NCBI GenBank assembly: GCA_963693055.1
Contig: OY843751.1
Location: forward strand, 1,280,001-1,344,000
Direction: 5' to 3'
Source: a bacterium
GTDB taxonomy: Bacteria > Zhuqueibacterota > Zhuqueibacteria > Residuimicrobiales > Krinioviventaceae
Length of the DNA stretch: 64,000 bases
Shown in pieces: positions 1 to 64,000 of this stretch; within the stretch, counting starts at the first letter, position 1, and every line of letters starts with the position of its first letter. Position numbers and translations under genes: made by a program. Under the pieces are notes generated by a model that was not told the origin of the DNA, ran no database searches, and saw nothing but the letters and a program-made list of their open reading frames with translations.

Positions 1-589
1 ACCCGCAATAGAGTCCGGATGGTTGACATCTCCGTTAAAAAATAGATTTATCGCGCTTGATCCCGGTCATGGCCCGGATCTGGGAGCTGTTGGACCTACC
101 GGTTACGCTGAAAAAGATGCCAATCTTGCCCTGGCAGAAGAACTGGGTCGCCAATTGCAGGATAAGGGTGCACATGTCTTTTTTACCCGTGAAGGCAATG
201 AAGGTATCTCTTTACGGGGCAGAAAACGCATGGTTGAGGTACTGGCGCCGGATGTAATGTTGAGCTTGCACCATAACGCAATACCGGATGGCGTAAACCC
301 GTATAAAAGCCGGGGAACCAGTACATATTATTATCAACCGCAGAGTTTTGATCTTGCGGTATTGGTACAGAAACATTTGCTTAATGAATTGAAATTGAAT
401 AATTTTGGGTTGTTCTATGATAATCTTGCCATGTGCAGGCCCACGCAAATGCCTTCGATATTGATTGAACCGGCATTTATGATGCATCCGGAAGAAGAGA
501 TGATGATATTGTCTAAAGACTATCGGAAAAAATGTGCAAAGGCGATTGTTAAAGCACTGGAAGAATTTTTTGAAACAACAAGAGAATAA
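1..589 (+). CDS. N-acetylmuramoyl-L-alanine amidase (Amidase_3), 5'-truncated by window edge
   Basis: Motifs IALDPGHG, EKDANL, SLHHNA, PSILIE; frame is open back to the window start. Confidence 0.9.
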   Translation, partial: PAIESGWLTSPLKNRFIALDPGHGPDLGAVGPTGYAEKDANLALAEELGRQLQDKGAHVFFTREGNEGISLRGRKRMVEVLAPDVMLSLHHNAIPDGVNPYKSRGTSTYYYQPQSFDLAVLVQKHLLNELKLNNFGLFYDNLAMCRPTQMPSILIEPAFMMHPEEEMMILSKDYRKKCAKAIVKALEEFFETTRE

Positions 590-600
590 ACGGAGGATAT

Positions 601-1095
601 TTGGATTTTAAGGTGTGTCCGCTCTGCGGATCAACATTGCATAAAACCTTCACAGAAGGTCGCGACCGTATGGTGTGTGATCAATGTGGATATATACAGT
701 ACCAGAACCCGTTGCCCGCTTCTGCAGTAATTGTAATCGAAGATGAGGCAATACTGATGGTGAAACGAAAATTTGAGCCCCAGGCAGGGAAATGGGGACT
801 GCCCGCAGGTTTTGTTGAACTGGATGAATCGCCGGAAGAGGCAGCAGTGCGCGAGGCACTTGAAGAAACCGGTATAAATGTACGAATTGATAAATTGTTC
901 ACAGTGACTGGTGCCTGTGAAGGTCACAAGAGTGATACTGTTTTGATTATTTATATTGCGGAAAAAATTGATGGTGTTTTAACAGCCGGAGATGATGCAG
1001 AAGAAGCCGCTTTTTTTCCAATTCATGAGCTGCCGGAAAATATTGCCTTTTCGAGTCATAAACAGGCAATACTGGAATATATTAATCATCGATAA
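601..1095 (+). CDS. NUDIX hydrolase with N-terminal zinc ribbon
   Basis: CPLC..CDQC plus Nudix box GFVELDESPEEAAVREALEETG; GGAGG RBS before TTG. Confidence 0.9.
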   Translation: MDFKVCPLCGSTLHKTFTEGRDRMVCDQCGYIQYQNPLPASAVIVIEDEAILMVKRKFEPQAGKWGLPAGFVELDESPEEAAVREALEETGINVRIDKLFTVTGACEGHKSDTVLIIYIAEKIDGVLTAGDDAEEAAFFPIHELPENIAFSSHKQAILEYINHR

Positions 1096-1178
1096 TTTGC
1101 TCCTGGTGAAATTCTTTTATTTTATCAGGGGTTATTAATATTATGAAACCTATGAGATTTTGAAAAAAGGACTGAGAA

Positions 1179-1667
1179 ATGGACAAGGTTTTGCAAAATT
1201 CTCTGTTAGCCAGGGGATTTTCGGACGCGGAGTTGAATGATTTATTAACAGTTGCAAATGAACAGACTTTTTATAAAAACCAGTTGATCTTTAAAGAAAA
1301 TGATCCTGCGGATAGTCTATTTATCCTGATTTCTGGCAAGGTATTTATTGAACGTCAATTGTCACACCCCAATATACCGATTTCGACACAGGTCATGACT
1401 GTAAAGAAAGGGCAGATTTTTGGAGAAATGGGACTTGTTGAGGATGTAACACGAACCGCAACGGCACGTGCAGCAAGTCAGATTCGGACGATTGTTTTAG
1501 AATATCAGGCGTTGAGAACATTGTTTGAAAGTGATAACAAGCTGGGATACCGGTTTATGAACAATTTGGCCGTTATTTTGGGAACTCGTCTGAGGAATAT
1601 GAATAAACAATGGAATAATTCAAATATAAGAACACATAATTCTTTTGAATTTGAATATTACGGTTGA
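1179..1667 (+). CDS. Stand-alone cyclic-nucleotide-binding domain protein (no HTH)
   Basis: IFKENDPADSLFILISGKV, IFGEMGL, RTATARA. Confidence 0.85.
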   Translation: MDKVLQNSLLARGFSDAELNDLLTVANEQTFYKNQLIFKENDPADSLFILISGKVFIERQLSHPNIPISTQVMTVKKGQIFGEMGLVEDVTRTATARAASQIRTIVLEYQALRTLFESDNKLGYRFMNNLAVILGTRLRNMNKQWNNSNIRTHNSFEFEYYG

Positions 1668-1713
1668 TCCATAATACCTTATTCCTGCTTTATAATAAAG
1701 AGGAGTAATTATT

Positions 1714-2442
1714 ATGCGGATCTTTTACATTTTACTCGTTTTATTTTGTACGCACTGGAGCGCTTGTATGGATACCAAGAATCAGCAAAATCGATCCATT
1801 GGGGATGAATATTCCATCAAACGCCTGCAAATGGTTGAACAGCAGATCAAAAACCGGGGTATTCAAGATCCCCGTGTTTTGCGTGCCATGATGCATGTAC
1901 CACGCCATCACTTTGTAAACGAACAATCTCTTCCCCATGCTTATGAAGACACTCCATTGACCATTGGTTATGAACAAACCATATCTCAGCCTTATATAGT
2001 AGCATATATGACAGAAGCCCTCGAGTTAGCCGGGGTGGAAAAGGTGCTGGAAATTGGCACAGGTTCAGGCTATCAGGCTGCGGTTTTATGTGAACTTGCA
2101 GAACAGGTTTTTAGTGTCGAAATCGTTGAACCGCTTTGCATAAAAGCAAAGCAGATACTAGAGTCAGAAGGATATACCAATTTTTACGGTCGATGTGGTG
2201 ATGGCTATGCCGGCTGGCCGGAAAAAGCTCCTTTTGATGCAATCATTGTAACTGCAGCCCCTCCATACATCCCCAAACCTTTATTGGAACAGCTCAAACC
2301 AGGCGGGCACATGATCATCCCTGTTGGTAATACCTTTCAAAAGCTGGTGAGGATTATCAGAAAGGCGGATGGCTCTTTTGATCGCCAAGACCTTATACCT
2401 GTAAGGTTTGTCCCCATGACCGGCCGCATTGACAGTATGTGA
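1714..2442 (+). CDS. pcm: Protein-L-isoaspartate O-methyltransferase
   Basis: QTISQPYIVA, VLEIGTGSGYQAA, APFDAIIVTAA, VRFVPM; N-terminal signal-like extension. Confidence 0.95.
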   Translation: MRIFYILLVLFCTHWSACMDTKNQQNRSIGDEYSIKRLQMVEQQIKNRGIQDPRVLRAMMHVPRHHFVNEQSLPHAYEDTPLTIGYEQTISQPYIVAYMTEALELAGVEKVLEIGTGSGYQAAVLCELAEQVFSVEIVEPLCIKAKQILESEGYTNFYGRCGDGYAGWPEKAPFDAIIVTAAPPYIPKPLLEQLKPGGHMIIPVGNTFQKLVRIIRKADGSFDRQDLIPVRFVPMTGRIDSM

Positions 2443-2515
2443 TTTTTTAACTTTTGAAACAATTGCTTGTTTATCTCCGTATTTCAAAGAAAGGTTTGAG
2501 ATAAAGGAGAGCAAA

Positions 2516-3205
2516 ATGGCAGAACAAAAAAGATTGTACCGTTCAGGTAAAGATCACATTCTGGGTGGCGTTTGCGCTGGATTAGCCGAGTATTTAAATA
2601 TAGATACCGTACTGGTGCGGGTTTTATGGCTTGTCTCGGTAATGTTTAATGGTATTGGATTGCTGGCATATTTATTATGTTTATTCTTTATCCCCATGAA
2701 CCCGGAACATGCTGCGTTACCCGAATCTGAAAGAAAGAAAAGCGGACAGACAGGATTGTTTGTGGGTATTGCTTTTGTGGTATTTGGTTTTATGTTTCTA
2801 TTTTTCAATATTGCAGGACATCATTTTTTCTGGTTTGATTGGTGCTGGTTTGGCTTCTGGCCTTTTCGGTGGAATTATATCTGGCCTTTATTTATTATTG
2901 GGTTTGGTGTTTGGTATATTATTTATTCTCTTCGAAAAGACAAGGAACAAAATGGTGAAAATCAAACCATTCTGGGGACAATGCGGTTTTTCCGTAAAAA
3001 AGAGAATCGGATGATCTCTGGTGTATGCAGTGGATTGGCAGAATATTGGAACATTGATGTCACTCTTGTAAGAATTGGTTTTGTTATTTTGACATTGGTT
3101 ACTCATGTTTTTATGGGTATTGCCTTGTATGTTGCATTGGTGTTTATTATTCCTGAAAAAGAACAACTCCATTCTAATATGAATATTAGCCAGGATCCAT
3201 CCTGA
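2516..3205 (+). CDS. Membrane protein with two PspC domains
   Basis: LYRS..ILGGVCAGLAEYLNID and FFRK..ISGVCSGLAEYWNID; AAGGAG RBS before ATG 2516. Confidence 0.85.
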   Translation: MAEQKRLYRSGKDHILGGVCAGLAEYLNIDTVLVRVLWLVSVMFNGIGLLAYLLCLFFIPMNPEHAALPESERKKSGQTGLFVGIAFVVFGFMFLFFNIAGHHFFWFDWCWFGFWPFRWNYIWPLFIIGFGVWYIIYSLRKDKEQNGENQTILGTMRFFRKKENRMISGVCSGLAEYWNIDVTLVRIGFVILTLVTHVFMGIALYVALVFIIPEKEQLHSNMNISQDPS

Positions 3206-3222
3206 TGTGAGGAGAAAGTTTG

Positions 3223-3726
3223 ATGAACGGAAAATTATCTTCAGTTTTGATTGGGGTTTTGTTTATTGTATTTGGAGCAATTATACTTTTAAATAAAATG
3301 GATGTTTTCAATTTTAGTTGGGATGAGGGTGTCCCACTTTTTATGATTGCTTTGAGTGTATTGTCTTTTATCAGTGTTTATCAGGGAAACAAGGGAAATG
3401 CGTTCTGGGGAACGGTTTTAGGCTTGTTGGGGGTGTTTTTTTTCTTGCGAAATTACGGAATTTTTGGTTACTTTTGGTTTGATGAAATATGGCCGGTTAT
3501 TCTGATTGCGCTGGGTTTGGGATTTATAGTAACTTTTTTCTTTAATCCCAGAGACTGGGGTGTTTTGATTCCAGGTGGAATATTGACCTTTTTAGGGACT
3601 GTGTTTCTAATGGAAACCTTGCATGTATCACATCACACCCGTAAACTGGTGCATGATTTCTGGCCGCTTATTCTTGTATTAATTGGAGTGGGACTCATCA
3701 GTAATTCTATTTCAAAAAGAAAGTAA
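3223..3726 (+). CDS. LiaF/DUF5668-like membrane protein
   Basis: Repeated WPxILI(A/V)LG transmembrane motif; follows PspC gene. Confidence 0.65.
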   Translation: MNGKLSSVLIGVLFIVFGAIILLNKMDVFNFSWDEGVPLFMIALSVLSFISVYQGNKGNAFWGTVLGLLGVFFFLRNYGIFGYFWFDEIWPVILIALGLGFIVTFFFNPRDWGVLIPGGILTFLGTVFLMETLHVSHHTRKLVHDFWPLILVLIGVGLISNSISKRK

Positions 3727-3753
3727 ATACAAACCAATCCGGCGGGAGTGTAC

Positions 3754-4869
3754 ATGGACGCGGTAATTCATTTTATTAACGAGTACTTTTCAATTTTTGG
3801 ACTCAAGGGGACGAATCTTGTTCTGGGGGTTTTAATTCTGATCTTTTTTCTATTGTTGCGCAAAGCCTTTGGCGCCTGGGCGCTTTATCGTCTTAAAAAG
3901 TGGACTAAAAAAACAGAAACCACCATTGATGATGCTCTGCTGGAAATTTTAAATCCTCCGTTAAGCTTTTTAATATTGCTGATAGGCATTTGGGTAGCCC
4001 GTGTTGTCATTAATTTTCCGGAGCGGATAGATGCTACACTGGTGAATTGGATCCATCTGGGTTTTGTGGTTGTGCTCTGTTGGTTGATTTATCGCAGTGC
4101 TGATGTTTTTACTGATTTTCTTGAAAAGTTTGCAAGACGCACTGAAACTGAACTGGATGATATACTGGTTCCTTATTTGAACAAGGTTGTCAAAGTTGTC
4201 GCCATACTGATGGTAATATTGAAATTTGCCGAAGTTGTACTGGGCATGAGTGCCGCGGCACTTTTGGGTTTGCTTGGAGGTATGGGACTGACTTTGGGAT
4301 TGGTGTTTAAAGATATTATTGCAAACTGGTTCGGTTGCGGTGTGATTTATATTGATAATTTATTTCGTGAGGGGGATTGGGTACAGCTCGATTCCGGTAA
4401 TTTAGTTGATGCGGATGTTGAAGAGATTGGTCTGCGCAGTACCCGCTTCCGAAATTTTGATAAAACGGTATCCATTGTTCCCAATGCTACAATAGCCAAC
4501 GCTGTTGTTAAAAACTGGTCACGCATGTATAAGCGCAGGGTAAAATTTAATCTGACCATTGATGGTATTGATGCACAGATCGTGGAAAAGTTACTTGAAG
4601 GAATTCGTAATATTTTGTCTAATGATGAAGGTGTGCAGCAGGAATTCCATATGGTAAATTTTCGTGAATTTGATGGTAATTCACGGGTGATTAGACTTTA
4701 TTATTTTACAACAACCACTGTCTGGAAAGAGCATGAACAGGTCCGTGAAAATGTCAATATGAAAGTTTTAAAGCTTTTTGAAGAAAATGGAATTGACAAG
4801 CTGGCTTATACAATTGTGGATTTGAGTGACGATCGTCCTCGTGATTTTGAAAAGCGTATAGAATCCTGA
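3754..4869 (+). CDS. Small-conductance mechanosensitive channel (MscS family)
   Basis: FREGDWV, VEEIGLRSTRFRNFD, VPNATI. Confidence 0.9.
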   Translation: MDAVIHFINEYFSIFGLKGTNLVLGVLILIFFLLLRKAFGAWALYRLKKWTKKTETTIDDALLEILNPPLSFLILLIGIWVARVVINFPERIDATLVNWIHLGFVVVLCWLIYRSADVFTDFLEKFARRTETELDDILVPYLNKVVKVVAILMVILKFAEVVLGMSAAALLGLLGGMGLTLGLVFKDIIANWFGCGVIYIDNLFREGDWVQLDSGNLVDADVEEIGLRSTRFRNFDKTVSIVPNATIANAVVKNWSRMYKRRVKFNLTIDGIDAQIVEKLLEGIRNILSNDEGVQQEFHMVNFREFDGNSRVIRLYYFTTTTVWKEHEQVRENVNMKVLKLFEENGIDKLAYTIVDLSDDRPRDFEKRIES

Positions 4870-4972
4870 ATATAAACCTATAAAGGCGTTTTATTTACAC
4901 CATTGTGATTTTGTTTAAAAAAGGGTACATTGGTGTACCTGAAACGTCTTTTTTTTTATACCAGAGGAAATT

Positions 4973-5962
4973 ATGAAAGTATTATTTATTGGCGGTACCG
5001 GAGTAATCAGTTCGGCCTGTGCAGCGCTCGCTGTTGAACAGGGATTGGAATTATATTTGTTAAATCGTGGTGTTACCTCGCGGCCGGTTCCTGATGGTGC
5101 TGTTCAATTGATTGGAGATATTCGCAATCCTGAGCAGGTAAAAGCAGTCCTTCAGGATTATAAATTTGATGCTGTTGTGGACTGGATTGCTTTTGGACCG
5201 GAGCATATACAAACGGATATTGAATTATTTAGCGGTAAAACGGACCAGTTTGTATTCATCAGCTCTGCATCTGTTTACCAAACACCACCATCAAGACTGC
5301 CCGTGACAGAAGACACACCGCTTGATAATCCATTCTGGCAGTATTCACAGGATAAAATAGCCTGTGAGAAATTGCTGATGAGCGAATATAAAAAGTCCGG
5401 GTTCCCCATTACAATAGTTAGACCTTCTCATACGTATGATAAAACCATGTTGCCGAATCGTGGCAAATTCACGGATATTGACCGGATGCTCAAGGGTAAA
5501 CCGGTTGTATTGCAGGGTGATGGAACGTCCATATGGACACTTACACACCATAAAGATTTTGCTGTGGGCTTTAACGGATTATTGGGCAATTCAAAAGCAA
5601 TTGGTGAAGCGTATCATATTACTTCTGACGAATGGCTGACTTGGGACCAGATTATGCATATTCTTGCGGATACGGTTAACGCCAAAGCTGATATTGTACA
5701 TATTCCTTCAGATTTACTTGCAGCCTATTTCCCGGATATGGGTCCCGGTCTGTTGGGCGATAAATCTCACAGTATGATTTTTGATAATAGCAAAATTAGA
5801 GAACTGGTTCCCGCTTTTAATCCCAGGATATCCTTTCGGGAAGGAGCTAAAGAGATTATTCAATGGTTTAATGAGGTTTCCGAAAGACGTGCTTTAAACC
5901 AGGATTATAATGAAAAAATGGATCGGTTGATTGGTATTTACAAATCAATCTGGCCGAAATAA
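4973..5962 (+). CDS. NAD-dependent epimerase/dehydratase (extended SDR)
   Basis: IGGTGVIS, FISSASVY, YSQDK. Confidence 0.85.
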   Translation: MKVLFIGGTGVISSACAALAVEQGLELYLLNRGVTSRPVPDGAVQLIGDIRNPEQVKAVLQDYKFDAVVDWIAFGPEHIQTDIELFSGKTDQFVFISSASVYQTPPSRLPVTEDTPLDNPFWQYSQDKIACEKLLMSEYKKSGFPITIVRPSHTYDKTMLPNRGKFTDIDRMLKGKPVVLQGDGTSIWTLTHHKDFAVGFNGLLGNSKAIGEAYHITSDEWLTWDQIMHILADTVNAKADIVHIPSDLLAAYFPDMGPGLLGDKSHSMIFDNSKIRELVPAFNPRISFREGAKEIIQWFNEVSERRALNQDYNEKMDRLIGIYKSIWPK

Positions 5963-5973
5963 GGAGCAAATAA

Positions 5974-6807
5974 ATGAGTGCAACACCATTAAAAGATTAT
6001 AGCAGATTATGTATACATACCATAACCACAAAACCATGGTCTATTGAGACCGCTATTGATAAATATGCCGCTGCCGGTGTAAAAGGTATTACGGTTTGGC
6101 GTCAGTGGCTTGAGGGAAAAGACTATTCTAAAGTTGGAAAACAGATACAAGATGCCGGACTAACAGCGGTATCTCTATGCCGTGGAGGATTTTTCCCTTC
6201 TATTGATGCTTCCGCAAGGCAGGCCGCTATTGATGAAAATCGCAGAGCAATTGATGAAGCGGCAGCTATTGGTGCCCCCTTGGTGGTGCTGGTTTGTGGT
6301 GCGGACCCCAAACAATCACTTACAGAATCCCGAAAAAATATTACAGACGGAATTTCTGCCGTGTTAGACCATGCGCAAGCCAACAATGTAAAGCTGGGAA
6401 TTGAACCTTTACATCCCATGTATGCGGATACGCGCTCTGCTGTTAATACCTTGAAACAAGCCAATGATATGTGTGACGAGTTGGACCATTCTCATGTTGG
6501 AGTAGCCGTGGATGTCTATCATCTGTGGTGGGACCCTGATCTGCAGCAACAAGTCAAACGTTGTGGTAAAGACGGCAATTTACTGGCATTTCATATTTGC
6601 GATTGGCATTACCCGCCAGAAGATATGCTCAATGATCGTGGGTTGATGGGTGAAGGATGCATTAATGTTAGAGAAATTCGCGGTTGGGTTGAAGAGACCG
6701 GGTTTAACGGATTTATTGAAGTAGAAGTTTTTTCAAATCGCTGGTGGGCGCAAGATCAGGATGAATTTCTGGCAGAGATTCAGAGAGCCTATTTGGAATG
6801 TTCTTGA
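5974..6807 (+). CDS. Sugar phosphate isomerase/epimerase (AP_endonuc_2 TIM barrel)
   Basis: IEPLHPMY, DVYH, FHICD, MGEGCI, EVEVFS. Confidence 0.85.
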   Translation: MSATPLKDYSRLCIHTITTKPWSIETAIDKYAAAGVKGITVWRQWLEGKDYSKVGKQIQDAGLTAVSLCRGGFFPSIDASARQAAIDENRRAIDEAAAIGAPLVVLVCGADPKQSLTESRKNITDGISAVLDHAQANNVKLGIEPLHPMYADTRSAVNTLKQANDMCDELDHSHVGVAVDVYHLWWDPDLQQQVKRCGKDGNLLAFHICDWHYPPEDMLNDRGLMGEGCINVREIRGWVEETGFNGFIEVEVFSNRWWAQDQDEFLAEIQRAYLECS

Positions 6808-6830
6808 GGGAATTATATGGGTCTTGAAAT

Positions 6831-6877
6831 AAATAAAGCCTGCTGTGAAAATTAAGATTCGCAACAGGCTTTATTTT
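6831..6877. terminator. Bidirectional intrinsic terminator
   Basis: AAATAAAGCCTG...CAGGCTTTATTT inverted repeat between convergent genes. Confidence 0.7.
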
Positions 6878-6886
6878 ATATACCCA

Positions 6887-8467
6887 CTAGTTGTTCAATA
6901 ATGCATAAAGGCCCATCATGGATCTGCCGGTAACCATGGCACAATTTAACCATCCGGTTTCAGAACGACGATAAGTATATTCCAGATATGTGGGATACTG
7001 TCCGGTATCAGCGTTTTGGAATGCTATAATTGAATTTGCCATGGATTTGGCTTTTTCAAGGTACAGGGGTTCTTTGGTAACCTCGTACATTTTTTGAAAC
7101 GTGATGAGCAGTTTGGCTACGCTGGCATCAATAGGCACATAATAATGATATTGCTCTAATGCGCACGGGGTATGCCATACTTCAACAGGACGTGTATTAT
7201 AGCGGGTTTGGGGCATGGGTTTTTCCCATACTACAAACTGGTCTTCGGCAAAGCGTGTGATTTCTCTGGCAATTTTCAGGTATTCGGGATTTTCAGGATC
7301 ACGATCCATCAAATAGATTGCAAATGAGCAAGGCAAATGCTTGCTGAGATTTTTATACAATTGAGAAGGCGGCACATCTTCAAATTGTCCTTCCCAATTG
7401 AATGTTTTTACCGGGTTCTCCATAATCCAGTTAAACGCACGTTCAAGGCTGCCACGGTATTTGTCAACACCGTACTGTCGTTCAAGGCGATCAAAAAACT
7501 GGATCATGTCAACCGGAATACAAAAGTTGGGAGTAACCGGTTTTCCATTGGCCAGCATTTTCAGGTTCCAGGTGCCCTCGGGTAATTGCAGTTTTACCAG
7601 AGTATCTGCAATGCGTAGCGCCGCGTCAAGATATTTTTTATTCTGGTTCATGTCATAGAGGTCGAGATAGTCCATTGCCGCTTCGGCAGGATAAATCAGC
7701 ATAAACTGACCTTTGTATTCCTTTGATGTATGATAATCCCATCGATAGGTCGGGGGAAAATAAGCAAGGGCAGAGCTGGCGGGTTCACTGATATCGATCA
7801 GGTAATCTGCAGCTTTTTCTGCAATAAGCAGGGCATCTTTTGAATGCTCTGGAACCAGCGAAGCATAAAGAGACATCCCCGAAACGACTGAGCCAATTAT
7901 CTTTGCAGGGTATGTATATAAATCGTACCCGGCAGTGTCCGGCAGCCCGGTTGTTTTCCAGTTCTGTATATAGGTTTGATTGTAAATAAAGTCCAGCGCT
8001 TTTGTTGCACTCTCTTTGTATGTTATAGAAGGTTCATGATAACCACCCTTGTAAACAGCAGCGCGATAAAAAGACCGCTCGCCGGCAATACCCAAAGAAT
8101 TTCCGTTATGATCAAATGCGGTTACTTTTAAATGGATTGTTCCTACTGGTAAATCCTGCCATATTGGGGATAACAATGCCCATGGAGTATTTGCTTTAAA
8201 TGAATATGTGTTGCTGTCTGCTGCTAATGCAGTAAACTCGTATGTTTCTGCATTTTCAATTTTATTGAAATTGAAAGAAGGTACATAAATAAAGCGTTGC
8301 GCGTTGACGTTCCAGAATGATGTTCCGGGTGGATTCCCCGGTCTAATAGGGACCATAGAATCCTGAATTGCTAGTTTTTTAATCTCTGCAGAATCAGGAT
8401 ACTGGGAAGAATTACAGCCCCCAATTACCAATAGTACTACAAACAACAGATGTTTAAGAGATTGCAT
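6887..8467 (-). CDS. Hypothetical lipoprotein, probable (alpha/alpha) barrel carbohydrate-related enzyme
   Basis: 526 aa; lipobox-like VIGGC; repeated helical motifs KKYLDAALRIAD, EPLYLEKAKSMAN. Confidence 0.55.
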   Translation of the reverse strand: MQSLKHLLFVVLLVIGGCNSSQYPDSAEIKKLAIQDSMVPIRPGNPPGTSFWNVNAQRFIYVPSFNFNKIENAETYEFTALAADSNTYSFKANTPWALLSPIWQDLPVGTIHLKVTAFDHNGNSLGIAGERSFYRAAVYKGGYHEPSITYKESATKALDFIYNQTYIQNWKTTGLPDTAGYDLYTYPAKIIGSVVSGMSLYASLVPEHSKDALLIAEKAADYLIDISEPASSALAYFPPTYRWDYHTSKEYKGQFMLIYPAEAAMDYLDLYDMNQNKKYLDAALRIADTLVKLQLPEGTWNLKMLANGKPVTPNFCIPVDMIQFFDRLERQYGVDKYRGSLERAFNWIMENPVKTFNWEGQFEDVPPSQLYKNLSKHLPCSFAIYLMDRDPENPEYLKIAREITRFAEDQFVVWEKPMPQTRYNTRPVEVWHTPCALEQYHYYVPIDASVAKLLITFQKMYEVTKEPLYLEKAKSMANSIIAFQNADTGQYPTYLEYTYRRSETGWLNCAMVTGRSMMGLYALLNN

Positions 8468-8621
8468 GTTTGTTTTTTCCTTATTATCGGGTAGAATGTT
8501 TATGAGACAACTTTGAAAATTTGCTGAATCTTGTGGATGATAATATTGATAGTCTAAAGCCCGGAAGTATTAAATTGATTGCTAAATATTTATACCGGAT
8601 AAATGGGTTTGCATCTGGAAT

Positions 8622-8654
8622 ATCTCATTCCCCTAATAACAAGGGGAATGAGAT
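8622..8654. terminator. Stem-loop / probable terminator
   Basis: ATCTCATTCCCCT-AATAACA-AGGGGAATGAGAT just past the DUF1080 stop. Confidence 0.6.
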
Positions 8655-8679
8655 TTAAATTTTGAAACGAAATGTAAAG

Positions 8680-9426
8680 CTATTTTAGTTCTTTAACAAG
8701 TAGATTTTTCCAAAGGATGGTTCCCTGTTTGCCCACGTGAACCTGTAATCCGAAAAATCCTTCCTTGTATGTATCGTCAACCCAATTTGCAGCAGGAATT
8801 CCGTTAACCCATGTTTTAATTGTGTTGCCTTTTGCCAACACTGTTATACGGTTCCATTCGTTTTCTTTCATGGCGGTTCTGATTTTTGCATGGTCCTCCA
8901 GCCATAATGGATAATACCAGCCACCACAGCTTTGACCATAAATACCTCCCGACCAATACCTTTGGCGTGCAAAATCTTCAACTTCGACCTGGGGGCCATA
9001 AACCACTATTTCATCTGTACCTTTGGTCTTTGCTCTTACCATGATGCCGGTGTTACCATCTACCTCTATTTTCATGTCACAGGTAAAGATAAAGTCTGTA
9101 TAGTCGTCTTTGTCTGTGCAGAGATAAGTGCTGGGGGAGCCGGGTACATTGGTGCCGACAATCATTCCGTCTTTAACCTCAAACTTGCAGTTACCTTCAA
9201 TGACTCTCCAATTGGTCAGGTTAATTCCGTTGAACAAGGGTACAAATCCTTCTGTCAGGTCAGGTTCAGGATCTGTATTGAGCAGCATATCAGCCGGGTC
9301 AGGAGCGTTTTCCTGTACTTTGTATTTTTCGTACCACTTTTGTTGACTCTTGTCAAGTTTTCCGGCAAATGCAATACATGATGAAAGTGCCAGCAAGCTG
9401 CAAATAAGTAATAATTTGTTTTTCAA
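8680..9426 (-). CDS. DUF1080 / 3-keto-disaccharide hydrolase family secreted protein
   Basis: FVPLFNG, GNTGI, GPQVE, EWNRI, GFFGLQVH; signal peptide. Confidence 0.85.
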   Translation of the reverse strand: MKNKLLLICSLLALSSCIAFAGKLDKSQQKWYEKYKVQENAPDPADMLLNTDPEPDLTEGFVPLFNGINLTNWRVIEGNCKFEVKDGMIVGTNVPGSPSTYLCTDKDDYTDFIFTCDMKIEVDGNTGIMVRAKTKGTDEIVVYGPQVEVEDFARQRYWSGGIYGQSCGGWYYPLWLEDHAKIRTAMKENEWNRITVLAKGNTIKTWVNGIPAANWVDDTYKEGFFGLQVHVGKQGTILWKNLLVKELK

Positions 9427-9480
9427 TGTTGACTCCTTGATTAAAATTCTAGATATAATTCAAAAATTGATTGTAAATTT

Positions 9481-10620
9481 TTATAAAAAAATCACACAAA
9501 CTGGTTGAGGTATTTCTATATTGTTAACCGGTTCCAGTTTACCATCTTTTTTAATTGAAAAGATAGTGATATTGCTGGTTTTCTGGTTTGCCGCAAATAA
9601 ATATTTACCCGATGGGGTAATATTGAAATGGCGAGGCCAGTTGCCTCCTGTGGGTTCGTGTCCTATTGCGGTGAGTTTACCTGTTTGCTGATTGATTGCA
9701 TATATTACAATGCTGTTATGAACCCGGTTTGATCCGTACAGAAATTTGCCGTTAGGGTGGACAACAACATGCGCGCACCAGTTTTCACCATTATAATCTT
9801 TGGGCAAGGTGGTTACGGTTTCGATCTCGGTCAGTGAACCGTCATTACTGTTATAACTGAATGCGGTCATGGTAGAATTGAGTTCACTGATCACATAGGC
9901 CCATTTTCCGTTGGGGTGAAAGGTGATGATTCTTGGGCCAGCGCCGGGTGTCACGGCAGCATAGGGTGGATTTGCAGATTCCAGCTTGCCATTCTCTTTA
10001 TCGATTTTATAGATCATGATTTTATCGATACCCAGATCAGGAACATAGGCATATTTTTCGTCAGGTGAAGGGACGATAGAGTGCGGATGCGGTTGACTTT
10101 GACGGTCAGCATCTGGTCCCGATCCTTTATGCTGCATAAGGCTCGAAACCTCTTGCAAAGCTCCATCATTATTGAGTGGATAGAGAATTGCACTCCCACC
10201 GCGATAATTGTTAACCAATGCATAACCGTCAACCAGGCTGACGAAACAAGGATGCCCACCAATGCTGATCTGCTCGTTCAGGGGAGTGAGGTCATGGGTT
10301 TCCGGATCAATGTGAAATGAAGAGACAATTCCCGTATGTGTTTCCGGATCTGTGACTTCGTTAATTGAATACAAGGTGTTGGTTTCGATATTGATGGTCA
10401 TATACGAAGGGTCAGTTACTCCGGTTGTGAAACCCTGTAAAGTGTACTCTGCGGTTGCTTCGTCAAATGTATAGCGATAAATGCCTTTACCACTACCATC
10501 ATCCCTTGTTGTGTAGGTACCCACGTAAACTGTGAGTGAATCTTTTTCTGGTTTAGCACAATTGAAAAAAACGGTAGCGATGACAAACATTAAAAGTAAT
10601 GTGATTTTTGAATTTTTCAT
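9481..10620 (-). CDS. Lactonase family protein (6-phosphogluconolactonase, 7-blade propeller), lipoprotein
   Basis: VYVGTYT, PHPHS, PDLGID, GAGPR, SNR, GNWPRHF. Confidence 0.9.
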   Translation of the reverse strand: MKNSKITLLLMFVIATVFFNCAKPEKDSLTVYVGTYTTRDDGSGKGIYRYTFDEATAEYTLQGFTTGVTDPSYMTINIETNTLYSINEVTDPETHTGIVSSFHIDPETHDLTPLNEQISIGGHPCFVSLVDGYALVNNYRGGSAILYPLNNDGALQEVSSLMQHKGSGPDADRQSQPHPHSIVPSPDEKYAYVPDLGIDKIMIYKIDKENGKLESANPPYAAVTPGAGPRIITFHPNGKWAYVISELNSTMTAFSYNSNDGSLTEIETVTTLPKDYNGENWCAHVVVHPNGKFLYGSNRVHNSIVIYAINQQTGKLTAIGHEPTGGNWPRHFNITPSGKYLFAANQKTSNITIFSIKKDGKLEPVNNIEIPQPVCVIFL

Positions 10621-10730
10621 GATTTGTCCTGTTTTTTTGATCTAAGAGTGAGGTATACTGCTATCACTAAAATTAAAAAAATGACTCCTGACATTAAAAT
10701 GCCATTCAAAAAATCAGCCATCAAGATTCC

Positions 10731-11972
10731 TTAAAATTTAATTTTATAAATATAAACTTGTCTGCTGCCGGTATCCACAGAATTAAAGCCAATCATGTCA
10801 CCATTGGGACTCCATCGGGGATGCAAATCGCAAGCGGCATCTTTGCCGTTTTTGCGGAATTCTACAGGATTAATAAATCTGCCCAGTGGCAGCACTGCTT
10901 CGGTCTCCATATCCATAAGATAAATACACTGTTCCTGCAGTTTGTTTTTAGGATAGGTATCGGTAATCATCCACTTGCCGTCAGGAGAAAAGGCACCATG
11001 ACCGTCGTAATCAAGAATTCCATTTCCCAGTCGTTTATAATTATCCTTTCCAACAGTAAATAGTACATGCCCGTAGGCCTGTGCGTCATAAGCTGCTGTT
11101 ATCATCAGATTGTCGCCATCCAACCAGTCAAAATGTGAACCGCCCCAGCCATCAGGAAAACACCGAACCAGACCCGAACCATCACGATTGATCACAAAAG
11201 ATGTGGTGTTTCTTGGGTTGGGCTGAGAACGTGCCAGCCAGAAAATCTTGCTGCCGTCTCGGCTGAACAAGGTATGGTTAAAGTACTCTATCTGTTCGGG
11301 ATTTAATTCCGGAACCTGTTCTTTTATGTCTATAATTGATATGAGTAATTTTGCATTACCCGTTTCAAGATCAACCAGATAAAGTCCATCGTCCTCGGGG
11401 AATTGGGTGTCACCGCGATTATCCTGACCGTCTCCGTCATAACCATAAGCTGTACGGGTGATGCGGAGTCGCGAAAAATTGATGCTAATTGCTTCCTTGC
11501 CATTTGGAGACACCGCACTGACCGCGTAGGGAATAGTTTTGATTATTTCTCTAGTATGCACATTCATAATAATGGATACATATTTACCCTCTTGCAGGTC
11601 ATTGAAAATAATCAACGAATCGGGAGCGGTGCTGAGCCAATGTGCCATACAGCCCTGTTGAAAGTTCCATGCACGAGTTTCTGCAAGGGGGGTAAATTTA
11701 TAGGTTTCCATATCAACCAGTCCCAAAACAGCAGGATCAACTTTGGTTGGTAGTGTATATTTAATGGGAGTTTGTAGAACCGTTGCGTATTTTTGGTTCT
11801 TGCTCCAGGAATTGATACCGTAATAGCTGGCAAATAGATGCTCTTGTGGCCCTTTGGTAATGGCAATAGGTTCCGAGACCTGAGGGAAATGTACGGTTTG
11901 AGTTGTTTCTGTTGATTGGCACGCTAAAAAGAAAAGCAGGGAAAAGGCAATCCATAATTTTTGCATTTTCAC
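10731..11972 (-). CDS. TolB-like beta-propeller lipoprotein
   Basis: AWNFQQG, NHTLFSRDG, DGHGAFSPDG, DLHPRWSPNG; lipobox FLAC. Confidence 0.7.
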   Translation of the reverse strand: MKMQKLWIAFSLLFFLACQSTETTQTVHFPQVSEPIAITKGPQEHLFASYYGINSWSKNQKYATVLQTPIKYTLPTKVDPAVLGLVDMETYKFTPLAETRAWNFQQGCMAHWLSTAPDSLIIFNDLQEGKYVSIIMNVHTREIIKTIPYAVSAVSPNGKEAISINFSRLRITRTAYGYDGDGQDNRGDTQFPEDDGLYLVDLETGNAKLLISIIDIKEQVPELNPEQIEYFNHTLFSRDGSKIFWLARSQPNPRNTTSFVINRDGSGLVRCFPDGWGGSHFDWLDGDNLMITAAYDAQAYGHVLFTVGKDNYKRLGNGILDYDGHGAFSPDGKWMITDTYPKNKLQEQCIYLMDMETEAVLPLGRFINPVEFRKNGKDAACDLHPRWSPNGDMIGFNSVDTGSRQVYIYKIKF

Positions 11973-12481
11973 CTCGATTGGTTATCGTAAAGCGATTGGA
12001 TTTGGCGAGTATGGCGTTGACTGTGTAATATATTGAACCATAACCACTCTCCTCTGGTGAGTTCTCCAAACTTTGGATGGTGGAACAATTTTACTTTATG
12101 TTCCAGTTTGTGATTTTCGAGTATTTGGAGCTGTAGATTGCGTAAAGTTTGAAATGTATCCAACTGCTCACCAGGATTTTTCTCATCATTTGAGGGTTGA
12201 ATGGGTTCGCCAGCTGTTAATTTAAGATCATCATCAGTGAATAATGCGCGTACAGTGAGGATCTTTTCATCAGGTTCCCGGTCATTACATGGAGTACCTT
12301 GACTATCCAACAGTTTTGTGATAAACCCTTCAGAGATGATCACATGGTCCAGAATTTGAGCAGCAGACCAGCGGCCCTTTTCCGGAGATATATTCCATGA
12401 TTCAACCGGAAAGCGATTTACAATATCAATTAATTGATCTGTCGAGTGCTGTAATTCTATCTTTGTGCTTTTTTTATCCAT
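11969..12481 (-). CDS. DinB family protein
   Basis: WSAAQILDHV, HPKFGELT, HSQRHTRQI. Confidence 0.85.
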   Translation of the reverse strand: MDKKSTKIELQHSTDQLIDIVNRFPVESWNISPEKGRWSAAQILDHVIISEGFITKLLDSQGTPCNDREPDEKILTVRALFTDDDLKLTAGEPIQPSNDEKNPGEQLDTFQTLRNLQLQILENHKLEHKVKLFHHPKFGELTRGEWLWFNILHSQRHTRQIQSLYDNQSR

Positions 12482-12584
12482 GATACTATTTCTCCAATAA
12501 TAATACACAGGACAATAGGATAATAATGTTTTTTATGAAAAGAATCAATGGGAATTAAGGGATTAAGAAATTTGTGGTTGGTAT

Positions 12585-12624
12585 AAAAAAATACAGCGGG
12601 AATCCTTCCACAAATTCCCGCTGT
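12585..12624 (-). terminator. Intrinsic terminator
   Basis: ACAGCGGGAAT/ATTCCCGCTGT stem followed by a T-run on the minus strand. Confidence 0.75.
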
Positions 12625-12850
12625 TCACATGGACCGGTTGTATTTACCTGATCCATTGAAATTTAAATATAGTAATTGCATACAATGACATATGTATTGT
12701 GTGCAAAATACTCGAGTTAAATTTAAAATAGTGATCAGTTAAATATTATTTTCTTTCTGTCCCTTGTCCATCATATTATGATGTCGCCCCGCCCATGATT
12801 TAAATATAACCCAATAATTTATAATGTCAAGAAAAGAATTGACAATATTG

Positions 12851-13981
12851 TTATTTTAATTTATCCTTTTCCGGAAAATCGGGAAAATATTTTTCTCTGC
12901 AATCAGGACAGATACCATGACTGAATTCAGCGTCAGTATGCTTTGCAATATATGCTTCGACCTGGTTCCAGTAACCTTTATCGTCTCGAATTTGTTTACA
13001 ATAAGAGCAAATAGGAACAATTCCGTTTAGCGTTTCAATTCTGGTTTTATATTTATTAATGGTTAATCTTACGAGTAAAAGTACGACAAGGGTAATGATT
13101 GCACATACCAATAAATTGATAACGAGTGTGGTGAAAATATGTTTGGTCGCTTGTCCTTGTTCCTGCTCTACTACAAGAAACCATTCGAATTCACGTATAT
13201 AACGTACATTGGTGTGAAAAGTCTTTTTGTTGCGTTTACTTTTAAAAGATTTGGCTGAACTGGAACTGAGTTGATCCTTGAACAAATCAGGGATACCGGA
13301 GGCCATCTGTTCTGCATTTTTTCTATTGAAATTTAAAGCAGCAAGTTTGATTATACCTTTTTTATCTACAAAATAGATGTTACGATTATATTTTTGTTGA
13401 TAAGATTCTATCAATTCTTTTACAGCATTAACCGTCAGCCCTACACCGGTTGCGCCTATATAGTTACCATTATAATCATAAACCTTGTAATTGATAAAGA
13501 TTGTCATTGAATCGTTATTTGCCATATCAATGTCAACGTTTATTTCATACTCGTCTTTCATCTCTTTGACTCTGAAATACCAAATGTCCCGTTCTTCAGT
13601 CGGAGAGACTGTTTTTAAAAGACCATTTGAATGATAATATTTATAGGTTTTTTCGGAAACAAAGAAACTGGTAAACGTATTAAATTGCTTTTGAATATCT
13701 TTGAGATATTTGGTAACCTGATCAGTATCCTTTTCGCCGCTTATTACCCAATCTCTAAGAAACGTATCTGTTGCCATGAGAGAAGAGATCAGAATGGGGC
13801 TCAAAAGGTCACGTTGAATTTCGGAATAAATATTGTCACTTGTCAGGGGGAGTTCGTTTAACAGAATTTCAGAGTGTAATGAACCTCGTGAAACAATAAA
13901 GCTTGCAAGGCTTGTGATTAAAAAACCGGCAATCAGTAAAATACTGAGTATGGGTAATAACTGTTTGCTTTTTCTCGACAC
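12851..13981 (-). CDS. Cache-domain membrane sensor with C-terminal CxxC..HGICPDC domain
   Basis: Two TMs around a Cache domain (FINYKVYD..IGATGVG); C-terminus PICSYCKQIRDDKGYW..SHGICPDC. Confidence 0.75.
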   Translation of the reverse strand: MSRKSKQLLPILSILLIAGFLITSLASFIVSRGSLHSEILLNELPLTSDNIYSEIQRDLLSPILISSLMATDTFLRDWVISGEKDTDQVTKYLKDIQKQFNTFTSFFVSEKTYKYYHSNGLLKTVSPTEERDIWYFRVKEMKDEYEINVDIDMANNDSMTIFINYKVYDYNGNYIGATGVGLTVNAVKELIESYQQKYNRNIYFVDKKGIIKLAALNFNRKNAEQMASGIPDLFKDQLSSSSAKSFKSKRNKKTFHTNVRYIREFEWFLVVEQEQGQATKHIFTTLVINLLVCAIITLVVLLLVRLTINKYKTRIETLNGIVPICSYCKQIRDDKGYWNQVEAYIAKHTDAEFSHGICPDCREKYFPDFPEKDKLK

Positions 13982-14093
13982 GGATACTCCTTACAAGGGT
14001 TTCTTTATATGCTATTCAACTTTTTAAACAAGTTAGTATTTATTAAGATAACTTTCAATGGAAACTAGAGTGTAATTTAGGTATTGTTTGATT

Positions 14094-15107
14094 TTATGAG
14101 TAATTGCATAACAATTCGAGATTTTCAATATTGGTATTCATGGTAAGAGTACAACCAGAGCTGAGAATGAACCGATTCTGTTTGTGTTTGGTTATTATGC
14201 TTTTAATATGATTCAGCTCTTTTAAAAGCTCGTCTTTATTTTGGTATTCAAGCGAATCTACAGGATTCAGGTTGCCCCATAATGCTATTTTATTTCCAGC
14301 AATAGCACAGGCCTTATCCAGATCAACCAGAGAGTCTATTTCTAGCACATCTGCACCAGAATTAACCATATCAGGCAGAATGTCTGTTGTATTACCGCAG
14401 ATATGTAGTGATAATATAGCATCAGTCTTTTTCAATGCAGAAAACACTTTTTGTTCAGCCGGTAATGCAACGAGTTTATATAAATCACGACCGATTAATG
14501 CTGCCGGACTGTCGCCGGTACTTAGCATATCCGCACCTGTAGAGGCCATTGCTTTACCGTATTCAATACAGCAAGCTGTACATTTGACCAAAAGATCTTC
14601 TATGAATACAGGGTCAGTCATTAATTTTACCATAGCATTGCCAATTCCCATCAGGGCGCAAACCAATGACCAGGGAGACTGGTCAAAGCAGCCTACAATA
14701 AATACTTTATTACCAATTTCTTTAACTACCCGGGATAGAGCTTCAAGCATGTTGGGGATACGGCCCCTTTCAATGATTTGTTTTGTGGGCAGCTTTTCCA
14801 TGTCTTTGTGATCTTTTACCAATGGTTTACCGAATCCACCGAGTGGCTGGCTTTCATTCGGAAACGCAACACTGGCTCCCATTGCTTCAGCGGTTATCCA
14901 GGTGTCTGCGGATACCCAGACTGCATCTGGTTTAAAGCGTTCATAGTATTGCAGAATTGCGTCAGCCATGATTTGAGGTTCAAGAGTATAATCTTTAATG
15001 CTTACATTGGCTATTTTTGAGCAAAAATGTACTGCAAGCGGTCCATTGGGGATTCGCGGAATATCTTTTCCCGCGAGAGCGTTGTATACGAGTTGTTTCG
15101 AGTTCAA
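14094..15107 (-). CDS. Uroporphyrinogen decarboxylase-family / MtaA-CmuA-like protein
   Basis: AEAMG, LHICG, GNLNP, ILSSGC. Confidence 0.8.
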   Translation of the reverse strand: MNSKQLVYNALAGKDIPRIPNGPLAVHFCSKIANVSIKDYTLEPQIMADAILQYYERFKPDAVWVSADTWITAEAMGASVAFPNESQPLGGFGKPLVKDHKDMEKLPTKQIIERGRIPNMLEALSRVVKEIGNKVFIVGCFDQSPWSLVCALMGIGNAMVKLMTDPVFIEDLLVKCTACCIEYGKAMASTGADMLSTGDSPAALIGRDLYKLVALPAEQKVFSALKKTDAILSLHICGNTTDILPDMVNSGADVLEIDSLVDLDKACAIAGNKIALWGNLNPVDSLEYQNKDELLKELNHIKSIITKHKQNRFILSSGCTLTMNTNIENLELLCNYS

Positions 15108-15133
15108 TGTTTGCTCCGGTGAATGAGTTTGGG

Positions 15134-16285
15134 TTAGCCTGTTGTTTTGTTGTTTATTTGTAAATGCTCAATTATTTTGTTTAAAACAGGTTCAGAGATC
15201 ATGTGCTGCTGATGGGTGTCATCGAGATAAAGATCGTAATTACCGTATTTTAGATCATTTACTCGGGCAACAACAATGTCTTTATAGGTTTCCCATTTGA
15301 TTCCCGCAAAACAGCAGGCATCGTACTGATTGATGATTTGTAACTGACTGCGACCATGACCGCTGGCCCCTAAAATATAGAGCTCTAAATAGTTTGCTGT
15401 GCGGTATAGCTCGGGTATGGATTGCTCATAGTCACCCCAATCCCGTTGAGAGTCTGACCTTAAATATAACGGATATGAGCCGGCAACCGGATAACTGTTT
15501 TTTATACGTGTATCTACTGCTGCAGCCAAGGTAGTAGTCCAGCCGCCACCTGAAATGCCAGCCATTGCTACGCTGGTGCAATTGAACTGTTTTTGTAGAT
15601 GATTTATAGCAACTACAATCGGTTCAATAAAATATTTTACAGGATGTCCGTTTTCAGTATTCAATAATTTAATATGATCATGACGGGTGAGCTTGAAAAT
15701 ACCAAATCTTTCCAGATTGACTACCGGCTGATTATTCATACCCAGCAACGGCATGGAAAACGCAATGACTGTATAACCATTATCCAGAAATGCTTTGATT
15801 TGTGATTTACTTTTGTAAAAATCACCTCGATGCCCCTGATGATATATCAACATACTTCCGTTTGGGCTTTTGGGATTAAAGATGTAAGGATATGAATCAA
15901 TACCAAATTCCATGGAAATGAAGAGTTTGTCAATGGACTTTAATGAGGAAATGTCTGAATATCGATCATCGTTGTGATTTTGCATTACAGATTTGGGCAA
16001 AGCTTGCGGAAGCCCGGGAGAACCAAAGATAAAATTGATCAATTCATTGCGGAGCTGATCAACATCGTTATCATTCTTTATGGATATCAAGGAATTGACG
16101 TCAGTTTCCAGATAGCTGTCTGGTGTTTCGATAAAGTCTTGCGGAATTGTCTCTTTTTCAAATGACGATAAAGTCTTTTCAATTATTCCGGATGGATACA
16201 TATTATAATAGTTGAGTATCATTCCCAAAATTAAAGCTACGATCAAAAGAATAGTGATGGCTGCAATTTTAAATATTTTGACCAT
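15134..16285 (-). CDS. Alpha/beta hydrolase family protein
   Basis: Nucleophile motif MAGISGGGW, YHQGH, DACCF. Confidence 0.7.
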   Translation of the reverse strand: MVKIFKIAAITILLIVALILGMILNYYNMYPSGIIEKTLSSFEKETIPQDFIETPDSYLETDVNSLISIKNDNDVDQLRNELINFIFGSPGLPQALPKSVMQNHNDDRYSDISSLKSIDKLFISMEFGIDSYPYIFNPKSPNGSMLIYHQGHRGDFYKSKSQIKAFLDNGYTVIAFSMPLLGMNNQPVVNLERFGIFKLTRHDHIKLLNTENGHPVKYFIEPIVVAINHLQKQFNCTSVAMAGISGGGWTTTLAAAVDTRIKNSYPVAGSYPLYLRSDSQRDWGDYEQSIPELYRTANYLELYILGASGHGRSQLQIINQYDACCFAGIKWETYKDIVVARVNDLKYGNYDLYLDDTHQQHMISEPVLNKIIEHLQINNKTTG

Positions 16286-16308
16286 TTTGTTCTCCTTTAA
16301 AACGATTA

Positions 16309-17232
16309 TTAATCGTGACCGGAAAATTTTTCACCCGCTGTAATTTCTACATCCAATCTGTTCTGATCAGGAGGCAGGGGGCAGGTTGCATATGGCGTGA
16401 AAACACACGGGGGATTATAGGCTTTGTTAAAATCGATATGGGTATTGCCATCTTTATCTGGTGCATTGACAACCAGAAAACGACCGCCACCATAGGTTTG
16501 TTTTCCAGTAGTTTCATCCGCAAAGATAATGAAAAATGAATCATCACCGGGTTCAGCAATAGGATCAAGACGGTAGGTTTTATTATTGATCTGAAACACC
16601 AATGCCCCCGGACAGTTTTCCTTATTTATGTTGCCGAGCACATTGGGTACAGTGATTTTTTTGGGTGGATCATAGGGTTCAAACTGTGCGGCGATATTCC
16701 AACGGGGATCGATATCATATCTATCGATCCCTTTGAAATTTTTGAAATTCTCACTCTCGCTGTCCTTTAAGCGAATACCGTACCTATCACCTCGTTTGAT
16801 CAGATACCAACTGAGACTTTTATATGTCAGGATACTGGGATCACCATCCATGTCGCTGACAAGAGACATGGATGTCACGGGTTTCTCGTTACATAAAACT
16901 GTAACGTTTTGAGCGATTTTAACGGAAACCTGATTATTATCCAGGATGAATGTTCCGATAAAAGCAGGAGAATTTTCTTTGGGAAAAATTAAATCATTTA
17001 CTTTATCAGCTCCAAAGGTGTTTTCTCCTGGCTTTAACCAAAACAATCCGGCAAGACTCAACCAGCCATCTTTATTCTGCAGTGTTTTGATGCGTTCCTG
17101 TTGCCATGCTTGAACAGATTCAACATACGCTTTATCTTTTGCAGATAATGGTTTTGCCTTTTGGCAGCTCAAAGCTGACATCAATATTAAAAACAAAATG
17201 CATTTAATGATACCGGATTTTAAATACTGCAT
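16309..17232 (-). CDS. DUF1684 domain lipoprotein
   Basis: GWLSLAGLFWL, FADETTG, TYGGGRFL, DFNKAYNPPC, CPLPP. Confidence 0.9.
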   Translation of the reverse strand: MQYLKSGIIKCILFLILMSALSCQKAKPLSAKDKAYVESVQAWQQERIKTLQNKDGWLSLAGLFWLKPGENTFGADKVNDLIFPKENSPAFIGTFILDNNQVSVKIAQNVTVLCNEKPVTSMSLVSDMDGDPSILTYKSLSWYLIKRGDRYGIRLKDSESENFKNFKGIDRYDIDPRWNIAAQFEPYDPPKKITVPNVLGNINKENCPGALVFQINNKTYRLDPIAEPGDDSFFIIFADETTGKQTYGGGRFLVVNAPDKDGNTHIDFNKAYNPPCVFTPYATCPLPPDQNRLDVEITAGEKFSGHD

Positions 17233-17256
17233 AATATCTCCGTTCGTCCAGACATT

Positions 17257-20193
17257 CTATTTTGTATGAAAAAGAGCCGAAGCCGGGATTTCCTGTTTAG
17301 GAATTCCCGGGCCTTGCCAGCTTACCTGGTTTGAAAAACCTCCAGCCATTTGAAAATATTGCTGAGAAATTTTATAGTTGCCCTTTTTGAGCGCAACAGT
17401 TCTTGATACTTCGTAAGCCGGATGGCCGCCATCGGTGTTGATGAATTCTTTGTCATCCATATAAAGTATGCTGCCATCGTTGGTTTTGTTATATATCGTA
17501 TAAATACCGTCTTTGGGTATTGCAAGATAGCCTGTATATATATAACCAAAATTCTCATCTCTGCGGCGATTTTTAATGTTAAAGTTTCTGGTGATACCGG
17601 CTTTGATGGGTTTAGCTTTTAACAGTTCTTTGGCAAACATGACCTCGGCTTCAATATATTGATACTCTAATCCGGGTTTTAAATCTTTACCTGTATAGCT
17701 TGTAAAAGGTTCATAGTCGAGTTTTGTTATAGTCTCTGCTACCGACATGCTGTTCAAAAGTCCTTGTTTTGCGGCCATGAAACGAACGGTACTGGTTTTA
17801 TTGATTTTAAAAGGACCTTTGTACAGGGTTGATTGAGCTGTTGGTTCTGAACCATCAAGGGTGTAATAGATTTTTGCATTTTCTGTATCGCAAAATAATT
17901 TAATTTCCGATGTTTCCAGAAAATAGCGTTTATCTGTACGTAAATAGGGTACTGCTGTAGCAGGAAGGAATTCCTGAGAGAGGGGACGGTCCAGTTTTGA
18001 GGTGCCCCAGCTCTTGTTGGGTTTTGCACCCATTTGGAAAACAAATTGTCCACCATTGGCGATTACACTGTGGTTAAACCATGATTTTGTAAAAGATTCA
18101 CCATTCAAGGCAACTGACTGGATGTATTTATTTTCTGAGGATATATTTTCAGCACGTACAATAAAATCTTTGCCGTTTTCAAGATGTACTGTTACCTGTT
18201 CAAACAGCGGACTACCAATGATATAGGTCGCATCTCCTGGGTTTACAGAATAGAATCCCATTGCGCTAAGTATATACCATGCCGACATTTGACCGCAGTC
18301 TTCGTTTCCTTCCATACCATAGGGTTGGTCGTCGTACATGGTATCCAGAATCTCACGTACAATTGCCTGGGTTTTATAGGCGGCACCCGCATAGTTGTAT
18401 AGATAAGCCATGTGGTGGCTGGGTTCGTTACCATGCGCGTATTGTCCAATGAGCCCTGTTGCGTCAACGGCATGTTCATCGTGCTTGGATGTTGTTGTAA
18501 ACATAGTATCCATCCATTTGATGAATGCTTTATCTCCGCCAATCAGTTTGATCAGTCCATTTACATCATGGGGTGCAAATAAAGAGTATTGATAAGAATT
18601 GCCCTCTACAAAGTGTTCAGTGCCCTCAGTAGGATCAAAAGGTGTAACCCAGGACCTGTCTGTGTTTTTGGGTGCCATGAAACCAATTTCCTGATTAAAC
18701 TGGTTTTTATAAAACTGTGCACGCTGCTGGTAGAGCAGAAAATCCTGTTTTTTTCCCAGTAATCTTGCCATTTCAGCCAGACACCAGTCGTTATAAGCAT
18801 ATTCCATAACTTTGGATACAGAACCGCCTTCTTTGTCAGCGGGTATAAATCCATATGTTGTATAATTGCCCAGGTCAGCCACCTCATTTTTCATAGCCTT
18901 GTATGCCAGTTCTACATCATAATCCCGAATGCCTTTTTGGTAAGCATCGAGAATCATGGGCAGGGAGTGGTGGCCAATCATGGAGCCAGAGTAATTTCCC
19001 CAAATCTCCCAACGGGCCAGCCGGTTACGTTTTTTGTACATTTCCAGTGAAGTTTTGATAAAGTCGTTCATGCGGGAAGGTTCCAGAATGGTGTAAAGCG
19101 GCATATTGGCTCGGAAAACATCCCATAGCGAATAGACGGTATAGCGGGTAAAATCTTTAGCTTTATGGACTTTAAGGTCAACTCCGCGATATTGTCCGTC
19201 AACATCCATAAATAAATTGGGGGCCAAAGCCGAGTGATACAATGCAGTATAAAAGATGCGTTTTTGTTTTTCAGTACCACCCTGTACATCGATTTTTGCG
19301 AGATGCTGTTTCCATGCATCTTTAGCATTTTTACGAATGTTTTCAAAATCCCATTTTTTGTTTTCTTTTGTAAGGTTCTTTTTTGCACCCTCTATGCTAA
19401 CCGCAGAAATACCTACTTTGGCAAGAATTTGTTCATTGTTGTCTGTGGTATAACTGATAAAAGCTTTAATGTTTTCACCCTCGGCTTTTTTGATGTTGGG
19501 AACCAGAGAGTCATTTACAGCAATACCAAAGGATTTAAAAGGTTTGGAGAATTTAGCATAAAAATATACGTGCTGATCTTCAACCCAGCGGATAGATCTG
19601 CGCATTCCGGCAATTTCTGTATCGCTGATGATCTGAATTGATGATGCAATTACACGATCACGATTTTTGAGATCAATAATGATATTTGCACTATCCGATT
19701 GGGGAAAGGTATAACGATGCAAGCCTGTTCTTTTTGTTGCAGTGAGTTCTGCAAAAATATTATAATCATCCAGTTTTACACTGTAATATCCGGGGGAAGC
19801 GGTTTCATTGTCATGGCTGAATGCAGAACGGTAACCGGTTTTGCTGTTTTCTTCATCACCCACCAGAACGTTTACTTTACCGATTGTGGGCATGAATAAC
19901 ACATCACAATATTCAGGTGCACCGGTTCCGCTGAGATGGGTGTGACTGAAACCCATGATTGTACTGTCTGAATAGTGGTAACCGGAGGAGCCATCCCAGT
20001 TTTCCATGCGGGTATCGGGTGAAAGCTGTACCATACCAAAGGGAACCACCGCACCGGGATAAGTGTGGCCGTGTCCGCCAGTACCGATAAAGGGATCAAC
20101 ATACCCTGTATAATCAACAGTGTTTTTTTGATTCGAGCTGCATGCTAAAAATAGTGTCGTGAGCAGAAAAAGCATTCCGATTGATCTTTTCAT
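17257..20193 (-). CDS. GH92 alpha-mannosidase with Fn3-associated and PA14 domains
   Basis: VDPFIGTGGHGHTYPG, GFSHTHLSGTG, SLWD, HGNEPSHH, GNEDCGQMSAW; IYYTLDGSEP; C-terminal PA14. Confidence 0.92.
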   Translation of the reverse strand: MKRSIGMLFLLTTLFLACSSNQKNTVDYTGYVDPFIGTGGHGHTYPGAVVPFGMVQLSPDTRMENWDGSSGYHYSDSTIMGFSHTHLSGTGAPEYCDVLFMPTIGKVNVLVGDEENSKTGYRSAFSHDNETASPGYYSVKLDDYNIFAELTATKRTGLHRYTFPQSDSANIIIDLKNRDRVIASSIQIISDTEIAGMRRSIRWVEDQHVYFYAKFSKPFKSFGIAVNDSLVPNIKKAEGENIKAFISYTTDNNEQILAKVGISAVSIEGAKKNLTKENKKWDFENIRKNAKDAWKQHLAKIDVQGGTEKQKRIFYTALYHSALAPNLFMDVDGQYRGVDLKVHKAKDFTRYTVYSLWDVFRANMPLYTILEPSRMNDFIKTSLEMYKKRNRLARWEIWGNYSGSMIGHHSLPMILDAYQKGIRDYDVELAYKAMKNEVADLGNYTTYGFIPADKEGGSVSKVMEYAYNDWCLAEMARLLGKKQDFLLYQQRAQFYKNQFNQEIGFMAPKNTDRSWVTPFDPTEGTEHFVEGNSYQYSLFAPHDVNGLIKLIGGDKAFIKWMDTMFTTTSKHDEHAVDATGLIGQYAHGNEPSHHMAYLYNYAGAAYKTQAIVREILDTMYDDQPYGMEGNEDCGQMSAWYILSAMGFYSVNPGDATYIIGSPLFEQVTVHLENGKDFIVRAENISSENKYIQSVALNGESFTKSWFNHSVIANGGQFVFQMGAKPNKSWGTSKLDRPLSQEFLPATAVPYLRTDKRYFLETSEIKLFCDTENAKIYYTLDGSEPTAQSTLYKGPFKINKTSTVRFMAAKQGLLNSMSVAETITKLDYEPFTSYTGKDLKPGLEYQYIEAEVMFAKELLKAKPIKAGITRNFNIKNRRRDENFGYIYTGYLAIPKDGIYTIYNKTNDGSILYMDDKEFINTDGGHPAYEVSRTVALKKGNYKISQQYFQMAGGFSNQVSWQGPGIPKQEIPASALFHTK

Positions 20194-20349
20194 AAAGCTG
20201 GATTCCTAAAGTTTTGGTGAATTTGCCGGCACATAATTAGGGGATATTTGAAAACTAGAAAATTAAATATAATATTGTTTTTATACAATGTCAATGTTTT
20301 TGAAATATGGGTAAAATTGACGTGAGAGCAATTTTTGTATACTAGAACG

Positions 20350-20613
20350 CTAGAGATGGAAAAGAATGATTAGTGCCGTGGTACACAATACTGCTGTTGA
20401 CCAATACCAGGGAGTGCAGATCTTTTTGTCTTTGTATTTGTTCAATAGAGATTCATAGACAGCCGCAATAAAGGGGGGAAATGCCAGTACCAGGTTGTGC
20501 ATGGGTTCTGCCAGTATACGTTTGGATACCCAGGCTAAAACGATAATACTAATACCTGTTGCCAGTGCGATCTGGATGTGGGGTGAAAGAAAAAAATCTT
20601 TAATTTGTGACAT
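20350..20613 (-). CDS. Small hypothetical membrane protein
   Basis: Three hydrophobic segments; start codon uncertain. Confidence 0.5.
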   Translation of the reverse strand: MSQIKDFFLSPHIQIALATGISIIVLAWVSKRILAEPMHNLVLAFPPFIAAVYESLLNKYKDKKICTPWYWSTAVLCTTALIILFHL

Positions 20614-20641
20614 GATAAAGCTCATTCCGGTTTTATAAATC

Positions 20642-20672
20642 ACCCAGGGTGGATTATATCACCCTGGGTTTT
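20642..20672. terminator. Stem-loop / probable terminator
   Basis: ACCCAGGGTG-8nt-CACCCTGGGT immediately after the GH140-like gene stop. Confidence 0.6.
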
Positions 20673-20678
20673 TATGTT

Positions 20679-22043
20679 TTATGGTAATTCCAGTTTCAAT
20701 GCATCATCATAGATGATTAAGAGCCAGTCGTTTCCTCTGCCGTTTGTGGGGGGCGTAAACGACTGAATGCCTTTGGTATCGGGTCTGTGTACTTGAGCAA
20801 AGGTACCGTAACGCGGGTCCCACCAGACTTCGTGGTTGCGATCTCCGCTGATCCGGCTCTTGTCTACGGTAAATTTTTCTCCATAAGGAGAATAGATCAA
20901 TGCTATGGAGCCGTCTGCTGCAACTGCCGCTCTGATCTTTGCACCGCCATAGGTGGGGCCATCAAGAATAAAGTCTTGTGCTGGTACCAGTGTTTCAAAA
21001 GGGATAGAGTTATACAGTTTTGCCAGATAACCCATCTGAAACGAACCGGGATGATGAATAGCTTCATTCCATGGCACATTGGGAAAAATGGCGCCTTCAC
21101 GGTCTTTTGTCCACATTTGCCAGATGTTATTGTTGCCATATGTATGGCCGCAGGCACCTGCCAGCAGTGACCAGTAAGCAGCCTGACGGCTGTCAAAGTC
21201 GTCAATACGATCGTTGGGGTCCATATTTTTAAAATAAAAACCGGTAGGCATGGTTTCGTAGCGAGGTTCACCATCCAGTGTGGGTTTGGGGGGCGTTAAT
21301 GCATAGTCATGCTCGGCAAACAAGCCGTTGTCATGATCGTGCGCGCCGTGTGATGATTGTACCATGTTGAAATCGAGCCAGTCTGCATTGTGGAAATAGT
21401 CTGATGACAAGCCGGGGCCGCGGGGATGAAACGTGATTAAATGCGCACCGCCGTCACCTTTTTGTAATCCCAATGCCATAGATTCAATAATATCCAACTC
21501 GGTTTGAGTATGGGGATTGGTATCTCCACCCAATATCCAGATGATGGGTTTGTCTTTGTAGCGTTTACCCAAATACTGGCCAAAGGAATAGGCATTATCT
21601 TTATCAAAGATTTTACTGTCGCCGCTTTCGGTCCAGTAACTACCCCATGTGGGCAGCATCCCGATAAAAAGTCCCAACTCTTCAGCCTTGTTGACGATAT
21701 AATCCACATGCTTGAAATAACCTTCCAGAGGCTGGTTGGGGTTCTGGTCTTTTAATGGAAAGTCTCCATAGGCGTTGGGTTCTTTCATGCCATTTACTTG
21801 TGACAACACTACAGCCTGTATGACGGTAAAGCCCTTGTTGGCACGATCGGTCAGGTAAAGGTCTGCTTCTTTACGATTTAAGCGATGGAACAGCTCCCAG
21901 GCCGTATCACCGAGGTAAAAGAACGGGGTGCCGTCCGAATATTGCAGATACCGGCCATTTTCGCTAACTTTGAGCGTTTTGGATATGCTGGTTGAAGAAA
22001 TGAAAAGAATTGAAATCAGTAGGAAATAAAGAAAACGTTTCAT
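20679..22043 (-). CDS. GH140-like apiosidase (DUF4038 plus collagen-binding-like domain)
   Basis: PFFYLGDTAWELFHRL, IIWILGGD, LDGEPRYE, GHTYG, WWDPRYG; start MKRFLY. Confidence 0.85.
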   Translation of the reverse strand: MKRFLYFLLISILFISSTSISKTLKVSENGRYLQYSDGTPFFYLGDTAWELFHRLNRKEADLYLTDRANKGFTVIQAVVLSQVNGMKEPNAYGDFPLKDQNPNQPLEGYFKHVDYIVNKAEELGLFIGMLPTWGSYWTESGDSKIFDKDNAYSFGQYLGKRYKDKPIIWILGGDTNPHTQTELDIIESMALGLQKGDGGAHLITFHPRGPGLSSDYFHNADWLDFNMVQSSHGAHDHDNGLFAEHDYALTPPKPTLDGEPRYETMPTGFYFKNMDPNDRIDDFDSRQAAYWSLLAGACGHTYGNNNIWQMWTKDREGAIFPNVPWNEAIHHPGSFQMGYLAKLYNSIPFETLVPAQDFILDGPTYGGAKIRAAVAADGSIALIYSPYGEKFTVDKSRISGDRNHEVWWDPRYGTFAQVHRPDTKGIQSFTPPTNGRGNDWLLIIYDDALKLELP

Positions 22044-22167
22044 TTGATCACCCTCTGTTATTATGAATCTTATAATAACACAAATCAGGATGAAATAATC
22101 AATAGAAATATAAGACTGGAAAGAGAAAAAAATGATGCGCAAACGCGCACCATTTTTAAAAATAAGA

Positions 22168-22584
22168 TCAGTCGATAGTTACTACAAGGATGGGGCAGGA
22201 AACCAGGTCTGAAACGCGTTCGTCAACCGAGTCTGTAATGACTGCTTTGATCTGGCTTTTGGATTTATGGCCAATAATCAGCATATCGTATCCTTTTGCT
22301 GCATCGGCTATAGAGTTTGCATATTCATCACTTTCAACGATGCTGATTGCAATGTTTTTTGCCAATTCGGGTTGACCTGCTTTTTCGATCAGTTCACGCA
22401 GGTCTTTTTCTTCAACCAGTGGTAGTCCGTCCATCATCATATGGGCTTTGCCGGCAGCAGGATCGTTGATATGGAATGCAGATAATTCTGAGCCCAGTGC
22501 ATCTGCCAGTTTTACGGCTTCATTAACAATAGCGGTTTCTTTTTCAATACCTTCCAGAGCTATTAAAATCTTTTTATAAGGCAT
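22168..22584 (-). CDS. Universal stress protein
   Basis: YKKILIA..DMLIIG..SVDERV..CPILVV. Confidence 0.85.
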   Translation of the reverse strand: MPYKKILIALEGIEKETAIVNEAVKLADALGSELSAFHINDPAAGKAHMMMDGLPLVEEKDLRELIEKAGQPELAKNIAISIVESDEYANSIADAAKGYDMLIIGHKSKSQIKAVITDSVDERVSDLVSCPILVVTID

Positions 22585-22874
22585 TTGGGGTCCTCCAAGT
22601 CAGAGTTTTTGTATCATATTTTAATCATACCCTCCTGGTTGTTTGATTTTCTGATCAGGCGGGTAATGTATATATTTTCAATGTAGACAAGTTAGTCAGA
22701 TTATTTTTAAATTACAAGTGATTTGATTGGGGGGATGTTGTCTGAATTGGGATTTTGAGGATGAATGGATTTGGGTTCAAGTTTTTTGGGAAATGGAGTA
22801 ACTGTAAATTAAATTTGGTGCAAGATGTACAATTTGATATTGGAATATGTAGGATGAAATGTTGTTATGAATAT

Positions 22875-22908
22875 TAATCTTGACTTTTTAAGACCTGGGA
22901 TGTAATTT
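22875..22908 (+). promoter_or_regulatory. Sigma70-type promoter of TA module 1
   Basis: TTGACT-17-TAATTT; 17-mer TAATCTTGACTTTTTAA identical to 23717-23733. Confidence 0.55.
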
Positions 22909-22965
22909 AAAATGAGATGCAATTTTTAACGGTAAGGAGAGATATTCAAAATCCAAACGATTTCA

Positions 22966-23217
22966 ATGTTTTTTGGTATTATTGTTCGTATGTATTGCGC
23001 ACCTGGAGAACATAATCCGCCCCATTTTCATGCGTATTATCAGGATTATAAAGTCGTTGTCGATATAAATCATTGTGAGATTACTGACGGAGATTTTCCA
23101 CCCAAACAAGCAAAGCTGGTTGTAGCCTGGGCAGAATTGCGTAAAGAGGAATTCCTAGCGGATTGGGAATTGGCATCAAAGGGTGAATTGCCTTTCAAGA
23201 TTGATCCTTTAAAGTGA
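22966..23217 (+). CDS. DUF4160 protein (putative TA component); canonical start appears mutated
   Basis: MFFGIIVRMY..EHNPPHFHAYY; upstream in-frame ATC CAA ACG ATT TCA versus the usual MPTIS. Confidence 0.8.
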   Translation: MFFGIIVRMYCAPGEHNPPHFHAYYQDYKVVVDINHCEITDGDFPPKQAKLVVAWAELRKEEFLADWELASKGELPFKIDPLK

Positions 23218-23231
23218 TATTTGAGGTTTTT

Positions 23232-23477
23232 ATGTATTTGTCCGTTGTTAAAGTTAAACCATTAAAAGATTTCAAGCTGCTATTAACATTCGAAAATGAT
23301 GAGAATCGCATTTTTGATGTATCTCCCTATCTGGAGATTGGCAGGTATGCCGAATTAAAAAATGTATCTTTGTTTAATTCTGTAAGGAAAAGTTTTGATT
23401 CAATCCAATGGCCCAATGAACTTGATTTTGATCCTGAATTTTTATATGAGAAAAGTGAGTTAGTAGAGGATGTCTAG
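23232..23477 (+). CDS. DUF2442 protein (putative TA partner)
   Basis: VKVKPLKDFKLLLTFEN..IQWPNELDFDPEFLY; GAGG RBS. Confidence 0.85.
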   Translation: MYLSVVKVKPLKDFKLLLTFENDENRIFDVSPYLEIGRYAELKNVSLFNSVRKSFDSIQWPNELDFDPEFLYEKSELVEDV

Positions 23478-23600
23478 TATAGAGGTTTCAAGATTTATTG
23501 AATTTATAGATTGCAAGTTTGAATTTGATGGTTATTTGTTCCTAATCCCGAAAATCTTTAAATCCTTTCATCATAATTCTGACGGTGAAGGTTTGTGATA

Positions 23601-23691
23601 GTAGATCACATTTTAATTACTCACCACAAGGTGAGCTATGAGACCGCTTTCAGCGGACAAACGAAATGAATTTCGTTCTACAGGGGATTGT
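23601..23691. repeat. Repeat A copy 1 (GTAG-type REP/REPIN-like double hairpin)
   Basis: GTAGATCACA...CCGCTTTCAGCGGACAAACGAAATGAATTTCGTTCTACAGGGGATTGT; 48-bp core 23644-23691. Confidence 0.85.
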
Positions 23692-23716
23692 ATGAATTTG
23701 ATAGATAGGATTTTAA

Positions 23717-23750
23717 TAATCTTGACTTTTTAATGACAAGAAAGTACCTT
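23717..23750 (+). promoter_or_regulatory. Sigma70-type promoter of hicAB
   Basis: TTGACT-17-TACCTT. Confidence 0.55.
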
Positions 23751-23812
23751 ATATAAATTATGTCTGTTGGAAAGCCGTTGTTTGAGATTTATTAAATCTA
23801 TCGAAGGACTAT

Positions 23813-24070
23813 ATGGGCAAATACGAAAAACTGTATATTCAAATTATGACGAGAATGTCAGATGCGAATATTCCGTTTGATTCGATGGTTATATTATTAA
23901 AGAAACTTGGTTTCAAAGAACGTATTAAAGGGGATCACCACATTTTAACCATGGATGGTGTAGAAGAGATAATCAACCTGCAGGCAAAGGAAGGAAAAGC
24001 AAAGCCTTATCAGGTTAAGCAGGTGCGCGAAGTGATTCTGCGATATAATCTCAAATTAGGAGTAAAATGA
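23813..24070 (+). CDS. hicA: HicA-family toxin
   Basis: LGFKERIKGDHHI..INLQ..AKPYQVKQV. Confidence 0.88.
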   Translation: MGKYEKLYIQIMTRMSDANIPFDSMVILLKKLGFKERIKGDHHILTMDGVEEIINLQAKEGKAKPYQVKQVREVILRYNLKLGVK

Positions 24071-24282
24071 TGGTTTCAAAATATGAAATAATAATTTATT
24101 GGAGCGATGAAGACAGCGCATATATAGCGGAAGTGCCTGAATTGTCGGGTTGTATGGCGGATGGCGCTACATATCAGGAAGCACTGGCAAATGTGGAACA
24201 GATCATTCAAGAGTGGATTGATACCGCAAAAGAACTGGGACGAGAAATTCCAACACCAAGGGGAAGATTGGCATACGCATAA
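24067..24282 (+). CDS. hicB: HicB-family antitoxin
   Basis: YEIIIYWSDED..AEVPELSGCMADGATYQEAL..IPTP; ATGA overlap with hicA. Confidence 0.9.
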   Translation: MMVSKYEIIIYWSDEDSAYIAEVPELSGCMADGATYQEALANVEQIIQEWIDTAKELGREIPTPRGRLAYA

Positions 24283-24307
24283 GCCGGTGCTAGCTCAATT
24301 GATTTAT

Positions 24308-24414
24308 TGTCTGTATCAGGATTTATAGGTTTCAGTGAGGCCAGGATTTGTGCTTTTTAAAACTCAGCTGCTTTCAAATAATCTTTTAAATCCCGCACAT
24401 TCTGATTCTGAAGG
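24308..24414. repeat. Repeat B (long imperfect hairpin, TGTCTGAATCAGGAT...ATCCTGATTCAGAC family)
   Basis: TGTCTGTATCAGGATTT...ATTCTGATTCTGAAGG. Confidence 0.65.
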
Positions 24415-24423
24415 TGATTGTTT

Positions 24424-24519
24424 GTAGATCACAATTTAGTGGGATTTACCGCCGCAAAACGGGCTAAGAGTCCGCTTTCAGCAGACAAACGAAATGAATT
24501 TCGTTCTACAGGGGATTGT
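24424..24519. repeat. Repeat A copy 2
   Basis: Core 24472-24519 is 47/48 identical to copy 1. Confidence 0.85.
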
Positions 24520-24621
24520 CTGAATTAAGATTTTTGGGATTTATAGGATGATAAGATTAGGTTTGATGCTTGCTGTTACCCAATCCCATAAATCGTTAAT
24601 CCTTTTATCCTAATTTAGACA
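24517..24621. repeat. Repeat B copy
   Basis: TGTCTGAATTAAGAT pairs 13/15 with ATCCTAATTTAGACA. Confidence 0.7.
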
Positions 24622-24765
24622 GTGAAATAAGGATTCTTGGGTAAAGTTCAAAATTGAATATCCAATTATTATCAGTTTTTAAGAAAATATCAAACAAAAA
24701 TATCTTGATTTATAATTTATTGCACTATAAATTTAAGAAAATTCATTTAATAATTGAGAATTGAA

Positions 24766-24981
24766 ATGACATTTAATGAAATAGAGCAAAAATCACTTGA
24801 ATTAACAGCAAATGATAGAATACGTCTTGTTGAAAAATTGATAGCAAGTTTGGATAAACCTGATCCAGAGATCGAGGCGGCATGGATCAAAGAATCTGAG
24901 GCTCGTTTGGCTGCGTATGAAAAAGGAGAATTGAAAACAGTACCTTTGGAAAAAGTACTTGGGGAATTGAAACGTAAATGA
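24766..24981 (+). CDS. Addiction module antitoxin (TIGR02574-like)
   Basis: LTANDRIRLVEKLIASLD..IEAAWIKESEARLAAYEKGE. Confidence 0.85.
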   Translation: MTFNEIEQKSLELTANDRIRLVEKLIASLDKPDPEIEAAWIKESEARLAAYEKGELKTVPLEKVLGELKRK

Positions 24982-25266
24982 AATTATTTTTTTCTGAACT
25001 TGCTCAAAACGAATTACAGGATGCAGTTACTTATTATGATGAAATTTCGTCTTTATTGGGGGATGCTTTAATAAAAGAAGTCAAACAGGCTGAAAAGTTG
25101 ATTACTGTTTTTCCTTTCGCATGGACCAGTGTTGGTAATCATCAGAGAAAATATATTTTAAAAAAGATTTCCATATATGATGATCTATAAGATTTATGGA
25201 GACCGGATCATTGTTTCTGCATTTGCTCACCAATATCGTAATCTGGAATATTTTATTGATAGATAG
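24978..25266 (+). pseudogene. RelE/ParE-family toxin, frameshifted
   Basis: AQNELQDAVTYY.. in frame 0; after TTTTAAAAAAG the +1 frame gives RFPYMMIYKIYGDRIIVSAFAHQYR..stop 25266. Confidence 0.85.
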
Positions 25267-25290
25267 CAAAATACCCTGAACTGTCCGTGG

Positions 25291-25383
25291 ATAGATCACA
25301 CTTTGGGATTGCTCACCGCATGGTAGGTTATGAGCCCGCTTTCAGCGGACAAACGAAATGAATTTCGTTCTACAGTGGATTGT
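25291..25383. repeat. Repeat A copy 3
   Basis: Core 25336-25383 is 47/48 identical to copy 1. Confidence 0.85.
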
Positions 25384-25496
25384 CTGAATCAGGATTAGCT
25401 GGATTTGAGTTTTTTTTACATTGATATGTCCTTTATTAAATCCCGATATATATAATCTTATAATCTTGTAAATCCTACGCATCCTGATTCAGACGG
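25381..25496. repeat. Repeat B copy (best preserved)
   Basis: GTCTGAATCAGGAT (25382-25395) is a perfect inverted repeat of ATCCTGATTCAGAC (25481-25494). Confidence 0.8.
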
Positions 25497-25536
25497 TAAA
25501 ATCCTGTGCCAGAGGCACAGGCTAGGGACTTGAGAG

Positions 25537-26190
25537 CTAATAAAGTGTATCTAATAAATATTTTAATGTTTTTTCTTCAATATAAAGTGATTTCAAATCA
25601 TATATTTTTATTGTGGTTATTGTATCCCTGCAAGAAGTTATATTTAAAATATTGCGTTTACCATCCAATTCCAGTTCAGCATATTGACACCTGTAAATGA
25701 AATCAAGGTTTCTCACAAGTTTTATGTTTGTGTTATATTGATATTCCTGTTCGATTGTAATAAAATATGGATCAAATGCCATTGGCTTATTTCTATATAT
25801 ATTGATTTTATTGTTATTATATAGAATGGAATCCAACAATTCATATGATTTATTTGTAGTATCGCCATAAAATAAAGTTTTGGGGATTGAATATATTTCA
25901 AATAAAAATGTAATTGTGATTATTGATACCATAGGTATGCTTGAAATTATTGTGATAATCCTTAACAGATTTTTTTTAAATTGAAATGCCGAGATTAACA
26001 ATAAAATAGATAAAGGAGATAGTAAAAATATTAAATAGCGGGATAGATAAATACCTTTATATGAAATATTTATCTCTGGCCTATATAAAAAATAACACCA
26101 GTAAATGATTATATATAGTATAATAAAAATACCAAATAAAAAATATTGATTTAGTGGTCTTTTTTTAAATTTGAACATATTTATACTCAC
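25537..26190 (-). CDS. Very AT-rich hypothetical membrane protein
   Basis: 217-aa ORF, three N-terminal TMs followed by a soluble domain. Confidence 0.55.
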   Translation of the reverse strand: MSINMFKFKKRPLNQYFLFGIFIILYIIIYWCYFLYRPEINISYKGIYLSRYLIFLLSPLSILLLISAFQFKKNLLRIITIISSIPMVSIITITFLFEIYSIPKTLFYGDTTNKSYELLDSILYNNNKINIYRNKPMAFDPYFITIEQEYQYNTNIKLVRNLDFIYRCQYAELELDGKRNILNITSCRDTITTIKIYDLKSLYIEEKTLKYLLDTLY

Positions 26191-26358
26191 TTTTTTATTA
26201 TACTGGGCAGTTAATTTAATCTTTTAATCAAGTAAGACCGTAAAAACGATTTTATAAATATCTGTAAAGTATAAAGGATCCCCTGAATATTCAATTTATA
26301 ATATTGTTAATTAAGAATATTTATTTTAATTAATCAAGACAAAATATCAAGTGCTGAT

Positions 26359-26398
26359 AAAAAAATCCCCCACAACCCAAATGCGATTGTGGGGGATT
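26359..26398 (-). terminator. Intrinsic terminator of rex-serC-serA
   Basis: AATCCCCCACAA/TTGTGGGGGATT stem with a T-run on the minus strand. Confidence 0.8.
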
Positions 26399-26421
26399 AG
26401 AGTCATTAAATATTTATCTGA

Positions 26422-27600
26422 TTAATCATTACCGCATTTGAGCGCGCGTACCATAATTACACCGTCAATGTCGTTGAGGCGGGTGAGGTCTTCTTCAATC
26501 ACTTCTTCTTCAACATCGATGATGTTATAGGCAAAGTCGCCCTTGTTGCGGTTGAGCATGTTGGTGATGTTTATGTCCTTATCCGCGAGAACACCGGTGA
26601 TCTGTCCCACCATTTTGGGGATGTTGCGGTTGATCACAATCAGACGTGTATGTCCGGAAAAGGGCAGCTCGCAATTGGGGAAATTGACACAGTTGACCAG
26701 GTTACCGCATTCCAGATAATTGCGTAGTTGTTCCGCGGCCATGGCAGCACAGTTGTCTTCAGATTCCGGGGTAGATGCACCAAGATGGGGAATGCCAATA
26801 ACATTTTCCATTTTCAGCAACTCTTCATCTGGGAAATCGCTAACATATGCGGAGACAATGCCGGCTTCCAGAGCGTCTTTGAGGTCCTTGTTGTTCACCA
26901 AGCCGCCGCGGGCAAAGTTGAGTATGCGGATACCTTTTTTCATAATCTTGAATTTTTCCGCATTGATCATGCCCTTGGTTTCATCTGTCAATGGTGCATG
27001 GATGGTGATGTAATCGGATTCTGCCAGTAACTGATCAAGCGATGCCGCTTTTTTGATCTCACGGTCCAGATCCCATGCATGGTCAACTGACAAAAAGGGG
27101 TCGAAGCCCATTACTGTCATACCCAGGGAGCGAGCGTCGTTTGCAACCATAACACCAATGGCACCCAGGCCAATAACGCCCAGACGTTTACCTTTGATCT
27201 CGGGGCCGGCAAACTGGGACTTGCCTTTTTCGATCAGTTTTGGCACTTCATCGCCTTTACCAATCAACGTTTTTGCCCATTCAATACCGGGCAGAATTTT
27301 ACGGGAAGATAACAACATTCCCGTAAGTACCATTTCTTTAACGCCATTGGCATTTGCGCCGGGTGTGTTGAATACAACAATACCTTTTTCAGCACATTTT
27401 TCCAATGGAATGTTGTTAACGCCGGCGCCGGCACGGGCAACTGCCAAAAGTGTTGAAGGCAGTTCCATTTCATGCATGCTAAAACTTCGTACAATAATGG
27501 CATCCGGTTCATTAATTTCTGACGATACTTCGTAACAACTTCTCGGTAAAAGCTCAAGGCCTACCGGTGAGATTTTATTCAAGGTTTTGACTTTGAACAT
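26422..27600 (-). CDS. serA: D-3-phosphoglycerate dehydrogenase with ACT domain
   Basis: ARAGAGVNNI, NTPGANAN, GLGAIG, PHLGAST; downstream of serC. Confidence 0.93.
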   Translation of the reverse strand: MFKVKTLNKISPVGLELLPRSCYEVSSEINEPDAIIVRSFSMHEMELPSTLLAVARAGAGVNNIPLEKCAEKGIVVFNTPGANANGVKEMVLTGMLLSSRKILPGIEWAKTLIGKGDEVPKLIEKGKSQFAGPEIKGKRLGVIGLGAIGVMVANDARSLGMTVMGFDPFLSVDHAWDLDREIKKAASLDQLLAESDYITIHAPLTDETKGMINAEKFKIMKKGIRILNFARGGLVNNKDLKDALEAGIVSAYVSDFPDEELLKMENVIGIPHLGASTPESEDNCAAMAAEQLRNYLECGNLVNCVNFPNCELPFSGHTRLIVINRNIPKMVGQITGVLADKDINITNMLNRNKGDFAYNIIDVEEEVIEEDLTRLNDIDGVIMVRALKCGND

Positions 27601-27611
27601 GTCCCGTCCTT

Positions 27612-28697
27612 TTATTTATTCTCAGATTCAAATTTTTTCATATAGTCCACCAATTTCTTGACACCCTCCACCGGCATGGCGTTATAGATGCTGGCACGCA
27701 TACCACCAACTGAGCGGTGGCCTTTGAGTGTCATTAAACCTTCCGCAGCTGCTCCTTTGATAAAGGCAGCGTCCAACTCTTCGGAAGGAGATACAAAGGG
27801 TACGTTCATCAATGAACGGTCCTCTTTGCCTACCGTACCTTTAAAGAAAGCGGACTCGTCAAGATAATCATACAAAAGGGCTGCTTTTTCGCGGTTAACT
27901 TTTTCAACGGCTTCAATTCCGCCTTGTTCTTTGACCCATTCAAAAACCAGTTTACAGATATAGATACTGTAACAGGGTGGGGTGTTGAACAGGGATTTTG
28001 CATCAACATGGGTTTTGTAATTCAGCATAGTGGGGGTAATGCTCTCGTCCGCGTGGCCTACCAGATCGTCACGAATGATGGTAATTGCAACACCGGAAGG
28101 ACCTGCATTTTTTTGCGCGCCGGCAAAGATGAGACCGAAATCATTTACATTGTAAACCTGAGACAAAAAGTTTGAAGACATGTCTGCAACCAGGGGAACG
28201 TCACCGGTTTTAGGCAATTCGGAAAAGAGTGTTCCGTAAATAGTATTGTTGGTGACCATGTAAAAGTAATCCGCGTCATTGGTAAAAGTTGCGGGATCCA
28301 GTTTGGGGATATAGTTGAATGTTTTGTCTTCAGAGGAGGCAACAATGTTTACCTCTCCAAAACGTTTGGCTTCGGGAATTGCTTTTTTAGACCATTGGCC
28401 GGTGTTGACATAATCTGCTTTTTTGCTATTGCGGAACAAGTTTAGTGGAACCATAGCAAACTGGGTAGACGCACCACCCTGTAAAAACAATACATGATAA
28501 TTATCTGGAATGTTCATGATCTCACGTAAAACAGTTTCTGCTCCAACAATTATATCATTATACGCACCTGAGCGATGGCTCATCTCCATAACGGACATGC
28601 CAGTGCCCTGGTAATCCAACATTTCTTCTGCTGCTTTTTTAAGAACCGGTTCGGGGAGAGTCGCCGGTCCTGCCGAAAAATTATAAACACGGCCCAT
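27612..28697 (-). CDS. serC: Phosphoserine aminotransferase
   Basis: YNFSAGPA, EMSHRS, AGAQKN, GHRSVGGMRASIYNA. Confidence 0.97.
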   Translation of the reverse strand: MGRVYNFSAGPATLPEPVLKKAAEEMLDYQGTGMSVMEMSHRSGAYNDIIVGAETVLREIMNIPDNYHVLFLQGGASTQFAMVPLNLFRNSKKADYVNTGQWSKKAIPEAKRFGEVNIVASSEDKTFNYIPKLDPATFTNDADYFYMVTNNTIYGTLFSELPKTGDVPLVADMSSNFLSQVYNVNDFGLIFAGAQKNAGPSGVAITIIRDDLVGHADESITPTMLNYKTHVDAKSLFNTPPCYSIYICKLVFEWVKEQGGIEAVEKVNREKAALLYDYLDESAFFKGTVGKEDRSLMNVPFVSPSEELDAAFIKGAAAEGLMTLKGHRSVGGMRASIYNAMPVEGVKKLVDYMKKFESENK

Positions 28698-28742
28698 AAT
28701 AGTCTCCTATCTATTGATCTGTTTATGAAATAAAAAAAGGAA

Positions 28743-29366
28743 TTATCGGTTTAATGTACTCAGTGCAATCAATTCATCGAATGCACCTACCACATCAATA
28801 TTGCTGACGTAAACCGGATAGTCGTATACCTTGAGGTATCCCGGTGTGAAATTGACGATTCCCTGAATACCGCCCTGCAAGAGTTTATCGGTCACTTCTT
28901 GTGCCGAAGCCACAGGTACGGTTAAAACGGCAAGTTCAATATTTTTCTGTTTTACAATATCTTCAATGGCATGCGAGGGGTAAACATCAATATCGGTTTT
29001 AATAGTTTCCAGAACATTGATATTGGAATCAAACCCTGCAACAATTCTATATCCATTTACGATGAAATTGTCAAAGTTCATTATGGCGCTGCCCAGGCGT
29101 CCTAATCCTACTACGCAGGCATGTCGTTCATGGTCAAAACCCAGATGGGAAGAAATATGGTCTTTTAACCGTTTAACATCATATCCGGAACCCGTGTTGC
29201 CAATTTCTCCAAGATAGCCGATATCTTTACGTATATTGTGAGAACCGAGTCCCAACTGTGCGGCTATTTTTGATGAAGAAATCGACTGGATTCCTTGTTT
29301 TTCCAACTCTTCTAAAAACCGGTACAACATGGAAAGACGTGCAACGGCTGGTTTAGGTACTTTCAT
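28743..29366 (-). CDS. rex: Redox-sensing transcriptional repressor Rex
   Basis: VARLSMLYR, ISSSKIA, IRKDIGYLGEIG, VGLGRLG, GIVNFTP. Confidence 0.92.
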   Translation of the reverse strand: MKVPKPAVARLSMLYRFLEELEKQGIQSISSSKIAAQLGLGSHNIRKDIGYLGEIGNTGSGYDVKRLKDHISSHLGFDHERHACVVGLGRLGSAIMNFDNFIVNGYRIVAGFDSNINVLETIKTDIDVYPSHAIEDIVKQKNIELAVLTVPVASAQEVTDKLLQGGIQGIVNFTPGYLKVYDYPVYVSNIDVVGAFDELIALSTLNR

Positions 29367-29379
29367 AACACTACTATTT

Positions 29380-29397
29380 TTGTGATTTTTTTCACAG
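29380..29397. promoter_or_regulatory. Rex operator 1
   Basis: TTGTGATTTTTTTCACAG versus consensus TTGTGAA-N4-TTCACAA. Confidence 0.7.
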
Positions 29398-29472
29398 AAA
29401 ATATAATTATTATTATAATTGTAGTCAATGCTTTTTTGGTCTCATTCAAAAATAGATGCCAAAATTTCTTTT

Positions 29473-29490
29473 CTGTGAAATTATTCACAG
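29473..29490. promoter_or_regulatory. Rex operator 2
   Basis: CTGTGAA-ATTA-TTCACAG palindrome. Confidence 0.78.
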
Positions 29491-29638
29491 TTCGTTCGGT
29501 TTATTTGTAGCGTTCTACGAAAAGTGTATTTTGTTGAATTAAAAAAGTATTTAGATCGTTGTAAATCCCGGTTGCATGGTTGTATAATTTTGTTTAAATT
29601 ACATTTTAACAATGCATTAAAAAGAACAGGTTTCCCAA

Positions 29639-32347
29639 ATGGCAAAAGCGAACAGTACTCCCCGTATGTTTCTTATCGATGGTATGGCAATGGCATACCG
29701 AACCTATTTTGCGTTTATTCGCAATCCTTTGATCAACACAAGAGGGGAGAATGTTAGCGCTGTTTTTGGATTTACAAACATTCTTTTAAATATTTTAGAT
29801 ACTGAAAAACCTGATTATTTTGCTGTTGTGTTTGATACCAAAGAGCCTACCTTTCGGCACAAGCTTTATCCCGAATATAAAGCACAGCGCGCAGAAATGC
29901 CGCAGGATATGATAGACCAGTTGCCACGTTTGCATGAAGTTTTGGATGTACTCAATATCCCTTCAATTTCTATGGATGGATACGAAGCGGATGATATTAT
30001 TGCCACATTGGCTAAAAGGGCTGAAAAGAAAAAGATCCAATCTGTATTGGTTACAGGTGATAAGGATTTTATGCAGCTTGTTACGCCGTTAACTACCATT
30101 TTAAATCCCAGGCGTTCGGGACAGGAGCCCGAGTGGCTGGATGCCAAAGCCGTGGAAAAAAAGATTGGACTGCCCCCGGAACGGATTGTTGATTATTTAT
30201 CTCTTATTGGAGACACATCAGATAATGTGCCGGGCGTTTCAGGTATTGGCCCCAAGACTGCAGTAAGCCTGCTGCAGGAATTTGGTTCGCTTGATAATTT
30301 ATTAAAAAATATTGAAAATATATCCAGTAAACGTGCCCGCACAAGCCTTGAAGGCAATGAAGACAAGGCAGAGTTGGCCCGCAAGTTGATCACAATCGAT
30401 ACTAATGTTCCGGTTGATACCAATCCTGAAGATCTGCTTGTAAAAGAAGCAGATTCGAATAAAGCGGTCGAGTTTTTTACCCGCATGGAATTTAAAACAC
30501 TGACTAACCGATTTGCCGAAGAGACAAAAAAAGTAGAGCAGGAATACCGGATTGTGGATACATCCGAATTGCTCGATAATCTGGTTGTGGATTTGAATGC
30601 CTGTAAAGATTTTGCTTTTGATACTGAAACAACTGACGTGGATCCCATTCGTGCAGAGCTGGTGGGTATATCTATCTCTATGGAGCCGGGAATTGCGTAT
30701 TACATCCCTGTTATGGGACCCAATGATCTGGCCAGTCAAGACAAGGTACTGGAACTTGCAGATGTAAGGAAAAAACTAACACCTGCTTTTGAGGATGAAA
30801 AGAAATCCAAATGTGCGCATAATGCAAAATATGATCTGTTGGTGCTTGAACGGCATGGTTTTAGCATACATGGATTTGTGTTTGATACAATGGTGGCCAG
30901 TTACCTGTTAGACCCGTCATTGCGTCAGCATAATTTAGACGCTCTCAGTCTAACGCATTTGAATATTAAAAAGATTCCTACTACTGATATTATTGGTTCC
31001 GGTAAATCGCAAACTACAATGGACAAGGTACCGGTTGCAACGGTTGGACATTACGCTTGTGAAGACGCGGATGTAACCCTGCGTTTGAAAAATCTATTTG
31101 AAAAGCAACTGGTTGAACATAATCTGATGGACCTTTTTCGCGATTTGGAAATGCCGTTATTATATGTATTAAAGACTGTTGAAAGCAACGGTGTAGCGTT
31201 AGATAAGCAATATCTAAACCGGATGTCGCTGGAGCTTGAAAAAGAGTTGGCAAGTCTTGAACAAAAAATTTATGAAATAGCTGGAAGCCCTTTTAATATT
31301 CAATCTCCGAAGCAGTTGGGTGTGGTGTTGTTTGAAAAATTAAAATTACCACCATCACGCAAGACCAAAACCGGTTACTCTACGGATGTTTCTGTGCTGG
31401 AAACCCTTGCGGTACAGCATGAACTGCCCAAATTGATTCTGGATTTCAGACAGTTGGCTAAGCTAAAATCCACTTATGTGGATGCACTGCCCAAGCTGAT
31501 CCACCCGAAAACCAAAAGGGTGCATACATCGTACAATCAGACTGTTGCAGCCACGGGACGCTTATCGTCAAGTGACCCGAATCTTCAAAATATACCCATT
31601 CGGACCGAGATTGGCAGAAAGATACGCAGGGCGTTTGTAACGCGTGATGATGATCATGTATTGTTGGATGCGGATTATTCACAAATTGAACTTCGGGTCA
31701 TGGCGCATTTGTCCGGAGATGAAACTTTGAAATCTTCATTTCTAAATGATGAAGATGTGCACCGACGTACTGCCTCGCTGGTATTTCATGTTGAACCGGA
31801 AAAAGTTACTGATGATCAGCGCCGCAAAGCCAAAGAAGTCAATTTTGGAATCATGTATGGTATGGGAATATATGGTTTGTCGCAGCGTTTGAATATTAGT
31901 ACTGAAGAAGCAGACCAGTTTATAAAAACCTATTTTGCCAGCTATCCCGGTGTTCAGGATTTTACAATGAACATTATTGATAAAGCCCGTAAAGATGGAT
32001 TTGTTACCACATTGATGAATCGTCGTCGATATTTACCCGAGATTCACAGTGACAATCGCAGGGTACGAGAATTTGCTGAACGCACAGCAATCAATACTCC
32101 CATTCAGGGCACAGCCGCGGACCTGATAAAGCTGGCAATGTTGAACATACAAAAGCGGTTAGAAAAAGAAAAACTGGGTTCTGTTATGATCATGCAGGTT
32201 CATGATGAACTGGTGTTCGAGGTTCCTAAAAAAGAATTAGATTATATGAAAGAGCTGGTTAGGGATGAAATGGAAAATGCAATGAATTTGGATGTACCTG
32301 TCAAAGTAGACATGGATACCGGTGATAACTGGTTTGAAGCACATTAG
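29639..32347 (+). CDS. polA: DNA polymerase I
   Basis: 5'-3' exo (EADD, GIGPKTA), 3'-5' exo (FDTETT), polymerase (DYSQIELR, QVHDEL). Confidence 0.98.
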   Translation: MAKANSTPRMFLIDGMAMAYRTYFAFIRNPLINTRGENVSAVFGFTNILLNILDTEKPDYFAVVFDTKEPTFRHKLYPEYKAQRAEMPQDMIDQLPRLHEVLDVLNIPSISMDGYEADDIIATLAKRAEKKKIQSVLVTGDKDFMQLVTPLTTILNPRRSGQEPEWLDAKAVEKKIGLPPERIVDYLSLIGDTSDNVPGVSGIGPKTAVSLLQEFGSLDNLLKNIENISSKRARTSLEGNEDKAELARKLITIDTNVPVDTNPEDLLVKEADSNKAVEFFTRMEFKTLTNRFAEETKKVEQEYRIVDTSELLDNLVVDLNACKDFAFDTETTDVDPIRAELVGISISMEPGIAYYIPVMGPNDLASQDKVLELADVRKKLTPAFEDEKKSKCAHNAKYDLLVLERHGFSIHGFVFDTMVASYLLDPSLRQHNLDALSLTHLNIKKIPTTDIIGSGKSQTTMDKVPVATVGHYACEDADVTLRLKNLFEKQLVEHNLMDLFRDLEMPLLYVLKTVESNGVALDKQYLNRMSLELEKELASLEQKIYEIAGSPFNIQSPKQLGVVLFEKLKLPPSRKTKTGYSTDVSVLETLAVQHELPKLILDFRQLAKLKSTYVDALPKLIHPKTKRVHTSYNQTVAATGRLSSSDPNLQNIPIRTEIGRKIRRAFVTRDDDHVLLDADYSQIELRVMAHLSGDETLKSSFLNDEDVHRRTASLVFHVEPEKVTDDQRRKAKEVNFGIMYGMGIYGLSQRLNISTEEADQFIKTYFASYPGVQDFTMNIIDKARKDGFVTTLMNRRRYLPEIHSDNRRVREFAERTAINTPIQGTAADLIKLAMLNIQKRLEKEKLGSVMIMQVHDELVFEVPKKELDYMKELVRDEMENAMNLDVPVKVDMDTGDNWFEAH

Positions 32348-32386
32348 AATAGCAGGCAATAACTGAAAAAGAAGAGATGATAATAA

Positions 32387-32800
32387 ATGGAATCCTCTAT
32401 CAGTTTACATATTACCAGTGATCCATCATTACTTAGTTCAATGCGAACGGTTTTGTACAAGATTTGTGAAACTGCCGGATATTCGGTAAGTGAGATCAAC
32501 AAAATAGTGCTTGCTGTTGATGAGGCTTGTGCAAATGTAATTAAACATGCTTATAAAAATGAACGAGAACAACCCATAACCATAAATTGCAGTGTAGGTA
32601 ATGGATTGCTTGAAATAGAAATTTTAGATAATGGCGAACCTGTAGACGTTAAAAAAATCAAATCGCGCGAGCTGGATGAAATTCGTCCCGGTGGTTTGGG
32701 TGTATACCTCATGAAATCTGTGATGGATACGGTCACCTATAGCGGTTCAAAACAGGGCAATTCGTTATATATGTCAAAACAATTACCCAAAAAAGGATAA
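32387..32800 (+). CDS. Anti-sigma factor Ser/Thr kinase (RsbW/SpoIIAB-like)
   Basis: LAVDEACANVIKHAY, ILDNG, GGLGVYLMKSVMD. Confidence 0.9.
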   Translation: MESSISLHITSDPSLLSSMRTVLYKICETAGYSVSEINKIVLAVDEACANVIKHAYKNEREQPITINCSVGNGLLEIEILDNGEPVDVKKIKSRELDEIRPGGLGVYLMKSVMDTVTYSGSKQGNSLYMSKQLPKKG

Positions 32801-32804
32801 CCCC

Positions 32805-33149
32805 GTGAGTTTGGAAATTCGTACTGAAAAAAATGATCAATCAGTCTTGTTGCACATTAAGGGAGAAGTGGATCTGTACTCATCTCCCCAGTTGCGTAAA
32901 GAAATGATGGAACAGATTAAAAAGAAAGCACCGCTTATTCTGATCAATTTAGAGGGTGTGCGATATATGGACAGTTCAGGTGTGGCCACGCTGATTGAAG
33001 GACTGCAGCATTGCAAAAAGTATAAAGGACGGTTTGCATTGTTTGGTCTGCAGGAAAACGTCAAAGAAGTTTTTGAGCTGACCCGTCTCGACAAGATCTT
33101 TGAAATCCATAAAGATCGTGAAAGTGCAACAAATCCGTCTGCCGTATGA
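32805..33149 (+). CDS. STAS anti-sigma antagonist (RsbV/SpoIIAA-like), positionally MlaB-like
   Basis: GEVDLYSSPQLR, YMDSSGVATL, VFELTRLD. Confidence 0.9.
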   Translation: MSLEIRTEKNDQSVLLHIKGEVDLYSSPQLRKEMMEQIKKKAPLILINLEGVRYMDSSGVATLIEGLQHCKKYKGRFALFGLQENVKEVFELTRLDKIFEIHKDRESATNPSAV

Positions 33150-33949
33150 GTGCATTAAATAGAACATTGGCACATGCCGGACAAGGATTTGTTGAATTTC
33201 TTGTGCATTTGACCCGTATTACCAAGTTGAGTGGTCAGGCGCTATTCTGGATTTTTGTGGCACCGTTTACCGGTAGAAAGATTCGCTGGCATTTGACATT
33301 TGTGCAAATGGTCAAGATTGGCGTAAATTCCGTGCCCATTGTGAATATTATCGCGTTCAGTGTGGGATTAATTATTGCCATGCAATCAGCCTATCAGCTG
33401 GCCAGGTTTGGCGCTACCATTTTTGTTGCAGATCTTGTGGGTGTTTCCATGACACGTGAATTGGGTCCGCTGATTACTGCAATTGTGATTGCTGGTCGAA
33501 GTGGTTCTGCCATTGCTGCCGAGTTGGGTACCATGAAAGTCGCTGAAGAAATTGATGCATTGAAAACCATGGCGCTTGATCCTATTGGTTATCTGGTGGT
33601 TCCCAGAACACTGGCAATGCTTATTGTTCTGCCATGTCTGACGGTACTTGCAGATTTTGTTGGAATAGCCGGTGGTTTTGTACTGGCTGTTGTGAATTTA
33701 AAGCTACCGTTTGTTGCTTATTTTAATCAAACTGCAGATGCAATTTTGTTCAAAGATTTTTTAACAGGGCTGATCAAGAGTGGTTTCTTTGCATTGATAA
33801 TTGCCCAGATTGGTGCATACCAGGGATTCAGTGTCTCCGGTGGTGCTGAAGGTGTGGGAAAATCAACAACCGCATCAGTGGTTACATCTATTTTTATGAT
33901 AATTTTTGCTGATTTATTGTTTACAATGCTGTTTTATTCAACGTTATAG
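33146..33949 (+). CDS. mlaE: MlaE-family ABC permease
   Basis: RELGPLITAIVIAGRSGSAIAAELGTM, GGAEGVGKSTT. Confidence 0.9.
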   Translation: MSALNRTLAHAGQGFVEFLVHLTRITKLSGQALFWIFVAPFTGRKIRWHLTFVQMVKIGVNSVPIVNIIAFSVGLIIAMQSAYQLARFGATIFVADLVGVSMTRELGPLITAIVIAGRSGSAIAAELGTMKVAEEIDALKTMALDPIGYLVVPRTLAMLIVLPCLTVLADFVGIAGGFVLAVVNLKLPFVAYFNQTADAILFKDFLTGLIKSGFFALIIAQIGAYQGFSVSGGAEGVGKSTTASVVTSIFMIIFADLLFTMLFYSTL

Positions 33950-33956
33950 AGATTTT

Positions 33957-34751
33957 ATGTCTGAAAATGGACCATTAATTCAAATTCGTGATTTGCATAC
34001 CCGTTATGGTAAACGGGAGATACTTAAAGGAATCAATCTCGATATTTATCCATTCGAAACCCTGGTGATTTTGGGTCGTTCCGGCTGCGGCAAGAGTACA
34101 TTGCTAAGACATCTGATTGGGCTCCAAAAACCAACACAGGGTGAGATTCTGATAAAAGGTAAAGATTTTGTTAAAGCTTCTGAAAAAGATAGAAATGAAA
34201 TATTGAAAAAGATCGGAATGCTTTTTCAGAGTTCTGCGCTGTTTAATTCAATGACAGTGGGTGAGAATGTTGCGTTACCCTTGCGTGAGCACACTCCTCA
34301 GAATGATTCTACCATTAAAATTATGACACGAATCAAGTTGGGGTTGGTAGGTCTTGCAGGATTTGAAGGTTTTATGCCCTCGCAATTATCCGGTGGTATG
34401 AAAAAGCGTGCCGCATTGGCTAGGGCACTGGCAATGGATCCGGATATCTTGTTTTGTGATGAACCATCGGCGGGTTTGGATCCCATTGTTGCTGTGGGGA
34501 TCGATCATTTAATTTTAAAGCTCAAAGATGCTTTTAAAATGACAATTGTTGTAGTTACGCACGAGTTGGAATCTGTATTTATGATTGCAGACCGCATTGC
34601 CTTGTTGCATGAGGGCCAGGTGATCTTTCAGGGTACTAAAGACGAGATGAAGGTATGTACTGATCCTATTGTCAGACAATTCCTTGATCGTCAGCCTGAC
34701 AGCGAGGATGTTGATAAAGACCAGTATTTGGAATCTCTTGTAGGAAATTAA
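33957..34751 (+). CDS. mlaF: MlaF-family ABC ATPase
   Basis: GRSGCGKST, LSGGMKKRAALARA, DEPSAGLDP. Confidence 0.88.
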   Translation: MSENGPLIQIRDLHTRYGKREILKGINLDIYPFETLVILGRSGCGKSTLLRHLIGLQKPTQGEILIKGKDFVKASEKDRNEILKKIGMLFQSSALFNSMTVGENVALPLREHTPQNDSTIKIMTRIKLGLVGLAGFEGFMPSQLSGGMKKRAALARALAMDPDILFCDEPSAGLDPIVAVGIDHLILKLKDAFKMTIVVVTHELESVFMIADRIALLHEGQVIFQGTKDEMKVCTDPIVRQFLDRQPDSEDVDKDQYLESLVGN

Positions 34752-34774
34752 AAATTTAAGGTGTTCAGGAAATT

Positions 34775-35674
34775 ATGGAATACAAATCGAGTGAAATTAA
34801 AGCTGGTATATTTATTCTGTTTAGTATAGTCGCTTTTGTAGTTTTTTTAGTGATCATACTGGGTTTGAATAATATACAGGAAAAAGAAATATACCGGGTA
34901 CGATTCAATTATGTCGGTGGAATTGAAAAAGGCTCTACCGTAAGATATGCCGGTATGGAAGTAGGGCAGATTGTGGATATTTATCTACCCAAGGATGACT
35001 ATCCCGGAGTAGAATTGAAACTGGAAGTGCTCAAAGATACTCCTATCCATGAAGACAGTCATGCATTTATGACCACAATTGGTCTCATGGGCTCGTTTTA
35101 TATTGAGATTACCGCGGGCTCTCCGGATTCTCCCTTGCTGCCTGAAGGAGCGCTGGTCAAGTCTCAAAACGTGACTGGTTTTGCACAGATGTCAAATTCT
35201 GCAACAAAGGTTACTGAAGAATTATATGTTCTCTTGCAGCATATGAATGAAGTGATGAACATGGAGAACCGAGAAAATCTGGGTAAAATGCTTACCGCCA
35301 TGACCGAGATTTCTGAAACAGCAAACCATGAGATGCAAGACATGCTGGCAAGTATGCGCATTCTTTCAGAGAATATGAACAAAACGGTTAATACTGTAAA
35401 TTCTTTACTAGCTCAAAATGATAGTACAATAGCAAATAGCTTGCAGGGTGTTCAATCCCTTGTTGAAAACAGTACAAACACTGTAAATCAGTTAAGCTCT
35501 GTCTTGCAAGAGATGGAGTATAATATATCTAACAATCAGGATAATTATTCCGAGTTAATGAGCAGTATGAATATACTTGTAAGGAACCTGGAAGAATTTA
35601 GTCAAAAGATTAAAGATCAGCCCTGGCAAATGGTCCGTAAAGAAATACCAAGAGAACGTCAACTGGCTGAATAA
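34775..35674 (+). CDS. mlaD: MCE/MlaD protein with long C-terminal helical region
   Basis: N-terminal TM, GGIEKGSTVRYAGMEVG, GLMGSFYIEI. Confidence 0.85.
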   Translation: MEYKSSEIKAGIFILFSIVAFVVFLVIILGLNNIQEKEIYRVRFNYVGGIEKGSTVRYAGMEVGQIVDIYLPKDDYPGVELKLEVLKDTPIHEDSHAFMTTIGLMGSFYIEITAGSPDSPLLPEGALVKSQNVTGFAQMSNSATKVTEELYVLLQHMNEVMNMENRENLGKMLTAMTEISETANHEMQDMLASMRILSENMNKTVNTVNSLLAQNDSTIANSLQGVQSLVENSTNTVNQLSSVLQEMEYNISNNQDNYSELMSSMNILVRNLEEFSQKIKDQPWQMVRKEIPRERQLAE

Positions 35675-35704
35675 ACATAGATTTTGTTGCGGGAGAACGA
35701 TTTA

Positions 35705-36277
35705 ATGAAAAAAATGATCATGTTATTGGCGCTGTTACCATTGCTTTATTGCAGCAGAATGCCGGAAATTCGTTATTTTACTATTAATTACGAGTTTGAA
35801 AAGACCTCTGATAAAAAGTATGATGTTTTATTTATCAAGAATTTTAAAACTGAACCGATATATATTAGTGATAAATTGGTTTACAGGGTATCTGATTACG
35901 AGATTAAATTTGACCACTATCGGCGTTGGGTATTGGCACCTGCAGAAATGTTGAGCGTGCAAACTCTGAATGATCTTAGAAAATCGGGTTTGTTTGACTG
36001 GGTTACTGATGTATTACCCCGACAAAAGGATTTTTTGCGTCTTGAGGGTAAAGTGTTGCAATTTGAAGAAACCCAGCAAAATGGACAACGCTATGCAAAT
36101 GTTAAAGTATTGTTCAGCTTGCATGATAACGATACAGATAATTTGAGATGGAATAAAGAGTTAGGTGCTAAAGTGTTAATTGATTCACCTGACAGTGAAG
36201 GAATTGTTAAAGCTACAAGTCAGGCAGTAAAATTAACAATGGATCAGTTGGTAGATGAGCTGATCAATCTCGAATAA
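35705..36277 (+). CDS. PqiC-like ABC-transport auxiliary lipoprotein
   Basis: Lipobox LLYC, RYFTI, YRRWVLAPAEM; follows the MCE gene. Confidence 0.75.
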   Translation: MKKMIMLLALLPLLYCSRMPEIRYFTINYEFEKTSDKKYDVLFIKNFKTEPIYISDKLVYRVSDYEIKFDHYRRWVLAPAEMLSVQTLNDLRKSGLFDWVTDVLPRQKDFLRLEGKVLQFEETQQNGQRYANVKVLFSLHDNDTDNLRWNKELGAKVLIDSPDSEGIVKATSQAVKLTMDQLVDELINLE

Positions 36278-36354
36278 ATTCTGAACTAATTCGCCTTTTT
36301 AGCGTTGAAATAATAATGAATCGTAAATAGTGTTGTTTCGATTTCGGAGCCTTG

Positions 36355-38685
36355 ATGTCGAAAATTCTTATAATTGATGATGAACCTGAAATTCTGGATA
36401 TTGTAGCTTCTCTGCTGGATTTATTTCTTGAGGATAGCAAGGTTTTTAAAGCTTCCAAAGGTCAGATGGGCATCGAGATTGCAAAAAAGGAACGTCCCGA
36501 TACCATTTTATTAGATATTAACATGCCCGAGATGGATGGGTATGAAGTATGTGGTACATTGAAAAGTGATCCGGATACCCAAAATATTCCTGTAATTATT
36601 CTCACTGGTGTACAAACTGATTCCCACAGTAAAATTAAAGCCCTTGATTTGGGTGCAGATGTTTTCTTGCCAAAGCCAATAAAAGAGGGAGAGCTCATTG
36701 CACATGTCAAGGCCATGTTACGGATTAAACTTGCCGAAGATGAACTCAAAAAAGAAAAAGAACTTTTAAATTTTCTTGTTAAGCAACGTACAGAAGAACT
36801 TAATAAGGCCCGTAAAAGATACCAGCATTTATATGACTTTGCACCGGATCTCTATTTCTCTGTCCGCAAAGATGGAAATATCATATCGGTGAACCGAAAC
36901 GGAGCCAGTTCATTGGGGTATAACCATGAAGAATTGGTAGGCAAGCCTATTTGGGAAATTTTTCATCCTGAAGAGATATCTAGTGTAAAATCACAAATTC
37001 AAAAGATTTTCGACAAGAAGATTGTTAACGGAGAATGGGAGTTCCGCCAGGTCCATAAAAATGGCGATGTAATATGGGTGCAGGAAAAGACATTTTTATT
37101 TTTGAATGAAAAAGGTTACGCGAAGGAACTTTTGATCATGTGTCGTGATGTAACGGCGCAAAAAATTGCAGAAGAATCCTTGCGGGAGAGTGAACAGCAT
37201 TATAGAACCTTGTTTGAGCATGGTAACGATGCTATCTTGCTTTCCAGCCAAACCAAAGATATTATTGATGCAAATATTCAAGCTGTCAAATTATTGGGAT
37301 ATGACAAGAGCGAATTGATAAAGTTTAAATTTGGTACCTTGTTGAAATCATTGAATCACAAAGATTCTCAGCCCCCTGAATTTTCTGATTTAAAGATAAA
37401 TGATCGTTTCGAGTATGAAACGCACATTTTACACAAGGATGAAAGTATAATTCCTGTTCAGGTTTCAATAACACCATTGCAACGAAAGAATAAGAATCTT
37501 TATTTGATTATGCTGCGTGATTTGTCGGAACGTAAAAAAGTTGAAGAAGAAGTTCAAAAATCTCAAAAACTGGAATCCATAGGGATTTTGGCGGGTGGTT
37601 TGGCCCATGATTTTAATAACCGCCTTTCTGTGATTTTGGGTAATGCACAGCTTGGTAGAATGTCTCTGGAAAATGGCGGAGAGGTTGATAAATACTTTGC
37701 CAATATTGAAAAGGGAGCTATTCAAGCTACAACGTTAACGCAGCAACTGTTGACTTTTTCCAAAGGTGGATCGCCAGTTAAAAAATTCTATTCCATCAAA
37801 ACGTTGATCAGTGAGGCTGTTGAGCTGTCACTTAGCGGTTCAAAGACTGGATTGAAATCTGAACTACCGGATGAACTGTGGGCAGTTGAAGTTGATGAAG
37901 GACAAATTGTTCAGGTATTTAATAATTTGATAATCAACGCTGATCAGGCAATGGCAGATGGAGGTTTGTTAACAATCACTGCCGAAAATCTGTCAAAACG
38001 ATCAAAGAAAATTCATGCTGCTTTGAAAAATGGAGATTATATTAGAATTACTATTCAAGATCAGGGAATAGGCATTCCTCAGGCCAATCTTGATAAAATT
38101 TTTGATCCATATTTTACTACCAAGCAGCAAGGCAGTGGTTTAGGTCTGGCTGTTGCTTATTCAATCATCAAAAAACACGATGGACTATTAACAGCTCAAT
38201 CTGAACTGGGCAAAGGCTCTGTTTTTGAAATTTATTTACCGGCTGAACCAGATTATGTTCTTGAACCTGTAGTTAAAGAGGATGAACAATTTATTGGAAA
38301 GGGCAGAGTATTGGTGATGGATGATGAAGAAGCAGTTTTGTCTGTTGTAGATAACTATTTAACAATTTCAGGATATGATGTAGAGATTGCCAAAGATGGT
38401 AATGAAGCGATAGAAATGTATAAAAAAGCTGCTGGTGAAAAAAATGGTTATAATGTGGTAATTATGGATCTAACAATTCCGGGTGGAATTGGTGGGGGCG
38501 AGACCATGGAGATTTTAAAAGAATTTGATCCGGAAATCAACGCGGTTGTGTCTAGTGGTTATTCGAATGATCCCATTATGGCAAATTACGAGGATTATGG
38601 ATTCAAAGGGGTCATAGCAAAGCCTTATCGAATGAACGAATTGGGTAAAGTATTAAATCGAATATTTAACAATAACGTTTCCTAA
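36355..38685 (+). CDS. Hybrid sensor histidine kinase (REC-PAS-PAS-HisKA-HATPase-REC)
   Basis: LAGGLAHDFNN, NLIINA, GSGLGL; REC domains at both ends. Confidence 0.92.
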   Translation: MSKILIIDDEPEILDIVASLLDLFLEDSKVFKASKGQMGIEIAKKERPDTILLDINMPEMDGYEVCGTLKSDPDTQNIPVIILTGVQTDSHSKIKALDLGADVFLPKPIKEGELIAHVKAMLRIKLAEDELKKEKELLNFLVKQRTEELNKARKRYQHLYDFAPDLYFSVRKDGNIISVNRNGASSLGYNHEELVGKPIWEIFHPEEISSVKSQIQKIFDKKIVNGEWEFRQVHKNGDVIWVQEKTFLFLNEKGYAKELLIMCRDVTAQKIAEESLRESEQHYRTLFEHGNDAILLSSQTKDIIDANIQAVKLLGYDKSELIKFKFGTLLKSLNHKDSQPPEFSDLKINDRFEYETHILHKDESIIPVQVSITPLQRKNKNLYLIMLRDLSERKKVEEEVQKSQKLESIGILAGGLAHDFNNRLSVILGNAQLGRMSLENGGEVDKYFANIEKGAIQATTLTQQLLTFSKGGSPVKKFYSIKTLISEAVELSLSGSKTGLKSELPDELWAVEVDEGQIVQVFNNLIINADQAMADGGLLTITAENLSKRSKKIHAALKNGDYIRITIQDQGIGIPQANLDKIFDPYFTTKQQGSGLGLAVAYSIIKKHDGLLTAQSELGKGSVFEIYLPAEPDYVLEPVVKEDEQFIGKGRVLVMDDEEAVLSVVDNYLTISGYDVEIAKDGNEAIEMYKKAAGEKNGYNVVIMDLTIPGGIGGGETMEILKEFDPEINAVVSSGYSNDPIMANYEDYGFKGVIAKPYRMNELGKVLNRIFNNNVS

Positions 38686-38816
38686 AGAATATGTGTTTTG
38701 AATCCGAATTTTGCTTTTCTTTATCATTATTTCCAAAATAATAATTGAGATTTTGTTTGTAATCGCTTTAATTGATTAAGTATATTGGTCCATTTTTACA
38801 ATCAAGAGGTTGAGTA

Positions 38817-39410
38817 ATGGATTCTGAAAAAAATAATCAGTTGGGTGCTGTTATTACTTCCTGGCGGTATTCTCCACAACGGTCTAAAAAGTTTTTATTT
38901 TATATTTTAGGTTTATTGGGTGGTCTGGCTGTCTTTTTAATGTACTATGGTCAAGACCTTTTGCCGTTGTTAAAAGAGATACCCGAGTATTTTCTTTATT
39001 TTTTTGTGTTTCTGATCAGTCCCTTTATCAAATTCTTTAAATCAAACCAAGGTGATCAGGAGTGGACCTTATATAGTAAAGGGTATTCTCTTGTCGTTGT
39101 GGAAAATGATAAAATTATTGATTCAATTACAGGATACTGGAAAGACTATACATCATGTAATTATAAAGAGAAACAAGTGATTTTGTTACCTGCCAACAAG
39201 TCAAAACGAGTACTCAAGATGAACACTCCCAACAATACTCGGGATGTGTATATGGTTTGTCGGGAGCAAATATCAATGGCATGGGAAGAAAGTACTGTAA
39301 AGCAGATTCAGGATCAGCACATTGTCAAGAGTCCACAGCAAAAACATCTGGAAAAATATGAAAAAATGCTTGCCAAACGAAACAAAAGATTGTATGGGCA
39401 CGTAAATTAA
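38817..39410 (+). CDS. Hypothetical membrane protein
   Basis: Two TMs plus PH-like soluble region; GAGG RBS. Confidence 0.6.
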   Translation: MDSEKNNQLGAVITSWRYSPQRSKKFLFYILGLLGGLAVFLMYYGQDLLPLLKEIPEYFLYFFVFLISPFIKFFKSNQGDQEWTLYSKGYSLVVVENDKIIDSITGYWKDYTSCNYKEKQVILLPANKSKRVLKMNTPNNTRDVYMVCREQISMAWEESTVKQIQDQHIVKSPQQKHLEKYEKMLAKRNKRLYGHVN

Positions 39411-39419
39411 AAAAAATGC

Positions 39420-39485
39420 TTGATATTTATATTTTTTTTGACTAAAGTTAACCAACTGGTTAGTTAAACTGAATGGTTAGTTAAA
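39420..39485 (+). promoter_or_regulatory. Promoter and TetR operator
   Basis: TTGATA-17-TAAAGT; palindrome TAACCA-AC-TGGTTA (39449-39462); TGGTTAGTTAAA repeated twice. Confidence 0.65.
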
Positions 39486-40111
39486 TGGAAAAACATGATA
39501 CATCTAAAGAACGGATTATTGAAGCCTCCTGGCAGGAATTTGTAGACAGGGGGTATGACGGTGCACGTATGCAGCGAATTGCGGATAATGCCGGTGTAAA
39601 CAAGGCAATGATCTATTATTATTTTTCTTCAAAGGATGTTTTATTTGAGCAATTATTAAAAACAATTTTTGAAAAATTTTTTGGTAATTTTTTAGAGCAA
39701 TTGTATCTGGAAGATATGACTTTGGAAGAAATTCTTCGATCTTTTGTTGATAAGCATATAGACTTTTTGCAAAAAAATCCAATATTGCCCAAAGTAATCA
39801 TAAGAGAGCTGCATAGCTATAATCCTATAACCAGCAAGATTACTAAAAAGATCTTTGCTAACATGATTTTAGGTGTTATCCCCCAAGTAGATAAGAAAAT
39901 GAAATCTGCAATTGCTGCAGGAGAGATCAGAAATGTTAGTTCAATGCAAACAATTTGGAGTGTAGCGGGTATGAACTTGTTTTTCTTTTTTATGAAACCA
40001 CTTTTAGAATTGGTTATTGAAGCAAATGAGCTTGATGAAGTTGAGGTTTTAGAGGAACGTAAAAAAGCGATTATTGATTTGTTATTGTATGGATTACTTC
40101 CAAGAGATTAA
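39485..40111 (+). CDS. TetR/AcrR-family regulator
   Basis: GYDGARMQRIADNAGVNKAMIYYYFSSK. Confidence 0.92.
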   Translation: MEKHDTSKERIIEASWQEFVDRGYDGARMQRIADNAGVNKAMIYYYFSSKDVLFEQLLKTIFEKFFGNFLEQLYLEDMTLEEILRSFVDKHIDFLQKNPILPKVIIRELHSYNPITSKITKKIFANMILGVIPQVDKKMKSAIAAGEIRNVSSMQTIWSVAGMNLFFFFMKPLLELVIEANELDEVEVLEERKKAIIDLLLYGLLPRD

Positions 40112-40124
40112 TAAAGGTGAAGCT

Positions 40125-41462
40125 ATGAGATGTTTATATTTGGTTTTTATATTTTTTTTCGTTTCGGTTCCAATCTGGGCGCAATCGAATCCGTTGACGC
40201 TTGATGAATGCAAGGGAATGGCCGAAAAAAATAATCCTGATTTGGCAATTGCGAAAATTGAGCAACACGCTGCGGACAGCGATGTAAATCTATCCCATGC
40301 AGACCGTCTGCCGCAGTTGAATTTCAAAGGATCGTATCGTTATCAGAGTGAGGTGCCAGAATTGTCAATACCACCGGTAGACATTGGTTTTGGGAATCCC
40401 ATTACCGTTTTTGATGCCCCTATGACATTGGGTTCGAATGATACCTATGATTTTACCATGACGGTAACACAGCCGCTGTTCACCGGGTTTCAATTGAAAA
40501 ATCGGGATAAGGCAATGCGATATGCTGCCGAGAGTAAAAAGGTTGATTTTGAAAGACTGTACTCGGAATTGATGTACAGGGTTGAAACCGCTTACCGGAA
40601 TGTTCAAAAAGCAGCAATGTTTATAGAAATTTCACAAACCGCAAAAGAACAGGTAGAATCACATTTGATGGATATGCGCAATTTCTACGAACAAGGTATG
40701 GTCCGTAAAGATCAGGTGATGCAGGTAGAGGTAAAACTTGCGGAAGCCGAGTTGAGTATTGTGCAGGCAGAACATGCATTGGCAAATGCCACAGCATATT
40801 TGGAAAATGTGATTGGCAAAGAATTGAATGGTGATATTGAAACGGATAAAGTAGATGTTGCAAAGCTGCCTCCATTGAGTCTTGAATCTTCTCTAAATAC
40901 TGCATATCAGAACCGGCTTGAATTCCAGTCACTAGAGGCTATGAAAAATGCGGCCAAGAGTTCGGTTGATGCTGCAAAAGGTGGATATATGCCAACACTT
41001 GCAGCCTTTGCCTCGTTGGGATATGGTAAGCCCGGACTCGATTTTGTCAATAACGAGTGGATGGATTATTGGGTTGCGGGTGCAAGTCTTGAATGGTCAT
41101 TGTGGAACTGGGGCAAAACCAGTTCCACAATCCAATCCGCCAGACTGCAAGTGAACAAGATACAGGAATCGGAAGTAAAGCTGCGTCAGGCGATCAAGCT
41201 GGATGTTACCCAATCCGGTTTACGCGTCAAAGAAACAGTGAAACGTATGCAATTGACAAAACAGATTGTAGACCAGTCTGAAGAAACTTTTCGAATTGTT
41301 GAAAATAATTTTAAACAAGGTATGGCCAATAACAGTGAATTCCTGGATGTACAAATGGATCTGACCCGTGCCCGATTACAGTCAGCACAGGCGCAGGTTG
41401 ATTATCTGATTGCATTAGCCAATCTAAAGCGTGCAGAAGGAACAATAAAAGAGGTTAAATGA
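40125..41462 (+). CDS. TolC-family outer membrane efflux protein
   Basis: AEKNNPDL, TQPLFTG, NFKQG..FLDVQ; signal peptide. Confidence 0.88.
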   Translation: MRCLYLVFIFFFVSVPIWAQSNPLTLDECKGMAEKNNPDLAIAKIEQHAADSDVNLSHADRLPQLNFKGSYRYQSEVPELSIPPVDIGFGNPITVFDAPMTLGSNDTYDFTMTVTQPLFTGFQLKNRDKAMRYAAESKKVDFERLYSELMYRVETAYRNVQKAAMFIEISQTAKEQVESHLMDMRNFYEQGMVRKDQVMQVEVKLAEAELSIVQAEHALANATAYLENVIGKELNGDIETDKVDVAKLPPLSLESSLNTAYQNRLEFQSLEAMKNAAKSSVDAAKGGYMPTLAAFASLGYGKPGLDFVNNEWMDYWVAGASLEWSLWNWGKTSSTIQSARLQVNKIQESEVKLRQAIKLDVTQSGLRVKETVKRMQLTKQIVDQSEETFRIVENNFKQGMANNSEFLDVQMDLTRARLQSAQAQVDYLIALANLKRAEGTIKEVK

Positions 41463-42355
41463 TGCAAAAATATATCTATTATTCTGTTATGCTTTTCACT
41501 TTACTGTTATTCTTTTCGTGCAGTAAAAACAATGAACAGACCTTTTACAGTTCAGGTACTTTGGAAGCTACTGAAATTGTTGTGGGATCTCAGGCAAACG
41601 GTGAACTGCTTGCAGTTGACGTTGAAGAAGGCGATGCTGTTACTGTCGGCCAGGTAATTGCGCTGGTTGATACGGAAAAGCTGGTTTTGCAAGAACAGCA
41701 GCTTGAAGCTGGCTTGCTGGAATTATCATTGAATCGGGTGAATGCCAAACGGTCCGTAGCTCTGGCTAAAGAAAATCTGGAAAATGTGCAGAAAAAATAT
41801 GATCGCATCAAAGCACTGCTGAATGAGGGCAGTACAACCCAGCAGAATTTTGATGATATAGAGACTGCGTTAAAATCCGTGCAGACGCAATATGATAACG
41901 CAAAAACCAGCCTGAATGTTTTATCTGCCAAAGAGAGTCAACTGGAGGCACAAAAAGCGTTAATCAAAAGCCAGCTAAAAGATTGTGTTATTACTTCACC
42001 CATCGATGGTGTTGTGCTTGAAAAATATATCGATGCGGGAGAGTTGATCCGTATGGGCAGCAACATTGTCAACATTGCGGATATCCGCAAGATGTGGATC
42101 AAGTTTTATATCACTGAAGCAGATTTTGGACAAGTGAAAATTGGTAACAGTGCCCGTTTTGTGTCTGGTATTGAGCCTCCCAAAGAGTTTACCGGGAAAA
42201 TAACCTGGATCTCTCCCAAAGCTGAATTTACACCCAAAAATGTGCAAACCCGGGAAGCCCGTGCCGATCTTGTTTACGCGGTAAAATTAATGATTGATAA
42301 TCCTGACGGTGTGCTTAAAATTGGCATGCCCGGCGATGTGTATCTTGAAAAGTGA
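41459..42355 (+). CDS. HlyD/YbhG-like periplasmic adaptor
   Basis: SGTLEA, SPIDGVV, AEFTPKNVQT, LKIGMP. Confidence 0.9.
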   Translation: MMQKYIYYSVMLFTLLLFFSCSKNNEQTFYSSGTLEATEIVVGSQANGELLAVDVEEGDAVTVGQVIALVDTEKLVLQEQQLEAGLLELSLNRVNAKRSVALAKENLENVQKKYDRIKALLNEGSTTQQNFDDIETALKSVQTQYDNAKTSLNVLSAKESQLEAQKALIKSQLKDCVITSPIDGVVLEKYIDAGELIRMGSNIVNIADIRKMWIKFYITEADFGQVKIGNSARFVSGIEPPKEFTGKITWISPKAEFTPKNVQTREARADLVYAVKLMIDNPDGVLKIGMPGDVYLEK

Positions 42356-42356
42356 A

Positions 42357-43271
42357 ATGATGTTTGATATAGAAATCAAAAATTTGAGAAAATCCTTTGG
42401 TGATGTCACTGCTGTAGATAATTTAAATCTACAGGTAAAACCCGGTGAAATGGTAGGACTCATTGGTCCCGATGGAGCAGGCAAAACCACAACCATTCGG
42501 ATGTTATGCGGACTCTTGTTCCCCGATAGTGGCTCGGCTTCTGTATGCGGATTTGATGTGCAAAAACAATTGGATGATATACGGGCCGTGATTGGCTATA
42601 TGCCGCAGCGATTTTCACTTTACCCTGATTTGACGGTTGCGGAAAATCTGCGCTTTTTTGCCGATCTGTTTCAAGTGCCCAAAAAAGAGCGGGAAGATCG
42701 TCTTGAACGGTTACTCCAATTCAGCCGCTTGGGACCCTTTTCCAAACGGCGGGCCAATGCATTATCCGGTGGGATGAAACAGAAACTGGCCCTGAGTTGT
42801 ACGCTGATCCATACACCCCGGTTGTTGTTCCTGGACGAACCCACGACCGGTGTGGACCCGGTTTCGCGTTTAGAGTTTTGGCAGATCCTTAAAGAGTTAA
42901 AGGACGAGGGAGTAACCATTCTGGTGACTACTCCTTATATGGATGAGGCCGAACGCTGTGACCGGGTAGCATTCATCCACAAGGGACAAATATTGGCAAT
43001 TGAAGAGCCGCAAAAAATTCCAGATTTGTTTACCATGCGCTTGTTTGAATTACAATGCAGTGACTTTGTTAAAGCTGCACGTATTCTGGAAAACAGAAAA
43101 GGCATTGCCTCTGTGCAGATTTTTGGTGACCGTGTGCACCTTGCCGGTGAGGATGAGCAAAAACTCAGGCAAGCGGTGGAATCTGCAATGCGGAATGCAG
43201 AATTGACTGATTATGAATTAAATAATTTAGTACCAACCGTTGAAGATGTATTTGTAGAATTGATGCGATAA
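42357..43271 (+). CDS. ABC ATPase (YbhF N-half-like)
   Basis: GPDGAGKTT, YMPQRFSLY, LSGGMKQKL. Confidence 0.9.
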   Translation: MMFDIEIKNLRKSFGDVTAVDNLNLQVKPGEMVGLIGPDGAGKTTTIRMLCGLLFPDSGSASVCGFDVQKQLDDIRAVIGYMPQRFSLYPDLTVAENLRFFADLFQVPKKEREDRLERLLQFSRLGPFSKRRANALSGGMKQKLALSCTLIHTPRLLFLDEPTTGVDPVSRLEFWQILKELKDEGVTILVTTPYMDEAERCDRVAFIHKGQILAIEEPQKIPDLFTMRLFELQCSDFVKAARILENRKGIASVQIFGDRVHLAGEDEQKLRQAVESAMRNAELTDYELNNLVPTVEDVFVELMR

Positions 43272-43275
43272 AATT

Positions 43276-44004
43276 ATGAAAGATATATCAGTAAATGTAA
43301 AACAGTTGACCCGTCAGTTTGGCAAGTTTACCGCTGTAGACCGCATTGACTTTGAGGTTTACGACGGAGAGATTTTTGGATTCTTAGGCGCCAATGGTGC
43401 GGGTAAAACCACTACGATCCGGATGTTGTGCGGATTGCTGCTGCCTTCCTCAGGCGAAGCCAGTGTAGAAGGGTTTGATGTCTATACGGAAACAGACAAG
43501 ATCAAGCAGAATATTGGGTACATGTCGCAAAAGTTTTCCCTGTATGAAGACCTTACCGTGCGCGAGAATATAGAGTTTTTTGGCGGAGTATATGGATTGT
43601 CTGACAGTGAACTGAAACAAGCCAGAGAACACACAGTAACAGAATTTGGATTAGGAGATGTTTGCAATAAACTCACCCGGGAATTGCCATTGGGATGGAA
43701 ACAGCGCCTGGCTTTGGGATGTTCTTTAGTGCATCAGCCCCATATCCTTTTTTTGGATGAGCCTACCGGTGGTGTGGACCCTATTTCGAGAAGGGATTTT
43801 TGGGAAAAAATTTACCAGCTTGCTGAAGGCGGAACCACCATCTTTGTAACCACTCACTATATGGATGAGGTGGAATATTGTAACCGAATATCCATCATGC
43901 ATGCCGGTAAAATTGTGGCAATGGATTCTCCCGGTGAATTGAAAAAGCAATACCAGAAAAAGACAATCGAAGATGTGTTTATTCATTTGATAAGCAGAGA
44001 TTGA
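43276..44004 (+). CDS. ABC ATPase (YbhF C-half-like)
   Basis: GANGAGKTT, YMSQKFSLY, LPLGWKQRL. Confidence 0.9.
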   Translation: MKDISVNVKQLTRQFGKFTAVDRIDFEVYDGEIFGFLGANGAGKTTTIRMLCGLLLPSSGEASVEGFDVYTETDKIKQNIGYMSQKFSLYEDLTVRENIEFFGGVYGLSDSELKQAREHTVTEFGLGDVCNKLTRELPLGWKQRLALGCSLVHQPHILFLDEPTGGVDPISRRDFWEKIYQLAEGGTTIFVTTHYMDEVEYCNRISIMHAGKIVAMDSPGELKKQYQKKTIEDVFIHLISRD

Positions 44005-44006
44005 TC

Positions 44007-45116
44007 ATGAAGTCTAGAATTATACCAATCATACGTAAAGAGTTTATACATATACTGCGTGATCCGCGCAGTTTGGCAATTATCTTTATTATGCCAACCT
44101 TGATGGTTATGCTGTTTGGTTATGCAATTACCTTTGATATAAAAAATATCAATATCGCAGTATTGGACCAGGACCATAGCCGGGCATCACGCGAGTTGAT
44201 TGACCAGTTTTCTAATAGCGGGTATTTTACGATCGTAAAGTATTTGAACAATCGGGAAGAGATTGAAGAAGATATCATGTTCCGCCAGTTCATTGCGGCA
44301 ATTGTGATACCCAATGATTATCAGGAATCTCTCGATACCGGAAACCCCGCACAGGTACAACTTTTGGTTGATGGATCAAATGCCAATACCGCAACTATTG
44401 TGATCAATTACATTCGGGCTGCAATAAGCGCGTTGACCCTGAATATTAATGCCAACATTATCAAGATGCCAATCAATATTGAACCACGGTTTCTTTATAA
44501 TCCGGATTTAAAAAGTTCACATTTTATTGTGCCCGGTTTGCTGGCAGTACTCATGATGATGATTTGTGCCATGCTGACATCCATTACAATTGCGCGAGAA
44601 AAAGAAACGGGTACCATGGAGCAGATTATAGTATCTCCTGTAAAATCACGCGAGATTATCATTGGCAAGGTTACGCCTTATATTGGTGTTGCATTTCTGG
44701 TCTCAACTGCTGTGCTGATTTTTTCCAAAGTGGTTTTTGATGTGCCTATTCGCGGAAATATTTTGCTGCTGGCGCTGTTTTCTCTGGTGTTTATTTATGC
44801 CTCTTTGAGTATTGGTGTGTTTATTTCCACCAAAGCCAAAACCCAGCAGGTTGCACTTATGCTCTCTATGGTGGGAACGCTGCTGCCGTCTATTTTATTA
44901 TCCGGATTCATGTTTCCGGTATTTGCCATGCCGCTGTTTTTACGGATCATGTCATATATCGTTCCCGCAAAATATTTTATCGTGATCACCCGTGGCATTA
45001 TGCTAAAGGGAATAGGAGCTGAGGTTTTGTTTCCCCAGGCGCTTTTTCTGTTTGTCATTGGGACCATTTTGCTTTTTATCAGTTCCAAAAATTTTAAAAC
45101 CAATCTGGAGAGTTGA
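44007..45116 (+). CDS. ABC-2 permease (YbhS-like)
   Basis: KEFIHILRD, YNPDL, AREKETGTME. Confidence 0.88.
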   Translation: MKSRIIPIIRKEFIHILRDPRSLAIIFIMPTLMVMLFGYAITFDIKNINIAVLDQDHSRASRELIDQFSNSGYFTIVKYLNNREEIEEDIMFRQFIAAIVIPNDYQESLDTGNPAQVQLLVDGSNANTATIVINYIRAAISALTLNINANIIKMPINIEPRFLYNPDLKSSHFIVPGLLAVLMMMICAMLTSITIAREKETGTMEQIIVSPVKSREIIIGKVTPYIGVAFLVSTAVLIFSKVVFDVPIRGNILLLALFSLVFIYASLSIGVFISTKAKTQQVALMLSMVGTLLPSILLSGFMFPVFAMPLFLRIMSYIVPAKYFIVITRGIMLKGIGAEVLFPQALFLFVIGTILLFISSKNFKTNLES

Positions 45117-45117
45117 G

Positions 45118-46245
45118 TTGCGAAAAATCAGATTTATCATACGCAAAGAGTTTCAGCAGATTCGTCGCGACAGGGCCATGCTGGCTATAATATTTGTGCT
45201 GCCGGTTATTCAGTTGATTTTGATGGGATATGTGATTTCTTCCGAAGTTCAGAATATATCAATGGTGGTTTGTGACCTGGACAACTCGTCTATGAGTCGG
45301 GAAATGATTAACCGGTTTACCACATCAGGATATTTTCATATCAATTATTATGAGAAAAATCAGGATAAACTGCTGGATTATTTAGACCGCGGCAAAGTCA
45401 CCGGGGCTATTGTTTTTCCAAAGGATTTTTACGAAAATATTGTAAATGGACAACCGGCATCTATTCAACTGTTGCTGGATGGTCAGGACTTTAATGGTGC
45501 TACTATTACGCTTGGGTATATAAATGGCATTTTGCAACAGTTTTCTACTGAGAATCTTGAAAAGCAAATGGCCAATTTAAAACTGGCAGGAATCAGCCCC
45601 AAACTTATCCAGGTGGAGACACGTGTCTGGTATAATCCCAATTTGGAATACAGCGATTACATGGTGCCCGGTATTGCGGTTTTTTTACTGACCATGGTTA
45701 CGGCATTGTTGAGTGCAATGGGACTGGTGCGCGAGCGCGAGATCGGTACACTGGAGCAATTGGTAGTAACTCCTATATCCAAGTATCAGTTATTGATTGG
45801 CAAGATACTGCCGTTCGTGATTTTGGGAATCCTCGAGTTTGCAATTGCTTTGGGATTTGCCAAACTGTGGTATCACATCCCCATGAATGGCAACCTGGCA
45901 CTGTTTAGTGTGTTTGCTGTGGTATATCTCTTTACTTCATTAGGCGTGGGATTGTTTGTTTCCGCAACCGCGCAAACCCAGCAGCAGGCCCTTTTTATGG
46001 CCTGGTTCTTTATGGTTTTTCTGTTTTTAATGTCGGGATTTGTGTTTCCTATAGAGAATATGCCGCAGATTGCTCAATATTTGACTTATATCAATCCCAT
46101 GCGGTATATGATTATTGTGATTCGGGAAATATTTATCAAAGGCGCACAGTTTCATCATCTTATGTGGCAGGGCGCTGCTATGGCTGCATTCAGTCTGACC
46201 CTGTTTTTGATATCGGTTAGAAAATTTCAATCGCGAGTAAAATAG
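45118..46245 (+). CDS. ABC-2 permease (YbhR-like)
   Basis: KEFQQIRRD, WYNPNL, REREIGTLEQ; TTG start inferred. Confidence 0.88.
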   Translation: MRKIRFIIRKEFQQIRRDRAMLAIIFVLPVIQLILMGYVISSEVQNISMVVCDLDNSSMSREMINRFTTSGYFHINYYEKNQDKLLDYLDRGKVTGAIVFPKDFYENIVNGQPASIQLLLDGQDFNGATITLGYINGILQQFSTENLEKQMANLKLAGISPKLIQVETRVWYNPNLEYSDYMVPGIAVFLLTMVTALLSAMGLVREREIGTLEQLVVTPISKYQLLIGKILPFVILGILEFAIALGFAKLWYHIPMNGNLALFSVFAVVYLFTSLGVGLFVSATAQTQQQALFMAWFFMVFLFLMSGFVFPIENMPQIAQYLTYINPMRYMIIVIREIFIKGAQFHHLMWQGAAMAAFSLTLFLISVRKFQSRVK

Positions 46246-46254
46246 AGGAGCGTT

Positions 46255-47076
46255 ATGCCGGAATTACCCGAAGTTGAAACCATCCGAAAGGGTTTGGAAC
46301 CTGTCATTTATGGCAGCCGCATTCAGAGTATTGATGTGCACGACACCCGTTTGCGCTGGCCTGTGGATGTGGACGCGCTCGATTCATTGGTACAAGGGGA
46401 AATGATTGTGGCTGTTAACCGCCGATCAAAGTATTTGATCTGGCAGCTCTCGAACGACGCGCATGTGGTGATCCATTTGGGGATGAGCGGCAGATTAGGC
46501 GCTTTCAGACCGGATGAGCCGCTGGAGAAACATACGCATCTGGTGTTTCATCTGGACGATGTTGAGGTGCGGTACCGGGATCCCCGGCGCTTTGGTATGG
46601 TAGAGGTGGTGGAACCGGGTGGACTGCAATCATATGTCCGGTTTGCTCATTTGGGACCCGAGCCGTTATCCGATCAATTTAACGCAGACTATATAGCTAA
46701 AGCGCTGAGAGGCAAGAAATTCCTGATTAAAACCGCGATTATGGACGCCCGACTGGTAGTGGGCGTTGGGAACATTTACGCCAACGAAGCGCTGTTTGGC
46801 GCGGGAATCCATCCGCAGCGACCAGCGGGGAGCTTGTCCGGAGATGAAGCGGAGCGGTTGGTAAAATCCATCAAAGATGTTCTCACCGATGCTCTGCACC
46901 GCGGCGGCACCACGCTGAACGACTATCGTAATGCACTTGGGGAAACCGGATTCTTTCAGCAGTATTTGTACGTCTATCAACGTGATGGAGAGCCGTGTCT
47001 CAACTGCGGCAATCCCGTTGAAAAAGTCGTGCTCACGGGACGCAGTACGTTTTTTTGCCCGGAGTGCCAGGGGTAG
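46255..47076 (+). CDS. mutM: Formamidopyrimidine-DNA glycosylase
   Basis: MPELPEVET, HLGMSG, GVGNIYANE, C-terminal zinc finger. Confidence 0.97.
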   Translation: MPELPEVETIRKGLEPVIYGSRIQSIDVHDTRLRWPVDVDALDSLVQGEMIVAVNRRSKYLIWQLSNDAHVVIHLGMSGRLGAFRPDEPLEKHTHLVFHLDDVEVRYRDPRRFGMVEVVEPGGLQSYVRFAHLGPEPLSDQFNADYIAKALRGKKFLIKTAIMDARLVVGVGNIYANEALFGAGIHPQRPAGSLSGDEAERLVKSIKDVLTDALHRGGTTLNDYRNALGETGFFQQYLYVYQRDGEPCLNCGNPVEKVVLTGRSTFFCPECQG

Positions 47077-47246
47077 AATTTGCTTGCTTTTTGAATGGGG
47101 ATTCGGTTTATTATAATATTCAACGAACATTGATATGGGGATATCGGGGTGATGAATTTGTTGTGTTATCCATATTTGTTTATAAATTCTGCTATATGTT
47201 AATATATTGCTTTTCTATGTTATTTATAGTTTATTGGAGAGTTATT

Positions 47247-47876
47247 ATGGATGAAAAATTGCGTGAATACAAGGAGAGACGAACACGCTGGCAAGACAAA
47301 ACAAATAGTCAATTGGGATTTTTAAATAACTTGATTTTGACTATAGGAATTGCTTTTTTAACATTTAATTGCAAAAGTTTTAATTTACAGAATTACAGAT
47401 TGTCTTTTGAAAATATTGATTTCTCTGTATCATTTTTGTTTGTTTCAGTGATTTTGGTATTTTTTTCTATAATTTTAGGACTTGGTCTTGCTTTAAATCG
47501 GTTATGGGATTTTAGGATTACGACACATATTAATAGAGTTCGGCAAAATGTTTATCAATATAGCAAAGATAAGAACAATAACGATAAGAACAACGAAGGT
47601 GAGAAATTGGATGAAAGTACTCCAGATAATTATAATTTATGCGATGTTCTATCAATGTATAGAATTCTAAGTAAAGAAAAATATCCTAATATTACAATTG
47701 AGGATTGTAAAGATTATTTAAAAAATGAAGATGTTAAATTGAAAATAAAAAGAGAGTTTAAAGAACTAAGAGGAATTTCACATAATTTAGGAAGATATTC
47801 CTCGAAACTTGTTAAATTTCAAATAATTTTTTTGGGATGGAGTATCTTTTTCTTTTTGCTGTATATTGTTTTTTAA
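47247..47876 (+). CDS. AT-rich hypothetical 3-TM protein
   Basis: GGAG RBS before ATG 47247; two N-proximal TMs and one C-terminal TM. Confidence 0.65.
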   Translation: MDEKLREYKERRTRWQDKTNSQLGFLNNLILTIGIAFLTFNCKSFNLQNYRLSFENIDFSVSFLFVSVILVFFSIILGLGLALNRLWDFRITTHINRVRQNVYQYSKDKNNNDKNNEGEKLDESTPDNYNLCDVLSMYRILSKEKYPNITIEDCKDYLKNEDVKLKIKREFKELRGISHNLGRYSSKLVKFQIIFLGWSIFFFLLYIVF

Positions 47877-48627
47877 TTAGAATTTTTACTCTGGCTGACC
47901 CCCGGCTGGTGGATCGGTCGGAACTGAAAATATAAACTCTGTTAAAAAAAAATGAAGAGTTTTGCGTCAAAAGCGAAATTTTAGACCCAGTCAATTAAAG
48001 ATGTTTAGTGCAATTTTAAAAAAATATTAAGGTCTTTTATGAAAATTGCTTTATTAATTGGTGTTGATAGTTATACGAATGGGGTAAGTGATTTACCAGC
48101 ATGTAAAAAAGATGTTGATTCCATGAAAAGTATTATTCATGCTACAAAGCTATTTGAAAAAATATTAGTGATAAATAACGATTGTAACGGTGAGAATGTA
48201 AAAAAACAAATCACCGACTTTGTTGAAAAATTAATGGATAGTGAAATTGAAGAATTGTTTTTTTATTTCACAGGACATGGTGAATATTATAATAATGAAT
48301 TCTATTATATTCTTTCTGATTTCAATGAACAAAGAAGGAAACAAACAACTTTAGAAAATGAAGAAATAGATCAATGGATTCGTTCTTTAAATCCAAAACT
48401 CACAATTAAAGTCGTTGATGCTTGTAACTCTGGAACATCTTATATAAAAAATGAAACGGCTATTAGTGATTATCTTGAAAAATCAAAAAATAAATTTAAT
48501 AATTGTTATTTTATGTTTTCGTCTAGTCAAACTCAGTATTCATATCAAGATAATGAGTTGAGTCATTTTACACGTAGTTTTCTTGCCTCACTTTTTAAAA
48601 AAAATGATGAAAAGATACGATATAAGG

Positions 48628-49601
48628 TGTGATTTATCTTAGAGTTGTTTACAGTTTTCTACTGAATTGAACCCGTTCCTTTAAAAGAGATAGGGTTCAA
48701 TTCAGTAGAAACGATTTTAAGTGTTGTTTACAATTTCGGGATTTCCTAATTTATATTATTCAAAGGAGATCCTATGGTTATTCACAAACATACTCGATTA
48801 ACGCCGATTCAAAGAGAAACAATTTGTAAATTATATTTCGATGAAAGAAAACGTGTCTGTGATTTAGCTCGTGAATTTCGTGTTAGTCGTCCTACAATCT
48901 ACAAGATAATACATCGTGGGCGTCAAAAAGATTATACAGTTCACAAGAGCACAAACAAACGCTTTCGCTGTTTGAAATACGGCATCAAACGCCTGGCTAA
49001 AATTGAGAAAAAAATTGAAGAAAAACTCAAACGCCAGGCAAAACGATATAATAAGGACTATCCAGGTCAAATGATACACGGAGACACTAAAAAATTGCCC
49101 TTAATCAAGGGAGAATCACCTTTTGAACGCACTGAATACTTGTTTGTAGCTATTGATGACTTTTCAAGAGAGCTATACGCAGCTATTTTACCGGATAAAA
49201 CTCAATTTTCTGCTGAAAAATTTCTGGAACAAGTCGTTGATGAATGTCCATATACAATCGAACAGTATTACACTGATAATGGTACAGAGTACCGAGGTGA
49301 TCCGAATAACCACAAATTTATGCTATTGTGCAAAGAACACGGTATTGAACAAAAATTTACCAAAGTCAGAAGACCACAAACCAATGGAAAGGCAGAAAGA
49401 GTTATACGGACGTTGATTGAACTCTGGCATAATAAAACCATATTTAATTCATCAGCTCATCGTAAAACAGAACTGAAAAGATTTCTTAATTACTATAATG
49501 GAGTAAAACCACATAAAGGTATTGATGGCCTTACTCCTGAAGAAAAACTAATTCAATATTTTTATCCCGATATATTGTAAATAACGCTAGCATTTCTAAC
49601 A
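48628..49601 (+). mobile_element. IS481-family insertion sequence, 974 bp
   Basis: TGT...ACA ends, imperfect IR (TGTGATTTATCTTAGAGTTGTTTACA / TGTTAGAAATGCTAGCGTTATTTACA), TSD TATAAGG at 48621-48627 and 49602-49608. Confidence 0.9.
48774..49580 (+). CDS. IS481-family transposase (rve integrase core)
   Basis: HKHTRLTP, IHGDTK, AIDDFSR, TDNGTEY, PQTNGKAER. Confidence 0.92.
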   Translation: MVIHKHTRLTPIQRETICKLYFDERKRVCDLAREFRVSRPTIYKIIHRGRQKDYTVHKSTNKRFRCLKYGIKRLAKIEKKIEEKLKRQAKRYNKDYPGQMIHGDTKKLPLIKGESPFERTEYLFVAIDDFSRELYAAILPDKTQFSAEKFLEQVVDECPYTIEQYYTDNGTEYRGDPNNHKFMLLCKEHGIEQKFTKVRRPQTNGKAERVIRTLIELWHNKTIFNSSAHRKTELKRFLNYYNGVKPHKGIDGLTPEEKLIQYFYPDIL

Positions 49602-50464
49602 TATAAGGATATAATTGACTTTATTTCTGATGATTTTGAAGAAAACACAGCTCAATCTCCTGTTTTTATTACACAAGCGTCTTTTACAGAGATTTTTTGT
49701 CATGTAGATGAAAATATAAAAGATATTATTAAAACGTTGAATATTCAAAGAGAAGATATATTAATCGAAGATAAAATTGAGTCAACAAATATAGCTGAAA
49801 AAAGAAGTCTTGAAGAGATTATAAGTAAGGATTCTGAAAATTGTCGTACAAATGAAGAAGTTGAAATATTTTTAGGGAAAATCAAAACAGAAATAAATAA
49901 TAAAAAGTTCTCATCTGAAATTTCTTCTGTATTTGATTTTCAGTTTAATTTTTCTAAACATGATGAATTTGATAACTTAATTAGCGAAAAAGTGATTGGT
50001 AATTGGCTTTCTAAAAATGAAAATGAGTTTTTTGCTGAAGCAAGAATAGAAGAAGAATCTTATAAAGAAGAAGTCTCAGATTTTTTTAATTATGGATTAT
50101 TTAATCGAGGAACAAAAATAATAACAAAATATAGAGACATTATAGTGGGTTATACTAACACCTCAAATGTTAGTTTTGACATAATTAGAATTGATGCAAA
50201 TTCTAAGTTCCCCAACGTTTTGTCTTACAATTGCACTATATCAATCATTTTATCAAAAAGATCAATTGTATTTTTTTATTTTTATAATCAATATCAGGAG
50301 AAGAACTGGAATCAACGTGAATTACTACCTAATATAAAATGGTCATATTTTGAAAATTTTTTTATTGATGAGAAAAAAACAATTGATTCATTAAATAGTA
50401 TACTCGATGAATATGGAATTTTTATATTAAATAATTTGAAAGAACGATTTAAACTTAATAGTTC

Positions 50465-50698
50465 GTAGCCCGGACTTTGAGTCCGGGGTTGTAAAGAGAA
50501 GATTTTTAGGCTACAAATTGTATACGCATCGGAGAACGTTACACTCATCTCCGATGCGGTCGTTCAGGGGTGAGTGTCAGGCTACACTTTGCCAGGCACT
50601 TTTTAAGTACAGTCTAATGTAATATATGATTCTATTTCAAGTGATTGCGAAACACAGTTTCGCATAAAATGTCCAATCCAAGTTGAACTTGGATTGGA
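50465..50698. repeat. Cluster of four REP-like hairpins
   Basis: GTAG-CCCGGACT/AGTCCGGG; CGCATCGGAG/CTCCGATGCG; TGCGAAAC/GTTTCGCA; TCCAATCCAAGT/ACTTGGATTGGA. Confidence 0.7.
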
Positions 50699-50782
50699 GG
50701 AAAAAACGACGTTAAATGTATTGCTTATTGTGCTACAAAGGGGTATTTTTTTAATAATAGTAATAAATCAGGATTTTCACCA

Positions 50783-51070
50783 ATGAACATACACAATCCA
50801 CCGCATCCGGGAGAGTTTATTGATGAGGTTTATTTAAAGCCGTATAATCTCAGTATCCGCTATCTGGCGGCAAAGCTGAATGTATCTCCATCCACTTTCA
50901 GCCGTTTGATCAAGGGGCAGAGCAATGTCAGTTCTGACATGGCCCTGCGGTTGTCTAAAACACTGGGCAGAAGCGCGGAGAGTTGGCTGATCATGCAGAA
51001 CCATTACAATCTCTGGCAGGCGCGTCAGCAGGTCAACCTGGAACAGGTTGAGAAATTGGTCTTAGAATGA
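50783..51070 (+). CDS. higA: HigA-family antitoxin (orphan)
   Basis: HNPPHPGEFI..MALRLSKTLGRSAESWLIMQ. Confidence 0.9.
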   Translation: MNIHNPPHPGEFIDEVYLKPYNLSIRYLAAKLNVSPSTFSRLIKGQSNVSSDMALRLSKTLGRSAESWLIMQNHYNLWQARQQVNLEQVEKLVLE

Positions 51071-51103
51071 TCTATTCGTAAAATTTATCGAAAGAGGGCA
51101 ACC

Positions 51104-51946
51104 ATGAAAAAACTATTATTGATGTATTTACTGACTGTAATGCCATTATTCGCGCAGCAGCGCACAATCCCCATATGGCCGGGATTAGCGCCGGGCACTG
51201 AGAATCGTGAAAACCATGAAGAGTGGAGAGGTAAAACCAATGTGAAAAAGGTTTATCAACCTGATCTGGCAGTCTTTTTGCCGGAAAATGTAACAACTCT
51301 TACACCTGCAATTCTTGTTTGTCCCGGTGGCGGGTACCGCAATGTAGTGATCGAAAAAGAAGGATACAAGATTGCTCGCTGGTTGAACAAGAACAATATT
51401 GCTGCGTTTGTGCTAAAATATCGTCTGGATCCCGATGAAGCGCTCGAGGATGCCCAACAGGCCATGCGAGTTATTCGGACCAAAGCGGATGAATTTAATG
51501 TTGATGCAGATAAAATCGGGATTATGGGGTTTTCGGCAGGGGGGCACCTGAGTGGTAATCTTGCTACCCATTATCAGATTGTTACAGATGGAGTTGTAGA
51601 CTCTACCAGCGCCAGACCGGATTTCTGGATAGGTGTGTATGGAGAGTATAATTCAATGTCTTCTCAGACCGGTGAGAAATTCTTTTATGAACGTGTGCAT
51701 AAAAATTCTCCGCCAGTATTGTTAATCCATGCGGCAAACGACAGCAAAGTGCCGGTTGCATTCAGTGTAGACATGTTTACCGCTTACCATCAACAGGGAG
51801 CACTGGCGGAATTGCATATCTATGAGCAGGGAAAGCACGGTTTTGCGCTCGAAACCAATCGCAGTAACGAAATCACCAGTACGGTAAACAACTGGTCTGC
51901 TCGTTTATTGGAATGGCTAAAGGTCAGAGGTGTAATAGCATATTAG
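51104..51946 (+). CDS. Secreted alpha/beta hydrolase (BD-FAE / acetylxylan esterase-like)
   Basis: PGGGY, GFSAGG, DSKV, HGF; signal peptide. Confidence 0.85.
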   Translation: MKKLLLMYLLTVMPLFAQQRTIPIWPGLAPGTENRENHEEWRGKTNVKKVYQPDLAVFLPENVTTLTPAILVCPGGGYRNVVIEKEGYKIARWLNKNNIAAFVLKYRLDPDEALEDAQQAMRVIRTKADEFNVDADKIGIMGFSAGGHLSGNLATHYQIVTDGVVDSTSARPDFWIGVYGEYNSMSSQTGEKFFYERVHKNSPPVLLIHAANDSKVPVAFSVDMFTAYHQQGALAELHIYEQGKHGFALETNRSNEITSTVNNWSARLLEWLKVRGVIAY

Positions 51947-51968
51947 AAAAAAATGTTTCAAGAGCAGG

Positions 51969-52005
51969 GCACCAGTTACATAATAGTTTCTGGTGCTTTT
52001 TTTTT
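51969..52005 (+). terminator. Probable intrinsic terminator
   Basis: GCACCAG...CTGGTGC followed by T9. Confidence 0.55.
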
Positions 52006-52091
52006 TCAAGGATTTTAGTTTTAGTAATGATTAATTATCTCTTCTTGATATTCAATTCTCATGTTGCTATATTGCAAATAATTCTATTAAT

Positions 52092-53951
52092 ATGATATTC
52101 ATTATGTATAAAATCAATTGCAAACATCTGTTTGTTCCACTCTTGTTCTTGTATCTGGGAAGTTTTCCCAATGCTGTAGGTGCTACTATGCCCGATCAGG
52201 TTGTTTTAACGAATTGGGAATATGCCATAGGTAAAGACATTCCTGATTCTACCGCATGGAAACAGATGACCGATATGCATGAAATGTCCCACTATTGTCA
52301 GAAACAAACAATATGGCTCAGAACGGCACTTCCTGAATTGTCTGTAAGGCATTTGTCACTTTATGTCAAACGGATCAGTCAGCCCATGCAAATATTTCTT
52401 AATGGAGAGGAGGTGTTTCAGGCTGGCAAAACAGAGGAACAGCAAGGCATCGATTTTGTCCGTTGGGACAATTTGTTGGTGCCATTGCCTGATTATGCAC
52501 CCGGTTCTGATCTGGTTTTAAAATTGTATCCGGTAAATAATTTAACTGGTTTTAGATGGCACACTGTACTGGTGCCAGATGAAATTATATACAAAGATTT
52601 ATTTATTAATAGTATTGATGATATCGCCCTGGCAACAATATTTTTAGCAACTGGTATCGCGGTTTTACTTGTATTTTTTATATCCCGCAAATCAAGGTTA
52701 CTAATGGGCATAATTATTTATTTGTTTTCACTGGTCATTTTTCTTTCAAGCAACAATCCTTTAATACAGTTGTTGTTGCCTGCACCCCGGTTATATTATC
52801 ATCTTGATTACATTTTCCTGATCAGTGCAACCATTGGGGCTTTTTATGCTATTGAACAGCTCATTGAATACCGCTATAAAAAAATAATGAAATCGATTTG
52901 GTTTGTTCATTTCTTGTTTTTATTATTTTCTATAGTAATACTAAATTTTACAGGTTTTACTTTTCCACAGATTGTGAATTATTTTATGGGCTTGCTCATT
53001 GTGAATATGATTCTATGTATAACCGTTATGATCAAGAGTATAAAAACCGGACAATTCACAGCAAAATTATTATTTGGAGGTATGGCCTCTTTTTTGTTTT
53101 TTGCGATTATAGAGATAATTTTATTCTATTATGGGGAAAAACAGCAAATATATAGTTACAGTGTCAAAGTTTTACATATTGGAGCGTTAATATTTGTTAT
53201 TTCTCTGATCTGGATAGCTATTTATCTCTATCTTGACACCTATAAAGAAAAAGAGCTTGCACAGCAAAAAGAACTTGATGCTGTGAAAAAAGGCAACAAG
53301 GCCAGAGAACTATTTGCCATGAGGCTGATTGAATCTCAGGAAAGTGAGCGAAACAGAATAGCCATGGAATTGCACGATAGTGTGGGGCAAAAATTGTTGA
53401 TTATAAAAAATCTGCTCTTGTCTGAATTACGTAAAATATCGGGCAATAACAGTCCATTAGAACAGGTTTGTGATATTTCAGGTGAAACCATACAGGATGT
53501 TAGAAACATTATTTATAACCTTCGTCCGCAGCATTTGGACCAGTTGGGCCTGACAACAGCTATTGAGACGGTCATTGAAAAATTTGCAGACAGTTCAACT
53601 ATTGCTTTTCATGATGAACTGGATGATATTGATAATGTGATGTCTAAAGAAGATGAAATCAATTTTTATCGGATCATTCAGGAAAGTTTAAACAATATTG
53701 TTAAACATTCAAAAGCTGATAAAGCTTTTATTACAATTAAGCGAATAGAAAATAGCATTAATCTTGAGATCAGGGATAATGGGGTAGGATGCATGGATTG
53801 CGATCCCTCTGAAAATGTGGGAAAGGGAGGCTTTGGAATAACCGGTATGTATGAACGTGCGAGAATGATTGGCGCTGAAATAAAAATGGGCCCTGCTGAA
53901 AACGGCGGGACGATTATTGTGTTAAATTTGAATGGGATTGAAAATGAATGA
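52092..53951 (+). CDS. 7-TM sensor histidine kinase (HisKA_3)
   Basis: ERNRIAMELHDSVGQ, YRIIQESLNNIVKHS, DNGVG, GFGITGM. Confidence 0.9.
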   Translation: MIFIMYKINCKHLFVPLLFLYLGSFPNAVGATMPDQVVLTNWEYAIGKDIPDSTAWKQMTDMHEMSHYCQKQTIWLRTALPELSVRHLSLYVKRISQPMQIFLNGEEVFQAGKTEEQQGIDFVRWDNLLVPLPDYAPGSDLVLKLYPVNNLTGFRWHTVLVPDEIIYKDLFINSIDDIALATIFLATGIAVLLVFFISRKSRLLMGIIIYLFSLVIFLSSNNPLIQLLLPAPRLYYHLDYIFLISATIGAFYAIEQLIEYRYKKIMKSIWFVHFLFLLFSIVILNFTGFTFPQIVNYFMGLLIVNMILCITVMIKSIKTGQFTAKLLFGGMASFLFFAIIEIILFYYGEKQQIYSYSVKVLHIGALIFVISLIWIAIYLYLDTYKEKELAQQKELDAVKKGNKARELFAMRLIESQESERNRIAMELHDSVGQKLLIIKNLLLSELRKISGNNSPLEQVCDISGETIQDVRNIIYNLRPQHLDQLGLTTAIETVIEKFADSSTIAFHDELDDIDNVMSKEDEINFYRIIQESLNNIVKHSKADKAFITIKRIENSINLEIRDNGVGCMDCDPSENVGKGGFGITGMYERARMIGAEIKMGPAENGGTIIVLNLNGIENE

Positions 53952-54597
53952 AATTACCCTGTTGGTTGCTGATGATCATCCGTTGTTTCGTTCCGGGGTA
54001 CGTAACGAACTGGAGAGGATAGAACATTTTCAAATTATTGCGGAAGCGGGTGATGGTATAGAGGCCCTAAAGTTGATAAAAGAACACAAGCCTGATGTAG
54101 CTATCCTCGATTTTGAAATGCCGGGATTGAATGGATTGGAAATCGCTTCAAAAGTTGCGGATTTAGACTTTGTAACCGCAATCATTCTGCTGACAATGCA
54201 TCGGGATAGAAAAATTTTTTATAAGGCTATTGATATGGGAATCAATGGCTATGTACTTAAAGATGATGCGATTACAGATATAATCAATGCAGTAAAAGCT
54301 GTCTCTGCAGGCAGACCATTTATCAGTGATGACCTTGCCGAAATACTCATTGAAAAAGCCAGATCAACACAGCCGGATAAAGATATCGCTGATAAGATTA
54401 ATGAACTTACTTTTGCGGAAAAGCGGGTGTTGAATCTTGTTGCTGAATTGAAATCCAATCAGGAAATTGCTGATTTGCTGTTTATATCAAAAAGAACCGT
54501 TGAAAACCACAAAGTGAACATTTCTTCAAAACTGGGATTAGAGAGTTCACGCAAGTTGCTTAAATTTGCTTTGCAAAATCGAAATCTAATGAATTGA
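53944..54597 (+). CDS. NarL/LuxR-family response regulator
   Basis: VADDH, AILDFEMP, SNQEIADLLFISKRTVENH. Confidence 0.92.
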   Translation: MNEITLLVADDHPLFRSGVRNELERIEHFQIIAEAGDGIEALKLIKEHKPDVAILDFEMPGLNGLEIASKVADLDFVTAIILLTMHRDRKIFYKAIDMGINGYVLKDDAITDIINAVKAVSAGRPFISDDLAEILIEKARSTQPDKDIADKINELTFAEKRVLNLVAELKSNQEIADLLFISKRTVENHKVNISSKLGLESSRKLLKFALQNRNLMN

Positions 54598-54628
54598 ATC
54601 AAACAGTTCCCACTCTTAATTGTTTGCA

Positions 54629-54644
54629 TGTGCGTTAACGCACA
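54629..54644. promoter_or_regulatory. Perfect 16-bp palindrome, candidate regulator binding site
   Basis: TGTGCGTTAACGCACA. Confidence 0.45.
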
Positions 54645-54698
54645 GAAAAAAATGTGTTTGCACTCATTTATTCCCCTCTTTTAATTATTATATTCCAA

Positions 54699-56030
54699 CA
54701 CTACTGTCCCAATATTAGTTGAATAAATTCAATTGGTTATCATTTTGTAAGCCATGAGTAAGATTATCATTGTTGCTAAGTAACTGTAAAATAGGAGTTC
54801 TTTGAAACATATTAACGCTTAATATTTGCAAAAAAGTGTAGAGCGGAATCGCAATATTCAAACGTTTCTTTATTATCGCTATAAGCACGTATATACATAT
54901 TGCAATCCATATTTGCGATTTAACGGCATTGACTGAAGTGCCATAAAAGGACTTAATTTTTAGGTTTTGTTTTATCCATTTAAAAAACAATTCAATTTGC
55001 CAGCGGCATCTATATAGTTCAGGAATAGTTAATGCCGGCAAGTTAAAAATATTTGTCAACAAAACGAGCGTTCGTTTTTGATCAGTTATGTATATTTTAA
55101 CGCGTCTGAGTCTTTCAGGATAATCTCGTGATGCATAGTAATTCACTAAAGAAACTGTTTGATCACATCGAAGACCTGTACTTTTATTAACCGGATGTGA
55201 ATAGACCCTTTTAGCTTTAAGGTTCGACTTTGCCGGAATGACAAAAAAGGCTCCAGCTTGATGGAATCTATACAGACGCTCAAAATCTATGTAACCCTTG
55301 TCTAGCAAATATATGGCGCCAGGCTCAGGAATCAACATATCAAGAATGTTAACATCGTGGATTTTCCCTTCAGTTATCTCTATAAAAGTTGGTATGTTAC
55401 CACGAAGATCCATTTGAGTATGCACTTTTATAGCACCTTTTGATTTTCTAAATCTGGCCCATGGAAATAAAGAAAGGCACAAGTCAATTGTTGTTGAATC
55501 TAATGCGTAAACCATTTCTTTTAATTCAAGGCCGAATTTTTCATCACGATATAACTTGCGGGCCTGATTAATAAGTATTTGAGCAAATTCAGCATAGATG
55601 CGCCAGTCTCGATGTTCATTTGCATTAGCCAAAGTATTTCGAGCAACTATGCTGCGAAAACCCATGTGGTAAAGTAGTTTTCGTTGTGATCTTAAACAAG
55701 CTTCTATATCTCTCAAACTATCTCGGAAAGTGAGTTGGGCAAAAGCCATGCAATAAAATTGATCAAGACACGAGAAGGATTTAACTTTGTACTCTCCTCT
55801 GTATTTGTGGACGCAACGATGGAATGCCTTTAAAGGCAGGAATTCCATTATTTGAGAAAAAACAGTTTTCCCTTCGTGCATTTCGCCATTCCTCCGCCAT
55901 TGTTTTGTTGTGATAGAATGGTGAAATGTAATAATTTAATTCAAATCGTTCCCGTTAAAAATGATAGCGTAAAGATATAATTAACAATTAAATACAATCA
56001 CTACTTTCCCCTAACGTTGGGACAGTAGTG
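54699..56030 (-). mobile_element. IS4-family insertion sequence, 1332 bp
   Basis: IR CACTACTGTCCCAA(TA/CG)TTAG 18/20; 9-bp TSD ATATTCCAA at 54690-54698 and 56031-56039. Confidence 0.93.
54715..55881 (-). CDS. IS4-family transposase (DUF4372 + DDE_Tnp_1)
   Basis: DSTTIDLC, DKGY, YRCRWQIELFFKWIKQ. Confidence 0.95.
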   Translation of the reverse strand: MHEGKTVFSQIMEFLPLKAFHRCVHKYRGEYKVKSFSCLDQFYCMAFAQLTFRDSLRDIEACLRSQRKLLYHMGFRSIVARNTLANANEHRDWRIYAEFAQILINQARKLYRDEKFGLELKEMVYALDSTTIDLCLSLFPWARFRKSKGAIKVHTQMDLRGNIPTFIEITEGKIHDVNILDMLIPEPGAIYLLDKGYIDFERLYRFHQAGAFFVIPAKSNLKAKRVYSHPVNKSTGLRCDQTVSLVNYYASRDYPERLRRVKIYITDQKRTLVLLTNIFNLPALTIPELYRCRWQIELFFKWIKQNLKIKSFYGTSVNAVKSQIWIAICIYVLIAIIKKRLNIAIPLYTFLQILSVNMFQRTPILQLLSNNDNLTHGLQNDNQLNLFN

Positions 56031-56065
56031 ATATTCCAAAAAGAAAACAAAATTTTGGTAATTGG

Positions 56066-56413
56066 ATGAAGTTTCTGATTGTGGAAAGAAATGCCCGGTT
56101 TCGTGCATTTCTTCGAGAATTTATTGCTCAAGGTGATGATATTATTATAGAGCTAGAGGGATCAAGGGATGTAAGAGAAGCACTCGTCAAATATGAGCCG
56201 GACTATATAATAATTGATATAAAGTCCAAAGATGATGACTTGAACCTCGCAGCAGCCCTGAAAAAAGAATTCCCAAATGTCAGGTTCATTCTGATCTCTG
56301 ATTATAAAGATGAAAAATTCAAAGCCAAAGCAAAAAAGATATATGCTGATGGTATTGTATCCAAGGAAAACCTGTTGGAACTACAGGAACTGGTTTATTT
56401 TCGACATGTATAG
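56066..56413 (+). CDS. Single-domain response regulator receiver (atypical acidic pocket)
   Basis: LIVER, PDYIIID, ILISD, VSKE. Confidence 0.7.
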   Translation: MKFLIVERNARFRAFLREFIAQGDDIIIELEGSRDVREALVKYEPDYIIIDIKSKDDDLNLAAALKKEFPNVRFILISDYKDEKFKAKAKKIYADGIVSKENLLELQELVYFRHV

Positions 56414-56459
56414 AATTCAAATTTTTTAAACATTTAATGATTTTAGGATGGATTGAATC

Positions 56460-59400
56460 ATGAGAACATTATTAATCACTTTACTGTTATCTCTTTTGTT
56501 AGTTACAATGGTTTTTGCAGATGGCACCCAGCCACCGGGTTTTGGCAATTTGGATGATCCCTACCTGGTTTCTACCCTGGACCATTTGATCTGGATCAGC
56601 ACCAATTCCGGTTCATGGAGTTGCCATTTTAAACAAACCGCAAACATAGATGCTCACAACTCTGCAGCGCTGAATTTTAATGGCAGCGTTTTTTTGGGTT
56701 TCTCTCCTATAGGCGACAATACAACTCCATTCAGCGGTGTCTATGATGGACAGGGTTTCTGGATTAGTGAGCTATATATTAATCGTACAGCTAATAACAA
56801 TCGGGGGCTATTTGGTTATATGGATGGGGTCTGGCCCACTGTGCAAAATCTGGTAGTGAAAAATTCTTATGTTGCCGGTGATGATAATGTTGGCATTCTG
56901 GTGGGAAATGCTCAAGGTCCATCAGAGATTACAAATTGTAGTTCAAACGGTGATGTTGTGGGTGATTATAATTGCGGCGGTCTTGTGGGAACAGTAGGAA
57001 ATTCTGCAACAGTAACAAACTGTTCTTCAACTGCTGACGTTGCCTGCTCTTATAACAAGATAGGCGGATTGGTGGGATCTAACGATGGGGAGATCAACAC
57101 CAGTTTTGCTAAAGGTAATGTTAATGGTAATTCCAGGGTCGGTGGACTAGCTGGGTATTCTGGTGGAACCATTAACAATTGCTATGCTGCAGTAGGATCG
57201 GTTTCCGGTTTAACCTTTATTGGTGGATTACTGGGACGAAATATAGGCGGTACGGTAAATGACTGTTTTGCTGCCTGCTCTGTTTCAGGCAACTCTGATA
57301 TTGGTGGATTGGCGGGGGATAACGATGCAACCATAAATAGGTGTTTTTATGATTCCCAGGTTTCCGGACAATCCGATGTGGGTAAAGGTAGTCCTCAAAA
57401 AACCATCATGATGAAAACATTTTCTACTTTTTATTACCAATATGCTTTTGATTTTGAAAATGAGACAAGAAACGGCTCTGATGATGTTTGGGATATGGAT
57501 TTTTCAGGCGGCGTCAACAGTGGATATCCGTATTTGGCCTGGCAGGATGGTTCAACGGTTTCGCTACCAAACGAACCGGCAGAGCCGAGCGGTAGCGGAA
57601 CAAGCGGCGATCCCTACCAGATTGAAACTCTGGAACATTTGATATGGCTCGCCCGTAGCCCTGGAAAATGGAATTCAACTAAATATTATATTCAAACTGC
57701 GAATATTAACGCCGCTAATGCAAGTTCATGGAACGGTGCGGCCGGTTTCCCTTCTATTGGCAAGTCATCAACAAGTTTTGATGGTAATTATAATGGTCAG
57801 TATCATACCATTAGTGATGTTTATATGAGATATACCGAATGGAATGATGTTGGCGTTTTTGGTAAAACCAATTGCGCTAGTATAAGAAGGTTAGGTGTAA
57901 TAAATGCAAACATTACCGGTAATGATAATGTGGGGGCAGTAATTGGTGATGGATCAGGAGATCATAACCTTTATCTTGGTACTATAGATGATTGTTATTC
58001 TACCGGTGTAGTTAGGGGTGGCAATTATGTAGGTGGAGTAGTAGGTGTTACAAACATATTTTTTGAGACTACCAACTGCTATTCAGCCGCCGATGTTTCG
58101 GGTGATGGCTATGTTGGTGGACTGGTAGGGGCTAACAGGGGAGCTGTATTTACCAGCTTTGCCAGGGGGGATGTTGATGGTTCTTATTTGGTGGGAGGCC
58201 TGGTAGGTTATACCAGCGATGATATAAGGAACAGCTATGCTACCGGTTCTGTTTCGGGGGGGAATAGTGTTGGTGGGCTGATAGGAAGGTTTGGTGACGG
58301 TACTATTTCGCGTTGTTTTTCCGCAGGCAGCGTGTCAGGAACAACAGATGTTGGTGGTTTAATTGGAGACAAGATTGGTACTAATATGTATTCCTGTTTT
58401 TATGATAGTGATGTTACCGGCATGACTGATGAAACAAAAGGGAATCCCAGAACCACTGATGAAATGAAAAATTTTACAACATTTTATAATGCCGGTTGGG
58501 ATTATGTTTCGGAAACAGCAAACGGCACTAATGATCAATGGGACCAGGATTGTTCTGCAAGTATCAATAATGGTTATCCCTACCTGAGCTTTCAGGATGG
58601 TTCAAGCGTGAGCTTGTCACTTTTGCCAGAGGCACCGGATGTTGGAGACGGATCCAGTGGAGATCCCTACCAGATTGCGTCACTTTCAAATCTGTATTGG
58701 TTGAGTTTGAATTCAGAGGAATGGGGTAAATATTTTATCCAGACTGTAGATATTGATGCCTCAGTTACGTCTACAATAGAATGTGGATCAGGTTTTCCGC
58801 CTATTGGTAATGCGTCTACAATGTTTTCCGGTTCATACAATGGGCAGGAACATACAATTGATGGCTTATACATCAGCCGTAATGGTGAAAGCTATGTGGG
58901 ATTGTTTGGGTATACGGATAATGCTATGATTCAAAAGCTGGGGGTAACGTCTTGTAATATTGACGGTTCTACCTATGTTGGCGCCATTGCCGGACGAAAT
59001 AACAATTCTTCGCAAATTTCAAGCTGTTATACTTCCGGTAATATTGAAGGTACCTTAGAAACAGGAGGTATTGTAGGGCGAAATAATACCGATGCAATTA
59101 TCAGGAATTGTTATTCCATGGCATCTGTGGATTGTCCGTCTAGTACTGGTGGTGTAGCGGGAGCAAACTTTTCGGGTTCTGAAATTATTAAAAGTTATGC
59201 ACGGGGTAGCGTAACGGGAATTCTGGATGTTGGTGGTTTGGTAGGAAAAAATAGCGCTATAGTAACAAACTGTTTTTATGATATGCAAACTACTGGTAAA
59301 GTTGACAGTGACAGGGGAACACCTTGTCCAACGGTTGTAATGCATATGCTTGATGTTTTTTTACAGGCAGGTTGGGATCTGGAAGTAGAGACGACAAATG

Positions 59401-60956
59401 GTAGCGCGAATATTTGGGACATGGACCACACCGGTAGTGTTGGAGGATGCTATCCCTATTTGAGCTGGCAGGACGGAGCAAGTGTGTCAATTCCTTCAAA
59501 ACCGGCCTCCGGTGACGGCTCGGTAGGAGATCCTTACCAGATCACGTCTCTTTCCGATCTGGCCTGGCTCAGTTTGTTTACTGAACAATGGTCAAAATTC
59601 TGTGTCCAGACTTCTGATATTGACGCATCATCCGCCAGCAGTTGGTTTAGCGGACTTGGGTATTCTCCCATCGGGAATTTGACAACCCAGTTCACCGGTA
59701 CATATGATGGCCAGGGTAATCTAATTAGCAATCTGACAATGAACAGAGGTGCTTATAGTTGTATTGGACTGTTTGGTTATACTGACGGATCTACAATTAA
59801 GAACCTGGGACTGAAAAATTGTGATATTACGGGGAACCAATATGTAGGGGGGATTGCCGGCAGGAATAGTAACAGCGCTTTAATTGAGTGTTGTTATACA
59901 GCCGGTAGTATAGTGGGAACGTCAGATGCAGGTGGAATTGCCGGTCGGAATAATAATAACGCGATCATTCGTAACTGTTATTCAAAAGCTGATGTTGCCT
60001 GTGCAAACTCTGCTGGCGGATTGGTTGGCTCTAATAACTCTGATTCAGATGTGGCTTACTGTTATTCAATAGGAACAGTCTCTGCAGGAAGCGGTACAGG
60101 CGGACTGATTGGTGAAAATAACGCCGGGGTATCCCATAGTTTTTATAATTTAGAAACTTCGGGGCAATCGGATACCGGCAAAGGAATAGGTATATCTACT
60201 GTGTTAATGCAAAGGCTTGAGACATTTACAACCGTTGGTTGGGATTTTGAAATTGAATCTGGTAATGGTACAAATGATTATTGGGACATGGATTGTTCCT
60301 GCTCTATCAATAACGGTTTTCTGTTTTTGAGTTGGTTGAACGATGGAGATACAGCATTGCCGGTTGAACTTGCTGCTTTTTCAGCCAAATGTGAGAACAC
60401 GCTTGTGATGCTTGAATGGACCACTGCGACTGAATCCGCAAATTTGGGATTTATTCTTGAGCGGCGTGATGAACACAGTGACTGGCAGCAAGTTGCTTCA
60501 TACAAGATGAGTAACGAATTATTGGGACAGGGCACATCTGTAACGGAAACAAGATATGCATACAATGATGATACGGTAAATCCCGGAGAGACCTATACAT
60601 ATCGTCTCTCGGATGTGAATACCAATGGTGAGGTGAATGAACTAGCAACAGTGGCGGTAGAGGTTGTTTATATTCCAACCACTACCCAGTTGTTACCGGC
60701 GTATCCGAACCCGTTCAATCCATCTACAACCATCAGGTATGATCTGGCAAAAGACGGATATGTAAATATTGCGATATATGATATATTGGGCAAGCAGGTC
60801 AGGTCTCTGTATAACGGAGAGCAGACTATAGGGAGTTTTGACCTGCAATGGAACGGTTTGGATGAGCAGGGCAGTCAGGTTTCAAGCGGCATCTTTTTTG
60901 TGCGAATGCAGTGTGGGCAGCAATGCAGTGTACAGAAAATTACATTGATGAAATAA
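56460..60956 (+). CDS. Secreted GLUG-repeat beta-helix protein, four modules, with T9SS-type/FlgD-Ig C-terminal domain
   Basis: Signal peptide; DPY(L/Q)..(F)xGxYDGQ..VGGLVG repeats; ALPVEL; YPNPFNPSTTIRY. Confidence 0.88.
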   Translation: MRTLLITLLLSLLLVTMVFADGTQPPGFGNLDDPYLVSTLDHLIWISTNSGSWSCHFKQTANIDAHNSAALNFNGSVFLGFSPIGDNTTPFSGVYDGQGFWISELYINRTANNNRGLFGYMDGVWPTVQNLVVKNSYVAGDDNVGILVGNAQGPSEITNCSSNGDVVGDYNCGGLVGTVGNSATVTNCSSTADVACSYNKIGGLVGSNDGEINTSFAKGNVNGNSRVGGLAGYSGGTINNCYAAVGSVSGLTFIGGLLGRNIGGTVNDCFAACSVSGNSDIGGLAGDNDATINRCFYDSQVSGQSDVGKGSPQKTIMMKTFSTFYYQYAFDFENETRNGSDDVWDMDFSGGVNSGYPYLAWQDGSTVSLPNEPAEPSGSGTSGDPYQIETLEHLIWLARSPGKWNSTKYYIQTANINAANASSWNGAAGFPSIGKSSTSFDGNYNGQYHTISDVYMRYTEWNDVGVFGKTNCASIRRLGVINANITGNDNVGAVIGDGSGDHNLYLGTIDDCYSTGVVRGGNYVGGVVGVTNIFFETTNCYSAADVSGDGYVGGLVGANRGAVFTSFARGDVDGSYLVGGLVGYTSDDIRNSYATGSVSGGNSVGGLIGRFGDGTISRCFSAGSVSGTTDVGGLIGDKIGTNMYSCFYDSDVTGMTDETKGNPRTTDEMKNFTTFYNAGWDYVSETANGTNDQWDQDCSASINNGYPYLSFQDGSSVSLSLLPEAPDVGDGSSGDPYQIASLSNLYWLSLNSEEWGKYFIQTVDIDASVTSTIECGSGFPPIGNASTMFSGSYNGQEHTIDGLYISRNGESYVGLFGYTDNAMIQKLGVTSCNIDGSTYVGAIAGRNNNSSQISSCYTSGNIEGTLETGGIVGRNNTDAIIRNCYSMASVDCPSSTGGVAGANFSGSEIIKSYARGSVTGILDVGGLVGKNSAIVTNCFYDMQTTGKVDSDRGTPCPTVVMHMLDVFLQAGWDLEVETTNGSANIWDMDHTGSVGGCYPYLSWQDGASVSIPSKPASGDGSVGDPYQITSLSDLAWLSLFTEQWSKFCVQTSDIDASSASSWFSGLGYSPIGNLTTQFTGTYDGQGNLISNLTMNRGAYSCIGLFGYTDGSTIKNLGLKNCDITGNQYVGGIAGRNSNSALIECCYTAGSIVGTSDAGGIAGRNNNNAIIRNCYSKADVACANSAGGLVGSNNSDSDVAYCYSIGTVSAGSGTGGLIGENNAGVSHSFYNLETSGQSDTGKGIGISTVLMQRLETFTTVGWDFEIESGNGTNDYWDMDCSCSINNGFLFLSWLNDGDTALPVELAAFSAKCENTLVMLEWTTATESANLGFILERRDEHSDWQQVASYKMSNELLGQGTSVTETRYAYNDDTVNPGETYTYRLSDVNTNGEVNELATVAVEVVYIPTTTQLLPAYPNPFNPSTTIRYDLAKDGYVNIAIYDILGKQVRSLYNGEQTIGSFDLQWNGLDEQGSQVSSGIFFVRMQCGQQCSVQKITLMK

Positions 60957-60990
60957 GAACGTGTTATTTTAGTCAGTATTGAGAGGAAAA

Positions 60991-63900
60991 ATGAAAAAAA
61001 TATATTCTATTCTGTTAATAGTTATTTTTCTTACAACAGGCCTTTATGCCGACGGCACCCAGCCGCCGGGTTCCGGCACATCTGATGTTCCTTATGAGGT
61101 ATCCACTCTGAACCATTTATTATGGATCAGTACCAATTCCGGTTCGTGGAGTGCCTGCTTTGAACAGACAGCAGATATCAATGCCTCAGCAACAGCCACC
61201 TGGAACAGTGACGGAGAAGGCGGTTATGAAGGCTTCTCCCCGATTGGGAAAATTCTTGACTATTTTGAAGGCTCATACGATGGTCAGGGATACGCAATAG
61301 AGGGTCTGTATATTAACCGGACCAGTGATTATGTTGGATTGTTTGGGGCTATTGAAGGTGGCTCTGTCGAAAACCTAATCCTGAAAAACGTAAATATTAC
61401 CGCAGAAGCGATGGTCGGCGGACTGGCTGGATACACTGTAGATGCAGTATTTACAAATTGCTCCGTCTCAGGGTCGGTTTCATGTATCAATTCGTATGTA
61501 GGTGGACTGATCGGAGACATAACGCTTTCGACCCAGATTAACGAATGCCGGTCATTATGCAGCGTTTCCGGTACCTTCAATGTAGGCGGGTTGGTTGGAT
61601 GTACTTATAACTCTACGGTTATTAAAAATAGTTACGCCCGGGGCAGTGTTGACGGTACTCTCAGCAGTGTTGGTGGACTGCTTGGATATAATTCGTATGG
61701 CTGCCAGGTTAACAATTGTTACGCCACAGGCAGCGTTTCCGGTGACAGCCAATATGGTGGCCTGGTGGGCGAAAATAATGGAACTGTGAGCAATAGTTTT
61801 TACGATCAGGAAACCACCGGGCAGGACGATACGGGCAAGGGCACACCGAAAACCACTGAGGAAATGAAAACACTTTATACCTTTACAAATGCTGGTTGGG
61901 ATTTTGATAACGAGACAACTAACGGAACAGATGATGTCTGGGATATCGATTATATCAACTCATCAAATATCGGTTACCCCTATCTGAGTTGGCAGGATGG
62001 CGCCACAGTCGCCCAGCCTTCAGGCCCTGACGGAAGCGGTACATCCAACGATCCTTACCAGATCAGTAACCTGACAGATCTCTGTTGGTTAAGCCAGAAC
62101 CCGTCAAGCTGGGACAAATATTTTATCCAGATTAATGATATTGATGCTTCCAGTACGAGTTCCTGGAGTGGAGGTTTTGGATTCTCCCCTATTGGGAACA
62201 ATAATGACTATTTTGAAGGCTCATACGATGGCCAGGGATACGCAATAGAAGGTTTGTATATTAACCGGTCCAGTAGTTATGTTGGATTGTTTGGGGATAT
62301 GATGGGTACAGGACCTGTAAAAAACCTGATCATGAGAAACGTAAATATTACCGGAGACACGTTTGTCGGCGGACTGGTTGGGCAACAAAATTACAAAGTT
62401 ATTACGAATTGTTCCGTTACAGGGTCGGTTTCAGGTGCCGGGTATGTAGGTGGAGTGGTTGGGCTCGAGCAGTATTCCGCCGAGGTTAACGAATGCCGGT
62501 CTTTATGCAGCGTATCCGGTACCTTCTATGTAGGCAGTCTGGTTGGAGGTGCTCGTTTCTCTGCGGTTATTAACAATAGTTACGCCCGGGGCAGTGTTGA
62601 CGGTACTAACAGCTATATTGGTGGACTGCTTGGAGGGAATGCTGATGGCTGCCAGGTTAACAATTGTTACGCCACAGGCAGCGTTTCCGGTGACAGCCAA
62701 GTTGGCGGCCTGGTGGGCGAAAATGAGGGAACGGTGAGCAATAGTTTTTATGACCAAATAACAACCGGGCAGGACGATACGGGTAAAGGCAGTCCCAAGA
62801 CAACAGCAGAAATGAAAGATTATACAACATTTATCAACGCCGGGTGGGACTATGTGGCGGAAACTGTTAATGGTTCAGATGATGATTGGGACCAGGACTG
62901 TTCTGAAAGTATTAATAACGGTTACCCCTACCTGAGCTGGCAGGACGGCGCTTCAGTTTCCCTCGCTGTTTTGTCAATTGTACCCTCGGCCGGGGATGGT
63001 TCCAGCGGTGATCCGTACCAAATTGCCACTATAAATAACCTGTACTGGCTTTCTCAAAACAGCGATCAATGGGGACAAAATTATATCCAGGTAGCTAACA
63101 TTGACGCGTCCGTTACCGGCAGCCTGGACAGCGGATCAGGTTTCTCAAGTATTGGCTCAGATGTAATAAACTTTAGCGGTACGTATGATGGTCAGGGGTA
63201 CAACATTGATAATTTATATATTAACCGGTCGGCCTCTAGTTTTATCGGTCTTTTCGGATATACAAACGGCGCCGGGATCAGCAATATTGCCCTGACCGGT
63301 GCAAACATAACCGGCGACCAGTATGTGGGTGGAATAGCCGGGGTAAGCTCTTCAGGCCAAATTGTCCAATGTTATACCAAAGGCAGTATCTCTGGTAATT
63401 ATAATGTGGGTGGTGTTAGCGGTTGTAATAACAATACTACAATACGCAACTGCTATTCCACGGCAGATATCTCCGGCACCACCAACACTGGTGGCCTGAC
63501 AGGACTAAATGGTGTCACATCAACCATTGATAAATGTTACGCCCGGGGCAGCGTCTCCGGTACCACCAACACCGGCGGACTGGTAGGGGCCAATTCCGCC
63601 ACCGTGAGCAATAGTTTTTTTGACAGCGAAACCACCGGACAAAGCGATAATAGCGGCAAAGGAGTTCCCAAATCCACGCAAGCCATGCAGACATTCAGCA
63701 CTTTTTTCGATGCCGGGTGGGACCTTGAGGTTGAGACAGGTAACGGCAATAATGATATCTGGGACATGGACCATACCGGCAGCTTTGGTGGCTGTTATCC
63801 TTATCTCAGTTGGCAGGATGCTTCAGATGTATCTATTCCGGCAAAACCGGCAGACGGTGATGGTTCCAGCGGTGCCCCGTACCAGATCGCAACCCTGAGT

Positions 63901-64000
63901 GATTTGGCCTGGATCAGTCTGTTCGCCAACAAATGGGGCCTGCACTTTATTCAAACCGCGAATATCGATGCGTCTACAACCGGCACCTGGTTTAACGGCT
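60991..64000 (+). CDS. Second GLUG-repeat secreted protein, 3'-truncated by window (absent from the ORF track)
   Basis: GAGAGG RBS; MKKIYSILLIVIFLTTGLYADGTQPPGSG..., collinear with the upstream paralog. Confidence 0.85.
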   Translation, partial: MKKIYSILLIVIFLTTGLYADGTQPPGSGTSDVPYEVSTLNHLLWISTNSGSWSACFEQTADINASATATWNSDGEGGYEGFSPIGKILDYFEGSYDGQGYAIEGLYINRTSDYVGLFGAIEGGSVENLILKNVNITAEAMVGGLAGYTVDAVFTNCSVSGSVSCINSYVGGLIGDITLSTQINECRSLCSVSGTFNVGGLVGCTYNSTVIKNSYARGSVDGTLSSVGGLLGYNSYGCQVNNCYATGSVSGDSQYGGLVGENNGTVSNSFYDQETTGQDDTGKGTPKTTEEMKTLYTFTNAGWDFDNETTNGTDDVWDIDYINSSNIGYPYLSWQDGATVAQPSGPDGSGTSNDPYQISNLTDLCWLSQNPSSWDKYFIQINDIDASSTSSWSGGFGFSPIGNNNDYFEGSYDGQGYAIEGLYINRSSSYVGLFGDMMGTGPVKNLIMRNVNITGDTFVGGLVGQQNYKVITNCSVTGSVSGAGYVGGVVGLEQYSAEVNECRSLCSVSGTFYVGSLVGGARFSAVINNSYARGSVDGTNSYIGGLLGGNADGCQVNNCYATGSVSGDSQVGGLVGENEGTVSNSFYDQITTGQDDTGKGSPKTTAEMKDYTTFINAGWDYVAETVNGSDDDWDQDCSESINNGYPYLSWQDGASVSLAVLSIVPSAGDGSSGDPYQIATINNLYWLSQNSDQWGQNYIQVANIDASVTGSLDSGSGFSSIGSDVINFSGTYDGQGYNIDNLYINRSASSFIGLFGYTNGAGISNIALTGANITGDQYVGGIAGVSSSGQIVQCYTKGSISGNYNVGGVSGCNNNTTIRNCYSTADISGTTNTGGLTGLNGVTSTIDKCYARGSVSGTTNTGGLVGANSATVSNSFFDSETTGQSDNSGKGVPKSTQAMQTFSTFFDAGWDLEVETGNGNNDIWDMDHTGSFGGCYPYLSWQDASDVSIPAKPADGDGSSGAPYQIATLSDLAWISLFANKWGLHFIQTANIDASTTGTWFNG
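61261..62800 (+). repeat. Intragenic direct repeat, period 948 bp
   Basis: TATTTTGAAGGCTCATACGATGG at 61261 and 62209; TTATGCAGCGT at 61555 and 62503. Confidence 0.85.

Follow-up and report, generated by a model that had tools for sequence, protein, structure and literature searches.

A BIME-like REP mosaic between unrelated toxin-antitoxin pairs marks a likely site of gene turnover

Results

Three toxin-antitoxin pairs lie within a REP mosaic

The array of three toxin-antitoxin (TA) pairs described here is best read as a BIME-like mosaic that works as a recombination-prone hotspot. Recombination at REP copies is the likely route by which the TA pairs were gained or lost, and the array is therefore taken as a repeat-marked hotspot of gene turnover, not as a new integron-like system. 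It occupies the usp-serA interval of a 64,000-nucleotide stretch of bacterial DNA (the window; Table 1). A 48-mer starts at 23644, 24472 and 25336, 3' of each of the TA pairs, with 0, 1 and 1 mismatches and start-to-start distances of 828 and then 864 bp; shuffled controls (n = 100) gave no matches, and (G/A)TAGATCACA precedes each copy (23601, 24424 and 25291). The repeat was thus real as originally predicted, while the true conserved unit is longer, about 90-105 bp, and is interspersed with members of another family of long palindromes (family B, GTCTGAA...TTCAGAC). The 48-mer had also been taken to close each module, but its distance from the last stop codon is not constant (167, 190 and 70 bp).

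The reading of the repeat as a GTAG-type REP was confirmed, with the minus-strand GTAG adjoining the stem in 3/3 copies. This REP (REP A) has 8 bp of complementarity and a 2-nt loop, which folding renders as 7 bp and 4 nt, within the range given for GTAG-type REPs (stem 7-20 bp, loop 2-5 nt), and it agrees with the descriptor GT[AG]G 0-2 nt 5' of a hairpin (PMC6006769). Its stem begins AACG and, with two G/C, falls below the at least three G/C in the first four bases demanded by the filter of that study, an automatic filter that passes over REPs found by hand. REP A in the array is opposed about 60 bp away by a decayed GTAG REP from another family. No inverted A-A doublet occurs in the source genome; related REPs form inverted doublets in Planctomycetota and Bacteroidota, and outside the source phylum A-A doublets are frequent. 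REP A is dispersed, multicopy and extragenic, numbering about 24 copies in 15 clusters of the source genome at up to three mismatches; with one mismatch at most, 20 copies were found there and 11 in the sister genome (reversed control, 0).

The mosaic copies of the array are 78-82% alike among themselves and at most 68% alike to other copies, and are therefore likely local duplicates; their nearest relatives are one another and the one copy that the sister genome has. As in BIMEs and REPINs, the unit has been amplified in tandem on the spot, with linkers specific to the locus. Homology between the copies stops at differing places, their perfectly matching core is shorter than 50 bp, and between mosaic and cargo end there are 0-130 bp. 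Short-read contigs from the source sample end exactly at the three repeats and agree without differences or gaps; one contig joint (24541-25349) has a 26-base side and is consistent with the repeat itself.

Table 1 Features of the array and its surroundings
Feature	Position	Strand	Remarks
Family-B palindrome, left arm only	22738..22772	+	GTCTGAA plus 9-mer GGATT units; sister homology stops at 22772
17-bp box	22875..22891	+	TTGACT -35-like hexamer; identical to 23717-23733
DUF4160/DhiT-like toxin gene	22951..23217	+	Pfam; DhiT 65.8 bits, cut-off 100
DUF2442 partner gene	23232..23477	+	Pfam
Decayed family-B palindrome	23473..23582	+	Sequence likeness; fold not significant
Mosaic copy 1	23601..23691	+	Decayed GTAG-tagged partner REP, two small hairpins, REP A; fold z -5.3
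REP A of mosaic copy 1	23660-23681	-	GTAG plus 8-bp stem
17-bp -35-like box, second copy	23717..23733	+	
HicA-like toxin gene	23813..24070	+	Pfam E 2e-4, below cut-off
HicB-like antitoxin gene	24067..24282	+	Pfam
Decayed family-B palindrome	24307..24410	+	
Mosaic copy 2	24424..24519	+	REP A at 24488-24509, minus strand
Family-B palindrome, both arms	24516..24622	+	
TIGR02574/PF09720 (Unstab_antitox) addiction-module antitoxin gene	24766..24981	+	TIGR02574 over cut-off
RelE/ParE-type toxin gene	24978..25266	+	Frameshifted at A run near 25160
Mosaic copy 3	25291..25383	+	REP A at 25352-25373, minus strand
Family-B palindrome, best-preserved copy	25380..25496	+	z -3.7
Orphan ORF, 213 aa	25537..26178	-	Within 23% GC stretch
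serA terminator hairpin	26364..26398	-	Right limit of variable interval; loop inverted in sister genome

Genes and palindromes of the array

Pfam assignments (DUF4160, DUF2442, HicA below the cut-off, HicB-like and Unstab_antitox) agreed with the prediction of unrelated two-gene modules, and the sixth gene has no Pfam match because it is frameshifted. The frameshifted letters are identical in the read contigs, and both pieces of the toxin match partner genes beside addiction-module homologues in relatives; a homologue search with the truncated toxin returned only itself. A second of the three toxin genes is damaged by loss of its start codon, the DUF4160 gene having ATC at 22951 where homologues have the start Met and its next in-frame ATG at 22966. 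The suggestion that each module has its own promoter found no support, since promoter-like sites were at chance level (24 vs 21.5 ± 4.8).

Family B has the design of the 9-mer-array palindromes around GxxExxY genes, for which no description was found in the literature, but its arms here flank TA pairs. In another genome (G006) it adjoins a PF13366 gene, and the five PF13366 loci of the source genome carry sibling repeats and no B. The exact family-B pattern, a very strict one, was present in 1 of 43 genomes. A placement of the TA pairs inside a B loop was considered and dropped; around the GxxExxY gene of G006, B forms whole hairpins on either side.

Comparison with the sister genome

At the usp-serA interval the sister genome has a single mosaic and no TA pairs (one genome pair, which gives no direction of gain versus loss), and it matches none of the three query TA proteins. 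The interval is therefore variable, as anticipated, with the left breakpoint inside the family-B arm. Sample X4 carries the short allele and does not count as independent evidence, since it may be the sample behind the sister genome. A metagenome scan with the genus-type repeat gave no matches and so yielded no third allele.

At the right side, an unrelated 198-aa ORF replaces the orphan ORF, for which an atlas search returned only unnamed clusters. This swap stops at the terminator and not at a REP, as would be expected if a cargo-free mosaic row had formed earlier, in neutral DNA beyond the serA terminator, with TA and orphan genes inserted later by unrelated illegitimate events and the repeats merely marking tolerant DNA. 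This explanation, which we consider doubtful, also gains from a row of four A units without cargo in the sister genome and from the unequal distances between REP and cargo end. It sits poorly with a 17-bp box whose only two genomic copies belong to modules 1 and 2, and with the bracketing of cargo by direct copies at four loci, each with at most one copy in the sister.

Repeat-bracketed cargo was found at three further loci beyond the array. One is a second TA locus bracketed by A, where HigBA and an orphan are flanked by two A units of 146 bp. In the sister genome, a duplication of 466 bp (96.8% identity) that contains A brackets a 416-aa LRR gene, and BrnT/CopG lie between two copies of another REP; the source genome has one copy at each place. 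Apart from these three, a RAYT-like gene and a 178-aa passenger lie between three identical REPs in the source genome and are missing from the sister.

The mosaic of the sister genome shares private letters with copy 1, then copy 2, then copy 3, as expected of a collapse or conversion product. Host recombination by itself might explain such a product: mosaics of 100-470 bp would offer the homology needed by RecA or for replication slippage, DNA with a similar mosaic entering by single crossover and direct copies collapsing, with no HUH enzyme after the initial spread. Duplications of 124-745 bp with 80-97% identity at other places in the genomes, together with the missing cognate RAYT, agree with this quite unlikely reading. 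Against it, homologues of the incoming TA pairs are seldom flanked by such repeats and REP A is missing in 41 of 43 genomes of the order, so that donors with matching patches look scarce, and the perfectly matching core here is below 50 bp.

Integrase, attC sites and other cassette systems

Integron and CALIN arrays consist of small, unrelated same-strand genes, rich in TA pairs, with conserved imperfect palindromes between them, and attC ends follow the consensus RYYYAAC...GTTRRRY. The array resembles them in its same-strand, TA-rich genes split by conserved palindromes but has no IntI, no RYYYAAC/GTTRRRY ends and no fixed junction. The absence of an integrase and of attC sites, already presumed, was upheld: the best TIGR02249 score was 81 bits in the source and sister genomes (cut-off 265), and our own pattern search of both strands of 22501-26400 found no RYYYAAC/GTTRRRY pairs at a separation of 35-140 bp. 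TIGR02249 was above the cut-off in two of three other genomes of the family. Xer-dependent pdif modules, in which 11-6-11 XerC/D sites surround the module, were rejected likewise (no matches at up to five mismatches), as was a CRISPR array, whose spacers of 20-70 bp contrast with the 828/864-bp spacing and whole genes found here; Rfam gave no hits at the gathering score.

The original prediction was of an integron-like platform with REP sites replacing attC, where cassettes of defined extent would be cut out, form circles and be inserted again. Unrelated same-strand modules between conserved spacers, presence versus absence in the sister genome and the second A-bracketed TA locus are in keeping with such a platform. 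We nevertheless regard it as very unlikely, as the crossover point is not fixed, no recombinase lies at the array and no cognate enzyme in the genome, the mosaic copies are locus-specific duplicates, and no module was met again in a different order or next to a REP elsewhere. No reordering of modules and no circles were seen; circle joints and copy-to-copy deletion joints were absent from the source-sample contigs (contigs can miss rare forms).

Repeats at gained and lost genes

Across 2 Mb, palindromes occurred in the empty alleles of 14/50 gain/loss sites vs 27/561 controls, with an MH odds ratio of 5.7 when stratified by length or by orientation. In the strictest test, in which repeats were set blindly by k-mers and both strata were applied, the odds ratio was 3.5 (9/46 vs 19/561; p = 0.052). 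That this last result is borderline, and that the empty sites of 36 of the 50 clean gains/losses lack any listed repeat, suits insertion into merely tolerant DNA, whereas the constant direction of enrichment over all three tests does not. Most REP A sites are away from TA genes, beside ordinary or other accessory genes; REP A is no more than 350 bp from 2/11 TA loci, vs 29/4823 genes, and the other 9/11, which are not near, again fit bystander repeats. In relatives, GTAG or 9-mer repeats were near 7/37 loci with homologues of the array's TA genes vs 1/26 control loci (p = 0.13); most of these homologues are therefore unflanked, a point against a dedicated platform. Scatter of the repeat throughout the genome without enrichment at TA or accessory genes, with module breakpoints elsewhere, had been named as grounds for abandoning the original prediction; the scatter was found, yet the repeats are enriched at variable sites.

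RAYT-like genes

A RAYT flanked by the same REP, for which a search had been advised, was absent from both genomes (0/10 RAYT-like loci, five in each, four of the five in the source genome broken). A looser metagenome scan returned at least 125 stretches, of which 80 loci with DNA were examined. A RAYT match was nearby the REP A type at 1/80 metagenome loci and 2/12 genome loci, and a RAYT flanked or adjoined by the REP A type was seen twice among 92 loci. At one (L186), a RAYT-like gene (69 bits, cut-off 80) lies between two copies of the REP A type; at the other (L272), a homologue 50% identical to it is directly behind a REP doublet. The source and sister genomes contain no close homologue of the L186 gene.

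Discussion

The explanation we favour, still tentatively, is that the 48-mer is a piece of a BIME-like mosaic duplicated in place, and that TA pairs turned over by recombination there, primed by nicks from RAYT-type (HUH) nucleases in trans. After single-strand nicking at the mosaics, strands transferred near to or farther from the REP would link foreign DNA with the mosaic, which would thereby be duplicated, and the direct copies would then permit collapse through host recombination. TA pairs may outlast neutral cargo, because losing them is costly, and then decay, as two of the three toxin genes here have. In favour of this explanation are the anatomy and fold of the REP, the local likeness of its copies, the TA-free single mosaic of the sister genome with its breakpoint in a B arm, the other cargo between direct copies, the cargo-free row of A units and the palindromes at empty alleles. 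Against it stand the lack of a RAYT flanked by REP A, the borderline strictest test, the repeat-free gains and losses, the few repeats near TA homologues in relatives and the rarity of RAYT matches near this REP type. E. coli TnpA-REP, in the available portions of PMC3333891, cuts far from the REP and transfers strands. The driving enzyme here was probably lost or is non-cognate, and the array is accordingly a likely record of past events. A dedicated cassette platform does not fit scattered REPs, unfixed junctions, the lack of a REP-flanked RAYT and the many repeat-free gains and losses.

A broader form of this explanation appears unlikely: a genome-wide, integrase-free capture in which HUH (RAYT) and possibly GxxExxY nucleases nick REP/9-mer stacks, foreign genes such as TA pairs, Rhs tips and genes for outer-membrane or defence functions are copied in, the resident mosaic and at times its promoter box being duplicated as well, and arrays expand and shrink integron-like without attC or IntI. 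Were the repeats merely bystanders, the locus would be an ordinary TA-rich insertion hotspot.

We found no paper on TA arrays bounded by REP mosaics in the openly accessible literature. The idea of REP-linked gene sequestration is not new, as BIME units have been proposed to sequester whole genes in E. coli (available portions of PMC3333891 and PMC8266576), a proposal that rested on few examples. According to the same portions, the E. coli REP/BIME system with TnpA-REP (RAYT) resembles the array in its GTAG-tagged hairpin, oppositely oriented REP mosaics with linkers, locus-specific tandem amplification and an enzyme acting in trans, and hicAB takes the place of the REPtron in 24 E. coli strains. 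Unlike E. coli BIMEs, REP A has about 24 copies instead of hundreds, an A-T-rich stem base and partner hairpins of other families; three TA pairs lie between direct copies, and the cognate enzyme is probably gone. In the E. coli case the BIMEs disappeared together with the REPtron. The GTAG repeat families, as far as PMC3733652 was accessible, share the GTAG tag, a 6-9 bp stem, a 2-4 nt loop, occurrence in Planctomycetes and the company of other palindromes in mosaic intergenic regions, with no mention there of genes carried between copies. Pseudomonas REPs/REPINs, in the accessible part of PMC3390384, likewise comprise several families in one genome, every family having a RAYT of its own, but strain-specific genes there lie in REP deserts, whereas palindromes are over-represented at the gain/loss sites studied here. 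With this association opposite to the Pseudomonas rule, and with filled and empty alleles of repeat-bracketed cargo supplied by the genome pair, gene sequestration becomes testable on defined substrates.

Three TA modules share mosaic spacers

The three near-identical 48-mers that the original prediction placed behind three unrelated TA pairs are real: they carry 0, 1 and 1 mismatches at a spacing of 828 and 864 bp, and none occurred in 100 shuffles. Contigs built from the source sample's reads end at each of the three repeats and match the array without a single difference, so the array and the module 3 frameshift are not peculiarities of the assembly. Both natural pieces of the frameshifted gene, which we take to be RelE/ParE-type (no profile matched), are 32-45% identical to genes beside addiction-module homologues in relatives, and the DUF4160 gene reads ATC where five homologues begin with Met. 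A promoter of its own for each module, as initially proposed, was not borne out, since promoter-like sites in the array were at chance level. Modules 1 and 2 do share a box with TTGACT that has just two copies in the whole genome, which may mean that the promoter is part of the duplicated platform.

The aligned repeat family extends beyond the 48-mer to about 103 bp. From left to right, each spacer is a mosaic of a decayed GTAG-tagged palindrome (its intact family has 11 loose copies, 5 of them <=65 bp from an A copy), two small hairpins and REP A, which reads GTAG + AACGAAAT/ATTTCGTT on the minus strand. Folding of the three mosaics beats shuffles (z -5.3, -2.5 and -2.4). They alternate with copies of a second family, B, whose long bulged palindrome has GTCTGAA...TTCAGAC as its ends and contains 9-mer GGATT units. 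Cargo ends at unequal distances from the mosaics, and there is thus no fixed junction.

Positions of the array components and of other loci described in the text (window positions unless a genome and contig are named)
Feature	Position	Remark
48-mer, copies 1, 2, 3	23644, 24472, 25336	
Module 1		DUF4160/DUF2442 gene pair
Module 2		HicA/HicB-like gene pair
Module 3		PF09720/TIGR02574 gene + partner gene
Frameshift, module 3 partner	near 25160	splits gene
17-bp -35-like box	22875-22891, 23717-23733	identical; upstream of two unrelated TA pairs
B, lone left arm	22738	
B, decayed copies	23473, 24307	
B, whole copies	24516, 25380	significant fold in 25380 copy only
serA terminator hairpin	26364-26398	loop inverted, G000 vs G001
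Interrupted caspase-domain gene	48039-50468	interrupted by rve-type, presumably IS481-like transposase
Lone HigA-like HTH gene	50783-51070	follows interrupted caspase-domain gene
DUF4372/DDE transposase	54715-55881	
Large GLUG-repeat proteins	56460 onward	C-terminal sorting domain
Barrel-gene loci	G000:C1:66300-69100, 147200-150000, 6439700-6442200	
Rhs-like rows	G000:C1:2229373-2234100, 5148074-5159740, 1540123-1540370; G001 L015	
L002, unit of RAYT-like gene, passenger gene and palindromes	G000:C1:372522-373751	
L043, RAYT gene in palindrome row	G001:C3:339249-342500	

The sister genome carries a shorter allele

The sister genome (G001, same genus) is ~95% identical to the window up to 22772 and from 26360, and between these flanks holds about 1.2 kb against 3.6 kb in the source genome (G000). 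Within this interval are the left arm of a B, a single mosaic, a complete B and a 198-aa ORF unrelated to the 213-aa orphan ORF it replaces; searches of G001 gave no match to the three TA query proteins. Outside a 22-bp core, the G000 copies are 78-82% alike and resemble the G001 copy at 74-81%, with other loci at <=68%. Because the copies resemble each other and the G001 copy more than other loci, the array mosaics are likely local duplicates by sequence, not sites imported with each module. Along its length the G001 mosaic successively carries letters otherwise private to copy 1, copy 2 and copy 3, a pattern that both an ancestral state and a later collapse could explain in this single genome pair. 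Host recombination alone is an improbable explanation of the array.

REP A is dispersed and occasionally brackets cargo

At one mismatch, A has 20 copies in G000, 11 in G001 and none in the other 41 searched genomes of the order; at three mismatches G000 has 26 matches (24 without two intragenic ones) in 15 clusters. Neighbours are mostly ordinary or orphan genes, and six copies lie in 320-745-bp repeated units ahead of Rhs-like fragments (labelled by eye). These C-terminal fragments stand in rows together with immunity-like genes, and a unit with B and A precedes each of them. A's REP type is also found on many metagenome contigs, and forms inverted doublets in records from Planctomycetota, Bacteroidota and Ignavibacteria.

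Eleven TA loci were recognised in G000, counting the array as one (7 by profile matches, direct or via a G001 orthologue, and 4 by eye; an incomplete list). A lies within 350 bp of 2/11, versus 29/4823 genes (binomial p about 0.007), and any listed palindrome family near 4/11 versus 38/600. Several single loci resemble the array. HigBA and an orphan lie between two 146-bp A units in G000, G001 retaining higA alone without A; an LRR gene in G001 is flanked by a 466-bp, 96.8% duplication containing A, and BrnT/CopG is enclosed there by two copies of a different REP (one copy each in G000). G001 also has a four-unit A row without cargo, and other repeat-marked gain/loss sites lack any duplication. 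Among loci in relatives that encode homologues of the three modules, 7/37 had GTAG hairpins or 9-mer arrays nearby versus 1/26 controls (p=0.13), so these ends do not normally accompany the modules.

GxxExxY genes (PF13366; L195-L216) number 5 in G000 and 8 in G001. Most have 9-mer-array palindromes on their flanks, belonging to several sequence types (family B in G006, a further genome); B-like 9-mer palindromes surrounded them at 1/20 loci examined. Three repeat-rich loci carry paralogous genes for ~221-aa outer-membrane barrels, which seem to have been shuffled among these places between G000 and G001.

Palindromes are over-represented at gain/loss sites

One hundred G001 tiles, covering 2.0 of 6.5 Mb, were compared with G000; the alignment at 90% took in 1.74 Mb and showed 144 differences of >=250 bp. 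Variable sites accounted for 58/75 intergenic regions with any of 13 hand-listed palindrome families versus 141/636, a count that takes in turnover of the repeats themselves, and for 10/11 A-bearing regions. For a cleaner comparison we took intervals bounded by neighbouring shared genes that hold extra genes in one genome and none in the other (53, of which 50 had an empty allele >=40 bp; 7 IS cases and 15 double replacements were excluded). A palindrome was present in the empty allele of 14/50 gain/loss intervals versus 27/561 unchanged ones (Mantel-Haenszel odds ratio 5.7, stratified by length or by orientation). Blind k-mer repeats, with further IS cases and long alleles taken out, gave 9/46 versus 19/561 (both strata; odds ratio 3.5, p=0.052). 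The association has the same sign throughout but is modest, comes from one genome pair, and most gains and losses lack a repeat. That the repeats are bystanders in a "safe harbour" is unlikely, if less so than host recombination alone.

RAYT genes, recombinases and a possible mechanism

At L186, two copies of A's REP type enclose a RAYT-like gene, and its 50%-identical homologue at L272 begins directly behind a REP doublet; these are the adjacent cases among 92 loci examined (2/92), and one further RAYT (L189) lies 1.8 kb from a REP. Both genomes have five RAYT-like loci, of which four are broken in G000; the flanks examined there show other palindromes and in no case A. Neither genome holds a close homologue of the L186 protein. 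At L002, three perfect palindromes of identical sequence, with GTAG at one end and CTAC at the other, enclose an intact RAYT-like gene and an unrelated 178-aa gene. This REPtron-like unit with a passenger gene is entirely missing from G001, which has a different palindrome there. At L043, palindromes of the GATCGTGACGGAG type form a long tandem row with a RAYT gene inside it; at that place G000 has a TIR-like/defence-looking gene set.

The prediction of an integron-like cassette platform using REP sites in place of attC holds for the GTAG-type REP and for cargo that varies against G001; it fails on the missing fixed junction and A-flanked RAYT. IntI is absent from G000 and G001, and a scan of the interval with consensus motifs showed neither paired attC-type ends nor a dif-like site. 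A dedicated platform is very improbable.

TnpA-REP binds single-stranded GTAG-REP, cuts to its left or right and also at some distance from it, and carries out strand transfer; it is believed to work in trans, and a role in local BIME amplification and in the sequestration of flanking genes has been proposed (PMC3333891, PMC8266576). Loosely positioned nicks and joins of this kind could duplicate DNA locally and leave ragged junctions and mixed stacks, and would account for these better than site-specific recombination; direct mosaic copies might later collapse, and TA pairs would be kept for a time, then decay. Such a REP-linked origin is our tentative preference, a little short of probable. 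Neither a circle nor a reordering was seen.

Comparison with known systems

Our literature search, covering text outside figures and supplements, found no description of TA arrays bounded by REP mosaics. The array is real, and its original reading was right in part; integron identity was rejected. In Pseudomonas, strain-specific genes lie in REP deserts (PMC3390384), unlike the over-representation of palindromes at gain/loss sites of G000 and G001. The array differs from a REPtron in having no cognate enzyme, A agrees with GTAG-type REPs in tag, shape and dispersal, and the array behaves as would a BIME locus of E. coli that has captured genes.
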